Source of the DNA: an uncultured Bifidobacteriaceae bacterium
Lineage (GTDB): Bacteria > Acidobacteriota > Vicinamibacteria > Vicinamibacterales > JAENWD01
Reading direction: 5' to 3'
Assembly (NCBI GenBank): GCA_964446605.1
Contig: CAYUPN010000013.1
Coordinates: 16 to 64,015, forward strand
Length of the DNA stretch: 64,000 nt
Shown here: positions 1 through 64,000 of the stretch, in pieces
Position numbering within the stretch: position 1 is the first letter of the stretch
Layout: the number at the start of each line of letters is the position of its first letter
The notes under the pieces: model-generated
The model's database searches: none
The model's input: only the letters and a program-made list of their open reading frames with translations
What the model was told of the DNA's origin: nothing
Translations under genes and position numbers: made by a program

Positions 1-69
1 GCGCTGGTGGATTCGAACCACCGACCCCCGCCGTGTGAAGGCGATGCTCTACCACTGAGCCAAGCGCGC
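1..69 (-). tRNA. tRNA-Val (anticodon CAC), 3' end cut by window edge
   Basis: The reverse complement folds as a cloverleaf. Acceptor GCGCGCT; D arm GCTC-AGTGGTA-GAGC; anticodon arm TCGCC-TTCACAC-GGCGG; variable GGGTC; T arm GGTGG-TTCGAAT-CCACC; then AGCGC. The last acceptor bases and CCA are off-window. Confidence 0.9.
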
Positions 70-89
70 TCCTTTGGATGAGACCTTCG

Positions 90-119
90 ATCTTAGCCCA
101 GCGGAGAAGACGCGCGCAA
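90..119 (-). promoter_or_regulatory. candidate sigma70-type promoter for tRNA-Val
   Basis: Minus strand reads TTGCGC (119..114), 18 nt, then TAAGAT (95..90). The -10 ends 20 nt upstream of the tRNA 5' end at 69. Confidence 0.3.
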
Positions 120-150
120 GCCGGGCACGCCGCCTCGTGGGGTGGGTGGC

Positions 151-999
151 CTACTTGCGTCCTTCCGGGACGCGCCGCTCCTCCGGGCCGTCGTAGACCG
201 CGTCCTTCGGGTCGATCTGCCGCATCGGCCGCTCGCGCAGTCGCTCCTCGTGCGCGTGGGCGATGAGTCCGGGGACGCGCGAGATGATGAACAACGCGTT
301 GCCGAACTCCGAGTCGAGTCCCAGGTCGGCGCAGATCGCCGCGATGGCCCCGTCGACGTTGATCGGAATGGGGTCCCGCTCCGACTTCTTCGCCGCGCCG
401 AGCACGCGCTCCATCACCCGGAGGAAACGGACGTGCTCTCCCTCGAGATCGAGCTCGTACGCCATCGCCAGCAGCTTGTCCGCGCGAGGGTCGCGCGTGT
501 GCAGCCGGTGGCCGAACCCCGGCACGCGGCGTCCGTCGGCGAGCAGCCCGTGCACGATCGCTTCGGCGGCGTCGCGGTACGAACGTCCCTCGCGGACGAG
601 CGCGAGACCGCGCTCCAGCGTCAGCATGCCCGCCTCGACGTCGCCGCCGTGGTACGACCCGAAGGCGAGCACGCCGGCGGCGACCGCGGCACGCAGCGGC
701 GCGCCCGTGGTCGCGACGTTGCGCGCGACGAGCGTCGAGGGGGGCATCGCGCCGTGATCGACGGAGGACACGAGGATGGCGGCGACCATCCGGCTGATGG
801 CCGGCGTCGGCAGCTCTCCCTGGAACAGCAGGTAAATCGCGTCGCCGAAGCTGACGCGCCCCATCAGCTCGTCAAGCGCGTAGCCGCGCACGAGAATGCG
901 GTTGGGCTCGATGCAGGTGACCGCCGTGTGCCAGGCTTCGTCGGAGGCGGTCGCGGCCGGGTTGGCGATGCGTCGTGGACTCATGTCAGCTCGTCCCAT
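151..999 (-). CDS. citrate synthase-fold protein, short citryl-CoA lyase-like subgroup
   Basis: 282-aa ORF. GHRLHTRDPRA and SRVPGLIAHAHEE match the catalytic His/Arg regions of the citrate synthase family. The length fits the short lyase-like members rather than a full citrate synthase. Confidence 0.7.
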   Translation of the reverse strand: MGRADMSPRRIANPAATASDEAWHTAVTCIEPNRILVRGYALDELMGRVSFGDAIYLLFQGELPTPAISRMVAAILVSSVDHGAMPPSTLVARNVATTGAPLRAAVAAGVLAFGSYHGGDVEAGMLTLERGLALVREGRSYRDAAEAIVHGLLADGRRVPGFGHRLHTRDPRADKLLAMAYELDLEGEHVRFLRVMERVLGAAKKSERDPIPINVDGAIAAICADLGLDSEFGNALFIISRVPGLIAHAHEERLRERPMRQIDPKDAVYDGPEERRVPEGRK

Positions 1000-1609
1000 A
1001 GAGCCGGTCGCCGAAGTCCCCGAGGCCGGGCAGGATGAACTTCCGGGCGTTCAGCTCGCGATCGATGACGGGCGTGTAGATGTGGACTGCGGGATACCGC
1101 CCCTGCACGGCGGCAATCCCTTCGGGCGCGGCGACGATGCACGCGAGGTGGACGTCGCGCGCACCGGCCGCGGCCAGCCGATCCAGCGCCGCGACCGCAC
1201 TGCCGCCGGTCGCCAGCATCGGATCGACCATGAGCACGTAGCTGCGCTCCAGCTCCGACGGCAGGTTCTCATAGTACTGCGACGCGATCGCGGTCGTCTC
1301 GTCCCGCTTGAGGCCGAGATGGCCGACCCGGGCATGCGGCACGAGCTCGAGCGCGGCCTCCAGCATGCCGAGCCCGGCACGCAGCACCGGCACTACGACG
1401 ACGTCGCCGCAGAGGCGGCGGCTCTCGGCAGGCTCGAGCGGCGTCTCGACGGAGACGGATCGGGTGGGGAGCGCACGCAGTGCCTCGGCCGTCATGAGCA
1501 GGCTGATCCGGCGCGCGGCCCGGCGGAACGCGTCGATGGGCGTGGAGACGTCGCGCAGGGTGGCCAGCGCATCGTGCACCAGGGGATGGTCGACGACGTG
1601 GACGGGCAC
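986..1609 (-). CDS. upp: uracil phosphoribosyltransferase
   Basis: 207 aa with GTG start. N-terminus VHVVDHPLV and PRPP loop VLMVDPMLATGGS are typical of Upp. Confidence 0.92.
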   Translation of the reverse strand: MPVHVVDHPLVHDALATLRDVSTPIDAFRRAARRISLLMTAEALRALPTRSVSVETPLEPAESRRLCGDVVVVPVLRAGLGMLEAALELVPHARVGHLGLKRDETTAIASQYYENLPSELERSYVLMVDPMLATGGSAVAALDRLAAAGARDVHLACIVAAPEGIAAVQGRYPAVHIYTPVIDRELNARKFILPGLGDFGDRLYGTS

Positions 1610-1617
1610 GGGGGAAA

Positions 1618-1623
1618 ACTATA
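1618..1623 (-). promoter_or_regulatory. candidate -10 element (TATAGT) for upp, near-leaderless geometry
   Basis: Minus strand TATAGT at 1623..1618, followed by 8 nt and then GTG at 1609. It lies in an AT-rich patch within GC-rich DNA. Confidence 0.4.
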
Positions 1624-1657
1624 CCCGATGCCTCCCGCCGGCCCGGCCCGGCCGGTG

Positions 1658-1663
1658 TAGGAT
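1658..1663 (+). promoter_or_regulatory. candidate -10 element (TAGGAT) for the mtaD-like gene, leaderless geometry
   Basis: TAGGAT at 1658-1663, then 6 nt, then ATG at 1670. The A of the ATG is the 7th nt after the hexamer. Confidence 0.4.
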
Positions 1664-1669
1664 GCGCGG

Positions 1670-3064
1670 ATGCTCCGGCAGCTCATCGGTCTGGTCATCC
1701 TCCTCCTGCCCGCCGCCCTTCCCGCAGCCCGGCAGCCGCTCTCCGTCGACCTCATCCTCACCGGCGGCATCGTCGTGACCCTGGACGGGGAACGCCGCGT
1801 GCTCGACCCGGGCGCGGTGGCCATCCGCGGCACCGGCATCGCGGCGGTCGGTACCGTCGAGTCCGTGGCCGAGACCTACCGGGCCGATTCCGTCATCGAC
1901 ACGTCCGGGCAGGTCGTGCTGCCGGGCCTGATCAACACGCACGGGCACGCGCCGATGGTGCTTTATCGCGGGCTGGCGGACGACCTCGCCCTGATGGAGT
2001 GGCTGGAGCACTACATCTTCCCGGCCGAGGCGAAGACCGTCTCACCGGCCATGGTCCGGACCGGCACCCGGCTCGCCGCGCTGGAGATGATCCGCACCGG
2101 GACGACGACCTTCGTCGACATGTACTACTTCGAGGAGGAGGTCGCCCGCGCCGTGCGCGAGGCGGGCCTGCGCGGAGTGCTCGGCCAGACGGTGATCCGG
2201 TTCCCGGCACCCGACGCGCCGACGCCGGCCGCCGCGCTCGAACGGGCGAAGCGCTTCCTCGAAGCGTTCGCGGACGATCCGCTCATCACGCCCGCGGTGG
2301 CGCCGCATGCCGCGTACACGCTCGACCGCGAGTCACTCGTCGCCAGCCGTGATCTCGCGGCCGCCCACGACGCGCCGCTGCTCATCCATCTCGCCGAGAC
2401 CGAAGACGAAGTGCGGCTGATGCGGGAGCAGACCGGGCAGCGTCCGGCGGAGTACCTCGAGTCGATCGGGCTGCTCGGTCCGCGCACCCTCGCCGCGCAC
2501 GCGGTCTGGCTCGATGCCGGCGAGATCGCGCTGCTGAAGCGGCGCGGGGTCGGGGTGTCGCACAACCCCGAGAGCAACATGAAGCTGGCAAGCGGCGTGG
2601 CGCCGGTCCCGGCCATGCTCGAGGCCGGGCTCGCCGTCGGCCTCGGCACGGACGGCGCCGCGAGCAACAACGACCTCGACATGTTCGAGGCGATGCGGCA
2701 GGCCGCGCTGCTGCACAAGGTGCACGCGCGCGACCCGCGGGTCGTCCCGGCGGGCACGGCGCTGGCGATGGCGACCATCGATGGCGCCCGCGCGCTCGGC
2801 CTGGCCGATCGCATCGGGTCGATCGAGCCGGGGAAGCTGGCGGACCTGATCGTCGTCGACATGACCCGCCCCGGACAGACGCCGCTCTACGATCCGGTCT
2901 CCCACCTCGTGTACGCGACCCGCGGCTCCGACGTCCGCACGACGATCGTCAACGGCCGGGTGCTGATGCGCGATCGGCAGGTGCAGACGCTGGACGAGGC
3001 GCAGGTGCTGCGCGAGGCGCGCGCGATGGCGGCGCAGGTGCGCGCGGCGGTTGCCGCCCGCTGA
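1670..3064 (+). CDS. mtaD: amidohydrolase, 5-methylthioadenosine/S-adenosylhomocysteine deaminase-like
   Basis: 464 aa. Metal and ligand motifs are INTHGHAPM, HLAETEDE, SHNPESNMKLASG and GTDGAASNNDLDM. Confidence 0.8.
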   Translation: MLRQLIGLVILLLPAALPAARQPLSVDLILTGGIVVTLDGERRVLDPGAVAIRGTGIAAVGTVESVAETYRADSVIDTSGQVVLPGLINTHGHAPMVLYRGLADDLALMEWLEHYIFPAEAKTVSPAMVRTGTRLAALEMIRTGTTTFVDMYYFEEEVARAVREAGLRGVLGQTVIRFPAPDAPTPAAALERAKRFLEAFADDPLITPAVAPHAAYTLDRESLVASRDLAAAHDAPLLIHLAETEDEVRLMREQTGQRPAEYLESIGLLGPRTLAAHAVWLDAGEIALLKRRGVGVSHNPESNMKLASGVAPVPAMLEAGLAVGLGTDGAASNNDLDMFEAMRQAALLHKVHARDPRVVPAGTALAMATIDGARALGLADRIGSIEPGKLADLIVVDMTRPGQTPLYDPVSHLVYATRGSDVRTTIVNGRVLMRDRQVQTLDEAQVLREARAMAAQVRAAVAAR

Positions 3065-3072
3065 ACGGCGGT

Positions 3073-3585
3073 CTAGTCGAGCGTGCCGATGTAGGGCAGG
3101 TGCCGGTAGCGGCCCGCGTAGTCGAGGCCGTAGCCCACCACGAACCGGTCCTCGATCTCGAAGCCGATGTAGTCGACGGGCACGTCGACCCGCCGCCGCG
3201 AGGGCTTGCTGAGCAGGCAGGCCGTGCGCAGCGAGCGCGGCCGGCGCGCGCGCAGGATCTTCTGCAGGTACTGCAGCGTCAATCCGGTATCGACGATGTC
3301 CTCGACGATGAGCACGTCGCGGCCGTCGAGAGCCATGTCGAGATCCTTCAGCACCCGGACCTCGCCGGTTGTCGTCGTGCCCTTCGCGTAGCTGGAGACC
3401 GCCATGAAGTCGAGCGTGGTGTCGACGTCGAGCGCGCGCACGAGGTCGGCGAGGAAGATGAAGGCGCCCTTCAGCACGCAGATGAGATGGACGCCCTCAT
3501 GGAAGTCGCGGGAGATCTCCGCGGCCAGTCCGGCCACGCGCGCCTGTATGGCGTCCGGTGACAGTAAGATAGGCGGGGTGCTCAC
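3073..3585 (-). CDS. hpt: hypoxanthine(-guanine) phosphoribosyltransferase
   Basis: PRPP motif [14 protein letters not shown] and the conserved C-terminus [19 protein letters not shown] are present. In-frame GTG at 3585 gives about 170 aa, the typical size. The raw ORF extends to 3687. Confidence 0.85.
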
Positions 3586-3619
3586 GTCCGGCACGGCCGG
3601 CCAGAGTACCACATCCGTG

Positions 3620-4495
3620 ATGGACGCCGCCGCCGTACGCCGACTCGTCGAAATCGTGCTGGAGGAGGCCGCCCGGACTCCGGGCACGGCTTCGGAGCCG
3701 TGCCGCTGTCATGGCGTCCTCGCGGACTGCTGTCCCGACCGGATCCGGCCGGTGCTGGACGCCGGCGCGAGCCGTCTGGGACTGCACGCGACCGGCGGAG
3801 CCGCCGGGACCGTCGCCTCGCTGATCGATCACACGCTCCTGCGGCCCGACGCCACGCGCGCCGACATCGAAACCCTCTGCCGCGAAGCCGTCACGCACGG
3901 CTTCGCCACGGTGTGCGTGAATCCCGTCTGGGTACCGCTTGCGCGGCGGCTCCTGGCCGGTGCGGCGCCGAAGGTCTGCGCGGTCGCCGGATTTCCGCTT
4001 GGCGCCAGCACGACCGACGTGAAGCAGTACGAGACGCGGCGGGCGATCTTCGACGGCGCGCACGAAGTGGACATGGTCCTCAACATCGGCGCGCTGAAGT
4101 CGGGGGACGTGCGCGCGGCCGGACGCGACATCGAGGGCGTCGCCTCGGCCTGCCGCGAGGCCGGTGTGGTGTGCAAGGTCATCCTCGAGACGGCGCTGCT
4201 GACCGACGAGGAGAAGGTCGCGGCCTGCGTTCTGGCGCAGGCGGCCGGCGCGGACTTCGTGAAGACGTCCACGGGCTTCGGTCCAGGTGGTGCGACGGTC
4301 GAGGACGTCGCCCTGATGCGGCGCGTCGTCGGCAGCGGCATGGGCATCAAGGCCGCCGGCGGGATCCGCGACTTCGGAACCTTCCAGGCGATGGTCGGCG
4401 CCGGGGCCACCCGCATCGGCGCCAGTGCGGGTGTCCGGATTGTCCGCGAGGCGGCAGGACAGCCGATTCCGGGTTCCGGTTCAGCTGGCTACTGA
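3620..4495 (+). CDS. deoC: deoxyribose-phosphate aldolase with an N-terminal extension of about 70 aa
   Basis: Motifs [20 protein letters not shown], Schiff-base Lys context [10 protein letters not shown], and [19 protein letters not shown] at 3620 is the first ATG inside the larger ORF 3404..4495. A TACCAC hexamer (3607-3612) lies 7 nt upstream. Confidence 0.85.
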
Positions 4496-4554
4496 TGCAG
4501 CGAGCGCCGCAGACAGGCGCGAGCGGGTGGTTCGGGAACAGCGCGGTGGGGAAG

Positions 4555-4628
4555 TGGAGCGGGCTACGGGAATCGAACCCGTCTGGCTGGCTTGGGAAGC
4601 CAGGGCATTACCACTATGCTAAGCCCGC
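4555..4628 (-). tRNA. tRNA-Gly (anticodon CCC) with encoded CCA
   Basis: Reverse complement reads GCGGGCT-TA-GCAT-AGTGGTA-ATGC-C-CTGGC-TTCCCAA-GCCAG-CCAG-ACGGG-TTCGATT-CCCGT-AGCCCGC-T-CCA. Confidence 0.92.
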
Positions 4629-4644
4629 GTCCGATCGCTCCTGA

Positions 4645-4650
4645 ATTATA
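4645..4650 (-). promoter_or_regulatory. candidate -10 element (TATAAT) for tRNA-Gly
   Basis: A perfect TATAAT on the minus strand (4650..4645). It ends 16 nt upstream of the tRNA 5' end at 4628. Confidence 0.45.
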
Positions 4651-4725
4651 GCAGCAAGGCCTCGCGCGCCCGTCGAATCCCGCCGCCGGTGTTCGCCTCA
4701 TGACCGACGGGGACCCTGCGGCGAC

Positions 4726-6081
4726 TCACCCCCGGATGAACGCGAGGACCTCGTCCCGCTTCTGCGCCATCAGTTCCGGCGTCTTCGCTTCCAGATTCAG
4801 GCGCAGCAGCGGCTCGGTGTTCGACGGCCGGACGTTGAAGTGCCAGTCGTCGTACTCCACCGAGATGCCGTCCAGGTGCGAGACCTTGCCGTCCGCGAAG
4901 GCGCGGGCGAGGCCATCCAGCTTCTCGTGCACGACGTCCATGCTGGCGACCTTCGTGTTGATCTCGCCGGAAATGAAGTACTTCGCCTTGAGCGGCGCGA
5001 GCAGCTCGGCGAGCGACTGCCCCTTCACGGACATCAGCTCCAGCAGCATGAGCGCCGGGATGAAGCCGTTGTCCGCGTAGAAATTGTCGCGGAAGTAGTA
5101 GTGGCCCGTGACCTCGCCGCCGAACACGCCGTCGTGCTCGCGCATCGTCCGCTTGATGAAGGAGTGTCCGACCCGGTTCATGATCGGCGTGCCGCCCATG
5201 CGCAGGACCGTGTCGCGCACGGCGTAGCTCGCGCGCAGGTCGTACACGATCGCAGCGCCGGGGTTCTTGCGCAGAATCGCCTCGGCGAGCAGCGCCGTGA
5301 TGAAGTCGCCCGGCACGAAATCGCCGGTGCCGTCGATGAAGAAGCAGCGGTCCGCGTCGCCGTCCCAGGCGATGCCGATGTCGGCCTTCTCCTGCACCAC
5401 GCGCTCGACGATGTGCGCGCGGTTCTCCTCGATGAGCGGGTTCGACTCGTGGTTCGGGAAGGTGCCGTCGACCTCCATGCACATCGGGATCACGCGGGTG
5501 GGCAGCTGCTCGAACAGCTTCGGCGCGACGAGCCCGCCCATCCCGTTGCCGGCGTCGAGCACGCACGTGAACGGCTTGATGACGCTCCGGTCGATGAATG
5601 AGAAGACGTGCTCGACGTAGGCGGGCAGGATGTCCCTCTGCGTCCGCGTCCCGGGCCGTGCGGCCGGCGGAGGCAGCGTCCCCTGCTGGATCATGTCGCG
5701 GATCTCGCCGAGGCCGGCGTCGCCGCTGAGCGGCAGCGCTTCGGCCCGCACCATCTTGATGCCGTTGTACTGCGACGGGTTGTGCGAGGCGGTGATCTGC
5801 GCGCCTCCCTCGAGACCGGCGCTCGCGACCGCGTAGTAGAGCATGTCGGTCGCCATCAACCCGTAGTCGACGACGTCGGCGCCCTGTTCGAGCGCGCCCG
5901 CGATGAAGGACTCGGCGAGCGCGGGCGATGACAGCCGCATGTCACGGGAGACCGCGATGCGCCGGGCCCCGAGATAGGCGACGAAGCCCCGCCCGATCTG
6001 GCGGACGATGCCTTCGTCGATCTCGGAAGGGTAGAGTCCGCGGATGTCGTAGGCCTTGAAGATGTTCGGATTCATCGCCAC
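4726..6081 (-). CDS. phosphomannomutase/phosphoglucomutase
   Basis: 451 aa. N-terminus FKAYDIRG, phosphoserine loop TASHNPSQYNGIK, and Mg loop GIAWDGDADR. Confidence 0.88.
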   Translation of the reverse strand: MAMNPNIFKAYDIRGLYPSEIDEGIVRQIGRGFVAYLGARRIAVSRDMRLSSPALAESFIAGALEQGADVVDYGLMATDMLYYAVASAGLEGGAQITASHNPSQYNGIKMVRAEALPLSGDAGLGEIRDMIQQGTLPPPAARPGTRTQRDILPAYVEHVFSFIDRSVIKPFTCVLDAGNGMGGLVAPKLFEQLPTRVIPMCMEVDGTFPNHESNPLIEENRAHIVERVVQEKADIGIAWDGDADRCFFIDGTGDFVPGDFITALLAEAILRKNPGAAIVYDLRASYAVRDTVLRMGGTPIMNRVGHSFIKRTMREHDGVFGGEVTGHYYFRDNFYADNGFIPALMLLELMSVKGQSLAELLAPLKAKYFISGEINTKVASMDVVHEKLDGLARAFADGKVSHLDGISVEYDDWHFNVRPSNTEPLLRLNLEAKTPELMAQKRDEVLAFIRG

Positions 6082-6128
6082 TGAAGCTCAACAAAAGAGG
6101 ATGAGGGGCGTGGGCGGCGGTGCGGCGC

Positions 6129-7187
6129 TCACACCCGGCTGTAATCCGTCAGCGAGGTCTTGTCGCCGAGCACGGCGCCCGGACTCACCACGGCGCCGCG
6201 TCCGACGTGCACGTGGCGCCCCGCGATCGCGTCCTGGAGCGACGATTCCTGTCCCAGCCGGCTGTTCGCCCAGACGATGCTGCCGCGAATGCGCGCGTCG
6301 GCTTCGACGTGGCAGCCGCGTCCGAGCACGGAGTACGAGCCGACGTGCGCTCCCGCTCGCACCACCGTGCCGTCGTCCAGGAAGGCCGGGCCTTCCACGA
6401 CGGCGCCGTCTTCGATCCGGACGTCCTCGCCGCGGTGCACGTGGTTCGGACCGCTCGCCGCGAACGGCGGTGCGGCGAACCGCCCGTCCATGATGTCACG
6501 GTGCACCTGCGTGTACTTCTCCGGCGTGCCGATGTCGATCCAGTACCCGTCGTGGCGATACGCGACGAACGTCTCGCCGCGTTCGATGAACGACGGAAAG
6601 AAGCTGCGTTCGATCGACCACGCGGTGTTGTCCGGGATGCGATCGAACGTCGACGGCTCGAGAATGTAGATGCCCGCGTTGATGTAGTTGGTCGTGATCT
6701 CGTCGGCGTTCGGCTTCTCGAGGAACCGCAGGATGTTGTCCTGCGCGTCGGTCTCGACCAGCCCGTAGGCGGTCGGGTTGTCGACGGGCGTCAGGACGAT
6801 CGTCGCCCGCGCCTGCCGCTCGCGGTGCCGCGCCAGCACGGCGGCCAGATCGACCTGGGTGAGGACGTCGCCGTTGAAGACGATCACCGTGTCGTCGACC
6901 CCCTGCGCCGCGAACTTCACCGCCCCGCCGGTTCCCAGCGGCGCCGGCTCGACGACGTACCGGATGCGGATGCCGAGCGTGGAGCCGTCGCCGAAGACGT
7001 CCTCGATCCGGCGCGGCTGGTAGTTGAGGCTCAGGATGATCTCGTCGACCTCCGGAATCTGCCGCAGCAGGTCGATCTGGTAGTGGAGGAACGGCCGATT
7101 GAAGATCGGAACGATGGGCTTCGGGGTATGAAGCGTCAGCGGACGCAGGCGCGTCCCCTTCCCGCCAGCAAGGAGGATGGCTCTCAT
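6129..7187 (-). CDS. sugar-1-phosphate nucleotidyltransferase (mannose-1-phosphate guanylyltransferase-like) with C-terminal hexapeptide-repeat domain
   Basis: 352 aa. Carries the N-terminal LLAGGKGTRLRPLT motif. The C-terminal third is rich in hexapeptide-like repeats. It is adjacent to the phosphomannomutase gene. Confidence 0.8.
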   Translation of the reverse strand: MRAILLAGGKGTRLRPLTLHTPKPIVPIFNRPFLHYQIDLLRQIPEVDEIILSLNYQPRRIEDVFGDGSTLGIRIRYVVEPAPLGTGGAVKFAAQGVDDTVIVFNGDVLTQVDLAAVLARHRERQARATIVLTPVDNPTAYGLVETDAQDNILRFLEKPNADEITTNYINAGIYILEPSTFDRIPDNTAWSIERSFFPSFIERGETFVAYRHDGYWIDIGTPEKYTQVHRDIMDGRFAAPPFAASGPNHVHRGEDVRIEDGAVVEGPAFLDDGTVVRAGAHVGSYSVLGRGCHVEADARIRGSIVWANSRLGQESSLQDAIAGRHVHVGRGAVVSPGAVLGDKTSLTDYSRV

Positions 7188-7292
7188 CTCAGCCAGCGAT
7201 CATAGCTCATGGGCCCACGGACCCGGATGGAGAGGCGAGGGCGCGGCCGACCATCGCCGGATGCCACGGGCGCGCGGCGGGGCGGCCCGCGT

Positions 7293-7298
7293 TACAAT
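7293..7298 (+). promoter_or_regulatory. candidate -10 element (TACAAT) for pgsA, leaderless geometry
   Basis: TACAAT at 7293-7298. It is followed by GTG at 7304 (5 nt) and a second GTG at 7307 (8 nt). Confidence 0.4.
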
Positions 7299-7303
7299 CC
7301 GCG

Positions 7304-7912
7304 GTGGTGCTGAACCTCCCCAACACGCTGACGCTGGCGCGGATTTTCCTCGTCCCGCTGCTCGTGGTGGTGCTGCTCACGAAGTTCGAGGGGCAGCTCA
7401 TCCTCGGCGTGCCGCGATCCGTCGTGGCGGCGGCCATCTTCGGCCTGGCCTCGCTCACCGACTGGCTGGACGGCTACCTCGCGAGGCGCCGCGGGCAGGT
7501 CACCGCGCTCGGGCGGATGATGGACCCGCTCGCCGACAAGCTGCTCACGTCGGGCGCGTTCATCTCCCTGGTGCAGCTCGACGTCGCGCCGGCGTGGATG
7601 GTCGCTGTCATCATCGGCCGCGAACTCGCCATCACGGGGCTCCGCAGCCTGGCGGCCTCGCGCGGGGTCGCCTTCGGCGCCTCGCGGCTCGGCAAGATCA
7701 AGATGGCGTCCCAGGTGACGACGATCCTGCTGCTGATTCTCGGACAGGACGGGCAGCAGCCGTTCCTGCTGCTGGGCCAGATCGGGCTCTGGGTCGTGGT
7801 GGGAACCGCGCTGGTCTCGGCGATGGACTACTACTGGCGGTTCCAGCAGACGCCGGCCGCGCCCAACGTCGCGGACTTCGAAGAGGCGCGCCGGGCGCGC
7901 CGGACGGGGTAG
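7304..7912 (+). CDS. pgsA: CDP-diacylglycerol--glycerol-3-phosphate 3-phosphatidyltransferase
   Basis: 202 aa membrane protein. CDP-alcohol phosphatidyltransferase motif DWLDGYLARRRGQVTALGRMMDPLADK. Confidence 0.88.
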   Translation: MVLNLPNTLTLARIFLVPLLVVVLLTKFEGQLILGVPRSVVAAAIFGLASLTDWLDGYLARRRGQVTALGRMMDPLADKLLTSGAFISLVQLDVAPAWMVAVIIGRELAITGLRSLAASRGVAFGASRLGKIKMASQVTTILLLILGQDGQQPFLLLGQIGLWVVVGTALVSAMDYYWRFQQTPAAPNVADFEEARRARRTG

Positions 7913-7920
7913 GGCGGCGA

Positions 7921-8823
7921 TCAGTCAGGCCGGGACGTGGAGGTCCCGGTGCCCTGGCTCGACGCGTTCCCGGCGGTCGCGGCGCCGTCGGTGGCCTGGC
8001 CATCCGCGGTCGGCGGCTGCGCGCCCGATTTCTCCAGCGCCGCGCGCAGCTGGGCGACTCGCTCCCGCGAGTCCTTGAGATAGTCGCTCTGCTCGAATTC
8101 GGCCAGCAGCTTCTCGTAGAGCGGCAAGGCCTCGGCATCCAGCTTCAGCTTGAGCAGCGCTTCCGCGAGGTGGAAGTACACCGCGTCGCGATATGTGAAG
8201 CCGGGGTCGGACTTCAGGATCGAGCGGAACCGGTCGATCGCGCCGGGATTCCAGCCCTGCCGGAAGTAGAAGTAACCGACCTGGTACTCCGACGTGCTGA
8301 GGCGATCCCGCGCCTCGCGCAGCTTCGCGGCAACCTCTTCGCGATGCTGGCTGTTCGGATACCGCTCCATGAACGTCTGGAACTCGCGGACGGCGGCGCG
8401 CGTCTCGGTCTGATCGCGCTGGGGGCCCCGCATCTGCTGGAAGTGCACCATCCCCAGCTTGTACTGCGCGTAGTCGGCACGCGGGCTGGTCGGATAGAAC
8501 GTCAGGAACTCGCGGTACTCGTTCGCCGCCAGCAGCAGCGACTCGATCGTGCCTTCGCCGAGGTACGAGTCCGCGACGCCGAGCTTCGCCTCGTCGCGAT
8601 ACTGGCTCTGCGGATAGCCGTCGAGGATGCGGCGATAGTACTCGCGTGCCGTGAACCAGCGCTTCTCCGTGAGCGACTCGGACCCGCGCTCGAACAGGAA
8701 CCGGTCGGGCTCGGCGATGCCGGTGGGCACGCTGTTGTCCCGGCCGGCGCAGGCGGTGACCAGCGACAGGGCCGCGAACGCGAGGAGCAGCGTGACGGAG
8801 CGGGAACTCGAACGTGTGCTCAT
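7921..8823 (-). CDS. bamD: outer membrane protein assembly factor BamD-like TPR lipoprotein
   Basis: Signal peptide with lipobox LVTAC. TPR-like helical repeats with YfiO/BamD-like spacing. Low-complexity Gly/Thr/Ala/Ser-rich C-terminal tail. Confidence 0.72.
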   Translation of the reverse strand: MSTRSSSRSVTLLLAFAALSLVTACAGRDNSVPTGIAEPDRFLFERGSESLTEKRWFTAREYYRRILDGYPQSQYRDEAKLGVADSYLGEGTIESLLLAANEYREFLTFYPTSPRADYAQYKLGMVHFQQMRGPQRDQTETRAAVREFQTFMERYPNSQHREEVAAKLREARDRLSTSEYQVGYFYFRQGWNPGAIDRFRSILKSDPGFTYRDAVYFHLAEALLKLKLDAEALPLYEKLLAEFEQSDYLKDSRERVAQLRAALEKSGAQPPTADGQATDGAATAGNASSQGTGTSTSRPD

Positions 8824-9767
8824 GCAGGAACCGAACTCTCTACCAGCCAGCGGTACTCGGCCTCGAGACCGTCCGCGAGCGTCACCGCCGGCTCGAACCC
8901 CAGGTCCGCCTTCGCCAGCGCGGTATCCGCGTACGTGTCGCGCATGTCCCCCTTCTGGGCGGGCTCGCGACGCAGGTTCAGCGGCCGGCCCGCCAGGCGC
9001 TCGACGATCGCCAGCACGTCGTTGACCGACACGCGCGATCCGCCGCCGATGTTGTAGGCGCGCCCCGGCACGCCGCGCTCGGCCGCCGCGACCGTTGCGG
9101 CCACCGCATCGGCGACGAACGTGAAGTCGCGGGTCTGCGTGCCGTCGCCGTACACCGTCAGCGGCTCGCCGGCGATGGCGGCCGTGAGAAAGCGCCGGAA
9201 CGCCATGTCGGGGCGCTGTCGCGGCCCGTAGACCGTGAAGTAGCGCAGCGAAGTCGCCTGCACGCCGTGGTTCACCGCGTAGAGATGACAGAGCTGCTCG
9301 GCGGCGAGCTTCGTCACGCCGTAGGGCGAGACCGGACGCGGCAGCTGATCCTCCCGCATCGGGATGGGCACCTCGTCGCCGTACACCGAGGAACTGGACG
9401 CGTAGACCAGCTTCCGGATCGGACGCCCGACGCAGGCTTCGAGCAGCCGTTGCGTCGCGTCGATGTTGTGCGCCGTGTAGATCGCGAACTCCCGGCCCCA
9501 GCTCCGGCGGACCCCGGCCTGCGCCGCCAGGTGGAACACGTGCGTGACGCCATCGAGCAGCGCCGGGAGATCGGCGTCCTGCAGGCGCGCCTCGACGAAC
9601 CGCAAGCCCGGATGGCCCCGGTTCACCCCCAGGTTCGCCTCCTTCATCGGACGGGGGTAGTAGTCCGTGAAGCAGTCGATCCCCGTGACCTCGGCGCCGG
9701 CGCCCAGCAGCCTGGCCGTCAGATGTGAACCGATGAACCCCGCCGCGCCGGTGACAAGTGCCTTCAT
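8820..9767 (-). CDS. NAD-dependent sugar epimerase/dehydratase (SDR, extended family)
   Basis: Rossmann motif VTGAAGFIGSHL directly after ATG 9767; catalytic YGVTK. The start overlaps the upstream stop as ATGA. The raw ORF extends to 9803. Confidence 0.85.
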   Translation of the reverse strand: MKALVTGAAGFIGSHLTARLLGAGAEVTGIDCFTDYYPRPMKEANLGVNRGHPGLRFVEARLQDADLPALLDGVTHVFHLAAQAGVRRSWGREFAIYTAHNIDATQRLLEACVGRPIRKLVYASSSSVYGDEVPIPMREDQLPRPVSPYGVTKLAAEQLCHLYAVNHGVQATSLRYFTVYGPRQRPDMAFRRFLTAAIAGEPLTVYGDGTQTRDFTFVADAVAATVAAAERGVPGRAYNIGGGSRVSVNDVLAIVERLAGRPLNLRREPAQKGDMRDTYADTALAKADLGFEPAVTLADGLEAEYRWLVESSVPA

Positions 9768-10159
9768 GCGAACAGCTCGCGAATCCGCGCCGGCAGCCGG
9801 CACGGACGTCCCGCAGGCGTCACGGCCGCGTGCATGGTCCGTCCCCGCGCGGTGAGACAGCCATCCGACCGCCGGACGGCCTCGTAGTCGAACTCCAGCC
9901 GGACCGGGGACACCAGCCGCCCCGTCGTCCGGATCTCGATCTCGTCATCGTAACGTGCCGGACGCTCGTACGAACAGTGGGCCTCGATGACGGGCAGCTG
10001 GACCCCCTCGGCTTCCATCTCCCGGTACGTCCAGCCGAGCTGCCGCAGCAGATCCGTGCGTCCGATCTCGAACCACACCAGGTAGTTGGAGTGATAAACG
10101 ACGCCCATCTGGTCCGTTTCCGCGTACCGGACGCGGATCAGGCTGCATCCGGCCGGCAT
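9764..10159 (-). CDS. acyl-CoA thioesterase, YbgC/4HBT hot-dog family
   Basis: 131 aa. RVRYAETDQMGVVYHSNYLVWFE is the typical 4HBT active-site region. Confidence 0.8.
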   Translation of the reverse strand: MPAGCSLIRVRYAETDQMGVVYHSNYLVWFEIGRTDLLRQLGWTYREMEAEGVQLPVIEAHCSYERPARYDDEIEIRTTGRLVSPVRLEFDYEAVRRSDGCLTARGRTMHAAVTPAGRPCRLPARIRELFA

Positions 10160-10842
10160 CAGGAACGGTGCGGTGTGGGCAGCGCGTCGGCGGCCAGGGT
10201 CTTGAGCGCCCGGGTGGCTGCTTCCGCATCCGGCGTCCCGAACACGGCGTTCCCCGCGACCAGGATAGTGGCCCCGGCGCTGACGGCCAGCCGGACGGTG
10301 TGCGGCGCGATGCCCCCGTCGACCTCGATGTCGGCGCGGCTCCCGGCCCGCGCGAGCAGGTCGCGCGCCCTCGCGATCTTAGACTCGACACCGGGAATAA
10401 AGGCCTGTCCGCCGAACCCGGGATCGACGGACATGACCAGCAGCTGGTCGAGACTGCCGACGATTTCTTCGATGGCCGACAGCGGGGTGGCGGGATTGAT
10501 CGCGACGCCGGCCCGGCATCCGAGCTCGCGGATGCGCGTCAGCGTCCGGTGCAGATGGGGCAGGACCTCCGCATGGACCGAGATCGTCGTCGCCCCTGCC
10601 TCCGCGAACGCGTCGAGATACCGATCCGGCTCGGCAATCATCAGGTGCACGTCGAGGGGCAGACGCGTGACGCGGCGCACGGCCGCGACGAGGGGCGGCC
10701 CGAACGTGATGTTCGGGACGAAGTGGCCGTCCATGACGTCCAGATGGATCTGATCGGCCCCTCCACGTTCGGTGGCGGCGATCGCTTCGCCGAGGCGCGT
10801 GAAGTCGGCGGAGAGAATCGAGGCGGACAGCTGGACGCTCAC
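10159..10842 (-). CDS. rpe: ribulose-phosphate 3-epimerase
   Basis: C-terminal 227 aa of the 810-aa raw ORF. Motifs LSASILSADF, HLDVMDGHFVPN, MSVDPGFGGQ and EVDGGI. GTG at 10842 overlaps the upstream stop as GTGA. Confidence 0.9.
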   Translation of the reverse strand: MSVQLSASILSADFTRLGEAIAATERGGADQIHLDVMDGHFVPNITFGPPLVAAVRRVTRLPLDVHLMIAEPDRYLDAFAEAGATTISVHAEVLPHLHRTLTRIRELGCRAGVAINPATPLSAIEEIVGSLDQLLVMSVDPGFGGQAFIPGVESKIARARDLLARAGSRADIEVDGGIAPHTVRLAVSAGATILVAGNAVFGTPDAEAATRALKTLAADALPTPHRS

Positions 10843-11561
10843 CGGCTCACCTCGAGCGCAATCGCTTCGCCGGGCGCAATCTGGAAGCCGCCCTGCGGCG
10901 TCTGGCGCAGCACGACGCCGGCCGGCACGCCCGGATACGGCTGGGTGCCGGTCACCGCGACGCGGAAGCCGCGGCGCCGGAGGAACTCGGCGGCGCGGTC
11001 GCCGTCGGCGCCGATGAGGTCCGGCATCACGTAGGTGGCCGCGCGCTCGCCGCGGTTCACCAGCAGCGCCACGCGATCCCCCCGGGTGTTCGGCGCCGGA
11101 TCCTGCGCCACCACCGCTTCGGTCGCATAGTCGTGCGACCGGATCTCCGCCACGGCGGCCACGGCGAGTCCTTCCTGCTGCAGCTGCATCTGCGCGGTCC
11201 GCTCCGTCTGGCCCACGAGCGAGGGCACGACAATCGTCGGCTCCCCGCGGCTGACCCACACGCGCACCGAGCGCGCCCGGCGGACGCGCGCGCCCGGCTG
11301 CGGATCCTGCTGGAGAATGCGCCCGGCCGGGACGGCGGGATCGATCCGGCGGTTCTCGTCCACGCGCAGCGTCAGTCCCAGCTCCTCGAGCCGGACGGAC
11401 GCCTGGTTCACCGTGCTCTTCGTCAGGTCGGGAACCGTCACCTCGCGCGCCCGGACCGCCAGCCGCACCGCAATGAACGCCGACAGCACGAACGTCGCGC
11501 CGAGGGCGACGACGAGGGCGAGCACCTTGCCTGCGCTCCAGACGCGCGAGCGAAGCACCAT
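10839..11561 (-). CDS. membrane-anchored PASTA-domain protein (3 PASTA repeats, no kinase or transpeptidase domain)
   Basis: 240 aa with one N-terminal TM helix. Three repeats of about 65 aa follow, opening VPDLTKSTVNQA..., VPSLVGQTERTA... and MPDLIGADGDRA... Confidence 0.75.
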   Translation of the reverse strand: MVLRSRVWSAGKVLALVVALGATFVLSAFIAVRLAVRAREVTVPDLTKSTVNQASVRLEELGLTLRVDENRRIDPAVPAGRILQQDPQPGARVRRARSVRVWVSRGEPTIVVPSLVGQTERTAQMQLQQEGLAVAAVAEIRSHDYATEAVVAQDPAPNTRGDRVALLVNRGERAATYVMPDLIGADGDRAAEFLRRRGFRVAVTGTQPYPGVPAGVVLRQTPQGGFQIAPGEAIALEVSR

Positions 11562-11576
11562 GAGGCTCGAAGTGTA

Positions 11577-12986
11577 CTACACAGGGGACGCCGGCCGCCG
11601 CGGACCGGTCCGCTCGAGCGCGGCGGCGAAGAACGGCTCGAGACCATGCCGATCCGGGCGCGTGCGCAGGATGCCGTGCTCGTCCAGCAGCGCCTCGGGC
11701 ACGCCGTCCTCCACGAGACGCGCGCGCGGGACCCGGACGAAGGCCGGCCGGGATTCCAGGAACCCGTCGACGATCGCGTCGTTCTCGTCCGGCTCGCTCG
11801 AACAGGTGGCGTAGACGAGTCGCCCTCCGGGCGCGACCGCCTGCGCGGCCTCCGCGATCATCGCGCGCTGCCGCACCGCGGCCCGGTGGACGTCCTCCTC
11901 GCGGCGCTTCCATCGGATGTCGACGTCCCGCCGCAGCGTACCGAGCCCGGTGCAGGGTGCGTCCACGAGCACGCGATCGAAGACGTCGCCGAACGGCACA
12001 CCGCGGGCGAGGTCGTGCTGGACGAGCCGTGCGTCCGATCCATGCCGCGCCAGCAGGCTCCGCAGCACACGCAGCCGTCGCTCCCGGAAATCGGCGGCGA
12101 CCAGCAGCCCCTGCGCCCGGCCGCCATTCGCCCCGGCCCGCAGCGCGTCGTCCAGGACGAGCGTCTTTCCGCCCGGCGCCGCGCACGCGTCCAGGACGCG
12201 CATGCCGGGGCGCACGCCGGCAGCCAGCGGCACGATCTGCGAGGCCTCGTCCTGCACGAGGAAGAGACCCGAGTCGGCCAGCGGCGTCCGCAGCGGGTTG
12301 CCGGCGTGCACGATGAGGCCGTCGGGCGCCCACGTCGCGGGCTCCGTTTCCACGCCGGCCTCGTGCAGCCGCGCCGCCAGTTCCTCGCGCGTCGTCTGCG
12401 ACCGGTTGACGCGCAGGGTCATCGGCGGCTCGGTGTTGTTGAAGGCGACCCATGCGCGGGTGGCCTCCAGCCCGAGCCGATCGATCCATCGCTCGATCAG
12501 CCACCGCGGGTGGGATCCGCTCAGACTCAGCGCGTCGATTGCCGCACGCCGATCCTCCTCGCCGGCGATGCGCGCCGGCGGTTCCGGCCACGCGATCCGG
12601 TGACGGTTCCGGGAGACCGCGCGGAGCACCGCGTTGACGAACCCGGCGGCGCTCCGTTTCCGCTGCGCGCGCGTCAGGCTCACCGCATCGTCGACGACAG
12701 CGGAGGCGGGGACGCGATCGAGGAAGAGCAGCTGGAAGATGCTGAGCCGGAGGATCTGCAGGACCTCGGGGTCGAGCGTGTCGGGAGGGCGCGACGCGTG
12801 CTGCAGGACGAGCGCGTCGAGCCTGGCGCGCCAGCGCAGCGTCCCGGTGACGATCGTGGCGGCCAGCGCGCGATCGCGCTCGTCGGTCAGGTCTTCACGC
12901 GTGCGCGCCAGGGCTGCCGGCAGATCGGCGCCCCGCTCGATTGCCGCCAGGGCGGCCAGCGCGACCCGCCGCGCCGGCGCGATCAT
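11577..12986 (-). CDS. rsmB: 16S rRNA (cytosine967-C5)-methyltransferase
   Basis: NusB-like N-terminal domain. SAM motif VLDACAAPGGKT, and catalytic Cys motifs DAPCTGLGTLRR and YATCS. ATG 12986 overlaps the fmt stop as ATGA. Confidence 0.88.
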   Translation of the reverse strand: MIAPARRVALAALAAIERGADLPAALARTREDLTDERDRALAATIVTGTLRWRARLDALVLQHASRPPDTLDPEVLQILRLSIFQLLFLDRVPASAVVDDAVSLTRAQRKRSAAGFVNAVLRAVSRNRHRIAWPEPPARIAGEEDRRAAIDALSLSGSHPRWLIERWIDRLGLEATRAWVAFNNTEPPMTLRVNRSQTTREELAARLHEAGVETEPATWAPDGLIVHAGNPLRTPLADSGLFLVQDEASQIVPLAAGVRPGMRVLDACAAPGGKTLVLDDALRAGANGGRAQGLLVAADFRERRLRVLRSLLARHGSDARLVQHDLARGVPFGDVFDRVLVDAPCTGLGTLRRDVDIRWKRREEDVHRAAVRQRAMIAEAAQAVAPGGRLVYATCSSEPDENDAIVDGFLESRPAFVRVPRARLVEDGVPEALLDEHGILRTRPDRHGLEPFFAAALERTGPRRPASPV

Positions 12987-13936
12987 CCCAGCCGCGCGCC
13001 GGGCTCGATGCGGTGGCCCGCAAGGAAGTCGCGGACGGGCATCGCGCGGCGGCCTTCCGGTTTGACGTCGACCAGCCGGATCGTGCCATGCCCGGCCGCG
13101 ATGACGAGCTGGTCGCCTGACGCTTCGAGCACGGTTCCGGGTACCGCTCCCGGCGGCGCCGCCTCGGTGCCCTGCTCGGCCCGGACGACGAGCAGCCGCT
13201 CGCCGTCGAGCGATGTCGAGGCGAGCGGCCACGGGTTCAGCGCGCGCACCTGGTTGTAGAGCTCGCTGGCCGGGCGCCACCAGAAGATGGGGGAGTCGTC
13301 CTTGGTGATCCGGTCGGCGTACGTGATGCCGCCCGGCGGCTGCGGCTCCTCGTGGATCGGCCCTTCCGCCAGCCGGTCGACGACCCGCACGAGCAGCTCG
13401 GCGCCCAGTCGCGCGAGCACCGCCTCGAGCTCGCCGGTGGTCGCGTCCGGCGCAATCGGTGTCTTCGCCTGCGCGAGCATCGGCCCGGCATCCAGCTCGC
13501 GAACGACCCGCATGATCGTCACGCCGGTTTCCGTGTCCCCGGCGAGCAGGGCGCGATGGATGGGCGCCGCGCCGCGCCACCGGGGAAGCAGCGAGGCGTG
13601 CACGTTGACCATCCCGAGACGGGGCGTGGCCAGCACGGCCTCCGGGAGAATCCGGCCATACGCCGCGACGACGCCGAGGTCGGCGTCGAAGGCGCGCAGC
13701 GCGCCGAGGAACGCTTCGTCGCGGAGGCGCTCCGGCTGCAGGACCGGAATCGCGTGCGAGAGCGCGAGCGTCTTCACCGGGCCGAAGGTGACGCGCTGCC
13801 CGCGGCCGCGCGGCCGGTCCGGCTGCGTGACGACGCCGACCACCGGATGGCGGGACTCGATGAGGGCCTCGAGCGTCGGCACCGCGAAGGCCGGCGTGCC
13901 GAAGAACACGATGCGCAGCGGAGCGTGTCTCGCCAT
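12983..13936 (-). CDS. fmt: methionyl-tRNA formyltransferase
   Basis: IVFFGTPAFAVP and NVHASLLPRWRGAAPI motifs. The start overlaps the def stop as TGATG. Confidence 0.9.
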   Translation of the reverse strand: MARHAPLRIVFFGTPAFAVPTLEALIESRHPVVGVVTQPDRPRGRGQRVTFGPVKTLALSHAIPVLQPERLRDEAFLGALRAFDADLGVVAAYGRILPEAVLATPRLGMVNVHASLLPRWRGAAPIHRALLAGDTETGVTIMRVVRELDAGPMLAQAKTPIAPDATTGELEAVLARLGAELLVRVVDRLAEGPIHEEPQPPGGITYADRITKDDSPIFWWRPASELYNQVRALNPWPLASTSLDGERLLVVRAEQGTEAAPPGAVPGTVLEASGDQLVIAAGHGTIRLVDVKPEGRRAMPVRDFLAGHRIEPGARLG

Positions 13937-14439
13937 CAGGCCGTCGGCCCCTGCGCGGCGAGGCGCCGGAGGATGTCGCGCCGGAGCAGCGGCCGGATCC
14001 GGTCGACGAACAGCAGTCCTTCGAGGTGATCCATCTCGTGCTGCAGCGCGCGTGCGAGCAGGCCGCGTCCTTCGATCACGCGCGCGCGTCCATGTCGATC
14101 GAGCGCTTCCACGGCCGCGCGCGCCGGCCGGACGACCGCGGCGGTGAACCCCGGAAGGCTGAGGCAGCCCTCCTCCTCGAACTGGATGCCCTCGCGCGCG
14201 ACGAACGACGGATTGATGCACACGTGCACGGCCTCCGGATCCTGCCCCACACTCAGGTCGACGACGAACAGGCGGAGCGGGATGCCGACCTGCGGGGCGG
14301 CCAGCCCCACGCCCGGCGCCGCGTGCATCGTCTCGATCATCGCGTCGATGAGCGCCTGAATCTCGGGAGTGATCGCGTCGATTGGCGACGCGGGGCGGCG
14401 AAGGACGGCATGGCCGTACGGAATGAGCGGCCGGGTCAT
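13936..14439 (-). CDS. def: peptide deformylase
   Basis: 167 aa. All three signature motifs are present: GVGLAAPQVG, EGCLSLPG and QHEMDHL. Confidence 0.93.
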   Translation of the reverse strand: MTRPLIPYGHAVLRRPASPIDAITPEIQALIDAMIETMHAAPGVGLAAPQVGIPLRLFVVDLSVGQDPEAVHVCINPSFVAREGIQFEEEGCLSLPGFTAAVVRPARAAVEALDRHGRARVIEGRGLLARALQHEMDHLEGLLFVDRIRPLLRRDILRRLAAQGPTA

Positions 14440-14462
14440 GCGGTCGGGCGGCGCCGCACGGC

Positions 14463-15695
14463 TCAGGCGCGGGTCGTCGTGCCGCGGACGGCGTCGAAGC
14501 GCGCACGCACGGCGGCGTCCGCGCCGTCCACCGCCCGCGCGATCTCGTCAGTCGAGTCGCCGCCGAACTTCTCGACGAGCGCGTTTGCCAGGACGAGGGC
14601 AGCCATCGCCTCGCCGACCACGGCCGCGGCCGTCACGGCGCAGACGTCGCTGCGTTCGATGGCCGCGGGGGACGGCTCCAGCGTGGTGAGGTCGACGGAG
14701 CGCAGCGGCCTCATGAGCGTCGCGATCGGCTTCATGTAGCCGGTGACGCGGATCTGCTCGCCGTTGGTGACCCCGCCTTCGAGACCGCCGGCATTGTTGG
14801 TCAGGCGATCGACGGCGACCGCCGGATGGCCGGTACCGCTTCCGGTCCGCGGGACGATCTCGTCGTGAATCCGCGAGCCGGGCAGCCGCGCGACGTCGGG
14901 CCCGCGTCCGATGCCCACCGCCTTGATCGCGGGAATCGACATCAGCGCCTGCGCCAGACGGCCGTCGAGCTTGCGATCCCATTGCACGTAGCTGCCCAGG
15001 CCGACCGGCACACCGCAGACGATGACCTCGAAGGCGCCGCCGAGCGTGTCGCCAGCCTCGCGCGCCTGATCGATCGCGGCCACCATCTGACGCTCGATCT
15101 CCGGGTCCGCGCAGTGCAGTGGCGAGTCGTCCGGGATCGCCCGCACCTGCTCGACGCCGATCGCGAGCGGATCGTCGACCGAGACGCCGCCGATCGTGGT
15201 CACGTGGCTGAGAATCTCGATGCCGAACCGCGCCAGCAGCTGCCGCGCAAGCGCGCCGAGCGCGACGCGCGCGGCCGTCTCGCGCGCGCTGGCACGCTCG
15301 AGGACGTCGCGGATGTCGTCGTGGCCGTACTTGATCGCGCCGGCGAGATCGGCATGACCGGGGCGGGGCCGCGTGACCGGCGCTCGGTTGGCGCCCGTCG
15401 CGTCCGCCGGCATCTCCGGCTCGACGTGCATCGTCTTCTGCCAGTTCTGCCAGTCCTTGTTCGGGATGAGCAGCGCGATGGGTGCGCCGGTCGTCACGCC
15501 GCGGCGCACGCCGGAGAGAATCTGCGCGCGGTCCGACTCGATGGCCATCCGTCGTCCGCGGCCGTAGCCGCCCTGGCGGCGCCGCAGCTGGGTGGTGATG
15601 GCGTCGACATCGACGCGCAGTCCCGCCGGCATGCCCTCGAGCAGCGCGACGAGGCCCTGCCCGTGCGACTCGCCGGCAGTGAGAAAGCGCAGCAT
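14463..15695 (-). CDS. aroC: chorismate synthase
   Basis: 410 aa. N-terminus [16 protein letters not shown] and GRSSARETA-like region ([12 protein letters not shown]). Confidence 0.93.
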
Positions 15696-15704
15696 ATCAG
15701 CCGC

Positions 15705-15714
15705 ATTCTATAAC
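15705..15714. promoter_or_regulatory. AT-rich patch with back-to-back -10-like hexamers (TAGAAT for aroC, TATAAC for the plus-strand gene)
   Basis: Minus strand TAGAAT (15710..15705), then 9 nt, then aroC ATG 15695. Plus strand TATAAC (15709-15714). Confidence 0.35.
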
Positions 15715-15887
15715 GAACTTTCTGCGACGGCCGGGGCGTGCGGCCGGGTGCGCACCGCATGGTCGCGTTCGCGTCGACGCGGCCGCTGCCGCCGCAAGTC
15801 CCGCACGTCCGGCCGCTTGCGTTCACGCCCTGCGGCGCGCGCGCGCCGGCCGCGCGTGCTGTCCCGCTTCTTGCACGACCGCGCGGC

Positions 15888-19310
<3,423 letters not shown>

Positions 19311-19313
<3 letters not shown>

Positions 19314-19335
19314 TCGCGGGTCGAGCGCGCGATCA
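19311..19335. terminator. hairpin spanning both convergent stop codons
   Basis: TGATCGCG (19311-19318) pairs with CGCGATCA (19328-19335), 9-nt loop, no U-tract. Confidence 0.4.
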
Positions 19336-20619
19336 GCGGGCGCGCGCTTCGAGGCGGGCGATGCGTGCCGCGAGCGCGGCGTTGTCCGGCGCGGCGGCCG
19401 CGGCGTCGCGGAACCATCGCAGCGCGGCCGGGCGGTCGCCGATGCGCTCGGACAGATCGCCCAGGCGGCGCAGCACGGCCACGGGCGGACGCTCGCCGCC
19501 GAGCAGCGCGACGTGCTGCTGCAGCGCATCGCGCGCCTCGCGCCGCCGGCCCGTGGCGTCGAGCGCCTGCGAGAGCCAGAGCAGCGTGTCGGGGTCGACC
19601 GGCAGGGTGCCGGCGGCATCCCGCAGCGGAGGCACCGCCGCCGCCGGGTCGCCGGCGAGCAGCAGGGCCCGGCCGTAGAGTCCGAGCGCCGGCGCGCTCG
19701 TGCCGCGCAGCGCCGCGGGGCGCAGCGCTTCGAGCGCCTTGCCGAGCGCAATCCGATCGCCGGACGCGGCAGCCGCGTCGAGCCAGACGCGGCCGAGGGC
19801 GGTATAGACCTCGACGTTGTCGGGGAACCGCTCGGCCGCGCGGCCGAGTGCCATGACCGCGAGATCCGTACGGTGTACCGACGCGTAGGCGAGCCCGAGC
19901 GCGACCAGCCGTTCGGGACGATCGGGTTCGAGCGCGGCCAGCGCCTCGAGCTGCTCGGTGGCGGGTTGCGATCGTCCGGCGCCGAGGAGCACGGCCGCCA
20001 GCGCCTCGCGCGCCGGCGCCGTGCCCGGCGCGAGCGCGACGGCCCGCTGCAGCGCCTCTCGCGCGCCGGTCGCGTCGCCGAGCGAGTCGAGACAGAGGCC
20101 CCGCAGATAGAACGCCTCGCTCATCGCGGGGGAGAGGGTGACCGCGCGCTCGAGCGGCTCCAGCGCGCGGCGCGGTTCGCCCGACCGGTAGAGCGCCGCC
20201 GCCTGCTTGTAGAGCACGCGCGCCGAACGGTCGTCGAGCTCGAGATACGCAGCGTACTGTTCGGCCGCCCGATCGTGGCGATCCAGCGCGGTCAGCACGT
20301 CTCCCAGCTGTTCCAGCGGATGCGTCGCCGCCGGGTCGAGGCTGGCCGCCTCCCGCAGGTCGCGCAGCGCGGCGCGCAGGTCGCCGCTCCGCCGGTAGGT
20401 CTCGCCGCGGCGCAGATGGGCGAGCATCGAGTCGGGCTTCAGCGCGATCGCACCGCTGAACGCCTCGATGGCCATGCCGAGGTCGTCGCGGGCGATGGCG
20501 TCCTCGCCCGCCGCGACCAGCTGCTGGAACGCGCGCTCACGTGCGGCGTTCAGCCAGGCGGTGGCTCCCGTGGCCCCCAGCCCCAGCACGATCAGCATCG
20601 CCAGCCCCCAGCGCTTCAC
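19333..20619 (-). CDS. membrane-anchored TPR repeat protein
   Basis: One N-terminal TM helix (WGLAMLIVLGLGATGATAW) followed by about 10 TPR-like repeats. GTG 20619 is preceded by TACGAT (20632..20627) plus 7 nt. The raw ORF opens with TTG at 20658. Confidence 0.7.
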   Translation of the reverse strand: MKRWGLAMLIVLGLGATGATAWLNAARERAFQQLVAAGEDAIARDDLGMAIEAFSGAIALKPDSMLAHLRRGETYRRSGDLRAALRDLREAASLDPAATHPLEQLGDVLTALDRHDRAAEQYAAYLELDDRSARVLYKQAAALYRSGEPRRALEPLERAVTLSPAMSEAFYLRGLCLDSLGDATGAREALQRAVALAPGTAPAREALAAVLLGAGRSQPATEQLEALAALEPDRPERLVALGLAYASVHRTDLAVMALGRAAERFPDNVEVYTALGRVWLDAAAASGDRIALGKALEALRPAALRGTSAPALGLYGRALLLAGDPAAAVPPLRDAAGTLPVDPDTLLWLSQALDATGRRREARDALQQHVALLGGERPPVAVLRRLGDLSERIGDRPAALRWFRDAAAAAPDNAALAARIARLEARAR

Positions 20620-20795
20620 GCGGTAAATCGTAGCGCAGCGGCCGGGCCGTTCGTCCAACGTCCCGCACCGTCAGCAGATTCGGCCGACTGTCCGCCTGCC
20701 ACGCTGACGGCAGGGCCTCTCCAGCCCGGATGAGCCGGTTTCCGGCGAACCGGTGTCTAAGAGAGGAAAAGGGCGCCCCTTCGCCCGGAAAGGGC

Positions 20796-20804
20796 TGGTA
20801 TAGT
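20796..20804 (+). promoter_or_regulatory. candidate extended -10 (TGgTATAGT) upstream of the ECF sigma gene
   Basis: TGGTATAGT at 20796-20804. ATG 20809 follows after only 4 nt, so either the transcription start is unusually close or the true start codon is downstream (TTG 20818). Confidence 0.35.
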
Positions 20805-20808
20805 CGAC

Positions 20809-21444
20809 ATGGGAGCCTTGGCAGACGATCTCCTCGTCAAACCGGCCGTCTCGCAGACGTGGGACGATCTCGGCAGCCGAGAGGCTGATCTGATCCGCCG
20901 GTGTGCGGCCGGCGATGAGGAGGCGAGTGCGGAGCTCGTCGCGGAGCACCAGCGGATGGTGTTCCAGCTCGCCTGCAACCTGCTCGGCGACCGTGACGAG
21001 GCGCTCGACCTGTCGCAGGAGGTCTTCCTGCGCGTCTTCCGCACCCTCCACCAGTTCCGCGGGCAGTCCCAGCTCCGCACCTGGATCTACCGCATCGTCG
21101 TCAATCAGGCCCGGAACCGGCAGCGTTGGTGGAGGCGGCGGCATCGCAGCCACCAGGTGTCGCTCGATCAGCATCTCGAGACGCACGGCGACGAGCTGGT
21201 GGGACGCGATGGGGCGACGCCCGATCGGATTTTCGCCCGCAAGGAGGCGGCCGACCGGCTGGCCCGGGCGCTCGACCGGCTGCCCTTCGACCAGCGGACC
21301 GCGATCGTCCTGCGGGAGATCGACGGCCTGAGCTACGACGAAATCGCGTACTCGCTGGGCGTGACACTCGGCACGGTCAAGTCGCGGCTGACCCGCGCAC
21401 GGCAGGCGTTGCGCGAGGCGCTGCTGCAGGAGGTGCCGGCATGA
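20809..21444 (+). CDS. ECF-type RNA polymerase sigma factor
   Basis: 211 aa. Region 2 reads DLSQEVFLRVFR...TWIYRIVVNQARN. Region 4 reads RTAIVLREIDGLSYDEIAYSLGVTLGTVKSRLTRAR. Confidence 0.87.
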   Translation: MGALADDLLVKPAVSQTWDDLGSREADLIRRCAAGDEEASAELVAEHQRMVFQLACNLLGDRDEALDLSQEVFLRVFRTLHQFRGQSQLRTWIYRIVVNQARNRQRWWRRRHRSHQVSLDQHLETHGDELVGRDGATPDRIFARKEAADRLARALDRLPFDQRTAIVLREIDGLSYDEIAYSLGVTLGTVKSRLTRARQALREALLQEVPA

Positions 21445-22298
21445 GCGCCCTGACCTGCCGCCAGGCGCGCCGGCTGCTGGCGCCCTATCACGACGGCGAG
21501 CTGCCGCTGGACCAGCAGGCCGCGGTCCAGTCGCATCTGCGCGCGTGCGCGTCCTGCCGTGAGGAGCGGCGGCGCCTGCGCGAGATCGGCGCCTTGCTGC
21601 GGACCGTGGGATCGCAGGCGCCCGAGGAACCGGGCCGGCTCGAGGGACACGTGCTGGCGCGGCTCCAGGCGGAGCGGCAGGTGTCCTGGCACGGGCGGCT
21701 CAACCGCCTGTTCGAGGACATGCATCTGGTGTGGGCCGCAGCCGGCGCGACGGTGGCGACCATCGCCGTCGTGTTCGCGGTCGTCGGGCTGATGCGGCTC
21801 ACGCTGCAGCAGCAGCCGGCGTCGATGTCGGCGCTCATCGCGACGCTGTCGTCACCCACCGGATCCGACCTGAATCCGATGCGCGTCAGCGATCAGCGGC
21901 TGCTCCCGCGTTTCGATCCCGACACGATTGTCGGTGCGCTGCTCGACAGCGAGGAAGGCGTCTTCGCACTCGCCGCGGTCGTCTCGCGCGACGGCACCGT
22001 GCAGAGCGTCCAGCTGCTGACGTACGGCGGGCAGGCCATCGAGCTCGATCGGACCGAGGTGCTGCAGCTGCTCGATGCGGCGTCGCAGGCGCGGTTCCGG
22101 CCCGCGCGGTCGTCGGGCGGCTCGCCCGTGGCGGTGAGCATGATCTGGCTCGTCGCCCACACGACCGTGCGCGGCAAGCTCGCCGACACGCTGCCGGCGA
22201 TGCAGACGCCGCACGCGCCCGTGCGGCAGCCGCTGATGCCGGAGCGGGAGCTCCCGATCAGCGAGCTCCCCGCCAATCCGGCTACCGCGACAGCCTGA
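21441..22298 (+). CDS. anti-sigma factor (zf-HC2) with TM helix and TonB-C-like C-terminal domain
   Basis: ATG overlaps the sigma stop as ATGA. HLRACASCREE is the H-x3-C-x2-C zinc motif. There is a central TM helix. The C-terminal 90 aa resemble a TonB C-terminal fold (VVSRDGTVQSVQLL...ARFRPARSSGGSPVAVSMIWLV). Confidence 0.7.
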   Translation: MSALTCRQARRLLAPYHDGELPLDQQAAVQSHLRACASCREERRRLREIGALLRTVGSQAPEEPGRLEGHVLARLQAERQVSWHGRLNRLFEDMHLVWAAAGATVATIAVVFAVVGLMRLTLQQQPASMSALIATLSSPTGSDLNPMRVSDQRLLPRFDPDTIVGALLDSEEGVFALAAVVSRDGTVQSVQLLTYGGQAIELDRTEVLQLLDAASQARFRPARSSGGSPVAVSMIWLVAHTTVRGKLADTLPAMQTPHAPVRQPLMPERELPISELPANPATATA

Positions 22299-22315
22299 CG
22301 TTCAGGCCCGCCCAA

Positions 22316-22396
22316 GCCCGCGTGGATCTGCACGCGGGCACAGGCGGGTCGACCCTCCGTCGCCCTTCGGGCTACGGAGGGCAAGCTCGACCCGCC
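22316..22396. terminator. two GC-rich hairpins in a convergent intergenic region
   Basis: First hairpin: GCCCGCGTG (22316-22324) pairs with CACGCGGGC (22331-22339). Second is nested: GGCGGGTCGA (22343-22352) pairs with TCGACCCGCC (22387-22396), enclosing CCCTCCGT/ACGGAGGG and GCCC-TTC-GGGC. No U-tracts. Confidence 0.5.
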
Positions 22397-22415
22397 CGTA
22401 CTGACAACGCGTGAT

Positions 22416-24647
22416 CTAGTTCTGCGGTTCCAGCGGCTCGGCCCGTCCGGTGGCGACGTTGTTCATGGCGTCGACCGCACGGAGGATGATGGCCTTGTCG
22501 ACCGTGTCGACCTCGAGCGAGAGCTCGAACTCCTCCACGCGCGTGTCCGCGATGCCGTCTTTCGGGTAGATCGGGCGCCAGCGGTCGGCGTCGATGGCGT
22601 ACTCCACCCGCTGGATGGTCGAGTCGAAGTCGCGCACCACGAACCGGACGGACGTGCGGTTGTTCGAGCGGACGGCGGAGAGCACCGTGATCGTCGGTGG
22701 CGTGTTGTCGATGTCGAAGAGCCCGCTCTCGCGCTCGGCGATCAGCGCCGAGCCCGGCGGGTTCGCCAGCGCGTCGTTCGCGACGATCTTCACGACGTAG
22801 GTGCCGTTCGGCACCGAGGTCGTGTCCCACACGAAGATCGGATCGAGCAGGTTCTCCTTCAGGATCTTCCAGCTCGTCTCCCCCTCACGGCGGTAGAGCA
22901 CGTCGAAGGTGAGGTCGTCCTCGTTCTCGTCCTGGGCCTTCCAGATGATCGTCTGGAGCCCCTTCTGGTACCCGCGCCGGCCGAGCGTCGGCGTGCCGCC
23001 CTGCTGATTGCTGGCTCCGGGGCGGCGGTCGAACGGCCCCGCGTCGAAGCCGGCAATCTCGGTCTCGCCGCTCGAGTAGGGCTTCTGGAAGACGACCCCC
23101 GGGGGATGGATCGTGATGCTCGTGATCTCGGGGCGCACGTTGCGCTGCAGGTACGCCGCCGTGACGGACGTGACGACCGGCGTGCGTCCCTCCGTGCCGA
23201 CGAGCTCGAGCTTCCACTGGAGATACCGCGCGCGCGGGCTCGTGATCTGCTCGCCGTCCGGATTGCGGTAGGCCTCCGACCAGGGGCTCCAGGTCTCGTC
23301 GGTCGCGGGCGTGTTGCCCGCGCGCGTGTAGAGCCGCACGTCGGTGCCGGCCGGCGCCAGTCCGCGCCAGCTGATCGCGCCCCATGTCGCGATCGACTGC
23401 GCATCGCGCACGGTGGACTCGTAGGTCCCCATATCCGCGGGCCGCGCCGAGAGCCGGAACACCTTGGCCGGGTTCGCGGTCGCGACCACGAGGCCGCGGG
23501 GACCATCCGCCACGAGCGTCATCACCTGCTGCGCGGGCGCGCGCGCCAGCAGCATCGTCCGTGCGGGGTCGCCGAAGACGCGGTAGATCTTGCCCTGACC
23601 GCCGGTCGCGACGAGCACTGCGCCGTCGTTGTCGAGCGCGACGTCGTACGGCGTGTCCTCGGCGGAGGACCAGATCGGATCCCAGTCGCCATCCGGCTGG
23701 ATCCGGTACACCGCGCCACGCCCGGACGAGCGTCCCGCCTCGCGCGCGGGACGTGTCGGCTCCGGCGCCGGCGGAGGCTGCTCGACCACCGCCATCGAGG
23801 TGATCTCGGCCGACACGGTGGGGACGGGCGCGCGCTGCTCCTGCTGCTCGGGTGCCGGCGTCGGACGCGAGGGCTCGGGCGTCCGCGAGGCCGTGAGCGC
23901 CGCGGCGTACACGACCCCGTTGCGGCCGGGCCGAATCGCGCTGATCTCCTGCAGCCCGGAATCGAGCAGCAGGAATCCCTGACCATCCGGTGTCACGCGG
24001 AAGACGCGCCCCGGCGACTCCGTGCCGACGAGCAGCGCGCCGTCGCGCGCCACGTGCAGGGCGCGGACGTGGGTCGCGCGGGTGCTGTAGAACACCTCGC
24101 CCTGCCCGTCCGGCGTGATCCGGTAGACGAGCCCCTTGTCCCCGGTGGCGGCGTAGACGGTGCCGTCCGGCGCGACCGCGAGGGCCCAGATGTACTTGTC
24201 GTCGGGATCGAAGAACGGCGTGGCCTGTCCCTCGCCCGTCAGCCGGTAGATGCGGCCGTCCGGGGACGTTCCCGCGTAGATCGTGCCGTTGGGCGCCACG
24301 GCGACCGCGTGCACTTCGAGCTCCGCGGAGTCGAAGTACACCGACAGCTGCCCGTCCGCCCCGATGCGGAGCACCTGGCCGTCGTTGCCGGTGCCCATGT
24401 ACAGCGCACCGTCCCGGCCTTCCACCGCGTTCCAGAGCACCGGCGCCGTCGGCGCCGCCAGTTCGGTGAGCTCCGGTCCGAGCACCAGCCGGCCGTGCAG
24501 ATCGATCGAGAGGTTCGTGACCTCTCCGTCGAGGAAGTCGGCCAGCGTGGCCACCTCCCAGAACCGCGCGCCCGCCCCGAGCAGGGTCGACGAGAACACG
24601 CACACCACGAGCAGGCTCGTCGCGAGCCCGGCGATTCTCCGAGTCAT
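22416..24647 (-). CDS. secreted beta-propeller repeat protein with C-terminal Ig/Y_Y_Y-like domains, function unknown
   Basis: 743 aa with a signal peptide. Repeated (A/G)xDGx(L/V/I)YxxT / GxIYR(I/L) blades sit on both sides of a Pro/Thr-rich linker. The C-terminal region (LTFDVLYRREGETSWKIL...GTYVVKIVANDA) resembles the Y_Y_Y/Fn3-like modules of propeller sensors. Confidence 0.7.
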   Translation of the reverse strand: MTRRIAGLATSLLVVCVFSSTLLGAGARFWEVATLADFLDGEVTNLSIDLHGRLVLGPELTELAAPTAPVLWNAVEGRDGALYMGTGNDGQVLRIGADGQLSVYFDSAELEVHAVAVAPNGTIYAGTSPDGRIYRLTGEGQATPFFDPDDKYIWALAVAPDGTVYAATGDKGLVYRITPDGQGEVFYSTRATHVRALHVARDGALLVGTESPGRVFRVTPDGQGFLLLDSGLQEISAIRPGRNGVVYAAALTASRTPEPSRPTPAPEQQEQRAPVPTVSAEITSMAVVEQPPPAPEPTRPAREAGRSSGRGAVYRIQPDGDWDPIWSSAEDTPYDVALDNDGAVLVATGGQGKIYRVFGDPARTMLLARAPAQQVMTLVADGPRGLVVATANPAKVFRLSARPADMGTYESTVRDAQSIATWGAISWRGLAPAGTDVRLYTRAGNTPATDETWSPWSEAYRNPDGEQITSPRARYLQWKLELVGTEGRTPVVTSVTAAYLQRNVRPEITSITIHPPGVVFQKPYSSGETEIAGFDAGPFDRRPGASNQQGGTPTLGRRGYQKGLQTIIWKAQDENEDDLTFDVLYRREGETSWKILKENLLDPIFVWDTTSVPNGTYVVKIVANDALANPPGSALIAERESGLFDIDNTPPTITVLSAVRSNNRTSVRFVVRDFDSTIQRVEYAIDADRWRPIYPKDGIADTRVEEFELSLEVDTVDKAIILRAVDAMNNVATGRAEPLEPQN

Positions 24648-24689
24648 GGCAACTTCTGTGTCGTTACAAACGGACCAGCGGCCGCCGGC

Positions 24690-26522
24690 TCATCGGAGCG
24701 GCAGCGAGAGGAAACGCGCGCCCGAGACCGCGTAGTCGGTGGGGATGGCCCACTCGCCCAGGGTCGCACTGCGCAGACTGCCGATCGAGCCGCCGTGGCG
24801 GTCGCCGTCGAGCACCGCCAGCACGGAGGGGGGCAGCGCCGACAGCGCCTCGCCGCTGACGACCGCGCCGGGTTCGGAGCTGACCAGCCGCACGTAGAGG
24901 TGGTTGTTCTTCCGCGCCTTGTTGAAGGCCTTGACGATCTGCGCGGCGTCCTGCGCCTGCTGCGTCTGGCGCGTCTCGCGCTGCTCGATCTGCGCCAGCC
25001 GCGCGCCGTCGGCGACGATGAGCGTCAGCGTGCCGCTGGCGTTGACGGGGATGTCGACCGGTACCGTGTGCAGGACGTCCTCACCGCGCGACGTCCGCAT
25101 CAGGAGCTTCACGGGCACGCTGCGCCCGGGCCGCACTCTGGGCGCGTCCAGCCACACGCGCTCGAGGACCGCCGTGCGGGGCTCCTCCGAGGAGACGATC
25201 GTCAGATCGAGCTCGTTGATCTCGACCGACTCGAACTCGTTCTTGAGCAGGAACGTGATCGGCCCGGCAATGTAGCTGGCGGCTCCGACCGACGGAGACT
25301 CACCCGTGAAGATGTCCTCGAACGCGATCTCGCCGTGCTTGGCGACGAGCGCGCGGCCGGTCACGACGAAGCTGGCCGTTCCGAACTCACGCTCGTACGA
25401 CTTCAGCGTGTTCACGACGGTCAGGTACGTCAGCAGCGGCGTGAACAGCTGGTCGCGCACCACCGAGAAGCGGAACTCGCGGCGCGGGCCGCGATCCGTG
25501 TCGAGCACGAGCCGGATCGGCAGCATCGAAGGGCCGGTGCCGAGCGTGCCCGCAATCGCCGTCGCCCGATCCTGCTCGAACGTGCCGATGACCCGGCCGA
25601 GGCTGCCGAGCTTCGAGGAGTTCATCAGGCTGGGCAGCAGGGTGTGAATCCAGGCCCGCGTCATCGGGAACTTCGTCGGGCCGAGGTTGTAGAACGGGTG
25701 GCCGAACGCGTAGACGCGATCCCCTTCCACGGCGGTGACCGTTCCGGTGCCGCCGAGCGACAGGTCGCCGTCGATGAGGCCCACGCCGATCGCGTCGCCG
25801 GGCCGGAGGGGACGATCCAGTTCGGGTGCGTCGGGTGCCGTCCCGCCTCCCGCCGCCATCGGCGTGAAGCCGCTCGACGAGAACGCCGTGGCAATCATCG
25901 TCGCGACGTCGCCGCGGAAGCCGTTCATCACCAGCGGCGTCGCAATCGGCCGCAGCATCGTCGCCAGATCGGGAGTGACGCCGGAGCCCAGGCTGGCGGG
26001 CCGCACGTCGGCCGGCGACTGCGCGAACGGCGTCGTGCGCGTGAACACGTCCTGGAGCGTGGCTGCCAGCGAGGCGGTGCTGACCGGGAGCGTCAGGCTG
26101 GCCTGCGTGCCGGGTGCCCGGCGGGCGGTCGTGCGCGTGGCCTCGATCATCTCGTCGATGGGCGTGATCCCCGCGATCGGCTCACGGGAGAACGCGCCGA
26201 GCGAGTAGGACACGGCGCCGATCAGTCGGCCATCCACGTAGACCGGGCTGCCGCTCATGCCGGCGATGACGCCGGTCTTCTCGAGCGGACCGCCTTCGAG
26301 CCGCGCCAGAATCAGATTGCGGCTCGGGCCCATGACGTTCTCGAGCACGCCGAGAATGTGGACCTTGAACTCTTCGAGCTCGGACCCGGTGAAGACCGTC
26401 CGCCCGACACCGACCATGCCCGGCACGATCTCGGACACCGGCATCAGGGGGGCCGCCGCGCGCAAGGGCAGCAGGGCGAGCAGGGCGAGGGAGAGTGTAA
26501 GAAATGCGCGACCAAACCCCAT
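24690..26522 (-). CDS. secreted peptidase S55 (SpoIVB-like serine peptidase) with a long C-terminal region of unknown function
   Basis: ATG 26522 gives a signal peptide (FLTLSLALLALLPLRA). The N-terminal domain contains GVIAGMSGSPVYVDGRLIGAVS, the SpoIVB-type catalytic Ser motif. About 450 aa downstream have no recognisable motif. The raw ORF extends to 26687. Confidence 0.75.
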   Translation of the reverse strand: MGFGRAFLTLSLALLALLPLRAAAPLMPVSEIVPGMVGVGRTVFTGSELEEFKVHILGVLENVMGPSRNLILARLEGGPLEKTGVIAGMSGSPVYVDGRLIGAVSYSLGAFSREPIAGITPIDEMIEATRTTARRAPGTQASLTLPVSTASLAATLQDVFTRTTPFAQSPADVRPASLGSGVTPDLATMLRPIATPLVMNGFRGDVATMIATAFSSSGFTPMAAGGGTAPDAPELDRPLRPGDAIGVGLIDGDLSLGGTGTVTAVEGDRVYAFGHPFYNLGPTKFPMTRAWIHTLLPSLMNSSKLGSLGRVIGTFEQDRATAIAGTLGTGPSMLPIRLVLDTDRGPRREFRFSVVRDQLFTPLLTYLTVVNTLKSYEREFGTASFVVTGRALVAKHGEIAFEDIFTGESPSVGAASYIAGPITFLLKNEFESVEINELDLTIVSSEEPRTAVLERVWLDAPRVRPGRSVPVKLLMRTSRGEDVLHTVPVDIPVNASGTLTLIVADGARLAQIEQRETRQTQQAQDAAQIVKAFNKARKNNHLYVRLVSSEPGAVVSGEALSALPPSVLAVLDGDRHGGSIGSLRSATLGEWAIPTDYAVSGARFLSLPLR

Positions 26523-26619
26523 CACGTGCACTGTTTTCCCCTTGGACGATGCGGCGCGCGGGTGGGACGGTGTTGCCATGGTCCAGTATACAGCGCGGAC
26601 AAGGGGCTCGCCCCGTTGG

Positions 26620-26648
26620 TTGACACGCGCGGGCGGCTCTGGTAGCGT
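26620..26648 (+). promoter_or_regulatory. candidate sigma70 promoter for the aromatic leader/supraoperon
   Basis: Consensus TTGACA (26620-26625), exactly 17 nt, then TAGCGT (26643-26648). Confidence 0.5.
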
Positions 26649-26667
26649 TTTTTTCACTCGACGCCGT

Positions 26668-26805
26668 ATGCCTGTGTCCCGGTGCAACGCCGTGCTGTTC
26701 TATACCCCGTCCGGCAGCCGTGTGCAAATCGGCGCGGCCGCGGCGGGGATCGGTGCGTACCGGAGCTGGTGGTGGTTTGACACGCCCAGGAGGGAAGAGG
26801 CGTAA
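26668..26805 (+). CDS. candidate leader peptide rich in aromatic codons (trpL-like)
   Basis: 45 codons: MPVSRCNAVLFYTPSGSRVQIGAAAAGIGAYRSWWWFDTPRREEA. TGG TGG TGG lies at 26767-26775, flanked by Tyr and Phe codons. An alternative in-frame GTG is at 26722. No obvious SD. Its position relative to the hairpins fits attenuation. Confidence 0.55.
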   Translation: MPVSRCNAVLFYTPSGSRVQIGAAAAGIGAYRSWWWFDTPRREEA

Positions 26806-26840
26806 GCGCACGCACCGGCCAGCGCGTCGACGAACCGGAG

Positions 26841-26880
26841 AGCCTCTTCACCGACCAGGTGCAAGAGGCTTTTTCATTTT
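26841..26880 (+). terminator. intrinsic terminator (attenuator) abutting the aroDE start codon
   Basis: The stem pairs 26841-26852 with 26858-26870 (8 bp, a 1-nt bulge at C26862, then 4 bp; 5-nt loop), followed by TTTTTCATTTT. GAAGAGGC (26794-26801) can alternatively pair with GCCTCTTC (26842-26849). Confidence 0.7.
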
Positions 26881-28365
26881 ATGGCCCATCTGTGTGTCAC
26901 GGTCACGGCGCCGACTCTCGCCGACCTGCGCGCGCGGCGCGATGCCGCCGCGCGCGAGGCGGACCTGGTCGAGTTGCGTCTGGACACCGTGGCCGATCCG
27001 GATCCCGAGGGCGCGCTCGCCGGCCGGACCGGTCCGGTGATCGTGACCTGCCGCGCGGCATGGGAGGGAGGGCAGTTCCGCGGCTCCGAAGAGGAGCGCC
27101 TCCGGCTGCTCGAACGCGCCTGGCGCGCGTCCGCGGACTTTGTCGACGTCGAATTCCAGGCCTGGCATCAGGCCCCCTGGATCGGTGAGACCCGCGGGGA
27201 GCGGCTGGTCGTCTCCCACCACGACTTCACCGGCGTGCCCGGCGACCTCCGGGCCCGGCACGCCGCGATGTCGGCAACCGGTGCGGCCGTCGTGAAGCTG
27301 GCCGTCACCGCGCGAGCGCTCCGCGACTGCGTGCCGCTGCTCGGGCTGCGGCCGCCGGCCGGCCGCCGGCACGTGCTGATCGCGATGGGCGCCGCAGGAC
27401 TGGTGACGCGGCTCCTGCCGGATCGGCTCGCGTCGGCGTGGAGCTATGCCGGCGATGGCGTCGCCCCGGGGCAGGTCCCCGCCCGGCGCATGCGCGAGGA
27501 GTTCCGGTTCGGCGACGTCGGCGCCGGCGCCGGGCTCTACGGGCTGGCGGCGAACCCGGTGGGGCACTCGGTGTCGCCGGCCATGCACAACGCCGCGTTC
27601 CGCGCCGCCGGACTCGACGCGGTGTACGTGCCGCTGCAGGCTGCGGACGCCGCGGATCTGTTCGCCTTCGCCGACGCCTTCGACCTCGCCGGCGCGAGCG
27701 TCACGGTGCCGTTCAAGGTCGACGTGCTGCCGTATTGCACGCTCGACGAGGTCGCGCGGGAGGTCGGGGCGGTGAACACGCTCCGCCGCGCCGGCGGGGC
27801 GTGGGAGGGCTTCAACACCGACGTGGCCGGTCTGCTGGCGCCGCTGGCGGCGCGCGTCGAGCTCGCCGGCCTGCGCGCGACCGTGCTCGGCGCAGGCGGC
27901 GCGGCGCGCGCGGCGGCAATCGCGCTGCGGCGGGCCGGCGCGTCGGTGACGATTGCCGCGCGGCGGCCGGATCGCGCGCGTGCCATCGCGGGCGAGGCGG
28001 GGGTGGCGGCCGTGCCGCTGCCGCCGGCCCCCGGCAGCTGGAATCTGCTCGTCAACGCGACGTCGGCCGGGATGTACCCGGCCGTCGACGAGACGCCCCT
28101 GCCCGATGCGCACCTGGACGGGCAGCTCGTCTACGACCTCGTCTACAACCCGCCGGAGACGCGGTTGCTGCGCGAGGCGCGGGCAGCCGGCTGCGCCACG
28201 CTCGGCGGACTCGACATGCTGGTCGCGCAGGCCGTCGAGCAGTTCCGGATCTGGACCGGCCGCGCGCCGGACCCGTCCGTCATGCGGGCGGCCGCCGAGC
28301 GGCGGCTGGCCGCCTTTTCCGCCACGCCGCCGGTCGCGGCCCCCTCGTCTGGCCCCCCCTCATGA
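26881..28365 (+). CDS. aroDE: bifunctional 3-dehydroquinate dehydratase (type I) / shikimate dehydrogenase
   Basis: 494 aa. The N-terminal half is AroD-like (CVTVTAP...ADLVELRLD...FVDVE). The C-terminal half is AroE-like (GLAANPVGHSVSPAMHNAAF, ASVTVPFK, GAVNTL, NTDVAG, GAGGAARA). Confidence 0.88.
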   Translation: MAHLCVTVTAPTLADLRARRDAAAREADLVELRLDTVADPDPEGALAGRTGPVIVTCRAAWEGGQFRGSEEERLRLLERAWRASADFVDVEFQAWHQAPWIGETRGERLVVSHHDFTGVPGDLRARHAAMSATGAAVVKLAVTARALRDCVPLLGLRPPAGRRHVLIAMGAAGLVTRLLPDRLASAWSYAGDGVAPGQVPARRMREEFRFGDVGAGAGLYGLAANPVGHSVSPAMHNAAFRAAGLDAVYVPLQAADAADLFAFADAFDLAGASVTVPFKVDVLPYCTLDEVAREVGAVNTLRRAGGAWEGFNTDVAGLLAPLAARVELAGLRATVLGAGGAARAAAIALRRAGASVTIAARRPDRARAIAGEAGVAAVPLPPAPGSWNLLVNATSAGMYPAVDETPLPDAHLDGQLVYDLVYNPPETRLLREARAAGCATLGGLDMLVAQAVEQFRIWTGRAPDPSVMRAAAERRLAAFSATPPVAAPSSGPPS

Positions 28366-29839
28366 AGCTGACCACCTTCGAAGAGTTCGTCGATCTCGCG
28401 CGGCGCGGCACCTTCGTGCCGGTGTGCAAGGAGATCGTGGCCGATCTGCTGACGCCGGTCTCGGCGTTCCTCAAGATCGCGGAGCACTCGGATTACGCGT
28501 TCCTCTTCGAGAGCGTCGAAGGCGGGGAGCACGTCGGGCGCTATTCGTTCCTCGGCAAGGACCCGTTCCTCGTCGTGCGCGCGCGCGAGGACGGCACCAT
28601 CATCGAGCGCGCCGGCGTCGTCGAGGCGTCGTCGGAGCCCTTCGTGCAGGTCGTGCGCGGGCTCATGGCCGGCTACCAGGCGCCGTACGTGCCGGAGCTT
28701 CCACGCTTCACCGGCGGCGCCGTCGGCTATCTCGCCTACGACGCGGCGCAGTGGTTCGAGCCGGTGCCGACCGCGCGCGGACCCGTCGAGGGCCCCGGCG
28801 CGGACTCCGATCTGGCCACGTTCATGTTCTTCGACACGGTGCTGGCGTTCGATCACGCGCGGCACCGCCTGCTGCTCATCGCCAACGCGCGCGTGACGGC
28901 CGAAGACGATCTCGAGGCGCTGTACGGCTTCGCCTGCGCGCGCATCGGCTTTCTCGAGGCCGAGCTCGAGCGCAGTCTGTCGGCAACACGGGCGCCGCAG
29001 GGTGGTCCCGTCACGCTGCGCTCGAATCTCACGCAGGACCAGTTCGAAGCGAACGTCCGCACCGCGAAGGAGCACATCGCGGCAGGCGACATCTACCAGG
29101 CCGTGCTGTCGCAACGCTTCGAAGCCGACGTGACCGCCGACCCGTTCACGGTCTACCGCGCCCTCCGCCACGTGAACCCGTCGCCGTACATGTATTTCAT
29201 GCGCCTCGGACGGCTGGCCATCGTCGGGTCGTCACCCGAGATGCTCGTGCGCGTCGAAGGCGGCCGCGCCGAGACGCATCCGATTGCCGGCACCCGGCCG
29301 CGCGGTCGATCGGCGGAGGAGGATCAGCGGCTGGCGGAGGAGTTGAAGCGCAACGAGAAGGAACGCGCCGAGCACGTGATGCTCGTGGATCTCGGCCGCA
29401 ACGATCTCGGGCGCGTCTGCCGGTTCGGGACGGTCCGGGTGCCGAAGTTCATGGCGCTCGAGCGGTACTCGCACGTGATGCATCTCGTCTCGATCGTCGA
29501 GGGACAGCTCGCCGACGACTGCGACCACCTCGATGCGCTCGCCGCCTGCTTCCCGGCGGGTACGGTGTCCGGCGCGCCGAAGGTGCGGGCGATGGAGATC
29601 ATCGCGGAGCTGGAACCGACGCGCCGCGGCATCTATGCCGGCGCCGTCGGCTACCTCGACTTCGCCGGCACGCTCGATTTCTGCATCACCATCCGCACGG
29701 TCGTGATGCTTGACGGCAAGGCGTACGTCCAGGCCGGCGCGGGCATCGTGGCCGACTCGAACCCGACCGCGGAGTACGAAGAGACGCGCGACAAGGCGAA
29801 GGCCGTCGTGCGTGCGCTGGAGCTGGCGCAGGCGGGGCT

Positions 29840-29843
<4 letters not shown>
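28362..29843 (+). CDS. trpE: anthranilate synthase component I
   Basis: ATG overlaps the upstream stop as ATGA. Motifs LLTPVSAF, LFESVEGGE, and the C-terminal GTVSGAPKVRAMEII and GIYAGAVGY. Confidence 0.93.
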
Positions 29844-30409
<566 letters not shown>

Positions 30410-30414
30410 CTGAC

Positions 30415-31442
30415 ATGCTGACCGAGCTGCTGCTCAAGCTCACCCGGCGGGAAGACCTGACCACCGACGAGGCGGCCGCCGCCATGGAGCTCGTGATGAC
30501 CGGTCAGGCGACCCCGGCGCAGCTGGCGGGGCTGCTGGTCGGCCTCGCGATGAAGGGGGAGCGGCCCGAGGAAATCGTCGGCCTCGCCCGGACGATGCGC
30601 GCGCATGCCGTCCCGCTGTCGACGACATACGACGACGTCGTCGACACGTGCGGGACCGGCGGGGATCGGGCCGGCACGGTGAACGTCTCGACCGGCGCGG
30701 CGATCGTGATGGCGGCCGCGGGCGTCCGCGTCGCCAAGCACGGCAACCGGTCGGTCTCGAGCCGCTGTGGCAGCGCCGACGTCTTCGAGGCGCTTGGCGT
30801 GACGATTGCCGTGCCGCCGGCCGTGGTCGAGCGCAGCCTCGCGGAAGCCGGCATCGCGTTCCTGTTCGCGCCGGCCTTCCATCCGGCGATGAAGCACGCG
30901 GCCGCGACGCGCCGGGAGCTGGGACTCCGCACGGCGTTCAATCTCCTCGGCCCGCTGACGAACCCGGCCGGCCCCCGCCGGCAGATCGTCGGCGTCCCGC
31001 GGCCCGAGCTGACCGAACTGGTCGCTCGTGCGCTGCTGCTGCTCGGATCGGAGCGCGCCTGGGTGGTGCATGGGGCGGATGGCCTGGACGAGATCTCGAC
31101 GACGGGATACACGAAGGTCTCGGAGGCCTGGCAGGGCACCGTCCGGACTTTCCACGTGCACCCCGGGGACTTCGGCATCCGCAAGGCGCCCCTCGACGCG
31201 CTGGTCGGCGGCGACGCGGCGCACAACGCCGGCATCCTGCGCGATGTCCTGCACGGCGCCGACGGGCCCGTTCGCGACATCGTCCTGCTGAACGCCGGGG
31301 CCGGGCTGTTCGTCGCCGGCGCGGCCCCGTCCGTCCGCGCGGGACTGGAGCTCGCCAGGGCCGCCATCGACGACGGACGGGCGAGCCGGACGCTCGCACG
31401 GCTCGTCGAGTCGACGGCAACGGCGGAAGCGGAGGCAGGAGC

Positions 31443-31446
<4 letters not shown>
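30415..31446 (+). CDS. trpD: anthranilate phosphoribosyltransferase
   Basis: 343 aa from ATG 30415. Motifs DTCGTGGD, KHGNRSVSS and LGPLTNPA. Confidence 0.93.
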
Positions 31447-32245
<799 letters not shown>

Positions 32246-32249
<4 letters not shown>

Positions 32250-32863
32250 TCGTGAAGATCTGCGGCATCACCCGGCCTGCCGACGCGCGGCTGGCGGTGT
32301 CGCTCGGCGCGACGCACGTCGGTGTGATCTGCTGGCCGGGAAGCCCGCGTTTCGTGGAGCCGGCCGCGGCGGCAGCCATCGTCGAGGCGGTCGGCGGCCG
32401 CGCGCTGACGGTCGGCGTGTTCGTCGACGACGCGCCCGAGCGCATGAACGCAGTGGCGGCGGAGACCGGGTTCGACCTGCTGCAACTGCATGGACAGGAG
32501 GCGCCGGAGGTCGGAGCGCTGCTCTCGCGGCCGTACATCAAGGCGCTCGCCGTCGGGCCGGACCTCGATGCCGGCCTGGCGCGCTGGCCCGGCGTGCCGG
32601 TGCTGCTCGATGCGCACGATCCGGTACGGCGCGGTGGCACCGGCGCGGTCGTCGACTGGGACCGCGCGGCGGCCGTCGCGCGCGGCCGGCAGGTGATCCT
32701 CGCCGGCGGGCTGCGGCCGGACAATGTCGGCGACGCGCTCTCGCGCGTGCGGCCGGCTGGCGTGGATGTCTCGTCCGGCGTCGAGTCGGCGCCGGGAATC
32801 AAGGATGAGGAGCGGCTGCGCGCGCTGTTCGACGCGATCAGCCGCGTGGAGGAGCTATCGTGA
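32246..32863 (+). CDS. trpF: phosphoribosylanthranilate isomerase
   Basis: 205 aa. N-terminal VKICGIT, LQLHG, and C-terminal [18 protein letters not shown]. Confidence 0.9.
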
Positions 32864-34080
32864 CCGTTGACAGCGCGCGGCGGCGGCTGGCGTTCGGGGA
32901 ACGCGACCCCGACGCACGCGGCTACTTCGGAGAGTTCGGCGGCCGGTTCGTCCCGGAAACGCTCGTGGCCCCGATCGACGAGCTGGCCCAGGCGTACGAA
33001 CGCGTGCGGCGGGATCCGTCCTTCCTCGACGAGCTCGAATCGCTGCTCGAGCACTACGTCGGACGTCCCACGCCGCTGTACGAGGCGCGGCGGCTCGCCG
33101 AGGACGCGGGAGGCGCGCAACTCTTCCTCAAGCGCGAGGACCTCACGCACACCGGCGCCCACAAGATCAACAACGCGCTCGGCCAGGCGCTGCTCGCCCA
33201 GCGCATGGGCAAGCGGCGCATCGTCGCGGAGACCGGGGCGGGCCAGCACGGCGTCGCGACCGCCACCGCGTGCGCGCTGCTCGGGCTGCAGTGCGAGGTC
33301 TACATGGGCGCGGAGGACATGGCGCGGCAGGCGCCCAACGTGCTGCGGATGCGGCTGCTGGGCGCCACGGTGCGTCAGGTCGATGCCGGCAGCCGGACGC
33401 TGAAGGACGCAATCAACGAAGCGATGCGCGACTGGGTCACGAACGTGGCGGACACGTTCTACCTGCTCGGCAGCGTGCTGGGTCCGCATCCGTATCCGCT
33501 CATGGTGCGCGAATTCCAGAGCGTCATCGGCCGCGAGGCGCGGGCGCAGATCCTCGAACGCGCCGGGCGCCTGCCCGAGGCGATCGTCGCCTGCGTCGGC
33601 GGCGGCAGCAATTCAATCGGCATCTTCGACGCGTTCGTGCCCGATGCCGGCGTCCGGCTGATTGGCGTCGAGGCGGGTGGCGAGGGGATTCAGCCGGGGC
33701 GCCACGCGGCGCGGTTCGCGGGGGGCGCGGTCGGGATCCTGCACGGCACCCGCACCTGGCTGCTGCAGGACGAGGCGGGCAACATCGAGCCGACGCATTC
33801 CATTTCCGCCGGGCTCGACTATCCGGCCGTGGGGCCGGAACATGCGTGGCTCCAGGCCGCCGGGCGCACCACGTACGCCCACGTGAGCGACGCCGAGGCG
33901 CTCGACGCGTTCCAGCGGCTCGCGCGGCTCGAGGGCATCCTTCCCGCGCTGGAATCGGCGCACGCGGTGGCGCACGCGCGCATCGTGGCGCGCGAAATCG
34001 GACCCGACGGGATTGTGCTCGTGAACCTGTCGGGTCGTGGAGACAAGGATCTGCAGACCGTGCAGGACAGGCTGTCATGA
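32860..34080 (+). CDS. trpB: tryptophan synthase beta chain
   Basis: 406 aa. PLP-lysine region [16 protein letters not shown], then [10 protein letters not shown] and GGGSNSIG. Confidence 0.95.
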
Positions 34081-34937
34081 CCGACGCGCACACTTCGCGT
34101 GCCGCCCGTTCGGGCGCCGCCCGGGCCGGGCGGCTCGAACGCACTTTCGCGCGGCTGCGCGCGGAGGGCCGGACCGGACTCGTCACCTACTTCACGGCCG
34201 GCGATCCGTCGCTCGCGCGGACCCGCGATCTGCTGTTCGCGCTCGAGCGCGCCGGCGCCGATGTCATCGAGCTGGGCGTGCCGTTCTCCGATCCGCTGGC
34301 GGACGGTCCCGTGATCCAGCGCGCGTCCGAGCGCGGGCTGCGCACCGGGACGACGCTGGCGGGGGTACTGGACCTGGTGGCCGACGTGCGCGCCACGCTG
34401 TCGGTGCCCATCGTCCTGTTCACCTACGCGAACCCGATCGCGCGAATCGGCCTCGAGGCGTTCGCCGATCGCGCGTCGGCCGCAGGCGTGGATGGCGTGC
34501 TGCTGCTCGACGTGCCGATCGAGGAGGCGGACGGCACCCGCACCGCCTTCCTGGCGCGCGGGCTCGACTCGATCTTCCTCGTCAGCCCGACGACGTCGGC
34601 CGAGCGGCTGGCGCGGGCGGCCTCTCTCGGCAGCGGGTTCCTGTACGGCATCTCGCGGCTGGGCGTGACCGGCGTGCGCGACCGCATCTCACAGGAAGCC
34701 GAGGCGCTGGCGGGACGCGTGCGGCAGGCCACCGATCTGCCGCTGGCGGTCGGGTTCGGCCTCTCGAAGGCCGAGCACATCGCTGCCGTCGGCCGGTTCG
34801 CCGAGGCCGCGGTGGTCGGCAGCGGCCTGGTGCAGGTGATCGCGGACGCCGGCGACACGCCGGAACTGGTGCCGCGCGTGGAGGCCTACGTGCGGTCGCT
34901 GGTGGCGGGTCCGGCGCACACGGGGGCGCAGCCGTGA
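34077..34937 (+). CDS. trpA: tryptophan synthase alpha chain
   Basis: ATGA overlap with trpB. Motifs [18 protein letters not shown] and GFGLS. Confidence 0.93.
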
Positions 34938-34939
34938 CG

Positions 34940-35254
34940 ATGGACGAGCTGCGCCAGCGGATCGACGAGCTCGACGAGCGGATCGTGGAGCTGCTGAACG
35001 AGCGCGCGCGCTGCGCGCTGCGCATCGGCGAGATCAAGCAGGAGCTCGGACTGGAGATCTATCAGCCCGAACGTGAGTCGCAGGTGCTGGGGCACGTGCG
35101 CGCGCACGGCGCCGCCATCGGCGGGCCGCTCGGCGCGGAAGCGCTGACGCGGCTGTTCGAGCGCATCATCGACGAAGCGCGCCGGCTGGAGCGCGAGTCG
35201 GCGAGCGCGCACGGCCACGGCGAGAGCGCCGGAGCCGACGGCACGGGCCGGTAG
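34940..35254 (+). CDS. chorismate mutase (AroQ class, monofunctional)
   Basis: 104 aa. LRQRIDELDERIVELLNERARCALRIGEIK is the canonical AroQ helix 1, and RLFERIIDEAR is helix 3. Confidence 0.85.
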   Translation: MDELRQRIDELDERIVELLNERARCALRIGEIKQELGLEIYQPERESQVLGHVRAHGAAIGGPLGAEALTRLFERIIDEARRLERESASAHGHGESAGADGTGR

Positions 35255-35280
35255 GGCAGCGGGGAAGTGGAGGACGGGTC

Positions 35281-36327
35281 ATGGTGGTGGTCATGCAGGA
35301 GCGGGCCAGCGAGGAGCAGATCGAGAAGGTCGTCGCGCACCTCGTCGCGCTCAAGATGGACGTGCATCGGTCGACGGGCGTGTCCCGGACCGTGCTGGGC
35401 GCGGTGGGGGACGACCGGCACATCGATCCGCGGCTGATCGAGATGCTCGACGGCGTCAGCGAGGTGCTGCGGGTCTCCGAGCCGTACAAGCTCGCGAGCC
35501 GCGCCTTCAAGCCGGATGGCACCGTGGTGCAGGTCGGGGACGTGCGCATCGGCGGCGACGAGGTGATCGTCATGGCCGGTCCGTGCTCCGCCGAATCGGA
35601 GGCACAGGTGCAGGCCGCGGCGGCCGCCGTCAAGCGCGCCGGCGCGAAGATCCTGCGCGGGGGCGCGTTCAAGCCGCGCAGCTCACCCTACAGTTTCCAG
35701 GGACTGGGCGAAGAGGGGCTCCGCCTGCTGCGCGACGCCGCCGACGCGCACGATCTGAAGCTGGTCAGCGAAGTGATGGACGTCAGCCAGATCGAGCTCG
35801 TCGACCGCTACAGTGACATCTTCCAGGTGGGCGCGCGCAACATGCAGAACTTCACGCTGCTGCGGGAGCTCGGCCGCGCGCGCAAGCCGGTGCTCCTCAA
35901 GCGCGGGATCGCCGCGACGATCGAGGAGTGGCTGCTCTCGGCGGAGTACGTGCTCGCCGGCGGCAACAGCGGTGTGATCCTCTGCGAGCGCGGCATCCGC
36001 ACCTTCGAGAGCTACACGCGCAACACGCTCGACATCTCCGCCGTCCCGGTGGTGAAGAAGCTGAGCCATCTGCCGATCATCGCGGACCCGAGCCACGGAA
36101 CGGGACGGCGCGACAAGGTGGCGCCGATGGCGCGCGCGGCCGTCGCCGCCGGCGCCGACGGCCTGATCATCGAGGTGCACTGCGATCCGGATCACGCGCT
36201 CAGCGACGGCGCGCAGTCGCTCTTCCCCGCGCAGTTCGACCGGCTGATGGCGGAGCTGCGCATCATCGCCCCGGCGATCGGCCGGACCATCTGTCTCGAG
36301 CCGGTCGCCAGACGCGGATGGCGGTGA
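35281..36327 (+). CDS. 3-deoxy-7-phosphoheptulonate (DAHP) synthase, type I-beta with N-terminal ferredoxin-like regulatory domain
   Basis: 348 aa. SD GGAGG lies 7 nt upstream. The N-terminal 70 aa (QIEKVVAHLVALKMDVHRSTG...) resemble the FL/ACT-like domain of Thermotoga-type enzymes. The core has MAGPCSAES, GGAFKPRSSPYSFQG and DPSH. Confidence 0.9.
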   Translation: MVVVMQERASEEQIEKVVAHLVALKMDVHRSTGVSRTVLGAVGDDRHIDPRLIEMLDGVSEVLRVSEPYKLASRAFKPDGTVVQVGDVRIGGDEVIVMAGPCSAESEAQVQAAAAAVKRAGAKILRGGAFKPRSSPYSFQGLGEEGLRLLRDAADAHDLKLVSEVMDVSQIELVDRYSDIFQVGARNMQNFTLLRELGRARKPVLLKRGIAATIEEWLLSAEYVLAGGNSGVILCERGIRTFESYTRNTLDISAVPVVKKLSHLPIIADPSHGTGRRDKVAPMARAAVAAGADGLIIEVHCDPDHALSDGAQSLFPAQFDRLMAELRIIAPAIGRTICLEPVARRGWR

Positions 36328-37178
36328 GCGACAGCGCCGAGGGCGGGTTTCGCCGCATCGGCATCGTCGGCGTCGGGCTGATCGGCGGATCGATCGCCTT
36401 CGCGACGCGGCGGACCTTCCCCGGCGTGACCGTCGTCGGCGTCGACCGCGAAGACGTCGTCGACGCGGCGCGCCAGCTCGGCGCGCTCCAGGCCGGCGCG
36501 ACGGACCTGCGCATCCTGGAGGGATGCGATCTGGTGGTGCTGGCCGCGCCGGTCCGGCAGAACGTCGAGGTGCTGGCGCACCTGCCGGATGCCATCCGGA
36601 GCGCCGCCATCGTCACGGACGCCGGCAGCACGAAGCGCGTGGTCGTCACGGCGGCGCGGGCCCTGCCGCCGCACCTCACCTTCATCGGCGGCCACCCGCT
36701 GGCGGGGTCCGCAAAGGGCGGCCTCGAAGCCTCACGCGCGGATCTGTTCGAGCGGCGTCCCTGGCTGCTCACGCCGACGGCCGACGTGCCGCCCGAGGCG
36801 GTGCAGCGGCTCTCGGCCTTCCTGACCTCGCTCGGTGCGACGCCGCTCGAGTTCGATCCCGATCGGCACGATCGGGTGCTCGCCTTCACCAGCCACCTGC
36901 CGCAGCTGGCCGCCTCCGCACTGATGCACGTCGTCGGCGAGGCGGTGGGAGAGGCCGGGCTCAGGCTCGCCGGGGGCGGGCTGGCGGACACGACGCGCGT
37001 GGCTGCGAGTCCGGCGGCCATCTGGACCGACATCTGCGCCACGAACGCCGACGAGATCCTGCCGGCGCTCGACACCCTCATCACGACGCTCCAGCGTCTC
37101 CGCGCCGACCTCGACGCCGGCGCCCCGATCGATCCCCTCTTCACCTCAGCGCAGCGCTGGCGCCGGCAGATCAAGTAA
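36318..37178 (+). CDS. tyrA: prephenate (or arogenate) dehydrogenase
   Basis: 286 aa. Rossmann IGIVGVGLIGGS, and GGHPLAGS with the catalytic His. It overlaps the DAHP synthase stop by 10 nt. Confidence 0.85.
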   Translation: MAVSDSAEGGFRRIGIVGVGLIGGSIAFATRRTFPGVTVVGVDREDVVDAARQLGALQAGATDLRILEGCDLVVLAAPVRQNVEVLAHLPDAIRSAAIVTDAGSTKRVVVTAARALPPHLTFIGGHPLAGSAKGGLEASRADLFERRPWLLTPTADVPPEAVQRLSAFLTSLGATPLEFDPDRHDRVLAFTSHLPQLAASALMHVVGEAVGEAGLRLAGGGLADTTRVAASPAAIWTDICATNADEILPALDTLITTLQRLRADLDAGAPIDPLFTSAQRWRRQIK

Positions 37179-37286
37179 CAGGTCTCCGATCAGGTCGGAT
37201 CGGGTCGGATCAGGTCGGATCAGGTCGGATCAGGTCGGATCGGGTCGGATCAGGTCGGATCGGGTCGGATCAGGTCGGATCAGGTC
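37179..37286. repeat. 10-bp tandem repeat C(A/G)GGTCGGAT, 9 full units plus degenerate flanking units
   Basis: Units start exactly at 37191, 37201 ... 37271. Position 2 is A,G,A,A,A,G,A,G,A across the nine units. The flanks are a 12-nt degenerate copy at 37179-37190 and a partial CAGGTC at 37281-37286. Isolated degenerate copies lie at 37324-37333 and 37363-37372. Confidence 0.97.
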
Positions 37287-37407
37287 CCGCCTTCGTCCGC
37301 CTGCGATTGGTTGCGGGCTCGGCGGATCAGGTCCGCGCGCGCTCGAGGGTGGCGGCGCGCGCGATCGGGTCCGGCGCGTCGCCAATCTCATCTGTTGTTA
37401 TGGAATG

Positions 37408-37414
37408 ATAAATT
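37408..37414 (+). promoter_or_regulatory. candidate -10 element (ATAAAT/TAAATT) for the CoA-transferase operon, leaderless geometry
   Basis: Located in the AT-rich patch tctgttgttatggaatgataaattagcggc. TAAATT (37409-37414) is followed by 6 nt and then ATG 37421. Confidence 0.4.
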
Positions 37415-37420
37415 AGCGGC

Positions 37421-38122
37421 ATGAACAAGGTCCTGCAGTCGGCTGACGAAGCTGTCGCGATGATCCCCGACGGGGCGACGCTGATGGTTGGCGGGTTCGG
37501 CGTGTGCGGGAATCCGGAGAACCTCCTGGACGCGCTGGAACGCCGGGGCACGCGCGGGCTGACGGTCATCAGCAACAACGCCGGGATCGACGGGTTCGGG
37601 CTGGGGCGGCTCCTGGCCGGCCGTCAGATCAGGAAGATGATCGCGACCTACGTCGGCGAGAACCGCGAGTTCGAACGGCAGTTCCTCGCCGGGGAGCTCG
37701 AAGTCGAGCTGGTGCCGCAGGGCACGTTCGCCGAGCGCATCCGTGCGGGGGGCGCGGGCATCGGCGGGTTTTACACACCGACCGGGGCCGGGACGATCGT
37801 CGCGGAAGGGAAGGAGACGCGCGTCATCGACGGGAAGCCGTATGTCTTCGAGCTGCCGCTCAAGGCCGACTTCGCGCTCGTGCGCGCGTGGAAGGGGGAC
37901 ACGCGCGGGAACCTCGTCTTCCGGAAGACGGCGCGCAACTTCCACCCGATGATGGCGACCGCCGCGCGCGTGACGCTCGCCGAGGTGGAGCACCTCGTCG
38001 AGGCAGGGGAGATCGAGCCCGATGCGGTGCACACGCCCGGCATCTTCGTGTCGCACATCCTGCAGGGGGCGCGCTATTCGCGCCTCGTCGAGCGGCGTAC
38101 GGTGAGGAGCAGCCATGGATAA
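37421..38122 (+). CDS. 3-oxoacid CoA-transferase subunit A (ScoA/AtoD family)
   Basis: 233 aa. [14 protein letters not shown] and SENG-less A-subunit pattern, with ...[18 protein letters not shown]. Confidence 0.9.
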
Positions 38123-38762
38123 GCGCGAGCGCATCGTCCGCCGCGTCGCGCGCGAACTGCGCGACGGCGACTACGTGAACCTCGGCATCGGCATGCCGAC
38201 GCTCGTGGCCAACCACGTGCCGCCCGGCGTCGACATCACGCTGCACTCCGAGAACGGCATGCTCGGGGTGGGGCCGTACCCGCTCGAGCACGAGGTGGAT
38301 CCCGATCTCATCAACGCCGGCAAGGAGACGGTCTCCGAGACCCCCGGCTGCTGCTACTTCAGCTCCGCCGACTCCTTCGCGATGGTGCGCGGCGGGCACA
38401 TCGACCTGACCGTGCTCGGGGCCCTCCAGGTCGACGGCGAGGGCAATCTCGCGAACTGGATGATTCCGGGCAAGATGGTGAAGGGCATGGGCGGCGCGAT
38501 GGATCTCGTCGCCGGCGCGAAGCGCGTCATCGTCGCGATGGAGCACACCACGCGCGACGGCGGACACAAGATCCTCGAGCGCTGTACGCTCCCACTGACT
38601 GGCGCGAAGGTCGTGAGCCTGATCGTCACCGAGATGGCCGTCATCGAGGTCACGCCTCGCGGGCTGGTGCTGCGCGAACGCGCGGAGGACACGACCGTCG
38701 ACGCGATCCGCGCGGCCACGGGGGCGACGCTGCTCGACGAGGGCGCCGTCGGAACGTTCTAG
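38115..38762 (+). CDS. 3-oxoacid CoA-transferase subunit B (ScoB/AtoA family)
   Basis: 215 aa. The catalytic-Glu region is LHSENGMLG, followed by GAMDLV. Confidence 0.9.
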
Positions 38763-38774
38763 GGAGGCGGACGC

Positions 38775-39944
38775 GTGTCCAGTGTCATTCTCTCCGGGTG
38801 TCGCACGCCCATCGGCTCGTTCGGCGGCGCGCTGAAGGATCTCGGCGCGCCGCAGCTCGGCGCCATCGCGATCCGCGAGGCGCTGGCGCGCGCCGGCGCG
38901 GAGCCGGCGCAGATCGACGACGTGCTCATGGGGTGCGTGCTGCAGGCGGGCGCCGGCATGAACGTCGCGCGACAGGCGGCGCTCGGCGCGGGGCTTCCCG
39001 CCGACGTGCCGGCCGAGACGGTGAACCGCGTGTGCGGCTCCGGCCTTGCGGCCGTCATGCATGCCGCGGACGCGATTGCGGCGGGGACCGCGCGTCTCGT
39101 CGTCGCCGGCGGCACCGAGTCGATGTCGAACGCGCCGTATCTGCTGAAGGGCGCGCGCTGGGGCTACCGGATGGGACACGGCGAGCTCGTCGACACCATG
39201 ATCGCCGAGGGCCTGACGTGCGCGCTCGAGGGCTGCCACATGGGCAGCACCGCCGAGGCGATTGCCGAGCGGACGGGCATCCCGCGCGCGGAGCAGGACG
39301 CGTTCGCGGCCGAGAGCCAGCGGCGCGCCGTCGCCGCACGCGATGCCGGCTGGTTCGCCGACGAGATCGTCCCGGTGGCCGTTCCGCAGCGGAAGGGGGA
39401 CCCGGCGATCGTCTCCGTCGACGAGTACCCGCGTCCGGGCACGACCGTCGAGAAGCTCGCGGCGCTGGCGCCCGCATTCCAGCGTGGCGGCACCGTCACG
39501 GCCGGGAACGCTTCCGGCATCAACGACGGCGCGGCAGCACTCGTCGTCGCGGCCGAATCGGCCGCGGTGCATCCGCCGCTGGCGCGCATCCTCGCGTATG
39601 CGATTGCCGGCGTCGAACCGAAGTACATGGGGCTCGGCCCCGTTCCCGCCGTGCGGAAGGCGCTCGACCGCGCCGGCATCGCCATCGGCGACGTCGACCT
39701 CTTCGAGCTGAACGAGGCGTTCGCCGTGCAGGCCCTGGCCGTGATCCGCGACCTCGGGGTCGACCCGGCGCGCGTCAACGTCGGCGGCGGCGCGGTGGCG
39801 CTCGGACATCCCATCGGCGCGAGCGGCGCGCGCGTGCTGGTCACCCTGCTGTACCATCTGCGCCGTACGGACGGGCGCCTCGGTGTCGCCTCGCTCTGTG
39901 TCGGCGGCGGCATGGGCGTGGCGATGGTCATCGAGCGGTTGTGA
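38775..39944 (+). CDS. acetyl-CoA C-acetyltransferase (thiolase II)
   Basis: 389 aa. SD GGAGG lies 7 nt upstream of the GTG. Active-site Cys in VNRVCGSGL; C-terminal [19 protein letters not shown] and CVGGGMG. Confidence 0.93.
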
Positions 39945-39963
39945 GCCCGCCGGCGCGGCGCGC

Positions 39964-39989
39964 GGAACATCGGGCCGACGCCGTTCGTC
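39964..39989 (+). promoter_or_regulatory. candidate ECF-type autoregulatory promoter
   Basis: GGAAC (39964-39968), 17 nt, then CGTC (39986-39989), about 45 nt upstream of the sigma gene ATG. This matches the common ECF -35 GGAAC / -10 CGTC pattern. Confidence 0.4.
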
Positions 39990-40033
39990 CCTGACACTCG
40001 ACACCCGCCGGGCCGTGCGGGAGCTGTTTGCCG

Positions 40034-40678
40034 ATGAGCGACTCCTCCCGGCAGGGCCGGGTCTCCGCGCTCGACGCGCTCGCCGATGCCGACGCCGCCG
40101 TCGCGGCGCTGCGCGGATCCCCGGATGCGTGCGAGCTGCTCGTGCGGCGATTCGAGCGGCCGATCTACAACCTCATTGCGCGCCTCGTCCAGGACCCGGC
40201 GCTCGCGGAAGACCTCACCCAGGAGACGTTCCTGAAGATGTTCCGCGCGCTGGCGCAGTACGACCCGGCGCAGCGTTTCTCGAGCTGGATCTTCCGCATC
40301 GCCCACAACACGGCCGTCGACGCGCTGCGCAGCCGGCGCGTGCCGCTGGCCGTGCCGCCCGTCGACGCCGAAGGGGAGGCGCTCGACCCGGTCGCGGGCC
40401 TGCCCGACCTCTCGGCGGAGTCGCCCGAGCAGGCTGCCGGACGCCGGCAGCTGGCGGAAGTGCTGGACGAGGCCATCGATGCGCTGCGCCCGCCGTACCG
40501 CGCGGTCATCGTGCTGCGCCATCACGAAGACCTGGACTACGACGAGATCGCCGCGATCATGCAGCTGCCGCTGGGCACGGTGAAGACGTACCTCCACCGG
40601 GCCAGGCGCGAGCTGGCTGAGCGGCTCCGGGCGGCCGGCTACGGCCCGTCTGAAACCCGATCCGGCCGCCGGCCGTAA
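40034..40678 (+). CDS. ECF-type RNA polymerase sigma factor
   Basis: Region 2 reads DLTQETFLKMFR...SWIFRIAHNTAVDALR. Region 4 reads RAVIVLRHHEDLDYDEIAAIMQLPLGTVKTYLHRAR. First ATG at 40034; the raw ORF opens at TTG 40028. Confidence 0.87.
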   Translation: MSDSSRQGRVSALDALADADAAVAALRGSPDACELLVRRFERPIYNLIARLVQDPALAEDLTQETFLKMFRALAQYDPAQRFSSWIFRIAHNTAVDALRSRRVPLAVPPVDAEGEALDPVAGLPDLSAESPEQAAGRRQLAEVLDEAIDALRPPYRAVIVLRHHEDLDYDEIAAIMQLPLGTVKTYLHRARRELAERLRAAGYGPSETRSGRRP

Positions 40679-40690
40679 GGCTGACAGGAC

Positions 40691-41185
40691 ATGGCCCGCA
40701 TCCCCGCAGACTCGCACGATCCCGCCGAACGGGCGTGGCACGCCCTTCTGGCCCGTGCGCCGCGACGCGAGCCGCCGCCGGATTTCCAGGCCCGGCTGCT
40801 GGCCGCCACGCGCGCCAGCTGGCCGGTGGCCGGCGACGTCGTCGCGATGCCGGGGGTACGGGGCGAGCTGGCCGTCACGGCGGGTGTGCTGGCGGGAGCG
40901 GCGGCGCTGACGGCGGCGCCCGTGCTGATCGTGGTGGCGCTCTTCGTCTTCGACGCCGGCGTCGTCGTCGAGGGCGTGGCGAGAACGTGCGTGTGGCTCG
41001 TGAGCTGGTTGAGCACCGGGGTTTCCGTCTGGGACGTGCTGACGCGCGCCGGACGGGTGGCCGCGGCGGCGATGACGAGCCCTGCAGGAACGCTCCTCCT
41101 GCTGGGCGGGACGCTGACGGCATGGCTGGCCCTCGTGGGGCTGAGCCGGCTACTGCCTGTGGAGCGGGAGACTGTCGATGCGTAG
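40691..41185 (+). CDS. putative membrane anti-sigma factor (no recognisable zinc motif)
   Basis: 164 aa, 12 nt downstream of the sigma gene. A short cytoplasmic N-terminus is followed by 3-4 predicted TM helices. The function is inferred from position only. Confidence 0.45.
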   Translation: MARIPADSHDPAERAWHALLARAPRREPPPDFQARLLAATRASWPVAGDVVAMPGVRGELAVTAGVLAGAAALTAAPVLIVVALFVFDAGVVVEGVARTCVWLVSWLSTGVSVWDVLTRAGRVAAAAMTSPAGTLLLLGGTLTAWLALVGLSRLLPVERETVDA

Positions 41186-42608
41186 TGTGCTGAGAGTCGG
41201 AATGCTCGCGGTCCTGTTCGTTGCCGCCGCACCGCTGCCGCCTGCGCCGGCCGTCGCGGCAGCGCAGTCCCGGGCCGCCGAGGTCGACGCGGCGCTCAAA
41301 GCGCGGGTGGAGTCGCAGTTCCGCGTGCTGCCGGTGCGCGGGGGGCTCGTGCTCACGCCGCGACGGGCCGTCGAGGGCGTCGAATCGATCGAGATTCGCG
41401 ACGGGCTGATCGCGCTCAACGGCGAGCCGACCAGCGGCGCGCAGCTCCGCGAGCGCCTTGGCGACGCCGCGGATCTCGTGCTCCAGGTGTCCTATCTGCC
41501 GGCCGACGCGCTGGTCAACTGGAACCGGACGCCCGAGCCGTCGACCCCGCCGGCCGAGTCGCCCGCTCCCGCGCCGGCGCCTGCAGCGCCCGAGTCCGCA
41601 GCCCCCGAACCGGCCGCACCCGCGTCCCCGCCGCCGATGCGGCCGCGCGTGCGCCCGGAGCCCGACGAGCTCGCTCCCAATGGACGTCCGTGGCGGCAGA
41701 GCGCCTCGAGAGTGCGCATCGGCGGCAGCGTCACCGTGCACGAGGACGAATACGTCACGGAGCCGGTCGTCGCCGTCGGCGGCAGCGTCACGGTGCTGGG
41801 CCGCGTCGACGACGACGTCGTCGCGGTCGGCGGCAGCGTCAGGCTGGGTCCGCACGCGCGCGTGCGCGGCGACGTCACCGCCGTGGGCGGCGGCATCGAT
41901 CAGGAGCCCGGCGCGTGGATTGGCGGTTCGGTCAACGAGGTCGGGTTCGGCGTGGGCAGCTTCCACTTCGAGCCGTGGGCCGTCGGTGTGCCGTGGTGGT
42001 CCGGCCACGAGATGTTCGGAGGCGGCTTCAAGCTGCTCGGCACGATTCTGCGTGTCAGCCTCGTGCTGCTGCTCGCGATGCTCGTCGCGCTCGTGGCCGC
42101 CCGCCCGGTTGAACGGATCGCCGAGCGCGCCACGCGCGAGCCATGGGTGAGCGGCTTCGTCGGCCTGCTCGCCCAGCTGCTCTTCGTTCCGGTGCTCGTG
42201 ATCACCGTCGTCGTGCTCGCGATCTCGATCATCGGGATCCCGCTGCTCGTGCTCGTGCCCTTCGGCGTGCTCGCGTTCCTCGCCGCCTTCCTGGTCGGCT
42301 TCACCGGACTCGCGCTGCGCATCGGCTCCTGGGCGGCGCCCGGCCGTTCGCCCTTCGTGGCGCTCGCGGTCGGCGTGGTGCTCGTCGCGGCCGTGACGCT
42401 GCTCGCCCGGCTGCTCGCGCTGCTGCCGGTGCCCCTCTGGCCGATCACCTGGGTGGTTGCGCTCGTCGGGTTCCTGATCGAGTACGTCGTATGGACGATG
42501 GGACTCGGTGCGGCGCTGCTCACGCGGTTCGGCACGCGCGGTGCGTCGCCACCGCCGACCTTCCCGCAGCCGCCGCCGGTCGAGCCGCCGCCGCTGCCCG
42601 CCGTCTGA
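41178..42608 (+). CDS. membrane protein with signal peptide, Pro-rich linker, bactofilin-like beta-helical repeats and a C-terminal multi-TM domain
   Basis: 476 aa. SD GGGAG lies 7 nt upstream. The repeats read IGGSVTVHED..VVAVGGSVTVLGRVDDDVVAVGGSVRLGPHARVRGDVTAVGGGI. At least 4 hydrophobic helices follow, then a Pro-rich tail. Confidence 0.6.
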   Translation: MRSVLRVGMLAVLFVAAAPLPPAPAVAAAQSRAAEVDAALKARVESQFRVLPVRGGLVLTPRRAVEGVESIEIRDGLIALNGEPTSGAQLRERLGDAADLVLQVSYLPADALVNWNRTPEPSTPPAESPAPAPAPAAPESAAPEPAAPASPPPMRPRVRPEPDELAPNGRPWRQSASRVRIGGSVTVHEDEYVTEPVVAVGGSVTVLGRVDDDVVAVGGSVRLGPHARVRGDVTAVGGGIDQEPGAWIGGSVNEVGFGVGSFHFEPWAVGVPWWSGHEMFGGGFKLLGTILRVSLVLLLAMLVALVAARPVERIAERATREPWVSGFVGLLAQLLFVPVLVITVVVLAISIIGIPLLVLVPFGVLAFLAAFLVGFTGLALRIGSWAAPGRSPFVALAVGVVLVAAVTLLARLLALLPVPLWPITWVVALVGFLIEYVVWTMGLGAALLTRFGTRGASPPPTFPQPPPVEPPPLPAV

Positions 42609-42623
42609 AACCGGGAGGGGCTT

Positions 42624-42651
42624 CCGGGGACGCCGCGACCGGCGTCCCCGG
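42624..42651. terminator. GC-rich hairpin in a convergent intergenic region
   Basis: CCGGGGACGCC (42624-42634) pairs with GGCGTCCCCGG (42641-42651), 6-nt loop, no U-tract. Confidence 0.55.
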
Positions 42652-42671
42652 GCTGCTGCGCTGCTGGCGCG

Positions 42672-43274
42672 TCAGCTGTTCTCCTTCATCACCGTCTCGA
42701 GACAGCTCGGACAGATGCCGTGGCTGAACTGCACGTCGGCGTGCTCGGCGATGTAGGTCTCGACCTGGCTCCAGTAGTTCTGGTCGTCGCGGATGCGCTT
42801 GCAGTACGCGCAGATCGGCAGCAGGCCCTGGAGCTGGCGGACCCGCTTGAGGGCGTCCTCGAGCTCCTGCACCCGATCCGCGAGCCGCTGCTGCAGCTTG
42901 ACGACGCGCGCCGCCACGTGGAGCCGCGCCTCGAGCTCCTCGCGGTCGACCGGCTTGACGATGTAGTCGTCGGCGCCGGCGCGCAGCCCCGCGAGGATGT
43001 CGTCGCGCGACGAGCGCGCGGTGAGCAGGATGAGATACGGAGGCACGGGAGGTTGCGCCTCGCGAATCGCCCGGCACACATCCACGCCGTCCATGCCGGG
43101 CATGACCCAGTCGAGCACGGCGATGCGCGGCGCGTCGGCGACCAGCAGGCGCTCGACGGCCTCCGTCCCGTCGGCGCACACGACGGGGCGAAAGCCCCAG
43201 CTCTCGAGCGAGCGCTCGAGCAGCAGCCGGGACGACGGCTCGTCTTCGGCGACGAGGACTTCGAGCGACGGCAG
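42672..43274 (-). CDS. response regulator: receiver domain, coiled coil and C-terminal CxxC...CxxC module; start codon non-canonical or unresolved
   Basis: Receiver residues: EVLVAEDE (acidic pair), VLDWVMPGMDG (phospho-Asp), LLTARS, IVKPV. The first canonical start (GTG 43181) would delete beta1/alpha1. The frame is open back to TGA 43340..43338 and the only start-like codon is CTG 43274. The C-terminus reads LPICAYCKRIRDDQNYWSQVETYIAEHADVQFSHGICPSCLETV. Confidence 0.7.
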   Translation of the reverse strand: MPSLEVLVAEDEPSSRLLLERSLESWGFRPVVCADGTEAVERLLVADAPRIAVLDWVMPGMDGVDVCRAIREAQPPVPPYLILLTARSSRDDILAGLRAGADDYIVKPVDREELEARLHVAARVVKLQQRLADRVQELEDALKRVRQLQGLLPICAYCKRIRDDQNYWSQVETYIAEHADVQFSHGICPSCLETVMKENS

Positions 43275-43302
43275 GGTGTCCGGAGGCGTGGGAGACTCCG
43301 TA

Positions 43303-43818
43303 TCAGAACGGGTTGCCGAAGTCGCGCGCGCCGGGCCTCACCTGGACATTGACCTGTCCGGCCACGATGACCTTGTTGCCCCGCTTGAGACGCAGGCGGA
43401 CTTCGTAGCGTCCGGACTGGTTGTACTGATGTGAGGCCGTGAAGCGACGCTGGATCTCGCTCTTGCCGGCTTCGAACGGCTCGCAGTCCGTGCGGGCCTC
43501 CGAGCGCGTGCCGTCGCCCCACTCCCACTCGATGCTCGGGCAGTAGAGCTCGGCCGTTTCATCCGTGCCGCCGCGCAGCTCGGCGCTCACCCTCACACGC
43601 GCGGGCGAGAAGACGACCGCCGGCGAGGCGCGCAGATGCAGCGACGGCTTCCTGATTTCCTTCTCGTCGGTCTTTTCGTCAGTGGGTCCGGCGGTCTCGC
43701 TGCCCTCGCTCTGACCGTGCTGGCCGCCGGCGGCCAGGAGCGCGGGCGGCAACATGGCTGAACCGGCCACAAGGAGCAGGGAAAGCGCTAGCGCGAGCGT
43801 CACAACTGGACGGGTCAT
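43303..43818 (-). CDS. small secreted PKD-like domain protein
   Basis: ATG 43818 gives a signal peptide (VVTLALALSLLLVAGSA). An acidic low-complexity linker follows, then a PKD-type signature WEWGDGTRSE...HQYNQSGRYEVRLRL. The raw ORF extends to 43947. Confidence 0.55.
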   Translation of the reverse strand: MTRPVVTLALALSLLLVAGSAMLPPALLAAGGQHGQSEGSETAGPTDEKTDEKEIRKPSLHLRASPAVVFSPARVRVSAELRGGTDETAELYCPSIEWEWGDGTRSEARTDCEPFEAGKSEIQRRFTASHQYNQSGRYEVRLRLKRGNKVIVAGQVNVQVRPGARDFGNPF

Positions 43819-43981
43819 AAGGACGTCCGGCTGCGGACGTCGGTGGTGGGGGAGCACCAGCCGATCCGCGGATTGTCGGGGGCCGCCGGCCCGGCGGCGG
43901 GATACGCGTCTCGACGCGATTCTACTCCGGCCGGTGCGGCCCATCAATGGAGGTCACTTGAGCGGCGGGCGCTTTCCGCAC

Positions 43982-43987
43982 TACGCT
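43982..43987 (+). promoter_or_regulatory. candidate -10 element (TACGCT) for pepA, leaderless geometry
   Basis: TACGCT at 43982-43987, then 6 nt, then ATG 43994. Confidence 0.35.
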
Positions 43988-43993
43988 GCCGGA

Positions 43994-45526
43994 ATGCCCG
44001 AGCCCGGGTTCGAACTTCATGTGGCATCGCGCCAGGCGCCGGAAGCGGCCGCCGACGTGCTCGCCGTCCCGGTGTTCGACGGGGACGCGCTCGACGACGT
44101 CGATGGCATTCCGGAGGGGCCCATCCTCGACGTGCTGCGCCGTGCCTGCGAGGCCGGAGAGTGCCAGGGGCGTCCCGGCGAGGCGTTCTGGACGGCGGTG
44201 CCGTCGCGTGATGGCACCGTGCGCGTGCTCGGCGTCGGAGCGGGCGCGCGCGCCCAGTGGGATGCCGGCGCTGCCCGGCGCGTCGCCGCTGCAGCCGCGA
44301 GCGCTGCGCGTTCGCGGCGTCTGCCGACGGTGGCGCTCGTCGTGCGATCGTCGCCGGCCGCGCACGCGGCCGCTGCGCTCCCGCGCCTGGTGCAGGCAGC
44401 GGCCGAGGGGCTCGTCCTCGGCCAGTTCGCCGGCGGTCACCTGAAGACGGCGTCGAGAAACGAGTCGGCGCTCTCGAGTGCGACGCTGCTCACGCCTCCA
44501 TCGGCCGCCGACTCGCAGTCCGTGCTCAGGGCGGCCGCTGCGCGCGGCCGCATCCTCGGCGAGCACACGAACCTCGCCCGCCGTCTCGGCAACGAGCCGG
44601 CCAACCGGCTCACGCCGGCGGAGCTCGCGCGCCGCGTGGAGGACGCCGTGCGCGGAACGGCCGTCGCCGTCGACGTGCTCGACGAGACGCGGATCGCCGA
44701 GCTGCGCATGGGGCTGCTGCTCGGCGTCGCGCGGGGCAGCAGCGAGCCGCCGCGCGTGATCGTGCTGCGCTACGACCCGCCGGGCGCGCAGGATGTGCCG
44801 GTGCTGGGCCTCGTCGGCAAGGGGGTGACGTTCGACACCGGCGGCATCTCGATCAAGCCGGCGGACGGCATGGATCGCATGAAGGTGGACATGGCCGGCG
44901 GAGCGGCGGTGGTGGCCGCCATCCGCGCCGCCGCCATACTCGAGGCGCCGACGCGTCTCATCGGCGTCATCCCCTCGACCGAGAACATGCCGAGCGGTTC
45001 GGCGACGCGGCCCGGCGACGTGCTGGTCAGCGCCGAAGGGCGCACCGTGGAGGTCCTCAACACCGATGCCGAGGGGCGGCTGATTCTCGGCGACGCCCTC
45101 TGGTACGCCCGGCAGCTCGGGGCCACGCATCTGGTCGACGTCGCAACGCTCACCGGCGCCTGCGTCGTCGCGCTCGGCCGCGTGATGAGCGGCGTGTTCG
45201 GAACCGACGCGGATTTCACCGAGGTCATCCGGCAGCTCGGCGAGTTGTCGGGCGACCGCTGCTGGCCGATGCCGGTCCTGGACGACTACTTCGAGCAGCT
45301 CAAGAGCGAGGTCGCCGACATGACCAACACCGGCGGGCGTCCGGGCGGCGCCGTCACGGCGGCGGTGTTCCTGAAGCAGTTCACCGGCGGAGTGCCGTGG
45401 GCCCATCTGGACATCGCCGGCACGGCCTGGAGCGACGAGAACCGGCCCCACCAGATCAAGGGCGCGACGGGAGCCGCCACGCGGCTGCTGGCGGAACTGG
45501 CGCTGGACCCCGGGCGGTGGACGTAG
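43994..45526 (+). CDS. pepA: leucyl aminopeptidase (M17)
   Basis: 510 aa. Motifs VGKGVTFDTGGISIKP, MKVDMAGGAAV and the M17 signature NTDAEGRLILGDAL. Confidence 0.92.
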   Translation: MPEPGFELHVASRQAPEAAADVLAVPVFDGDALDDVDGIPEGPILDVLRRACEAGECQGRPGEAFWTAVPSRDGTVRVLGVGAGARAQWDAGAARRVAAAAASAARSRRLPTVALVVRSSPAAHAAAALPRLVQAAAEGLVLGQFAGGHLKTASRNESALSSATLLTPPSAADSQSVLRAAAARGRILGEHTNLARRLGNEPANRLTPAELARRVEDAVRGTAVAVDVLDETRIAELRMGLLLGVARGSSEPPRVIVLRYDPPGAQDVPVLGLVGKGVTFDTGGISIKPADGMDRMKVDMAGGAAVVAAIRAAAILEAPTRLIGVIPSTENMPSGSATRPGDVLVSAEGRTVEVLNTDAEGRLILGDALWYARQLGATHLVDVATLTGACVVALGRVMSGVFGTDADFTEVIRQLGELSGDRCWPMPVLDDYFEQLKSEVADMTNTGGRPGGAVTAAVFLKQFTGGVPWAHLDIAGTAWSDENRPHQIKGATGAATRLLAELALDPGRWT

Positions 45527-45558
45527 CCCGGGGCGCTCAACCGGAGTAAACTCGGATC

Positions 45559-45786
45559 GTGGTCCAGTCCTCCCCGATTCTCGTGCGGGTCGTCGGCCCG
45601 GCGTCAGACGAGCTGACGCTGGGGGATGTCATCCTCGGGGCGCTCGGCCTCACGGGCGCGATCGCCGCGACGGCGGTGGTCCTCGGCATCGTGCTCGGAG
45701 GCCTCTTCATCCTGTACCGCTTCCGCCGTCCGCAGAATCATTTCAACGGCGAGACCAGCGACGAGCTCTCCCTCCGCCTGACCTGA
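45559..45786 (+). CDS. small hypothetical membrane protein
   Basis: 75 aa with GTG start. One strong TM helix (VILGALGLTGAIAATAVVLGIVLGGLFILY) is followed by basic residues. No homology recognised. Confidence 0.4.
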   Translation: MVQSSPILVRVVGPASDELTLGDVILGALGLTGAIAATAVVLGIVLGGLFILYRFRRPQNHFNGETSDELSLRLT

Positions 45787-45805
45787 GCCCCGGCGCGCGC
45801 CGCGC

Positions 45806-47518
45806 TCACTCCTGCGAGGCGACGGTCGTGACCGCCTTCAGCGACCGCTGGTAGCGGCGGATCCCCTGATACAGCGCTTCCGCGATCTGCTGGCGGTAGC
45901 TCGCCGTCCTGAGCAGCCGTCCCTCGACGCTGTGGGTGACGAACGAGATTTCCGCGAGCACGCTCGGCATGCCGGCGCCAATCAGCACGACGAACGGCGC
46001 CTGCTTCACGCCGAGGTCCCGCACCGCGCGCTTCTGCTTCGTCAGATGCTCGACCATCGCGCGCTGTACGAGGGTCGCGAAGTCGCGCGACTCGTCCAGC
46101 TTGTTGTTCAGCGCGATCGCCTTCACGATGTCGGGCAGGTTGTGCATCGTCCGTCCCGACGCGGAGTTCTCGCGTGCGGCGACCTGCTCGGCCTCCGGGT
46201 TCGAGGCGAAGTTCAGGAAGTACGTCTCGATGCCCCGGGCCTTCGGATTCCGCGACGCGTTGGCGTGAATCGACAGGAACAGATCGGCCCCCTCGCGGTT
46301 GGCGATTGCCGTGCGTTCCTCGAGCGGCACGAACACGTCCGTGCGTCGGGTCAGGATGACCTCGGTGCCCGGGTCCTTCGCCAGCAGCTTCTCGAGCCGG
46401 AGCGCGACATCGAGCACGAGCGACGCTTCCGACAGGCCGCGCGAGCGTGCGCCGGGATCGCGGCCGCCGTGCCCGGGATCGATGACGATGCGGTGGACGC
46501 CGAGCCCGAGCTGCCGCGAGAGCGAGTAGCGTCCCCGCAGATTCGCCGATGGGGGCGCGGGCGCCGTCGTCGGCGCCGTGGAGCCCTCGGCCGGACGTGC
46601 CGCCAGCGGCGCGTTGGTCGCCGGAGGCGGCGGCGTGGTGACGTTGGAGGCCCGCGCAGGCACGTCGGGGGCCGACGGCGCGCCGGCGCCACCGGCAGGC
46701 ACCGCGTCGGTCCGGCGCGGCGCCGGGGCGGTCGGCGACGCCTCGGCGGCGAGGCCGTCGGCGCGCGCGTGCGACTCGCGCGCGATGTCGACGACGATGC
46801 GGAAGGGGTCGTCGAGCGTGAAGACCTTGTGCGGCGAATCGGTGCCGAGGTCGAGGACGACACGCGTCGCCCCGTTCGGCTGGGGGCCGAACCGCACGGC
46901 CTTCACCTGATCGCCCTCGATCACGAGCGGGTTGTCAATCGACCCCGGCGTCGTGCCGGCGATGTCGAAGAAGACGCGCGGCGGATCGCCGAGCCGGTCG
47001 TGGACGAAGCCCGTCTTCCGATCGAGCTCGATCGCGATCCGTACCGCTCCGGGCAGCACCGATCGCCGGATGGCCGTGATGCTCGCGACGTCCTCGGCAG
47101 GCACTCCCGGATCGCGCGCGGCGGCACGCAGGGTCTGGACGGCTGGACGGGCCTTCGGCACGAGCGAGCTGCTCGGGTACTCGCGGATCAGCCAGTCGAG
47201 CAGCCGCACCGATTTCGTCCGGTCCTCCTCCACGCGATACCGGGCGTAGCTGTCCGCCAGGAGCATGGCGGCCTGCCACAGCGCATTGTCGCTGTAGCCG
47301 CTGCGTGGATAGCGCCGCACGATGCCTTCGTAGCCCACGACGATCCGGCCGATGTCGCGCCGGACGATCCGCTCGGGACGCGCGGCCTCGAGCGCGCGGC
47401 GTGCGGTCGTCTCGCGCGCCTGCAGTTTCTGGTACATGCCGCGCGCGGTCGTCTGCGCGATGGCGGCGTCGGCGGGCCAGAAGAGCAGGGCGATCAGCAG
47501 GACGATGAAGTGGCGCAT
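45806..47518 (-). CDS. N-acetylmuramoyl-L-alanine amidase (Amidase_3/AmiC family) with N-terminal TPR-like and AMIN-like regions
   Basis: Catalytic domain motifs are VIDPGHGGRDPGA, DLFLSIHANA and GIETYF. ATG 47518 gives a signal peptide, and SD GGGAG lies 8 nt upstream. An Ala/Pro-rich linker lies mid-protein. Confidence 0.85.
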   Translation of the reverse strand: MRHFIVLLIALLFWPADAAIAQTTARGMYQKLQARETTARRALEAARPERIVRRDIGRIVVGYEGIVRRYPRSGYSDNALWQAAMLLADSYARYRVEEDRTKSVRLLDWLIREYPSSSLVPKARPAVQTLRAAARDPGVPAEDVASITAIRRSVLPGAVRIAIELDRKTGFVHDRLGDPPRVFFDIAGTTPGSIDNPLVIEGDQVKAVRFGPQPNGATRVVLDLGTDSPHKVFTLDDPFRIVVDIARESHARADGLAAEASPTAPAPRRTDAVPAGGAGAPSAPDVPARASNVTTPPPPATNAPLAARPAEGSTAPTTAPAPPSANLRGRYSLSRQLGLGVHRIVIDPGHGGRDPGARSRGLSEASLVLDVALRLEKLLAKDPGTEVILTRRTDVFVPLEERTAIANREGADLFLSIHANASRNPKARGIETYFLNFASNPEAEQVAARENSASGRTMHNLPDIVKAIALNNKLDESRDFATLVQRAMVEHLTKQKRAVRDLGVKQAPFVVLIGAGMPSVLAEISFVTHSVEGRLLRTASYRQQIAEALYQGIRRYQRSLKAVTTVASQE

Positions 47519-47534
47519 GCGGGAATCTCCCGGG

Positions 47535-49898
47535 TTACCGGAGCTGGGCATCCACGGCATCGAAGTAATCCTTCGCGACCAGGACCTCGCGGGCCTTGCC
47601 GCCGGAGCCGGCCGAGACGAGGCCTTCGGCTTCCATCATGTCGACGAGCCGCGCGGCGCGGCTGAACCCGATGCGCAGGCGCCGCTGCAGGTACGAGATC
47701 GAGGCCTGGCCGCTCTGCACGACGATGCGGGCGGCCTCGTCGTAGAGGTCGTCCTTGTCGAACTCGATGCCCTCGGACGGCTTGTCCTCGGACGTGATCG
47801 ACTCGTCGTAGCTCGGACGGCCCTGCTTGCGCAGGAAGCTGGCGAGCCGTGCGCTCTCCTGCTCGGAGATGTAGGGCCCGTGAAGGCGGATGTAGCGCGA
47901 CGAGGCCGGCGGCAGGAACAGCATGTCGCCGCGTCCGAGCAGCTGCTCGGCGCCGTTGCCGTCGAGCACCGTCCGCGAGTCGATGCGCGAGGAGACGCGG
48001 TAGGCGATGCGCGACGGCAGATTGGCCTTGATCAGGCCGGTGATGACGTCGACCGAGGGACGCTGCGTCGCGAGAATCAGGTGAATTCCCACGGCGCGCG
48101 CCATCTGCGCCAGCCGGCAGATCGACTCCTCGACCTCGTTGCCGGCGACCATCATCAGATCCGCGAGCTCGTCGATCACGACGACGATGAACGGGAGCGC
48201 CTTCGGCCGCTCGCCTTGCGCCTCCGGCGGCAGCTCCTCGAGCATGTGCCGGATGTTCCGGTTGTACTGCTCGATGTTGCGGACGCCCTCCGCGGCCAGC
48301 GTCTTGTAGCGCTCCTCCATCTCGCGCACCGCCCAGCGCAGCGCGTTGCTGGCCTGCTTCGGATCGACGACGACCGGCGTGAGCAGGTGCGGGATGTCCT
48401 CGTACATCCCGAGCTCGAGCCGCTTCGGGTCGATCATGATCAGCCGCACGTCGTCCGGTGTGGCGCGGTAGAGGATGCTCGTGAGCATCGCGTTCAGGCC
48501 GACCGACTTGCCCGTGCCGGTCGAGCCCGCGATGAGCAGGTGCGGCATCGACGCCAGGTCCGCGAAGAACGGCTCGCCGTGGATGGTCTTGCCGAGCGCC
48601 AGCGTCAGCTTCGACGTCGACTTGCGGTAGGCCTCGGATTCCAGCTGCTCGCGCAGCGAGATCGTCTCCCGGACCTGGTTGGGCACCTGGATGCCCACCG
48701 TCGACTTGCCGGGCAGGCGGTCGATGATGATCGACTCCGCCTGGAGCGCGAGGCACAGGTCCTCGGCCAGGCCCGTGATCTTGCTGTACTTCACGCCGGC
48801 TTCCGGCTTGAACTCGAACGTCGTCACGACCGGGCCGGGGTGAATCTGGACGACCGATCCCTCGACCGAGAACTCGCGGCACTTGTCCTCGAGCAGCCGC
48901 GCGCCCTCCATCAGCTCGCGCTCGTCGATCTTGCGCTCGCTCTTCGGCGCGTCGAGCAGCGAGAGCGGCGGCAGCGTGAAGCCGCCCATCCGGCGCTCGA
49001 CCGGCGTGCGTGCCGTGGCGTCGGATTCCTCGAGCGGCAGCGGCGGCGTGGTGATGCGCGCGCGCTCGCGCGGCGCAATCGGCGGGGCAGGGGCCGGCCG
49101 CGCGGGCGGGACGGGCCGGATCGCGGCCTCGCGCGCGGGCTCGGCCCCCCCGTCGTCGTCGGCCGGCTTCGCCCTGGCCTTCGCGCGTGCCGCGCGGGCG
49201 GCCGTCACGGCGGCCTGCGCGGCGTCGACCGATGCCGGAGGCGCGCCGGCCCGCCGCGTGTGCTTGGCGATCACTTCGCGCCGCTGCTGCTCCTTGTGGC
49301 GCTCCTCGCGCCACTCGGTGAACGCGTTCCACCAGCGGCGCGCCGCCTCCGTCGTCTGCTCGAACAGGGCCGCGAACGCGCGCCCGAAGGAGAACTGCGT
49401 CGTCAGGATGATCGCGAGCACGAGCAGCGTGAGGATGACGATGATCGAGCCGGCCCGGTTGAGGTACGCGGCCGATGCGCCGCCGATCCAGTCGCCGATG
49501 TAGCCGCCGGCGCGGAACGTCCGCCCGGCGAACTCCTCGCCCCCCAGCACCAGGCTGAGGAGCGCCGCGAGACAGCCGAGGAGCAGCGCGCCGCCGACCG
49601 CCTTCGTGTAGCCGGCGTCGACCGTGCGGCACCAGAAGAAGTTCCAGCCGAGCACGCCGAGCACCGCCGGCACGAGGAACGACGCGTAGCCCAGGAGCTG
49701 GAACGAGGCTTCGGCCAGGAAGGCGCCGACCAGCCCGACGAAGTTCGCCGGCGCGTGCGACGCCCCCGACGTGAAGAACCACGCCGGATCCGTGGGCTCG
49801 TAGGTCACGAGCGCGACGAGCCAGATGAGCGAGGCGCCGAAGAGCGCCACGCCGGCGATTTCACTGGCTCTGCGCGACAGGGTCGAGGCTGGGGCCAC
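47535..49898 (-). CDS. ftsK: DNA translocase FtsK
   Basis: Four N-terminal TM helices and an Ala/Pro-rich linker. Motor domain has HLLIAGSTGTGKSV and VVVIDELADLMM. The gamma domain reads ISYLQRRLRIGFSRAARLVDMME. GTG 49898 has AGGAG 10 nt upstream. The raw ORF extends to 50420. Confidence 0.92.
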   Translation of the reverse strand: MAPASTLSRRASEIAGVALFGASLIWLVALVTYEPTDPAWFFTSGASHAPANFVGLVGAFLAEASFQLLGYASFLVPAVLGVLGWNFFWCRTVDAGYTKAVGGALLLGCLAALLSLVLGGEEFAGRTFRAGGYIGDWIGGASAAYLNRAGSIIVILTLLVLAIILTTQFSFGRAFAALFEQTTEAARRWWNAFTEWREERHKEQQRREVIAKHTRRAGAPPASVDAAQAAVTAARAARAKARAKPADDDGGAEPAREAAIRPVPPARPAPAPPIAPRERARITTPPLPLEESDATARTPVERRMGGFTLPPLSLLDAPKSERKIDERELMEGARLLEDKCREFSVEGSVVQIHPGPVVTTFEFKPEAGVKYSKITGLAEDLCLALQAESIIIDRLPGKSTVGIQVPNQVRETISLREQLESEAYRKSTSKLTLALGKTIHGEPFFADLASMPHLLIAGSTGTGKSVGLNAMLTSILYRATPDDVRLIMIDPKRLELGMYEDIPHLLTPVVVDPKQASNALRWAVREMEERYKTLAAEGVRNIEQYNRNIRHMLEELPPEAQGERPKALPFIVVVIDELADLMMVAGNEVEESICRLAQMARAVGIHLILATQRPSVDVITGLIKANLPSRIAYRVSSRIDSRTVLDGNGAEQLLGRGDMLFLPPASSRYIRLHGPYISEQESARLASFLRKQGRPSYDESITSEDKPSEGIEFDKDDLYDEAARIVVQSGQASISYLQRRLRIGFSRAARLVDMMEAEGLVSAGSGGKAREVLVAKDYFDAVDAQLR

Positions 49899-49911
49899 CG
49901 TGCAGGGTCTC

Positions 49912-51594
49912 CTAGATCTCCATGACGACCGGCAGGACGAGCGGGCGCCGGCCCGATCGCCGCTTGACGAAGCGGCGCAGTTCCACCTGAATCGCCTCGC
50001 GCAGCAGCCCGGGGTCCGTGCGCTGCTCCACGGAGAGCGCGGCGACGACGTCGGTGACGAGGCGGACGCCGTCGGCGACCAGCGCCTCGCGCGCCAGGTC
50101 GTCGACGACACCGCGCGTGATGATCTCGGGCGAGCCCGCCAGCTCGCCGTCCTGCTTCCGGATGGCGACCACCGGCAGCACGAACCCGTCGACCGCCAGG
50201 TGGCGCCGATCGCGCAGCACTTCGTCCGCCACCTCGCCGGTGCGCGTGTCGTCGATGAGCACGCGCCCCGTGTGCGCGCGTCCGACCACTTCGGCGTGTT
50301 CGGCCGTGATCTCGAGGATGTCGCCCGTTTCGATGAGCCGGACGTCCACCGCGCGCCCGCTGCCTTCCGCCATCTGCTGCGCAACCCGCCGGTGCTCGGC
50401 GAGCTGCCGGTACTCGCCATGGACCGGCACGACGAAGCGCGGCCGGACGAGCGAGTGCACCAGCTTCAGCTCCTCCTCGGAGCCGTGTCCCGAGACGTGC
50501 ACGTGCTTGTGCGCTTCGGTGATCACCTGCGCGCCGCGGCGGGTCAGATGGTTGACCACGCGGCCGATGGCCTTCTCGTTGCCCGGGATCGCGCGCGCCG
50601 AGAAGACGATCGTGTCGCCCGGTCCGACCTTCACGTGGCGGTGGTCGTCGACCGCGATGCGCGACAGCGCCGACCGGGGCTCGCCCTGCGACCCGGTGCC
50701 GATGCAGAGCACGCGCTCGCGCGGGAGGTTGGGCACCTCGCTGTCACGGATCACCAGCCCTTCCGGCACGCGCAGATAGCCGAGCCGCTGCGCGACCTCC
50801 GTGTTGTCCACCATGCCCCGCCCGACGAACGCGACCCGGCGGCCGAAGCGTTCGGCCAGGCGCACGAGCAGCTGGATCCGGTACAGACTCGAGGCGAACG
50901 TCGTGACGACCAGCAGGCCGGTGGCCGACGTGAAAATCTCCTCGAACGCGCCGAGCACCTCGAGCTCGGATCCGGTGAAGCCCCGGCGATCGACGTTCGT
51001 GCTGTCGGCGAAGAGCGCCAGCACGCCGTCCGATCCGAGCAGCGCGAAGCGGTGCAGGTCGAAGTGCTCGCCGTCGATCGGCGTCTGGTCCACCTTGAAG
51101 TCGCCGGTGTGCACGATCGTGCCGACCGGCGTGTGCAGCGCCACGGCCACGCAGTCGGGCATGCTGTGCGTGACGCGGATGAACTCGATGCCGAACGGCC
51201 CGGCCGCGACGCGGTCGCCGGGAGCGATCACGCGCAGACGGTCGCCGGGATCGATCGCATGCTCGGCCAGCTTCGACTCGACGAGCGCCAGCGTCAGCCG
51301 GGTGCCATAGACCGGGCCGTCGACGAGCGGCCAGATGTACGGCACGCCGCCGATGTGGTCCTCGTGCCCGTGCGTCAGCACGAGCGCGTCCACCCGGCGC
51401 CCCTGCAGGTAGGTGAGATCCGGCACGACGAGGTCGACGCCGAGCAGCTCGGGGCCGGGGAACATCGCCCCGGCATCGATTACCAGCGTGCTCCCGCCGT
51501 GCGAGATCGCGAGCGTGTTCATGCCGAACTCGCCGACCCCGCCGAGCGCCACGACCTCGAGCGCACCGTTCGACAGACGAACCTCCCAGCGCAC
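49912..51594 (-). CDS. rnj: ribonuclease J (metallo-beta-lactamase/beta-CASP)
   Basis: 560 aa. Motifs LGGVGEFGMN, LTHGHEDHIGG and HVSGHGSEEEL. Confidence 0.9.
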   Translation of the reverse strand: MRWEVRLSNGALEVVALGGVGEFGMNTLAISHGGSTLVIDAGAMFPGPELLGVDLVVPDLTYLQGRRVDALVLTHGHEDHIGGVPYIWPLVDGPVYGTRLTLALVESKLAEHAIDPGDRLRVIAPGDRVAAGPFGIEFIRVTHSMPDCVAVALHTPVGTIVHTGDFKVDQTPIDGEHFDLHRFALLGSDGVLALFADSTNVDRRGFTGSELEVLGAFEEIFTSATGLLVVTTFASSLYRIQLLVRLAERFGRRVAFVGRGMVDNTEVAQRLGYLRVPEGLVIRDSEVPNLPRERVLCIGTGSQGEPRSALSRIAVDDHRHVKVGPGDTIVFSARAIPGNEKAIGRVVNHLTRRGAQVITEAHKHVHVSGHGSEEELKLVHSLVRPRFVVPVHGEYRQLAEHRRVAQQMAEGSGRAVDVRLIETGDILEITAEHAEVVGRAHTGRVLIDDTRTGEVADEVLRDRRHLAVDGFVLPVVAIRKQDGELAGSPEIITRGVVDDLAREALVADGVRLVTDVVAALSVEQRTDPGLLREAIQVELRRFVKRRSGRRPLVLPVVMEI

Positions 51595-51751
51595 ACAGCT
51601 CCCGGCCCCGGCAGACGGGAGCGGGAGTGGAAACCTGACCGCAGCCGGCAGCGCCGCCGCGGGGCTGCGACCGTCACGGGCGGGCGCCCGCGCGCCAGTC
51701 GCATCAGGCCGCTGGGACAGCCTGGTGATGGAAAGGCAGGAAAGCGGGAAA

Positions 51752-51760
51752 ACTATACCA
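51752..51760 (-). promoter_or_regulatory. candidate extended -10 promoter (TGgTATAGT) about 150 nt upstream of rnj
   Basis: Minus strand TGGTATAGT (51760..51752). It sits just after a weak hairpin (CCCG-CGAT-CGGG) plus CTTTTC that follows the ksgA stop. Confidence 0.4.
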
Positions 51761-51795
51761 GAAAAGCCCCGATCGCGGGTGGAAGTTCCCGTCCC

Positions 51796-52617
51796 TCAGG
51801 CAGTTCGGTCCAGCGATGCCGCGAGCGCCAGCAGCTGCCCGGGGGAGAGCGTCTCCGGACGGACGTTCGGGGGAATGCCCGCACGCGCGAGAGCGTCGGC
51901 CACCGGCACGCCGGCCCGGGCCGCCGGGCCGCGCAGACCGTTGGCGACCATCTTGCGCCGGCTGCTGAAGAGTGCGCGCACGACCTCGTCGAACCGCGGG
52001 GGGAGCGACGGACGCCGATCCGCCGGGAGGAACGCCAGCCGGACGAGCGCCGACGTCACCTCGGGCGCCGGCCGGAACGCGCCCGGGGGCAGGGTCATGA
52101 GCCGTGCGGGCTCCGCCGCGAGCGCGACATGGATTGCCAGCGGGCCATAGTCGCGGCTGCCGGGACGGGCGACGATCCGGTCGACGACCTCACGCTGCAG
52201 CATCAGCGTCGCGTCGGCGAACAGATCGTGCCGCCGCTGGACCTCCAGCAGGCGGAACAGCACGGGGGTCGAGATGTTGTAGGGCAGGTTGCCCGCCACC
52301 CGGGTACCGCGCGGCAGCCCTAGGCCGGCGAGGTCGATCGACAGCACGTCCCCTTCGACGACCTGCAGGTTCGGGATCGCCGCGGCCCGCAGCGCGGCCG
52401 CGAGATCGCGATCGACTTCGACCGCCACGAGGGCGGCGGCGCGGCTGGCGAGCGGCCGGGTGATGGCGCCCGTACCCGGGCCGATTTCGAGGAACGTCTG
52501 ATCCGGCTGCGGCGCGATCGCGTCGACGACGCGCACCGCCCATCGCGGCTCCAGGAAGTGCTGGCCGAAGCGCCGCCGGGCGCGGTGACGTCCCGGCACG
52601 GTTCTGGGCCCGGTCAC
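51796..52617 (-). CDS. rsmA: 16S rRNA (adenine1518/1519-N6)-dimethyltransferase
   Basis: 273 aa. FGQHFL and SAM motif LEIGPGTGAIT, followed by VAGNLPYNISTP. Confidence 0.9.
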   Translation of the reverse strand: MTGPRTVPGRHRARRRFGQHFLEPRWAVRVVDAIAPQPDQTFLEIGPGTGAITRPLASRAAALVAVEVDRDLAAALRAAAIPNLQVVEGDVLSIDLAGLGLPRGTRVAGNLPYNISTPVLFRLLEVQRRHDLFADATLMLQREVVDRIVARPGSRDYGPLAIHVALAAEPARLMTLPPGAFRPAPEVTSALVRLAFLPADRRPSLPPRFDEVVRALFSSRRKMVANGLRGPAARAGVPVADALARAGIPPNVRPETLSPGQLLALAASLDRTA

Positions 52618-53024
52618 GACTCCTGTCCCGGCGGGCCTTCCTCGCCCCCGTACCAGAACTCGTCCTCGATGGCCTCGATTTCCTCCTCGCTCAGCCCGAA
52701 GAAGTGGCCCGCCTCGTGGATGAGCGTCAGGCAGACTTCCTCGAACATCTCGTCCTCGTCCTCGAAGGCCTCCTCGAGCGGCCGCTGGTAGATGACGATC
52801 CGGTCGGGAAGGGTATTGCCGTGAGCCCAGCCGCGCTCGGTGAGCGGCGTGCCCTGGTACAGCCCGAAGATGGTCTCGTCCTGGGCGAAGCCCATCTCCT
52901 CCAGCAGGTCCGGCGACGGCTCGTCCTCGATGACGACCTCCACGTTCTCCAGGCGCTCACGGAAGTGCCGCGGAATCGCCAGGAGCGCATCGTCGACGAG
53001 CTGTTCGAACTCGCGCCGGGTCAT
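52614..53024 (-). CDS. metallopeptidase-family protein (zincin-like, DUF1025-type)
   Basis: 136 aa from ATG 53024, which overlaps the nth stop as ATGA. HExxH motif LIHEAGHFFG and a very acidic C-terminus. Confidence 0.72.
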   Translation of the reverse strand: MTRREFEQLVDDALLAIPRHFRERLENVEVVIEDEPSPDLLEEMGFAQDETIFGLYQGTPLTERGWAHGNTLPDRIVIYQRPLEEAFEDEDEMFEEVCLTLIHEAGHFFGLSEEEIEAIEDEFWYGGEEGPPGQES

Positions 53025-53719
53025 CGGGCGGCCCGCTTCTTCGGGGCTCCGCGCTTCGGACGCGCGGAAGACGGGGATTGTCCAAGCGAGAGGTAGTAGC
53101 GGCAGAGATCGCGCGCCGCGCACCGGTCGCACGCCGGCTTCGGCCGGCAGATCCGGCGGCCGTGCAGGATCAGCGTGTCGCTCGCGCGTGTCCACCGGGC
53201 GGGCGGCAGCCGCTCGCCGATCTGCCGCTCGACGACGTCGGGATCCTCGCTCGTGGCGATCCCCAGCCGGTTCGCGACGCGCAGCACGTGGCGATCGACG
53301 GCGAAGCCGGGGACGCCCAGTGCATGGCCGAGCACGACGTTGGCCGTCTTGCGTCCGACGCCCGGCAGGCGGGTCAGCGCCTCCATGCTGGCCGGCACCT
53401 CGCCGCCGTGCTTCTCGACGATCGCGCGCGCGGCACCGACGATGGCCTTGCTCTTCTGCCGGAAGAAGCCGGTCGTGACGATGAGCGTCTCGACGTCGGG
53501 GAGGCTCGCAGCGGCCAGCGCGGCCGGACTCGGAAAGCGCGCGAACAGGACGGGCGTCACCTGGTTCACCCGGGCATCCGTCGACTGCGCGGACAGGATG
53601 GTCGCCACCAGCAGTTCGAACGGCGTCCGATAGGCGAGCTCCGTGTCCGCGTCGGGGTGCTGGCGCTCGAGACGATCGAGGATGGCGCGGGTGATCCGCG
53701 CCGGATGCGGGTCGGCCAC
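53021..53719 (-). CDS. nth: endonuclease III
   Basis: 232 aa. HhH-GPD motif LPGVGRKTANVV, catalytic D (VDRHV), and the C-x6-C-x2-C-x5-C cluster CRPKPACDRCAARDLC. Confidence 0.93.
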   Translation of the reverse strand: MADPHPARITRAILDRLERQHPDADTELAYRTPFELLVATILSAQSTDARVNQVTPVLFARFPSPAALAAASLPDVETLIVTTGFFRQKSKAIVGAARAIVEKHGGEVPASMEALTRLPGVGRKTANVVLGHALGVPGFAVDRHVLRVANRLGIATSEDPDVVERQIGERLPPARWTRASDTLILHGRRICRPKPACDRCAARDLCRYYLSLGQSPSSARPKRGAPKKRAAR

Positions 53720-53734
53720 GCGGCTCTCCGGACG

Positions 53735-54088
53735 TCAGTGCACCGGGGCGGCCGGACCGGACCCGGCGGCGCGCAGGTGCTCCTGCAGCGCGGCCACGAG
53801 GGTCTGGACCACCTGGAAGGGAAGCACGATCCGGGCGCGCACCGGCGCCGGCACGCGCACCTCCCGATTCGGCGAGTCGTTCAGCTGGCGGATCTGGTCG
53901 TCGGCGAGCGGCTGCACTTCGCAGAACGACAGCGTGACGTCGAAGGGCGTCTGGGCGATGGCGCAGAAGTTCGCGTACACCCGATCCGGCGCGTCGCGGT
54001 CGTCGGGCACGATGGTGAAGTTGATCGCGCGCGTTTCGTCGGCCATGTCCGCCAGTGTAACCCCGATGACGGCCGGCTCCCGGGCCAC
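53735..54088 (-). CDS. DUF3467-like small protein
   Basis: 117 aa. VYANFCAIAQTPFDVTLSFCEV resembles the DUF3467 core. An alternative start is ATG 54046. Confidence 0.55.
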   Translation of the reverse strand: MAREPAVIGVTLADMADETRAINFTIVPDDRDAPDRVYANFCAIAQTPFDVTLSFCEVQPLADDQIRQLNDSPNREVRVPAPVRARIVLPFQVVQTLVAALQEHLRAAGSGPAAPVH

Positions 54089-54104
54089 CCGGGTCCCGCG
54101 ACGG

Positions 54105-54710
54105 TCAGTACCGGCGCATCACGCCGACGACGACCCCCTGGACCTGCACCGTCGCGGCCGGGACGACGATCGGCTCCATCGTCGGGTTGGCGGGCTGGAG
54201 CCGGATGCGGTCGTGCTCCCGGTAGAACTTCTTGAGCGTCGCATCGCTGCCGCCGAGCAGCGCGATCACCATCTCGCCGTTCTCGGCCGTGCGCCGGTCC
54301 TCGACGATGACGTAGTCGCCGTCGCGAATCTGCTCGTCGATCATCGAGTTCCCCCGCACGCGCAGGACGTACGTTTCACGCCGACCGACGAGGTCTTCGG
54401 GGACGGCAATCGTCTCGGTCCCGGCCACCGCCTCGATCGGGGCGCCGGCGGCGACGTAACCGAGCATCGGCAGCTCGACCGCGCGCGTGCCCACGCGGGT
54501 GGGGACGAGCTCGACCGAGCGGCTGCGGTTCCACGCGCGCTTGATGAACCCCTTCTCCTGCAGATTCGTGAGGTGCTTGTGCACCGTCGCGAGCGAGGAC
54601 AGGTTGAACCGGCGCCCGATCTCCTCGAGGCTCGGTGCGTAGCCGTGCCGCTGGATGAACTCGTTCAGGTAATCCAGGATCTCGCGCTGCCGCTTGGTCA
54701 GAGGCTTCAT
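54105..54710 (-). CDS. lexA: LexA repressor
   Basis: 201 aa. Winged-helix N-terminus (LTKRQREILDYL...PSLEEIG). S24 peptidase domain has the catalytic Ser in VRGNSMID and Lys in TLKKF. Confidence 0.93.
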   Translation of the reverse strand: MKPLTKRQREILDYLNEFIQRHGYAPSLEEIGRRFNLSSLATVHKHLTNLQEKGFIKRAWNRSRSVELVPTRVGTRAVELPMLGYVAAGAPIEAVAGTETIAVPEDLVGRRETYVLRVRGNSMIDEQIRDGDYVIVEDRRTAENGEMVIALLGGSDATLKKFYREHDRIRLQPANPTMEPIVVPAATVQVQGVVVGVMRRY

Positions 54711-54718
54711 GCGGCGGC

Positions 54719-54747
54719 ATGGTACGCAAACAAAAGGCGAAAATCAA
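54719..54747 (-). promoter_or_regulatory. candidate sigma70 promoter for lexA, near-leaderless
   Basis: Minus strand TTGATT (54747..54742), 17 nt, then TACCAT (54724..54719), then 8 nt to ATG 54710. Located in an AT-rich patch. Confidence 0.5.
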
Positions 54748-54824
54748 CCCGGCCGTCCCCGTCGCGGCCTGCGTACCGTGCAATACCCGCCGCGCAGGGA
54801 GCGCCGGGGAGGCGCCTGCGCGCG

Positions 54825-54833
54825 TGCTAGCAT
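54825..54833 (+). promoter_or_regulatory. candidate extended -10 (TGcTAGCAT) for the PfkB kinase gene, leaderless geometry
   Basis: TGCTAGCAT at 54825-54833, then 8 nt, then GTG 54842. Confidence 0.4.
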
Positions 54834-54841
54834 CCTCATCC

Positions 54842-55783
54842 GTGCGAATTCCGTTCGAGTTGCTCCCGCCCGGCAGCCGTCCGTTCGACGTGGTCGGGCT
54901 CGGTCAGAACAGCATGGACCTGCTGGCGGTGGTCAGCGAGTTCCCACGGAGCAACTCGAAACAGCGGATTACGCGCTTCGCGAAGCTTCCCGGCGGACAG
55001 GTGGCCTCGGCCATGGTCTGCTGCGCGCGCCTGGGCTGGCGGGCCCGATACGCCGGCCGCTTCGGACCGGACGAGCTCGGCCAGCTCGGCATCCGCAGCC
55101 TCGAGGAGGAGGGGGTCGACGTCTCGGCCGTCCAGATCGTCGACGCGCCGACGCGCTTCGCGATGGTGCTGGTCGACGAGCGCACCGGCGATCGGACGGT
55201 GCTGTGGGACCGGCATGCCGCGCTGGTCGTCAAGCCCGGCGACATCGACGACGATGTCTGGACGAGCGGGCGGGTGCTGCACGTCGACTGCGAGGATGTC
55301 CCTGCGGCGACCACGGCCGCGCGCCGCGCGCGCGAGTCGGGCGCGCTGACGGTGATCGACGTCGAGGCCGTGCTGCCGGGGGTTCCGGCCCTGCTGCGGC
55401 ACATCGATGTGATCATCGCGTCGGAGGGATTCCCCGAGCGGCTGACCGGTCACAAGGACACGGGGTCCGCGCTGGCCGCCATGGCGCGCGAGTACATGCC
55501 CGTGGTCGCGTGCGTGACGCTCGGGTCGGCCGGGAGTCTGGCCATCTGCCAGGGGCGGGAGATCCGGACGCCGGCCTTCGACGTTCCCGTGGTCGACAGC
55601 ACCGGGGCGGGAGACGCGTTCCGCGGCGGGTTCATCAGCGGCTATCTCCAGACGGGGACCGTCGCCGAGGTCGAGGACGTGCTGACGTTCGCCACGGCGG
55701 TGGCGGCGCTGAAGTGCCGTTCGCTGGGGGCCCGCGACGGCCTGCCGCGCCCCGCGGACGTCGAAGCCTTCCTGCGGCGGTGA
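54842..55783 (+). CDS. PfkB-family carbohydrate kinase
   Basis: 313 aa from GTG 54842. Motifs DVVGLGQNSMD and LPGGQVASA, and C-terminal DSTGAGDAFRGGF (PfkB signature 2). The raw ORF opens at 54719. Confidence 0.8.
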   Translation: MRIPFELLPPGSRPFDVVGLGQNSMDLLAVVSEFPRSNSKQRITRFAKLPGGQVASAMVCCARLGWRARYAGRFGPDELGQLGIRSLEEEGVDVSAVQIVDAPTRFAMVLVDERTGDRTVLWDRHAALVVKPGDIDDDVWTSGRVLHVDCEDVPAATTAARRARESGALTVIDVEAVLPGVPALLRHIDVIIASEGFPERLTGHKDTGSALAAMAREYMPVVACVTLGSAGSLAICQGREIRTPAFDVPVVDSTGAGDAFRGGFISGYLQTGTVAEVEDVLTFATAVAALKCRSLGARDGLPRPADVEAFLRR

Positions 55784-55839
55784 CCGCGCGGGCTGCCGCC
55801 CCGTGGTACCATGAGGTGAACGCCTGCCGGAGCTCGTCC

Positions 55840-56448
55840 ATGCGCAGTACGCCCCTCTCGGCCCGCCGTCTCGTCGCGGCCGCCGTCCTCGCGGTGCTGC
55901 CGATCGGCGCCGCCGTCGCGTCCGGCCGCTGGTCCCGTGCCGACGCAGATGCGCTACAGCAGAAGCTCATGCAGATCGCGCTGAACGGGATGGCCCAGGA
56001 GCCCGCCGCCCGGCGCGTCACCGTCCTCGAGCGCGAAATCAACGCCTATCTCGCTGTCCACGTCCTCATGCCCGACGGCATCGTCGATCCCGTCGTGCGC
56101 CTGCTCCCGGAGAACCGGCTGTCGGGGCGCGCCACCGTCGATCTCGATGCGATTCGCGCGGGCCAGCCGGAGCAGAGTGCGCTCAGCCCGTGGGCGCTCC
56201 TGCGGGGCAAGGTGCCCGTCGAGGCGATCGGTACCCTGAAGACCGGCGGCGGCGTCGGGGCGTTCACGCTGGAGTCCGCAACCATCGGCGGCGTGCCGGT
56301 CCCGAAGACCGTCCTGCAGCAGGTCGTCGCGTACTACTCGCGCAGCGAGGCGCAGCCGGACGGCGTCGACTTCGAAGCGCCGTTCAAGCTCCCCGCGCGC
56401 ATCCGCGAGATCCGCACGGGGCAGGGGCACGCGCTGGTCGTGCAGTAG
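55840..56448 (+). CDS. hypothetical secreted protein
   Basis: 202 aa from ATG 55840 with a signal peptide (LVAAAVLAVLPIGAAVA). No motif recognised. Confidence 0.5.
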   Translation: MRSTPLSARRLVAAAVLAVLPIGAAVASGRWSRADADALQQKLMQIALNGMAQEPAARRVTVLEREINAYLAVHVLMPDGIVDPVVRLLPENRLSGRATVDLDAIRAGQPEQSALSPWALLRGKVPVEAIGTLKTGGGVGAFTLESATIGGVPVPKTVLQQVVAYYSRSEAQPDGVDFEAPFKLPARIREIRTGQGHALVVQ

Positions 56449-56452
56449 CGGC

Positions 56453-58549
56453 ATGCGGGATCCGGACGCCTGGCTGGCCACGCCGCTCCAGTTCCTGAAG
56501 GGTGTGGGGCCGCGGAAGGCGGCCGACTTCGCGCGGGCCGGCCTGCACACCCTCGAAGATCTGCTCTACAGATTTCCCCTCCGCTACGAGGACCGCGGCC
56601 GGTTCCAGACGATCGGCTCGCTGCGCGAGGGGCAGACCGTCTCGATTCTCGGCGACGTCATCACGTGCGGGCTGCGCGGGACCCGCCGCCCGGGCCTGCG
56701 GATTTTCGAGGCGCTGCTGCGCGACGGCAGCGGCACGGTCCGCCTCGCGTGGTTCAACTCGCCGTTCCTGCGCGATCAGATCCGGCCGGGGACCCGGCTG
56801 GTCGTCTACGGCACGTTCGAACGGAATCCCTACAGCGGCCTGCAGATCACCAACCCGCAGTTCGAGATCGTCGACGCCGACGAGGTCGAGACGCTGCACA
56901 CCGGGCGCATCGTCTCGATCTACGAGCGGGCGCGCTCGATCACGCCGAAGATGCAGCGCCGTCTCGTGGCCGATGCGCTCGAGGGCATGCCGGAGTCGCT
57001 TCCCGATCCGCTGCCCCCGGAGATTCGGGCGCGGCTCACGCTGCCGCCGCGCGCCGAGGCGCTCGCCGGGGCGCATTTTCCGCCGGCCGGGACGTCGCTC
57101 GACGAGCTGAACCGCTTCCGCACGCCGGCGCAGCGCCGGCTGATCTTCGAGGAGTTCTTCCGCTTCCAGGTCGGCCTGCTCCTGCGGCGGCGGGAGGCGG
57201 ATGCCGAGCGCAAGCCGCACACGATCCGCGTGGACGACCGGATCCGCGACGCTCTGCGCAGCGTGCTGCCGTTCCGCCTGACGGCGGGCCAGCGCCAGGC
57301 GCTGAAGGAGATCGGGGAGGACATGCAGCGGCCGCAGCCGATGAACCGGCTGCTGCAGGGAGACGTCGGCGCGGGCAAGACGATCGTCGCGGCGCTGGCG
57401 GCGGTGCTCGCGATGGAGAACGGGCTGCAGGTGGCCTTCATGGCGCCGACCGAGATCCTGGCCGAGCAGCACTTCGGGACCCTGCAGCGGCTGCTCGGCG
57501 GCACCCGGTTCCGGCTGGGCCTGTTGACCGGCAGCGTGCCGGCCGCGACGCGGCGTCATCTGGCGCGTCAGGCCGCGGCAGGCGAGATCGATCTGCTCGT
57601 CGGCACCCACGCGCTCGTCCAGGAGTCGACGACGTTCCGCGCCCTGGGGCTGGCGATCGTCGACGAGCAGCACCGGTTCGGCGTGCTCCAGCGCGCGACG
57701 CTGCGCGCGAAGGGCCTCGGGGCCGACATGCTGGTGATGACGGCGACACCCATCCCGCGCACGCTGGCGCTCACGACGTACGGTGACCTCGACGTGTCGA
57801 GCATCCGCGAGCTGCCGCCGGGGCGGCAGCCGGTCCGCACGATCGCGAAGCCGGGATCCCGCCGCGACGACATCCACCGCTTCGTCCGCGAGGAGCTGGA
57901 GCGCGGACGCCAGGCGTACGTCGTCTACCCGATCATCGAGGAATCGGAGAAGGTGGACATCCGCGCGGCGACCGAGATGGCGGACACGCTCGCGCACGAG
58001 GTCTTCCCGGCGTTCCGCGTGGCGCTGCTGCACGGGCGCATGAAGGCGGACGCCAAGGATCGCACCATGCGAGCCTTCGCCGCCGGAGAGATCCAGCTGC
58101 TCGTGTCGACGACCGTCGTCGAGGTCGGCGTCGACGTGCCGAACGCGACGGTGATGATCGTCGAGCACGCCGAGCGGTTCGGGCTGGCGCAGCTGCACCA
58201 GCTGCGCGGGCGCGTCGGGCGCGGCGAGCATGCCAGCACCTGCATCCTGGTATACGAGCCGCCGCTGTCGGACGCCGCGCGCGAGCGGCTGAAGGTGATG
58301 ACCGACACGACCGACGGCTTCCTGATCGCGGAGAAGGATCTCGAGCTGCGCGGATTCGGCGATCTGTCGGGCACGCGGCAGTCGGGGATGCCGGCGCTGC
58401 GGCTCGGCGACCTCCGGCGCGATTTCGCGATCATGGCGCAGGCCCGCGACGAGGCGGCGCGATGGCTGGACGAGCGTCCCGAGGGCGAGGTGCTGGAGAC
58501 GCTGCGCAGGACGTGGGGCGAGCGGTTCGGACTCGTCGAGGTGGGATGA
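56453..58549 (+). CDS. recG: ATP-dependent DNA helicase RecG
   Basis: 698 aa. Wedge/OB N-terminal domain. Helicase motifs LLQGDVGAGKT, DEQHRFGV and MTATPIPRT, and the TRG-like QLHQLRGRVGRG. Confidence 0.95.
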   Translation: MRDPDAWLATPLQFLKGVGPRKAADFARAGLHTLEDLLYRFPLRYEDRGRFQTIGSLREGQTVSILGDVITCGLRGTRRPGLRIFEALLRDGSGTVRLAWFNSPFLRDQIRPGTRLVVYGTFERNPYSGLQITNPQFEIVDADEVETLHTGRIVSIYERARSITPKMQRRLVADALEGMPESLPDPLPPEIRARLTLPPRAEALAGAHFPPAGTSLDELNRFRTPAQRRLIFEEFFRFQVGLLLRRREADAERKPHTIRVDDRIRDALRSVLPFRLTAGQRQALKEIGEDMQRPQPMNRLLQGDVGAGKTIVAALAAVLAMENGLQVAFMAPTEILAEQHFGTLQRLLGGTRFRLGLLTGSVPAATRRHLARQAAAGEIDLLVGTHALVQESTTFRALGLAIVDEQHRFGVLQRATLRAKGLGADMLVMTATPIPRTLALTTYGDLDVSSIRELPPGRQPVRTIAKPGSRRDDIHRFVREELERGRQAYVVYPIIEESEKVDIRAATEMADTLAHEVFPAFRVALLHGRMKADAKDRTMRAFAAGEIQLLVSTTVVEVGVDVPNATVMIVEHAERFGLAQLHQLRGRVGRGEHASTCILVYEPPLSDAARERLKVMTDTTDGFLIAEKDLELRGFGDLSGTRQSGMPALRLGDLRRDFAIMAQARDEAARWLDERPEGEVLETLRRTWGERFGLVEVG

Positions 58550-59205
58550 GACGCGGCGGCACGCGCGGTCATGCATCGCGCGCATCACGGTCTCCCGTCT
58601 CGCGCACGGGTCTGCGAATCATCGCCGGCCGGCTGAAGGGGCGCCGGCTGCTGACGCCGGACTGGGAGCCCCTGCGGCCGACCGCCGATCGGCTGCGCGA
58701 GACGCTGTTCAACGTGCTCCGCGACGCGATCCCCGGCGCGCGCGTGCTCGACGCGTTCGCGGGCACCGGCGCGCTCGGGCTCGAGGCGATCAGCCGCGGC
58801 GCGGCGCACGTGACGTTCGCCGACGTCGACCGTCGCGCGCTCGATCTGATCGCCGCGAACATCGGACGGACCGGTGTGGCGGAGGGCTATACTATTGTGC
58901 GCGCCGATCTGGCGCGCGGCGGCGCGGCGTTCGCGCCGCAGTTCGACGTCGTGCTCGCCGATCCACCGTACGACATGCCGCCCGCACCGATTCTCGCCGG
59001 ACTGTCCGACGCCGTCGTGGACGGCGGGCTCGTGGTGCTCGAGCACGCGCGCCGGATCGCGGCGCCCGGCCACGCCGGGGCGCTGCGGCGTACGCGGCTG
59101 CTGGAGGCGGGGGACAGCGCACTGTCCTTCTACCGCCGCGAGCCGGACGCGGCGACCGCCGGAGACCCGGGGGCGCCGCCAGCGGAGGACGACGGGGACG
59201 CATGA
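58546..59205 (+). CDS. rsmD: 16S rRNA (guanine966-N2)-methyltransferase
   Basis: ATGA overlap with recG. Motifs RIIAGRLKGRRL, LDAFAGTGALGLEAISRGA and ADPPY. Confidence 0.85.
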   Translation: MRRGGTRGHASRASRSPVSRTGLRIIAGRLKGRRLLTPDWEPLRPTADRLRETLFNVLRDAIPGARVLDAFAGTGALGLEAISRGAAHVTFADVDRRALDLIAANIGRTGVAEGYTIVRADLARGGAAFAPQFDVVLADPPYDMPPAPILAGLSDAVVDGGLVVLEHARRIAAPGHAGALRRTRLLEAGDSALSFYRREPDAATAGDPGAPPAEDDGDA

Positions 59206-59696
59206 CGACGGCCGGCCGCGTGGCGATCTGTCCCGGGTCCTTCGATCCGCTGACCCTGGGACACGTCGATCTGGTGCGCCGCGCGGCGGCGCTGTTCGAG
59301 CGGGTCGTGATCGGCGTGCTCGTCAACGAGCAGAAGCAGCCGCTGCTGGCGGACCACGATCGCGTGGCGCTGGCGCGCGCCGTCTTCGTCGGCGAGCCGC
59401 GGATCGAGGTGGAGACGTTCGGCGGGCTGCTCGTCGACTTCGCCCGGCAGCGCGGCGCGCGCGTGATCGTGCGCGGGCTGCGCAGTGCGGCCGATTTCGA
59501 CTACGAGAGCCCGATGGCGCTCATGAACCGGCGGTTGTACGAGGAGCTCGAGACCGTGTTCCTCGTGCCGTCGCCCGATGTGCACGCGATCAGTTCGCGG
59601 CTGGTGAAGGAGATCTGGCGCCTCGGCGGCGATATCGGCGGGCTGGTCCCGCCGCCGGTCGAAGCGCATCTGCGCGCGCTGCGCGCGAAGAAGTGA
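59202..59696 (+). CDS. coaD: phosphopantetheine adenylyltransferase
   Basis: 164 aa. Motifs CPGSFDPLTLGHVDL and ISSRLVKE. Confidence 0.93.
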   Translation: MTTAGRVAICPGSFDPLTLGHVDLVRRAAALFERVVIGVLVNEQKQPLLADHDRVALARAVFVGEPRIEVETFGGLLVDFARQRGARVIVRGLRSAADFDYESPMALMNRRLYEELETVFLVPSPDVHAISSRLVKEIWRLGGDIGGLVPPPVEAHLRALRAKK

Positions 59697-59704
59697 GGCA
59701 TCAC

Positions 59705-60919
59705 ATGCTGGCGGAACGGATGAGACGGGTGTCGGCCTCGCCGACCCTCAAGGTGCTGGTCGAAGCCGACAAGCTGCGCCAGCAGGGCATCGACGTCGTC
59801 GAGTTCGGGGCCGGAGAGCCCGATTTCCCGACGCCGGACCACGTGAAGGCGGCCGCGCACGCCGCCATCGACGCGAACTTCACGAAGTACACGCCGGCTG
59901 CGGGCACGGCGGACCTGAAGAAGGCGATCTGCGCCCGCTACGCGCAGGACTACGGGATCGACTACGGGCCGTCCGAGGTGATCGTCACCGCCGGCGGCAA
60001 GCAGGCGCTCTACAACGTCGCCGTCGCGATCTTCGGGGCGGGTGACGAGGTGATCACGCACGCGCCGTGCTGGCCGACGCTGCTCGAGCAGGTGAAGCTC
60101 GCCGACGCGACGCCGGTCGTCGTCAACACGCGCGCCGAGGACGGCTTCGCGATCACCGCGCAGGCGCTGCTCGATGCCATCACGCCGGCGACCAAGGCGA
60201 TCCTGATCAACTCGCCGTGCAACCCGACCGGCGCGCTGATGACCGAGGCGGAGCTGACGACACTGGTCGACGGCATCGGCGATCGGCCCATCTACGTCAT
60301 CCTCGACCTCTGCTACGAGCAGCTGATTTACGAGCCGGTCCCGCACAACCTGCCGAAGGTCCTGGCGGAGCGCATGCGGGACCGCGCGATCCTCTGCGGG
60401 TCGGCGTCGAAGTCGTATGCGATGACGGGGTGGCGCTGCGGCTGGGCCCTCGGCCCCGCGTCGGTCATCGGCGCCGCCAACGCGCTGCAGAGTCACTCGA
60501 CCTCGAACGTCTGCTCGATCTCGCAGAAGGCCACGGTGGCCGCGCTGCAGGGGCCGGACTCGACGGTCAAGACGATGCTCGAGGAGTACCGGCGCCGCCG
60601 CGATCAGCTGCACGCCTGGCTCACCGCCGACCCGCGGATCAAGTGCGTGAAGCCGGCCGGCGCGTTCTATCTCTTCATCGACATCTCGGCGCTGCTCTCG
60701 CCGGACGGGATCCGGACGTCGGCCGAGTTCGCGGAGCGGCTCCTGCGCGAGGCGCACGTCGCGCTCACGGCCGGAGAGGCGTTCGAGGCGCCGGGCTTCC
60801 TGCGCATCTCGTATGCGACGTCGATGGAGCAGCTGCGCGAAGGGGTCTCGCGGATCCAGCAGTTCATCGGCAAGCTCGAACAGGCCGGCCAGGTGCCGGC
60901 CGTGACGGCGCGATCCTGA
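59705..60919 (+). CDS. pyridoxal phosphate-dependent aminotransferase (aspartate aminotransferase-like, class I)
   Basis: 404 aa from ATG 59705. EPDFPTP, the PLP-Lys context SASKSYAMTGWRCG, and RISYA. Confidence 0.88.
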   Translation: MLAERMRRVSASPTLKVLVEADKLRQQGIDVVEFGAGEPDFPTPDHVKAAAHAAIDANFTKYTPAAGTADLKKAICARYAQDYGIDYGPSEVIVTAGGKQALYNVAVAIFGAGDEVITHAPCWPTLLEQVKLADATPVVVNTRAEDGFAITAQALLDAITPATKAILINSPCNPTGALMTEAELTTLVDGIGDRPIYVILDLCYEQLIYEPVPHNLPKVLAERMRDRAILCGSASKSYAMTGWRCGWALGPASVIGAANALQSHSTSNVCSISQKATVAALQGPDSTVKTMLEEYRRRRDQLHAWLTADPRIKCVKPAGAFYLFIDISALLSPDGIRTSAEFAERLLREAHVALTAGEAFEAPGFLRISYATSMEQLREGVSRIQQFIGKLEQAGQVPAVTARS

Positions 60920-60925
60920 TCGCCG

Positions 60926-60995
60926 GCCGCGGAGGCGGGCCGCACGCCGGCCTCCGCGGCGCCATCCCGTGCGGGCCGCCCGTGGGCGGCCGCAC
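60926..60995 (+). terminator. two GC-rich hairpins after the aminotransferase gene
   Basis: GCCGCGGAGGC (60926-60936) pairs with GCCTCCGCGGC (60950-60960). GTGCGGGCCGCC (60969-60980) pairs with GGCGGCCGCAC (60985-60995), with one bulge. No U-tract. Confidence 0.45.
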
Positions 60996-61006
60996 AGACC
61001 GCCCGC

Positions 61007-62389
61007 ATGATCTCCCCCGACGTCGTCCGCGGACTCGAAGGCATCACCGGCACCGCATGGGTCCGGCGTGACGACGCGTCCCGGCTGAAGTACGGCACCG
61101 ACGCGCTGCTGCGTGGATACCCGGCCGACATCGTCGTCATTCCCGGAGATGCCGGGGAAGTGGCGGCGGTGATGCGGCTCTGTGCGCGCCATCGCGTGCC
61201 AGTCGTCCCGCGCGGCGCCGGCACCGGATACACCGGTGGCGCCGTGCCGCTGTCCGGCGGCGTCGTGCTCAGCCTCGAGCGGTTCACCCGCATTCTGGAG
61301 ATCGATCCAGCCAACCTCCTGGCCGTTGTCGAGCCCGGGGTGATCACGGCCGATCTGCAGGCGGCCGTCGAGGCGCACGGGCTGTTCTACCCGCCGGACC
61401 CGCAGAGCCTGAAGGAGTCGTCGCTCGGCGGGAACGTCGCGGAGTGCGCCGGCGGCCCGCGCGGCTTCAAGTACGGCGTGACCCGCCGCTACGTGCTGGG
61501 GCTCGAGGCCGTCCTGCCGACCGGGGAAGTGATCCGGACCGGCTCGAAGGCCGTGAAGAACGTCGTCGGATACGACCTGACGCAGCTGCTGGTCGGTTCC
61601 GAGGGCACGCTCGCCGTGATCACGCAGATCGTGCTGCGCCTCGTGCCGAAGCCGCCGGAGGCGGCGACGCTGCGCGCCTGCTTCGCGGACGTGCCGACGG
61701 CTGCCGAGGCGGTGAGCGCGCTCATCCGGCGGCGTGTCGTTCCCGCGACGCTGGAGATCGTCGACCGCGATTCCCTCGAGGCGGTGGCCGCCCACACGGG
61801 GGAGCGCCTCGCGCCGGACGATACGGGCGCGCTGCTCCTGATCGAAGTGGACGGCAGCGCAGCGGCGGTCCTCGCGGAGGCGCGCGAGGTCGAGGCCGCC
61901 TGCCGCGAGGCGGGAGCGATCGAAGTGCTGTCGGCGCGGACGGCGGGCGAGCGTGAGGCGCTGTGGCGCGTGCGGCGCGAGCTGTCCTATGCGCTGCGGC
62001 CGATCGCGCCGCGCAAGATCAACAACGACGTCGTCGTCCCGCGCGGCCGGGTGCCGGAGCTGTTCGCGCTCGTCGAGCGGCTGCGATCGGCGTTCCGGCT
62101 GCGCATCCCGGCATTCGGCCATGCCGGCGACGGCAACATCCACGTCAACATCATGATGGACCCGGACGATCCGGACGAGCTGGCGCGATCGGAGCAGGCC
62201 GTGCGCGCACTGTTCGAGGGGGTTGTCGCGCTCGAAGGCTCCATCAGCGGCGAGCACGGCATCGGGTTCTCGAAGGCGCCGTATCTCGGGCTCGAGCTGT
62301 CGCCGGAAGCCATCGCACTGATGCGGCGCATCAAGGCCGCGTTCGACCCACAGGGGATCCTCAACCCCGGCAAGATCTTTCCGGAGTGA
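61007..62389 (+). CDS. glcD: FAD-binding oxidoreductase (glycolate oxidase subunit GlcD-like)
   Basis: 460 aa. FAD-binding PCMH region VVPRGAGTGYTGGAVP and C-terminal SGEHGIG...LNPGKIF. Confidence 0.82.
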   Translation: MISPDVVRGLEGITGTAWVRRDDASRLKYGTDALLRGYPADIVVIPGDAGEVAAVMRLCARHRVPVVPRGAGTGYTGGAVPLSGGVVLSLERFTRILEIDPANLLAVVEPGVITADLQAAVEAHGLFYPPDPQSLKESSLGGNVAECAGGPRGFKYGVTRRYVLGLEAVLPTGEVIRTGSKAVKNVVGYDLTQLLVGSEGTLAVITQIVLRLVPKPPEAATLRACFADVPTAAEAVSALIRRRVVPATLEIVDRDSLEAVAAHTGERLAPDDTGALLLIEVDGSAAAVLAEAREVEAACREAGAIEVLSARTAGEREALWRVRRELSYALRPIAPRKINNDVVVPRGRVPELFALVERLRSAFRLRIPAFGHAGDGNIHVNIMMDPDDPDELARSEQAVRALFEGVVALEGSISGEHGIGFSKAPYLGLELSPEAIALMRRIKAAFDPQGILNPGKIFPE

Positions 62390-62398
62390 CCGCGGCGA

Positions 62399-64000
62399 TC
62401 AGCGGTTGGTGACGAGCAGGACGCGCTCGAGATCGCGCGTCTGGTCGGGATCCAGCAGCGTCCGCAGCTTGACCGCCGACGCGTTGAAGTAGAGCACTTC
62501 GCCGAGCGTGCGGGTCTGCACGCCGTAGTCGGCCGAGACGCGCGCGAGCTCGTCGGCGCCGATGACGCACAGCACCGGGTCGGGGGAACGCAGGTACGCG
62601 GCGACTTCCTCTTCCGACGTCAGATCCCCCTGCTTCAGGCCGGTGTAGAAGATCAGGTTCCGGACGAACACCCGGAAGGTCGCAATCGGCTCGCCGCGCT
62701 GACGCTGAGTCTCGACGATGGCGGCCATGTCCTGCACCGGGTCGCGACCGGCGGGGGAGAGACCGTACTGGAGCCCTCCCAGCAGCAGCGCGCCGGCCAC
62801 CGCGATCGCCGGCGGGACGAATCGCGACTGCGGCGCGAGCGCGGCGCCGCCGGCCACCAGCGCGGCCGCCACGATCGCGACGATCGCCGCGGACACGAAC
62901 ATCTCCGGCACCATGACGATGAGCGGCCGGGCGTTGTGGAGCAGCGCCGCCAGCGTGAGCAGCAGCAGGGCAACGATGGCCGCGGCTCCCTGGAGCAGCG
63001 GATCGCGGCCGCCGCCGCGGGCCTCCAGCCGCGCCCGCAGCGCCATGGCCATCAGCAGGGCCAGCGGCGGCAGGATCGGCAGGATGTAGCGGGGCTGCTT
63101 GCCGATCGAGATCGTGAAGAACAGGAGCGGCCCGGCGGCCCACCAGATCAGCTGCCAGACGAGGGGCGACAGCCGGCGCGCCCCCGTCATGACGCGGCGG
63201 AGCGGCGGGATCACGGCTGCCGCCAGCGGGCTCCAGGGGAGCATGCCGCCCAGGACGATGGGCAGGTAGAACCAGATCGGACGCGGATCGTTGAACCGAT
63301 CGGTCGCGAAGCGCTCGAGGTTGTCGCCGATGAAGAAGCTGTCGAGGTACGCGCGCCCATGCACGACGGCCATCGCGACGTACCAGGGCACCCCGACGAG
63401 CAGGGCGATGCCGGCCGCGGCGGCGATCCCGCGCAGGTGCCCGCGCAGGCGGCCCCTGGCCTGCCACCAGGCCGGCGCGACGACCAGTGCGGGAATGATG
63501 ATCCCCAGCGGGCCTTTCGTCAGGAATCCGCTGCCGGCCGCGAACCCGGCGAGCAGCCACCAGCGCAGCGCGCCCCGGGGTTCCCCGGCGATGGCGACCA
63601 GTGTCGCGTAGATGGTCAGGGTGATGAAGAACGCCAGCGGCAGGTCGGGCAGCGACAGCCGGCCGATCGAGAAGTAGCCGAAGCTGGTCGCGACGATGGC
63701 GCCGGCGAGGAGCGCGGTCGGCTCGTCACGCCAGCGGCGTGCCGCGGCCGCGGTGACGAGCGCGAGCCCGACGCCGGCGAGGGCGGACCAGAGCCGCGCC
63801 TGCCATTCGCCGACCCCCGCGATGGCATACGTCGCGGCGACGAACCAGTAGAACAGAATCGGCTTCTGGAAGCGCGTCTCGTAGTTGTAGTAGGGCGTCA
63901 GCCAGTCGCCGCGCTCCATCATCTCGCGCGCAGCCTCGGCATAGAACGCCTCGTCCGAGTCGCCGATGGCCGGCCTGCCCAGGCCGGCGAGAAAGGTCAC
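62399..64000 (-). CDS. glycosyltransferase family 39 (ArnT/PMT-like), 5' end beyond the window
   Basis: Polytopic membrane protein. N-terminal DEAFYAEAAREMMERGDWLTPYYNYETRFQKPILFYW is the GT39 first-loop motif. The C-terminal soluble domain is about 100 aa. The ORF runs off the window end. Confidence 0.8.
   Translation of the reverse strand: MTFLAGLGRPAIGDSDEAFYAEAAREMMERGDWLTPYYNYETRFQKPILFYWFVAATYAIAGVGEWQARLWSALAGVGLALVTAAAARRWRDEPTALLAGAIVATSFGYFSIGRLSLPDLPLAFFITLTIYATLVAIAGEPRGALRWWLLAGFAAGSGFLTKGPLGIIIPALVVAPAWWQARGRLRGHLRGIAAAAGIALLVGVPWYVAMAVVHGRAYLDSFFIGDNLERFATDRFNDPRPIWFYLPIVLGGMLPWSPLAAAVIPPLRRVMTGARRLSPLVWQLIWWAAGPLLFFTISIGKQPRYILPILPPLALLMAMALRARLEARGGGRDPLLQGAAAIVALLLLTLAALLHNARPLIVMVPEMFVSAAIVAIVAAALVAGGAALAPQSRFVPPAIAVAGALLLGGLQYGLSPAGRDPVQDMAAIVETQRQRGEPIATFRVFVRNLIFYTGLKQGDLTSEEEVAAYLRSPDPVLCVIGADELARVSADYGVQTRTLGEVLYFNASAVKLRTLLDPDQTRDLERVLLVTNR

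Follow-up and report, generated by a model that had tools for sequence, protein, structure and literature searches.

Leader-peptide attenuation is a textbook mechanism of transcriptional control, documented mainly in Proteobacteria and Actinobacteria. In the trpL region of Escherichia coli and Salmonella, a short ORF close to the promoter contains tandem Trp codons and is followed by an intrinsic terminator that immediately precedes the first structural gene. The antiterminator shares a strand with this terminator; the antiterminator strand stays free when the ribosome stalls and is masked once the ribosome has reached the end of the ORF. The enterobacterial ilvGMEDA/ilvBN and thr attenuators have multivalent leader peptides that sense Ile/Leu/Val or Thr/Ile; the regulatory codons of each cover two or more amino acids of the pathway, and a shortage of any of these can relieve termination. 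Leader-peptide attenuation with a Trp run upstream of trpE is also found in the high-GC actinobacterial systems of Corynebacterium glutamicum (trpL) and Streptomyces venezuelae (trpE leader), and a comparative survey of actinobacteria detected no RNA-based regulation of tyrosine and phenylalanine genes (PMC1262725). In Bacillus subtilis the trp leader is bound by the TRAP protein, which senses Trp and recognizes 11 (G/U)AG repeats (PMC4027176, PMC3064811), and the aro supraoperon holds the trp genes within a larger aromatic operon including tyrA and common-pathway genes, with a choice between terminator and antiterminator at its 5' end. Finally, mycobacterial leaderless short ORFs with poly-Cys runs are Cys-responsive attenuators (bioRxiv 10.1101/834739), in which tandem cognate codons lie in the (near-)leaderless first cistron of a biosynthetic operon.

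The traits just listed for trpL, together with the multivalent sensing of the ilv and thr leaders (here for aromatic amino acids), the Trp run ahead of trpE in high-GC DNA, the supraoperon and helix choice of B. subtilis and the near-leaderless cistron of mycobacteria, appear to recur in one intergenic region of the window, that is, of the whole 64-kb stretch of DNA analysed (Table 1). This region precedes a supraoperon of 11 genes, seven of them trp genes, in which tyrA is present and pheA is not among the genes identified by Pfam matches. Gene order is identical at seven other loci (L085, L086, L128, L134, L176, L197 and L136), and the S55-family peptidase gene is also the divergent neighbor in relatives. 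From sequence comparison, the element is very probably a ribosome-mediated (leader-peptide) transcription attenuator of the 11-gene aroDE-trpEGDCFBA-CM-DAHPS-tyrA operon.

Table 1. Positions of the putative attenuator and its neighboring genes in the window.
Feature	Position	Strand	Description	Source
S55-family peptidase gene, divergent	24690-26522	-	PF05580; bounds the 358-nt intergenic region	Pfam
Promoter	26620-26648	+	-35 TTGACA 26620-26625, 17-nt spacer, TAGCGT 26643-26648; extended -10 TGGTAGCGT 26640-26648	
Leader ORF	26668-26805	+	ATG 26668, 45 codons, TAA 26803-26805; peptide MPVSRCNAVLFYTPSGSRVQIGAAAAGIGAYRSWWWFDTPRREEA; in-frame GTG 26722	
Regulatory codons	26758-26778	+	TAC (Y) 26758-26760, CGG AGC, three TGG (WWW) 26767-26775, TTT (F) 26776-26778	
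R2, predicted antiterminator 5' strand	26794-26801	+	GAAGAGGC; last sense codons of the leader (E-E-A); exact complement of 26842-26849	
R3, shared strand	26840-26852	+	terminator 5' arm and predicted antiterminator 3' strand; core GCCTCTTC 26842-26849	
R4, terminator 3' arm	26858-26871	+	GGTG-C-AAGAGGCT; holds SD-like GAGG 26865-26868	
U-rich tract	26870-26880	+	TTTTTCATTTT; predicted termination point; abuts aroDE ATG 26881	
Supraoperon	26881-37178	+	aroD-aroE fusion, trpE, trpG, trpD, trpC, trpF, trpB, trpA, CM_2 chorismate mutase, DAHP synthase, prephenate dehydrogenase tyrA	Pfam

Conserved elements, pairings, covariation, reading-frame constraints and distances were computed directly on a comparative set of 79 loci, formed by 78 species of Vicinamibacteria (Acidobacteriota) with enough upstream sequence and the window itself, the lineage being known here from metagenome-assembled genomes alone. 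The terminator hairpin pairs 26841-26852 with 26858-26870 through 8 bp, a bulged C26862 and 4 bp around the 5-nt loop GACCA, exactly as first proposed, with a predicted energy of -19 to -20.6 kcal/mol; only the U-rich tract, initially placed at 26871-26880, had to be extended by one position at its 5' end. An intrinsic terminator of -16 to -27 kcal/mol followed by T4-T9 stands upstream of aroDE in all 79 loci. R3 and R4 are paired in 91.4% of cells, a share that drops to 35-57% once the partner strand is slid, and the base pairs 152:191 and 153:190 of the terminator alignment covary (AU49/CG22). A scan of both strands of the window returned this as the sole hairpin (dG <= -12) followed by T5, in line with the earlier remark that no other hairpin with a long U-tract was seen. 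Likewise, a covariance model (R1) of the element finds a single copy in the window at 55.8 bits; weak matches at 7353-7440 and 35273-35363 were rejected, as both lie within coding sequence and have no terminators. Among metagenome matches to the exact terminator sequence, an aroDE homologue came next in 107 of 113, and two more were aroDE-like by eye.

The competing helix is equally well conserved. R2 and R3, whose exact complementarity had been noted in the preliminary description, are paired in 92.0% of cells versus 40-56% with a slid partner, with 19 double-change cells, and none of 500 shuffles equaled this result, although this and the other shuffle-based statistics are inflated by kinship among the 79 sequences. 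For R3 variants such as GCCTCTCC and GCCCTCTC, R2 and R4 both carry the matching changes, which amounts to a three-way compensation. RNAalifold on alignment A2 recovers the terminator only, and the R2:R3 helix needed an explicit test. Thus, the conservation of the Trp-run ORF and of compensatory changes in both helices, on which the preliminary description had made its reading depend, is borne out across the 78 other species. The minimum free energy of the whole leader (z-score of -1.48) is uninformative for a switch with competing folds.

The promoter initially recognized upstream of the leader was confirmed in the sequence, and its -10 hexamer is preceded by TGG, hence its reading as an extended -10 (TGnTAnnnT). 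The arrangement TTGACN-16..18-TANNNT is kept in 73 of the 79 loci, compared with 9 of 1580 shuffles (a contrast likewise inflated by kinship), 64 of those 73 loci having TG at -15/-14, and the promoter is identical in the close relatives L081 and L083. A simple consensus scanner missed both the promoter, whose -10 matches TATAAT at 3/6 positions, and the terminator; given this partial match and the bulged stem, these misses were not counted against either element. The first in-frame start codon lies 9-12 nt past the -10 in 45 of the 73 loci, and the predicted 5' UTR of the leader ORF measures ~12 nt in the window and ~1-6 nt in most relatives. No SD precedes the leader ORF in the window, and an SD-like tetramer is found in only 4 of the 73 loci.

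The short ORF itself was also as initially described, with its start, length, Tyr codon, Trp-Trp-Trp-Phe run and alternative GTG. A WWW run occurs in 80 of 20,000 random regions of 358 nt and the same composition, and every one of the 79 loci has a leader ORF of the 24-45-aa type with a Trp/Tyr run; the stop codon of this ORF lies 27-58 nt ahead of R3. Four leader peptides searched against Pfam and NCBIfam had no match at E <= 10. The leader of one relative has already been called as a 44-aa protein, as seen in an exact-cluster look-up. Translation of the ORF, which has no SD, finds indirect support in sequence constraints of three kinds: (i) in 77 of the 79 loci R2 and the aromatic run share a codon phase, with spacers of 6 to 27 nt that are multiples of 3, (ii) indels between close relatives measure 3, 6 and 21 nt within the ORF and 1-2 nt past its stop, all lengths between 27 and 45 nt being seen for the untranslated spacer from stop to R3, and (iii) the start codon keeps its position relative to the promoter.

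These constraints bear on the possibility that the ORF is untranslated and that a protein (TRAP-, HutP- or PyrR-like) or a tRNA (T-box-like), bound to the UGG-rich RNA, sets the helix choice. Binding sites could in principle be provided by the UGG repeats and by R2, R3 and R4, whose sequences are highly conserved, and an ORF without SD would fit such a model. On the contrary, codon phase, in-frame indels confined to the ORF and the fixed distance of the start codon from the promoter are features of a reading frame, and across loci TGG is swapped for TAY or TTY, an exchange that preserves the amino-acid class and not the RNA sequence. Moreover, fewer than three consecutive (G/U)AG repeats with 2-3 nt spacing were found in 26649-26880, where about 11 would be expected for a TRAP-type array, the locus holds no GGTGGNACC motif of T-boxes, and an Rfam scan of 26300-27200 returned no leader, T-box or riboswitch family at E <= 10. 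Recognition of an untranslated leader is therefore very unlikely.

Regarding the amino acids sensed, regulatory codons were counted in a stretch of 10 codons with the last aromatic codon at its end, giving means of 2.76 Trp, 1.63 Tyr and 0.66 Phe across the 79 loci. Trp is the most conserved, with at least two codons in 78 of the 79 leaders and at least three in 55, and seven of the 11 operon genes belong to the trp pathway; both facts would suit an attenuator responding to Trp alone, its Tyr and Phe codons being bystanders due to peptide chemistry or to mutation of TGG to TAY/TTY. Nonetheless, at least one Tyr codon is present in 75 of the 79 leaders, at a frequency far above background, and the operon ends in CM-DAHPS-tyrA. 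Furthermore, the same terminator, together with a Tyr-rich leader (AYVYYWSYPSG, then stop) of 4-5 Tyr codons and one Trp, precedes a separate, stand-alone CM-DAHPS-tyrA operon, so Tyr codons are used as a sensor in the same scaffold. A response to Trp alone is thus unlikely. The Trp and Tyr codons match the content of the operon, which has tyrA without pheA. Codons for all three aromatic amino acids had been claimed for the leader; of these, Trp and Tyr are conserved, while Phe appears in about half of the leaders (at least one codon in 41 of the 79) and finds no pheA among the operon genes. Leaders without Tyr exist as well, for instance at L055 and L035.

For the ribosome-mediated attenuator, we infer stalling, kinetic helix competition, an amino-acid response and leaderless-type initiation as follows. 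Transcription would start a few nucleotides past the extended -10, at ~26655, and the 45-codon leader would be translated from a very short 5' UTR, relying on leaderless or short-UTR initiation without SD. Under a shortage of charged tRNA-Trp or tRNA-Tyr, translation would stall at the TAC, TGG-TGG-TGG or TTT codons, and Phe scarcity may count too in the lineage of the window. Reaching ~12-15 nt beyond the codon in its A site, the stalled ribosome would remain short of R2, which would be free to pair with the R3 core once this is made; R4 could then not close the terminator, and the polymerase would enter aroDE. With plentiful aromatic amino acids, the ribosome would reach the TAA at 26803 and occlude R2, R3 would pair with R4, and transcription would stop in the U-rich tract.

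Stalling might also be conceived as nascent-peptide arrest, in which the W-W-W-(Y/F) stretch would halt in the exit tunnel in response to a free amino acid, in a TnaC-like manner. Aromatic-rich nascent chains are arrest elements elsewhere (TnaC, SecM), and the motif around the aromatic run is fairly conserved. However, arrest under excess Trp would free R2 and turn synthesis on, the opposite of the polarity suited to a biosynthetic operon; conservation does not extend to the N-terminal parts of the peptide; and in the paralogues codon identity changes with the operon product, as tRNA-charging sensors predict. We regard peptide arrest as extremely improbable.

Distances and folds agree with ribosome stalling at the aromatic codons. 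R2 starts at a median of 12 nt downstream of the last aromatic codon in the 79 loci, the distance in the window being 18 nt. From the start of R2 to the stop codon there are 9 nt in the window and 21 nt in most relatives, so that a ribosome at the stop codon of the latter would cover only the 3' end of R2; the 9-nt distance makes the window a clean case of R2 masking by a stop-codon ribosome. Upon folding all 79 leaders with transcripts truncated ahead of R4 and the ribosome-covered bases masked, R2:R3 formed in 70 with a stalled ribosome and in none with the ribosome at the stop, when R3 was mostly free in 62, and the window behaved like the family. On the contrary, full-length leaders at equilibrium adopted the terminator fold in 74-79 of the 79 loci under any masking; therefore, read-through must depend on kinetic trapping, as in classical attenuators.

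In contrast to this agreement, a conserved 1:2 anti-antiterminator or pause hairpin was not found, complementarity between the codon region and the spacer having a mean z of -0.27 relative to shuffles. Pairing of the UGG codons with a CCACC-like spacer is present in the minimum free energy fold of the window; given that same z, it was rejected as a family feature. R2:R3 forms in 59 of the 79 loci in folds without ribosome, and, there being no 1:2 hairpin, an untranslated leader is predicted to read through. The trpL-like geometry advanced in the preliminary description is thus upheld as to distances and masked folds. It does not extend to the 1:2 hairpin, and with three segments the design departs from that of E. 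coli trpL.

It had also been stated that aroDE lacks an SD and that the same switch might gate its translation. The first point is not quite right, since R4 contains an SD-like GAGG, which is followed after 12 nt by the aroDE ATG. As for the second, GAGG is found 5-13 nt from the aroDE start codon in 31 of the 79 loci, a spacing that fits the proposal there and not at the others; R4 was consequently rejected as a universal SD for aroDE and kept as an optional add-on. In ~40% of the species, the terminator 3' arm may act as the aroDE ribosome-binding site too.

Compared with trpL, the element has a longer leader (45 aa against 14) in which Trp codons are combined with Tyr and sometimes Phe codons, carries R2 inside the ORF, upstream of its stop, has neither a conserved 1:2 pause/anti-antiterminator hairpin nor an SD, and controls, as predicted, an aro-trp-tyr supraoperon and not trpEDCBA alone. 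Neither the Rfam Trp_leader model (RF00513), against which comparison had been advised, matched 26300-27200 at E <= 10 or the window at gathering thresholds, nor did the Pfam/NCBIfam leader peptides, and the gathering-threshold scan of the whole window gave only two tRNAs elsewhere. It differs from the actinobacterial attenuators in phylum, in having no detectable sequence similarity to them, in the Tyr codons of its putative sensor and in its Tyr- and Phe-type paralogues; from B. subtilis in lacking a (G/U)AG array, its predicted sensor being a translated leader ORF; and from the mycobacterial poly-Cys ORFs in amino acid and phylum, and in its canonical intrinsic terminator with a covarying antiterminator. 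A Desulfovibrio aro-trp attenuator, considered as a precedent, is not in Rodionov 2004 (PMC545781). A literature search found no account of the element and no multivalent aromatic leader (Trp and Tyr, with or without Phe), in accordance with the initial impression that no equivalent is described in this kind of lineage. The mechanism would be a classical one, and its phylum and codon combination were not found described.

A further leader, with 2-3 Phe codons, precedes CM-PDT-DAHPS. Considering the three types of leader together, it seems fairly probable that Vicinamibacteria possess a modular family of SD-less (leaderless-type) attenuators with one R2/R3/R4 scaffold, whose codons are tuned to each operon: Trp or Tyr (Phe in some lineages) for aroDE-trp-CM-DAHPS-tyrA, Tyr-rich for CM-DAHPS-tyrA, and Phe for CM-PDT-DAHPS. 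If true, Acidobacteriota would thereby gain their first described case of leader-peptide attenuation, which would also be the first with a multivalent aromatic leader. The covariance model and its alignment could seed a new RNA/leader-peptide family, in which transcription and translation would have to be coupled without SD or pause hairpin. The family would offer a natural experiment, a single scaffold being re-tuned by its codons to Trp and Tyr in the supraoperon, to Tyr in the tyr operon and to Phe at the phe gene, as well as a testable regulatory handle for an abundant soil lineage.

The elements of the putative attenuator were read directly from positions 26400-27100, where everything listed in the preliminary description was found, except that the T-tract, present as described, begins one base earlier than had been given. 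The promoter also admits an extended -10 reading, TGG directly preceding the -10 hexamer, and the predicted energy of the terminator hairpin is -19 to -20.6 kcal/mol. A WWW run appeared in 80 of 20,000 random 358-nt regions of the same composition, and a chance origin of the window features is unlikely. Since the upstream S55 peptidase gene is divergent, the plus-strand terminator can act only on transcripts initiated in the gap. The idea that this is the sole hairpin followed by a T-run withstood a scan of both strands of the whole 64-kb window (dG ≤ -12, T5), which returned no second one, and terminators of the intrinsic type hence appear to be rare in this genome; none lies at the supraoperon's end (37178-37421).

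Features of the proposed attenuator region in the window and of the related elements in metagenome contigs
Feature	Position	Strand	Description	Basis
S55-family peptidase gene	end 26522		divergent, upstream neighbour of aroDE	
Promoter	26620-26625; 26643-26648	+	-35 TTGACA, 17-nt spacer, TAGCGT	sequence reading
Leader ORF	ATG 26668 to TAA 26803-26805	+	product MPVSRCNAVLFYTPSGSRVQIGAAAAGIGAYRSWWWFDTPRREEA	sequence reading
Leader aromatic codons	26758; 26767-26775; 26776-26778	+	TAC; TGG x3; TTT	sequence reading
R2, antiterminator 5' strand	26794-26801	+	GAAGAGGC, exact complement of R3	sequence reading
R3, shared strand (terminator 5' arm)	26842-26849	+	GCCTCTTC	sequence reading
Terminator hairpin	26841-26852 with 26858-26870	+	8 bp, bulged C26862, 4 bp, 5-nt loop	sequence reading
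T-tract	26870-26880	+	TTTTTCATTTT, abuts aroDE ATG at 26881	sequence reading
Supraoperon	26881-37178		aroD-aroE fusion, trpE, trpG, trpD, trpC, trpF, trpB, trpA, type II chorismate mutase (CM), DAHP synthase, prephenate dehydrogenase (tyrA)	Pfam
Tyr-type attenuator	L199:8607-8718; L171:2829-2938; also L188, L159	- (L199)	upstream of stand-alone CM-DAHPS-tyrA operon	
Phe-type candidate attenuator	L171:2480-2720; L199:8905-9145; L188:1180-1416	- (L171)	divergent from Tyr-type	

AroDE homologues assign the window to Vicinamibacteria, Acidobacteriota. A genome-collection scan gave 80 loci, one per species, 78 of them with enough upstream sequence, and these were joined by the window to make a set of 79. 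The short ORF and the terminator, whose presence upstream of aroDE in relatives the preliminary description had made a check of its reading, both occur in all 79 loci, the terminator being canonical (-16 to -27 kcal/mol, T4-T9) and the ORF carrying a cluster of aromatic residues (for example WWWYW, WRWYW, WWYY or YWYWYY) and ending in a stop codon placed 27-58 nt ahead of the 5' arm of the terminator. A TTGACN-16..18-TANNNT promoter is found in 73/79 loci vs 9/1580 shuffles, with the TG extension in 64. The covariance model built from the alignment detects one copy in the window (55.8 bits) and single copies of 93-94 bits in metagenome contigs outside the seed.

Both helices were then evaluated on the alignment, with the partner strand slid by 1-3 columns as control. 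Pairing was observed in 91.4% of cells for the terminator, formed by R3 and its 3' arm R4 (35-57% when slid), and in 92.0% for the antiterminator R2:R3 (40-56% when slid). Compensatory changes, also sought by the preliminary description, are displayed by the two helices: basal R3:R4 pairs covary (AU 49 vs CG 22), R2:R3 holds 19 double-change cells, its observed score being reached by no shuffle, and the triplet table reveals three-way compensation, R3 GCCTCTCC being matched by GGAGAGGC in R2 and R4, and R3 GCCCTCTC by GAGGGGG in both. Where only R2 or only R4 changes from A to G, a G-U pair results. The high conservation of the stem sequence is plausibly explained by this triple constraint, along with the fact that R2 encodes E-E/G-A. 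The regulatory element is real and conserved.

Ribosome footprinting indicates that the ribosome protects roughly 12-15 nt downstream of the A site. Counted from the first base of the last aromatic codon, the median distance to R2 is 12 nt, and counted from the last Trp codon it is 15 nt, just beyond the protected stretch. In the window, a ribosome stalled at 26773 or 26776 would leave R2 (26794) free, and one placed at the TAA (26803) would cover it. Folds of transcripts cut before R4 with the ribosome footprint masked are in line with the stalling scheme originally proposed: R2:R3 is predicted to form in 70/79 loci with the ribosome stalled vs 0/79 with it at the stop codon, where R3 stays mostly free in 62/79, and the window behaves as the family does. 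At full length the equilibrium fold is the terminator in 74-79 of the 79 loci; therefore, read-through must be kinetic, like in classical attenuators. No 1:2 hairpin is conserved among the 79 loci, and read-through is predicted when the leader is not translated, a point of difference from E. coli trpL. On sequence grounds, an attenuator mechanism is highly probable.

In 77/79 loci, R2 keeps the codon phase of the aromatic codons (spacers of 6, 9, 12, 15, 18, 21 and 27 nt); between the stop codon and R3, in contrast, the spacer is untranslated and all lengths between 27 and 45 nt occur. Close relatives, with AroDE identities of 80-92%, retain the WWWF run, start and stop, their indels being of 3, 6 and 21 nt within the ORF and of 1-2 nt just past the stop. 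Among leaders, Trp is swapped for Tyr or Phe, exchanges that preserve the class of residue while altering the RNA sequence. In 45/73 loci, 9-12 nt separate the -10 from the first in-frame start codon (in the window, 19 nt), and an SD-like tetramer precedes the leader ORF in only 4/73. We infer that the leader ORF is probably read from a transcript that is leaderless or has a very short 5' UTR.

Regarding aroDE itself, the preliminary description reported no SD and suggested that the switch might also gate translation. The former is not quite right, GAGG being present at 26865-26868, inside R4 and 12 nt from the ATG. As this motif is 5-13 nt from the aroDE start in 31/79 loci and more than 20 nt from it in 33/79, gating is possible in the window, where the spacing permits it, but does not hold as a family feature.

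In the 10-codon stretch that closes with the last aromatic codon, leaders average 2.76 Trp, 1.63 Tyr and 0.66 Phe, with at least two Trp in 78/79, at least one Tyr in 75/79 and at least one Phe in 41/79. Metagenomes scanned with the exact terminator sequence yielded 120 contigs, 113 with downstream sequence; the next gene is an aroDE homologue in 107, and two more appear aroDE-like by eye. The other four (L159, L171, L188, L199) share the identical terminator (GCCTCTTCAGCC-AGCCC-GGTTGAAGAGGCTTTTT) and R2, and bear Tyr-rich leaders (..AYVYYWSYPSG* or ..SLYYWSYPSG*) with the TGA stop inside R2. The Phe-type candidate, which precedes a gene for a 670-aa CM-prephenate dehydratase-DAHP synthase fusion, has a leader with 2-3 Phe codons (VAVARCVFGAFAFTSSNGAGRQPV*; VFGAFAFT..), a terminator of its own (GGCCCGTTCCCGG-atgc-CCGGGGACGGGCCTTTTT) and a segment resembling R2 (CGGGAAGGC). 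Because leader codons track operon content across these paralogues, the comparison argues for a functional role of the Tyr codons in the supraoperon leader. The attenuator would then act as a multivalent Trp-or-Tyr sensor, and such dual sensing appears fairly likely. That one leader has codons for all three aromatic amino acids, as first put forward, is true of the sequence of the window's lineage, where the Phe codon of the clade (W-W-W/R-F) may be a third input, but not of the family, whose conserved signal is Trp plus Tyr. This signal matches an operon lacking pheA, and prephenate dehydratase is absent from the entire window.

The identical 11-gene operon lies 3' of the element in distant relatives and long metagenome contigs. 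Directly 3' of tyrA the window encodes CoA-transferase subunits A and B and a thiolase (37421-39944), and L085 has CoA-transferase genes at the same position. One Vicinamibacterales genome carries a pair of PhD/YefM antitoxin and PIN toxin genes inserted in the gap that separates aroDE from the S55 peptidase gene (L086:9308-10001); the attenuator is missing there, the covariance model having no match in 21.5 kb, and this is a case of the leader being lost or replaced in nature. About 16 related loci (e.g. L016, L027, L050) keep a block, CATTATACGAGAGAAGTGCTTGCTGGTCAAGGAGAAATGGG, within the 40 nt preceding the leader promoter; on the minus strand it reads TTGACC-17 nt-TATAAT, and it is probably the promoter from which the divergent S55 peptidase gene is transcribed. 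At the equivalent place, the window (26585-26597) and close relatives have CCAGTATACAGCG in common.

As judged from its sequence, the element is mechanistically a classical leader-peptide attenuator outside curated families. Rfam scans, by E-value and at gathering level, returned no leader or T-box match, including the Trp-leader families to which the preliminary description had pointed; the only gathering-level matches in the window are two tRNA genes (1-69, cut by the window edge, and 4555-4628, minus strand), the latter a tRNA-Gly(CCC). Neither a Pfam or NCBIfam leader-peptide match nor a TRAP-type repeat array was found. The closest analogue in mechanism is E. coli trpL, those for multivalency are the ilv and thr leaders, and that in gene organisation is the B. 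subtilis aro supraoperon, where the sensor is TRAP. For SD-free translation, the closest are the mycobacterial leaderless poly-Cys short ORFs (10.1101/834739). As of a 2010 survey, leader-peptide systems were known only in Proteobacteria and Actinobacteria, and almost none of the attenuators predicted in Acidobacteria had assigned functions (PMC2965389); in an actinobacterial survey, RNA regulation was found for neither tyr nor phe genes (PMC1262725). A literature search of incomplete coverage, so that an earlier description is possible, retrieved no such system for Acidobacteria. What is unusual in the element is a multivalent aromatic leader, without SD and without 1:2 hairpin, accompanied by informative paralogues; the attenuator extends a known mechanism to a new phylum, with good support, and is not a new principle.

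Follow-up and report, generated by a model that had tools for sequence, protein, structure and literature searches.

Within a 64-kb stretch of DNA (hereafter the window) the 194-nt spacer at 37179-37372, between tyrA and a gene encoding CoA-transferase subunit A, is a single composite element, comprising a tandem array of 10-nt units, a hairpin module (A), a unit, a second hairpin module (B) and a further unit. We consider it likely that this spacer is a member of a family of modular repeats which is dispersed through intergenic regions of the Vicinamibacterales and carries an expandable 10-nt array. This genome-wide reading replaces the local one of the preliminary description, in which a phased operator or methylation array might serve one operon. 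The features of the region are listed in Table 1.

Table 1. Features of the tyrA/CoA-transferase region, in window coordinates
Feature	Position	Strand	Basis or remark
tyrA (prephenate/arogenate dehydrogenase)	36318-37178	+	Pfam PDH_N, PDH_C; stop codon TAA at 37176-37178
Degenerate first unit CAGGTCTCCGAT	37179-37190	+	caggtcgc at the matching junction of the relative with 92% tyrA identity
GATCRGGTCG tandem array, nine exact units plus partial unit, 10 GATC	37188-37286	+	TRF, register, A/G pattern
Hairpin module A, CCGCC-TTC-GTCCGCC ... GCGGGC-TC-GGCGG	37287-37325		blastn similarity to eight SMAG_U2030 loci extends here
Unit copy GATCAGGTC closing module A	37325-37333	+	
Hairpin module B, perfect 9-bp inverted repeat CGCGCGCGC / GCGCGCGCG, 12-nt loop	37334-37363		Repeat search
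Terminal unit copy GATCGGGTC, end of the element	37363-37371	+	
-10-like hexamer ATAAAT, 7 nt before the CoA-transferase A ATG	37408-37423	+	Conserved in relatives; outside the element
CoA-transferase subunit A, first gene of the CoA-transferase A/B - thiolase cluster	37421-38122	+	Pfam CoA_trans

Re-checking of the coordinates reproduced exactly those originally given for the tyrA stop codon, the units, the partial copy and the GATC sites. Nine exact 10-nt units of the form C(A/G)GGTCGGAT occupy 37191-37280, the sole variable position reading A,G,A,A,A,G,A,G,A in order, and the partial copy at 37281-37286 lies directly 3' of them. The ten GATC sites fall at 37188, 37198 and so on to 37278 in 10-bp steps, and GATCRGGTC recurs downstream of the array at 37325 and 37363. 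Such an array is far outside chance expectation: its TRF score is 177 (9.9 copies, 93% matches) against 86 for the runner-up in the window, and nine of the ten occurrences of the exact 9-mer GGTCGGATC in the 64 kb are located inside it. The G+C content of the window is 71.8% and its 64 kb hold a single copy of the element. As DNA the array itself has no significant structure when compared with shuffled sequences; RNA of the same sequence can form GAUC/GGUC helices.

The array is not an assembly artefact, an explanation that the preliminary description had named. An exact-protein look-up identified Logan short-read contigs from eight SRR118438xx read sets that carry identical flanking tyrA or CoA-transferase genes (the same 286-aa TyrA protein is found in NCBI and Logan contigs), and these contigs enter the array from both sides and all stop inside it. 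The left break, at 37217, coincides with the first branch predicted in a k=31 de Bruijn graph of the A/G pattern in the window. The longest exact repeat internal to the array is 39 nt, so that any assembler using k of at least 41 resolves it, while arrays of this kind break short-k assemblies. The right break, at 37266, is not predicted from the window sequence alone. It marks the position at which 31-mer sharing ends between the junction typical of the family, CCGCCTTCGC, and that of the window, CCGCCTTCGT. Since the break fits a family-consensus junction, it implies that the source samples hold further copies of the element in which the array meets module A at that consensus junction.

The element starts 1 nt past the tyrA stop codon and has the order ten units, H38, unit, H29, unit. 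Its module A is a diverged copy of the commonest module of the family, with a folding z-score of -2.3 as RNA and about 0 as DNA, and module B has DNA z-scores of -1.9 and -2.8 on its two strands. What had been described as two isolated degenerate copies of the unit downstream of the array are the units that close these two palindromic modules, and are part of the grammar of the element.

Evidence for a dispersed family comes from a scan of one genome per species with a query of 2.4 repeat units, which returned at least 61 loci. At least 24 array loci, on at least 21 contigs, belong to the Vicinamibacterales MAG SMAG_U2030, at least six to the Vicinamibacteria MAG MFD00392 and at least one to MFD04850; the remaining listed matches are scattered over many high-GC phyla. 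In blastn comparisons the similarity between the window and SMAG_U2030 passes the array and continues to about 37345. The elements share a common grammar, in which units repeated head-to-tail precede GC-rich palindromic modules, with a further unit closing every module, and the array lies 5' of the hairpin-unit modules in 21 composite elements and in the reverse arrangement in one. Arrays of the MFD MAGs consist of units only, without hairpins. As judged with a crude GC3-based gene caller, the elements are all intergenic and lie in either orientation relative to genes. They are 29-494 nt in length, sit at gene ends and contain from 2 to about 13.6 units per locus. The largest (L039, 3694-4187; 494 nt) is made up of a tail-to-tail pair of composite elements, one side of which holds 13 units, and is a potential long cruciform.

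Among 119 units from SMAG_U2030, GATC is 89-97% conserved and GGTC 90-98%, position 5 is divided about equally between A and G, and position 10 is most often G, followed by T and then A. The commonest variants interconvert GATC and GGTC (A to G at position 2, G to A at position 7), and the unit is a hybrid of the degenerate palindrome GAYC-N-GRTC. Module A has the family form CCGCC-TTC-GCCCGCG-loop-CGCGGGC-TTC-GGCGG and module B the form CGCGCGGCCGC-loop-GCGGCCGCGCG; shorter A-like variants and a 46-nt module C also recur. Each of the 45 unit-bracketed modules (22-57 nt) is more stably folded than its dinucleotide-preserving shuffles (mean z = -2.9, with z below -2 in 35; p about 1e-20), and the complementarity of their arms is 8.2 of 12 positions compared with 4.4 in shuffles. 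Hairpin stability is equal on both strands and shows no relation to the direction of flanking transcription (strand-asymmetry test null). The register of the hairpins is fixed: a hairpin always replaces unit position 10, and nearly all modules are preceded by ...GATCRGGTC and followed by (G)ATCRGGTC. Blocks of hairpin plus unit appear to have been duplicated in tandem at some loci, for example L041, which has six modules, and L060, with a repeated block of ~150 nt.

Alignment of 24 A-type modules with MAFFT followed by RNAalifold, the alignment not being a structural one, gave no consensus structure and hence showed no covariation, because the inner stems differ in both sequence and length. 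The internal-loop triplets of module A are identical between the arms, not complementary, in 11 of 17 copies (TCC/TCC, TC/TC, TTC/TTC and TGC/TGC, in L027, L039, L041, L046, L060 and L105), a count that includes many near-duplicate tandem copies of doubtful independence.

We also considered whether the 10-mer is a universal element. This was rejected, as the hits in Streptomyces, Kitasatospora, Planctomycetota, Sphaerotilus, Halovivax and others are short and without hairpin modules. Perfect period-10 arrays have a background of ~5 per Mb in the high-GC DNA collected for this analysis, and we estimate, by extrapolation without a control scan, that a 596-Gb collection would yield such scattered hits for any GC-rich 10-mer. 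Short arrays at five loci (L016, L020, L028, L040 and L073, from Streptomyces, Kitasatospora, Planctomycetaceae and Sphaerotilus hosts) are often located immediately upstream of a ribosome-binding site and ATG on the opposite strand. This recurrent placement is probably a property of background simple sequence.

The arrangement of tyrA followed by the CoA-transferase gene is conserved among relatives, which enabled comparison of orthologous spacers. Where tyrA identity is 67-70% (L076-L081, L099 and L102) the spacer is 40-55 nt long and lacks the element, and at 73-75% (L107-L111) it holds a different inverted-repeat insert. At 85% identity the Vicinamibacterales loci L075, L104 and L112 possess two units around one module. 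The closest sampled relative (L105, 92% identity), in which a single contig spans the spacer, has the architecture of the window with three degenerate units, matching it at the stop-codon junction, module A, unit, module B, unit and the promoter-proximal sequence. Nucleotide identity between this locus and the window is 91.5% and 95% in the coding flanks and 80%, with indels, in the non-array part of the spacer. The array is 108 nt long in the window and 38 nt in the relative, a difference of exactly seven units (70 nt). The preliminary description had suggested comparing copy number across strains, and the ten units found here against three in the relative bear out the variability that it anticipated. 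Its view of the array as intergenic and non-coding holds as well. The difference of 70 nt is not a multiple of three, so that no ORF crossing the array is conserved.

A second orthologous pair (L052 and L070), from two other species, both Vicinamibacteria, with flanks ~85% identical, has eight and about six units respectively. At these loci (L052 1606-1685, L070 6855-6911) an ArgZ-like ORF located upstream extends into the array and terminates at a TGA that is made by a GGTC-T-GATC variant of the unit, so that unit changes could alter the C-terminus of the ArgZ-like protein. Other lineages carry unrelated palindromic or tandem inserts in the tyrA/CoA-transferase spacer (L107-L111 at ~2350-2560, L098 at ~460-700, L095 and L100), such as ccacggaggacacagaggacac...gtgtctctgtggttgg and agtgctaagtgccaagtg...cacttggcacttagcact. 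It seems that lineage-specific repeats land in this spacer recurrently.

In the window a chorismate mutase - DAHP synthase - tyrA cluster ends with tyrA. The 5' end of tyrA, from its ATG, shares 10 nt with the end of the DAHP synthase ORF (36318-36327), which suggests translational coupling within the aromatic amino-acid cluster. Downstream of the element are genes encoding CoA-transferase A/B, thiolase and an ECF-type sigma factor. The counterpart of the ATAAAT hexamer in relatives is CATAAT or TATAAT, followed by 7 nt and then the ATG (L076-L081, L087, L098, L099 and L111), which suggests a conserved leaderless CoA-transferase A transcript initiated from this predicted promoter. A scan with the sigma-70 consensus identified no full promoter in the spacer, and a terminator consensus scan of the same sequence gave no match. 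The element disrupts neither tyrA nor the downstream promoter region.

In the repeat-family reading, the element is polar, with the pattern >>>>>>[H]>[H]>, in which a unit array is followed by palindromic modules inserted in one unit register. Whole units may be gained or lost by slipped-strand mispairing or unequal exchange between units, which would account for ten near-perfect units in the window and three degenerate ones in the closest sampled relative; the near-perfect array would then represent a recent expansion. Blocks of hairpin plus unit would likewise duplicate in tandem. At this locus the element presumably landed between the tyrA stop codon and the downstream -35 region. Since neither gene is disrupted, any local effect is expected to be generic, as a structured 3' end or spacer, rather than specific to the operon. 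The likeliest such effect would be to give the tyrA transcript a structured spacer or insulator at its 3' end, and the element may possibly also serve as a site for a putative global DNA-binding protein, both suggestions being drawn from the sequence.

The main live alternative, although we regard it as unlikely, is that the family has been domesticated for a structural or protein-binding role, either as phased sites for a global protein (nucleoid-associated or GATC/GGTC-recognising) or as hairpins that terminate or insulate strand-symmetrically between neighbouring transcription units. It is kept alive by the polarity of the elements, by the conservation of the unit core (89-98% across the 119 units) and by the array retained at the orthologous L052/L070 site, the flanks of which are ~85% identical. 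The hybrid-palindrome character of the unit also speaks for it, as do the location of the elements at gene ends and the equal folding of the hairpins on both strands, the last being as expected of a bidirectional terminator. In contrast, T-tract terminators are absent, loci differ freely in copy number, module content and length (29-494 nt), and the same spacer lacks the element in most relatives. Retention of the array in two species, the strict polarity and the fixed register could nevertheless reflect function or a dedicated mechanism rather than neutral slippage.

One form that such a mechanism might take, to which we likewise assign a low probability, is that a dedicated enzyme, such as a class 3 HUH-Y1 nuclease or another ssDNA transposase, recognises or cleaves GATCRGGTC, or that a global DNA-binding protein of the Vicinamibacteria binds there. 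Hairpins would then be inserted site-specifically at unit position 10, and the polar unit arrays would be the product of that activity or its landing pad. The class 3 HUH-Y1 (TnpA_Y1) proteins, termed “REPtron-like”, occur in Acidobacteria and Planctomycetes and are flanked by high-copy atypical hairpins with the 5' foot CnGA, of which Solibacter usitatus has about 600 (PMC6006769). The minus strand of our unit, GACC(C/T)GATC, places C(C/T)GA 1 nt from the foot of the hairpin. This is a weak 4-nt match, made by published description alone, in a host of the same phylum, and the window and collected loci (~0.9 Mb) encode no such gene: a regular-expression search for the HUH-Y1 signature gave no hits in this sequence. 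All-against-all comparison of ORFs near the elements identified no transposase, only sigma-54 activator paralogues at no consistent position, and a scan of viral contigs for the array gave no hits. If the enzyme reading were true, the family would constitute a previously undescribed REPtron-like system with a microsatellite target, and its arrays may be conserved chromosome-structuring sites.

The preliminary description also raised the idea of a slippage-prone contingency locus; in the form considered here, unit number would alter expression of tyrA or the CoA-transferase operon, for example through spacing or upstream promoter geometry. Variable copy number, the part of this idea that stands, is seen in the seven-unit difference from the closest relative; the near-perfect array suggests recent expansion, and the last unit of the element ends ~12 nt upstream of the presumed -35. 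A classical switch is very unlikely, however, as the array begins past the TAA and is neither between the -35 and -10 nor inside a reading frame. It stops about 120 nt short of the -10-like box, with ~85 nt of hairpin modules intervening before the promoter, and arrays of the same kind are found at many unrelated loci in both orientations.

Slightly less probable again is a Dam-type GATC methylation cluster, read by a SeqA-like or otherwise methylation-sensitive protein, or an intrinsically curved element. The ten GATC sites at 10-bp spacing would suit such a cluster, and GATC is enriched in hairpin apices (17 of 46 modules, compared with ~14% expected). A role centred on GATC finds no support in the sequence, however, because GGTC is conserved as well as GATC and the unit variants interconvert them, and the observed/expected ratio of GATC is 0.94 in the window outside the element. 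The 64-kb window contains no credible DPPY methyltransferase ORF, and the array is without the A-tracts that would favour curvature. The original proposal placed all ten GATC sites on one helical face. Their 10-bp spacing is exact, but B-DNA has 10.5 bp per turn, and a period of 10.0 bp therefore drifts by ~17 degrees per unit, or ~150 degrees over nine intervals, so that the sites share one face only approximately and leave it over 100 bp.

That a dedicated regulator of the downstream CoA-transferase/thiolase operon binds the array, another early suggestion, is extremely improbable in spite of the position of the array upstream of the operon start and the ECF-type sigma factor gene downstream, as array and modules adjoin unrelated genes at no fewer than 24 intergenic loci in SMAG_U2030, in both orientations, and the operon and its -10 box are conserved in relatives without the element.

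The family preferred here resembles the REP/BIME, BOX and NIME class of mosaic intergenic repeats (PMC2817692, PMC3116915, PMC3733652, PMC3049150). REP/BIME elements are short GC-rich palindromes of about 20-45 nt, present extragenically in many copies, in mosaic arrays with conserved linkers, often past stop codons (PMC2817692, PMC3116915). Like those of Enterobacteria and Pseudomonas, including REPINs, our elements are extragenic, short, imperfect palindromes that are tandemly amplified and clustered with conserved linkers. Membership of the REP family nevertheless fails on the tag and on alternating orientation: there is no GTAG or CGTC tag at the feet of the modules and, unlike REPIN doublets, modules and units are co-oriented (21:1), only L039 being tail-to-tail. 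As linker our family has the 10-nt unit, which can itself be arrayed in up to ~13 copies, and no RAYT was found in the window and collected loci (~0.9 Mb).

The BOX element of Streptococcus pneumoniae, boxA-(boxB)n-boxC, is dispersed, intergenic and modular, and the copy number of one of its modules differs among loci and strains (PMC3049150). Our family is similarly a dispersed composite with one variable module, the orthologous tyrA spacer holding 10, 3 or 2 units, but the variable module is a terminal 10-nt unit rather than a central 45-nt box and the host is a high-GC member of the Acidobacteriota; the two are set apart by description. In the NIME of Neisseria, RS modules are flanked by dRS3, a 20-nt CGTC-tagged inverted repeat (PMC3733652). 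Both systems have variable modules bracketed by one short conserved repeat, which probably mediates module shuffling or duplication, although in our case the bracket is a direct unit of 9-10 nt that also forms long tandem arrays.

Mycobacterial MIRU VNTRs are likewise intergenic tandem repeats between co-directional genes at many loci, with copy number varying among relatives. MIRU units are 40-100 bp, operon-oriented and often contain small ORFs, whereas the unit described here measures 10 nt, can lie in either orientation and comes together with hairpin modules. A CRISPR array was considered and rejected: CRISPR arrays have repeats of 23-47 nt and unique spacers of similar length, whereas here the unit is 10 nt and head-to-tail and the “spacers” are recurrent palindromic modules. 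Searches of the literature on repeats in Vicinamibacter, Vicinamibacteria and Acidobacteria (REP, REPIN, tandem repeat, GATC) found no description of the family, and none of the REP, BOX and NIME descriptions consulted includes a 10-nt unit that flanks each hairpin and is also repeated in a polar array.

The Vicinamibacterales, an abundant uncultured soil lineage, would thus carry their own REP/BIME-like mosaic family with a microsatellite-like module. The arrays could be used as VNTR-type strain markers in soil metagenomes and should be masked in the prediction of regulatory sites. The family also offers a tractable case in which to study the origin and spread of REP-like elements outside the Proteobacteria.

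Comparison with Rfam of the spacer region and the whole window identified no family matching the element, the only candidate being a sub-threshold match to ncS16 (25 bits, against a gathering score of 48). Two tRNAs were found in the window, both on the minus strand, at 1-69 (cut by the window edge) and 4558-4628. The tetranucleotide CTAG is strongly under-represented in the window, with 7 occurrences observed compared with ~32 expected (ratio 0.22).
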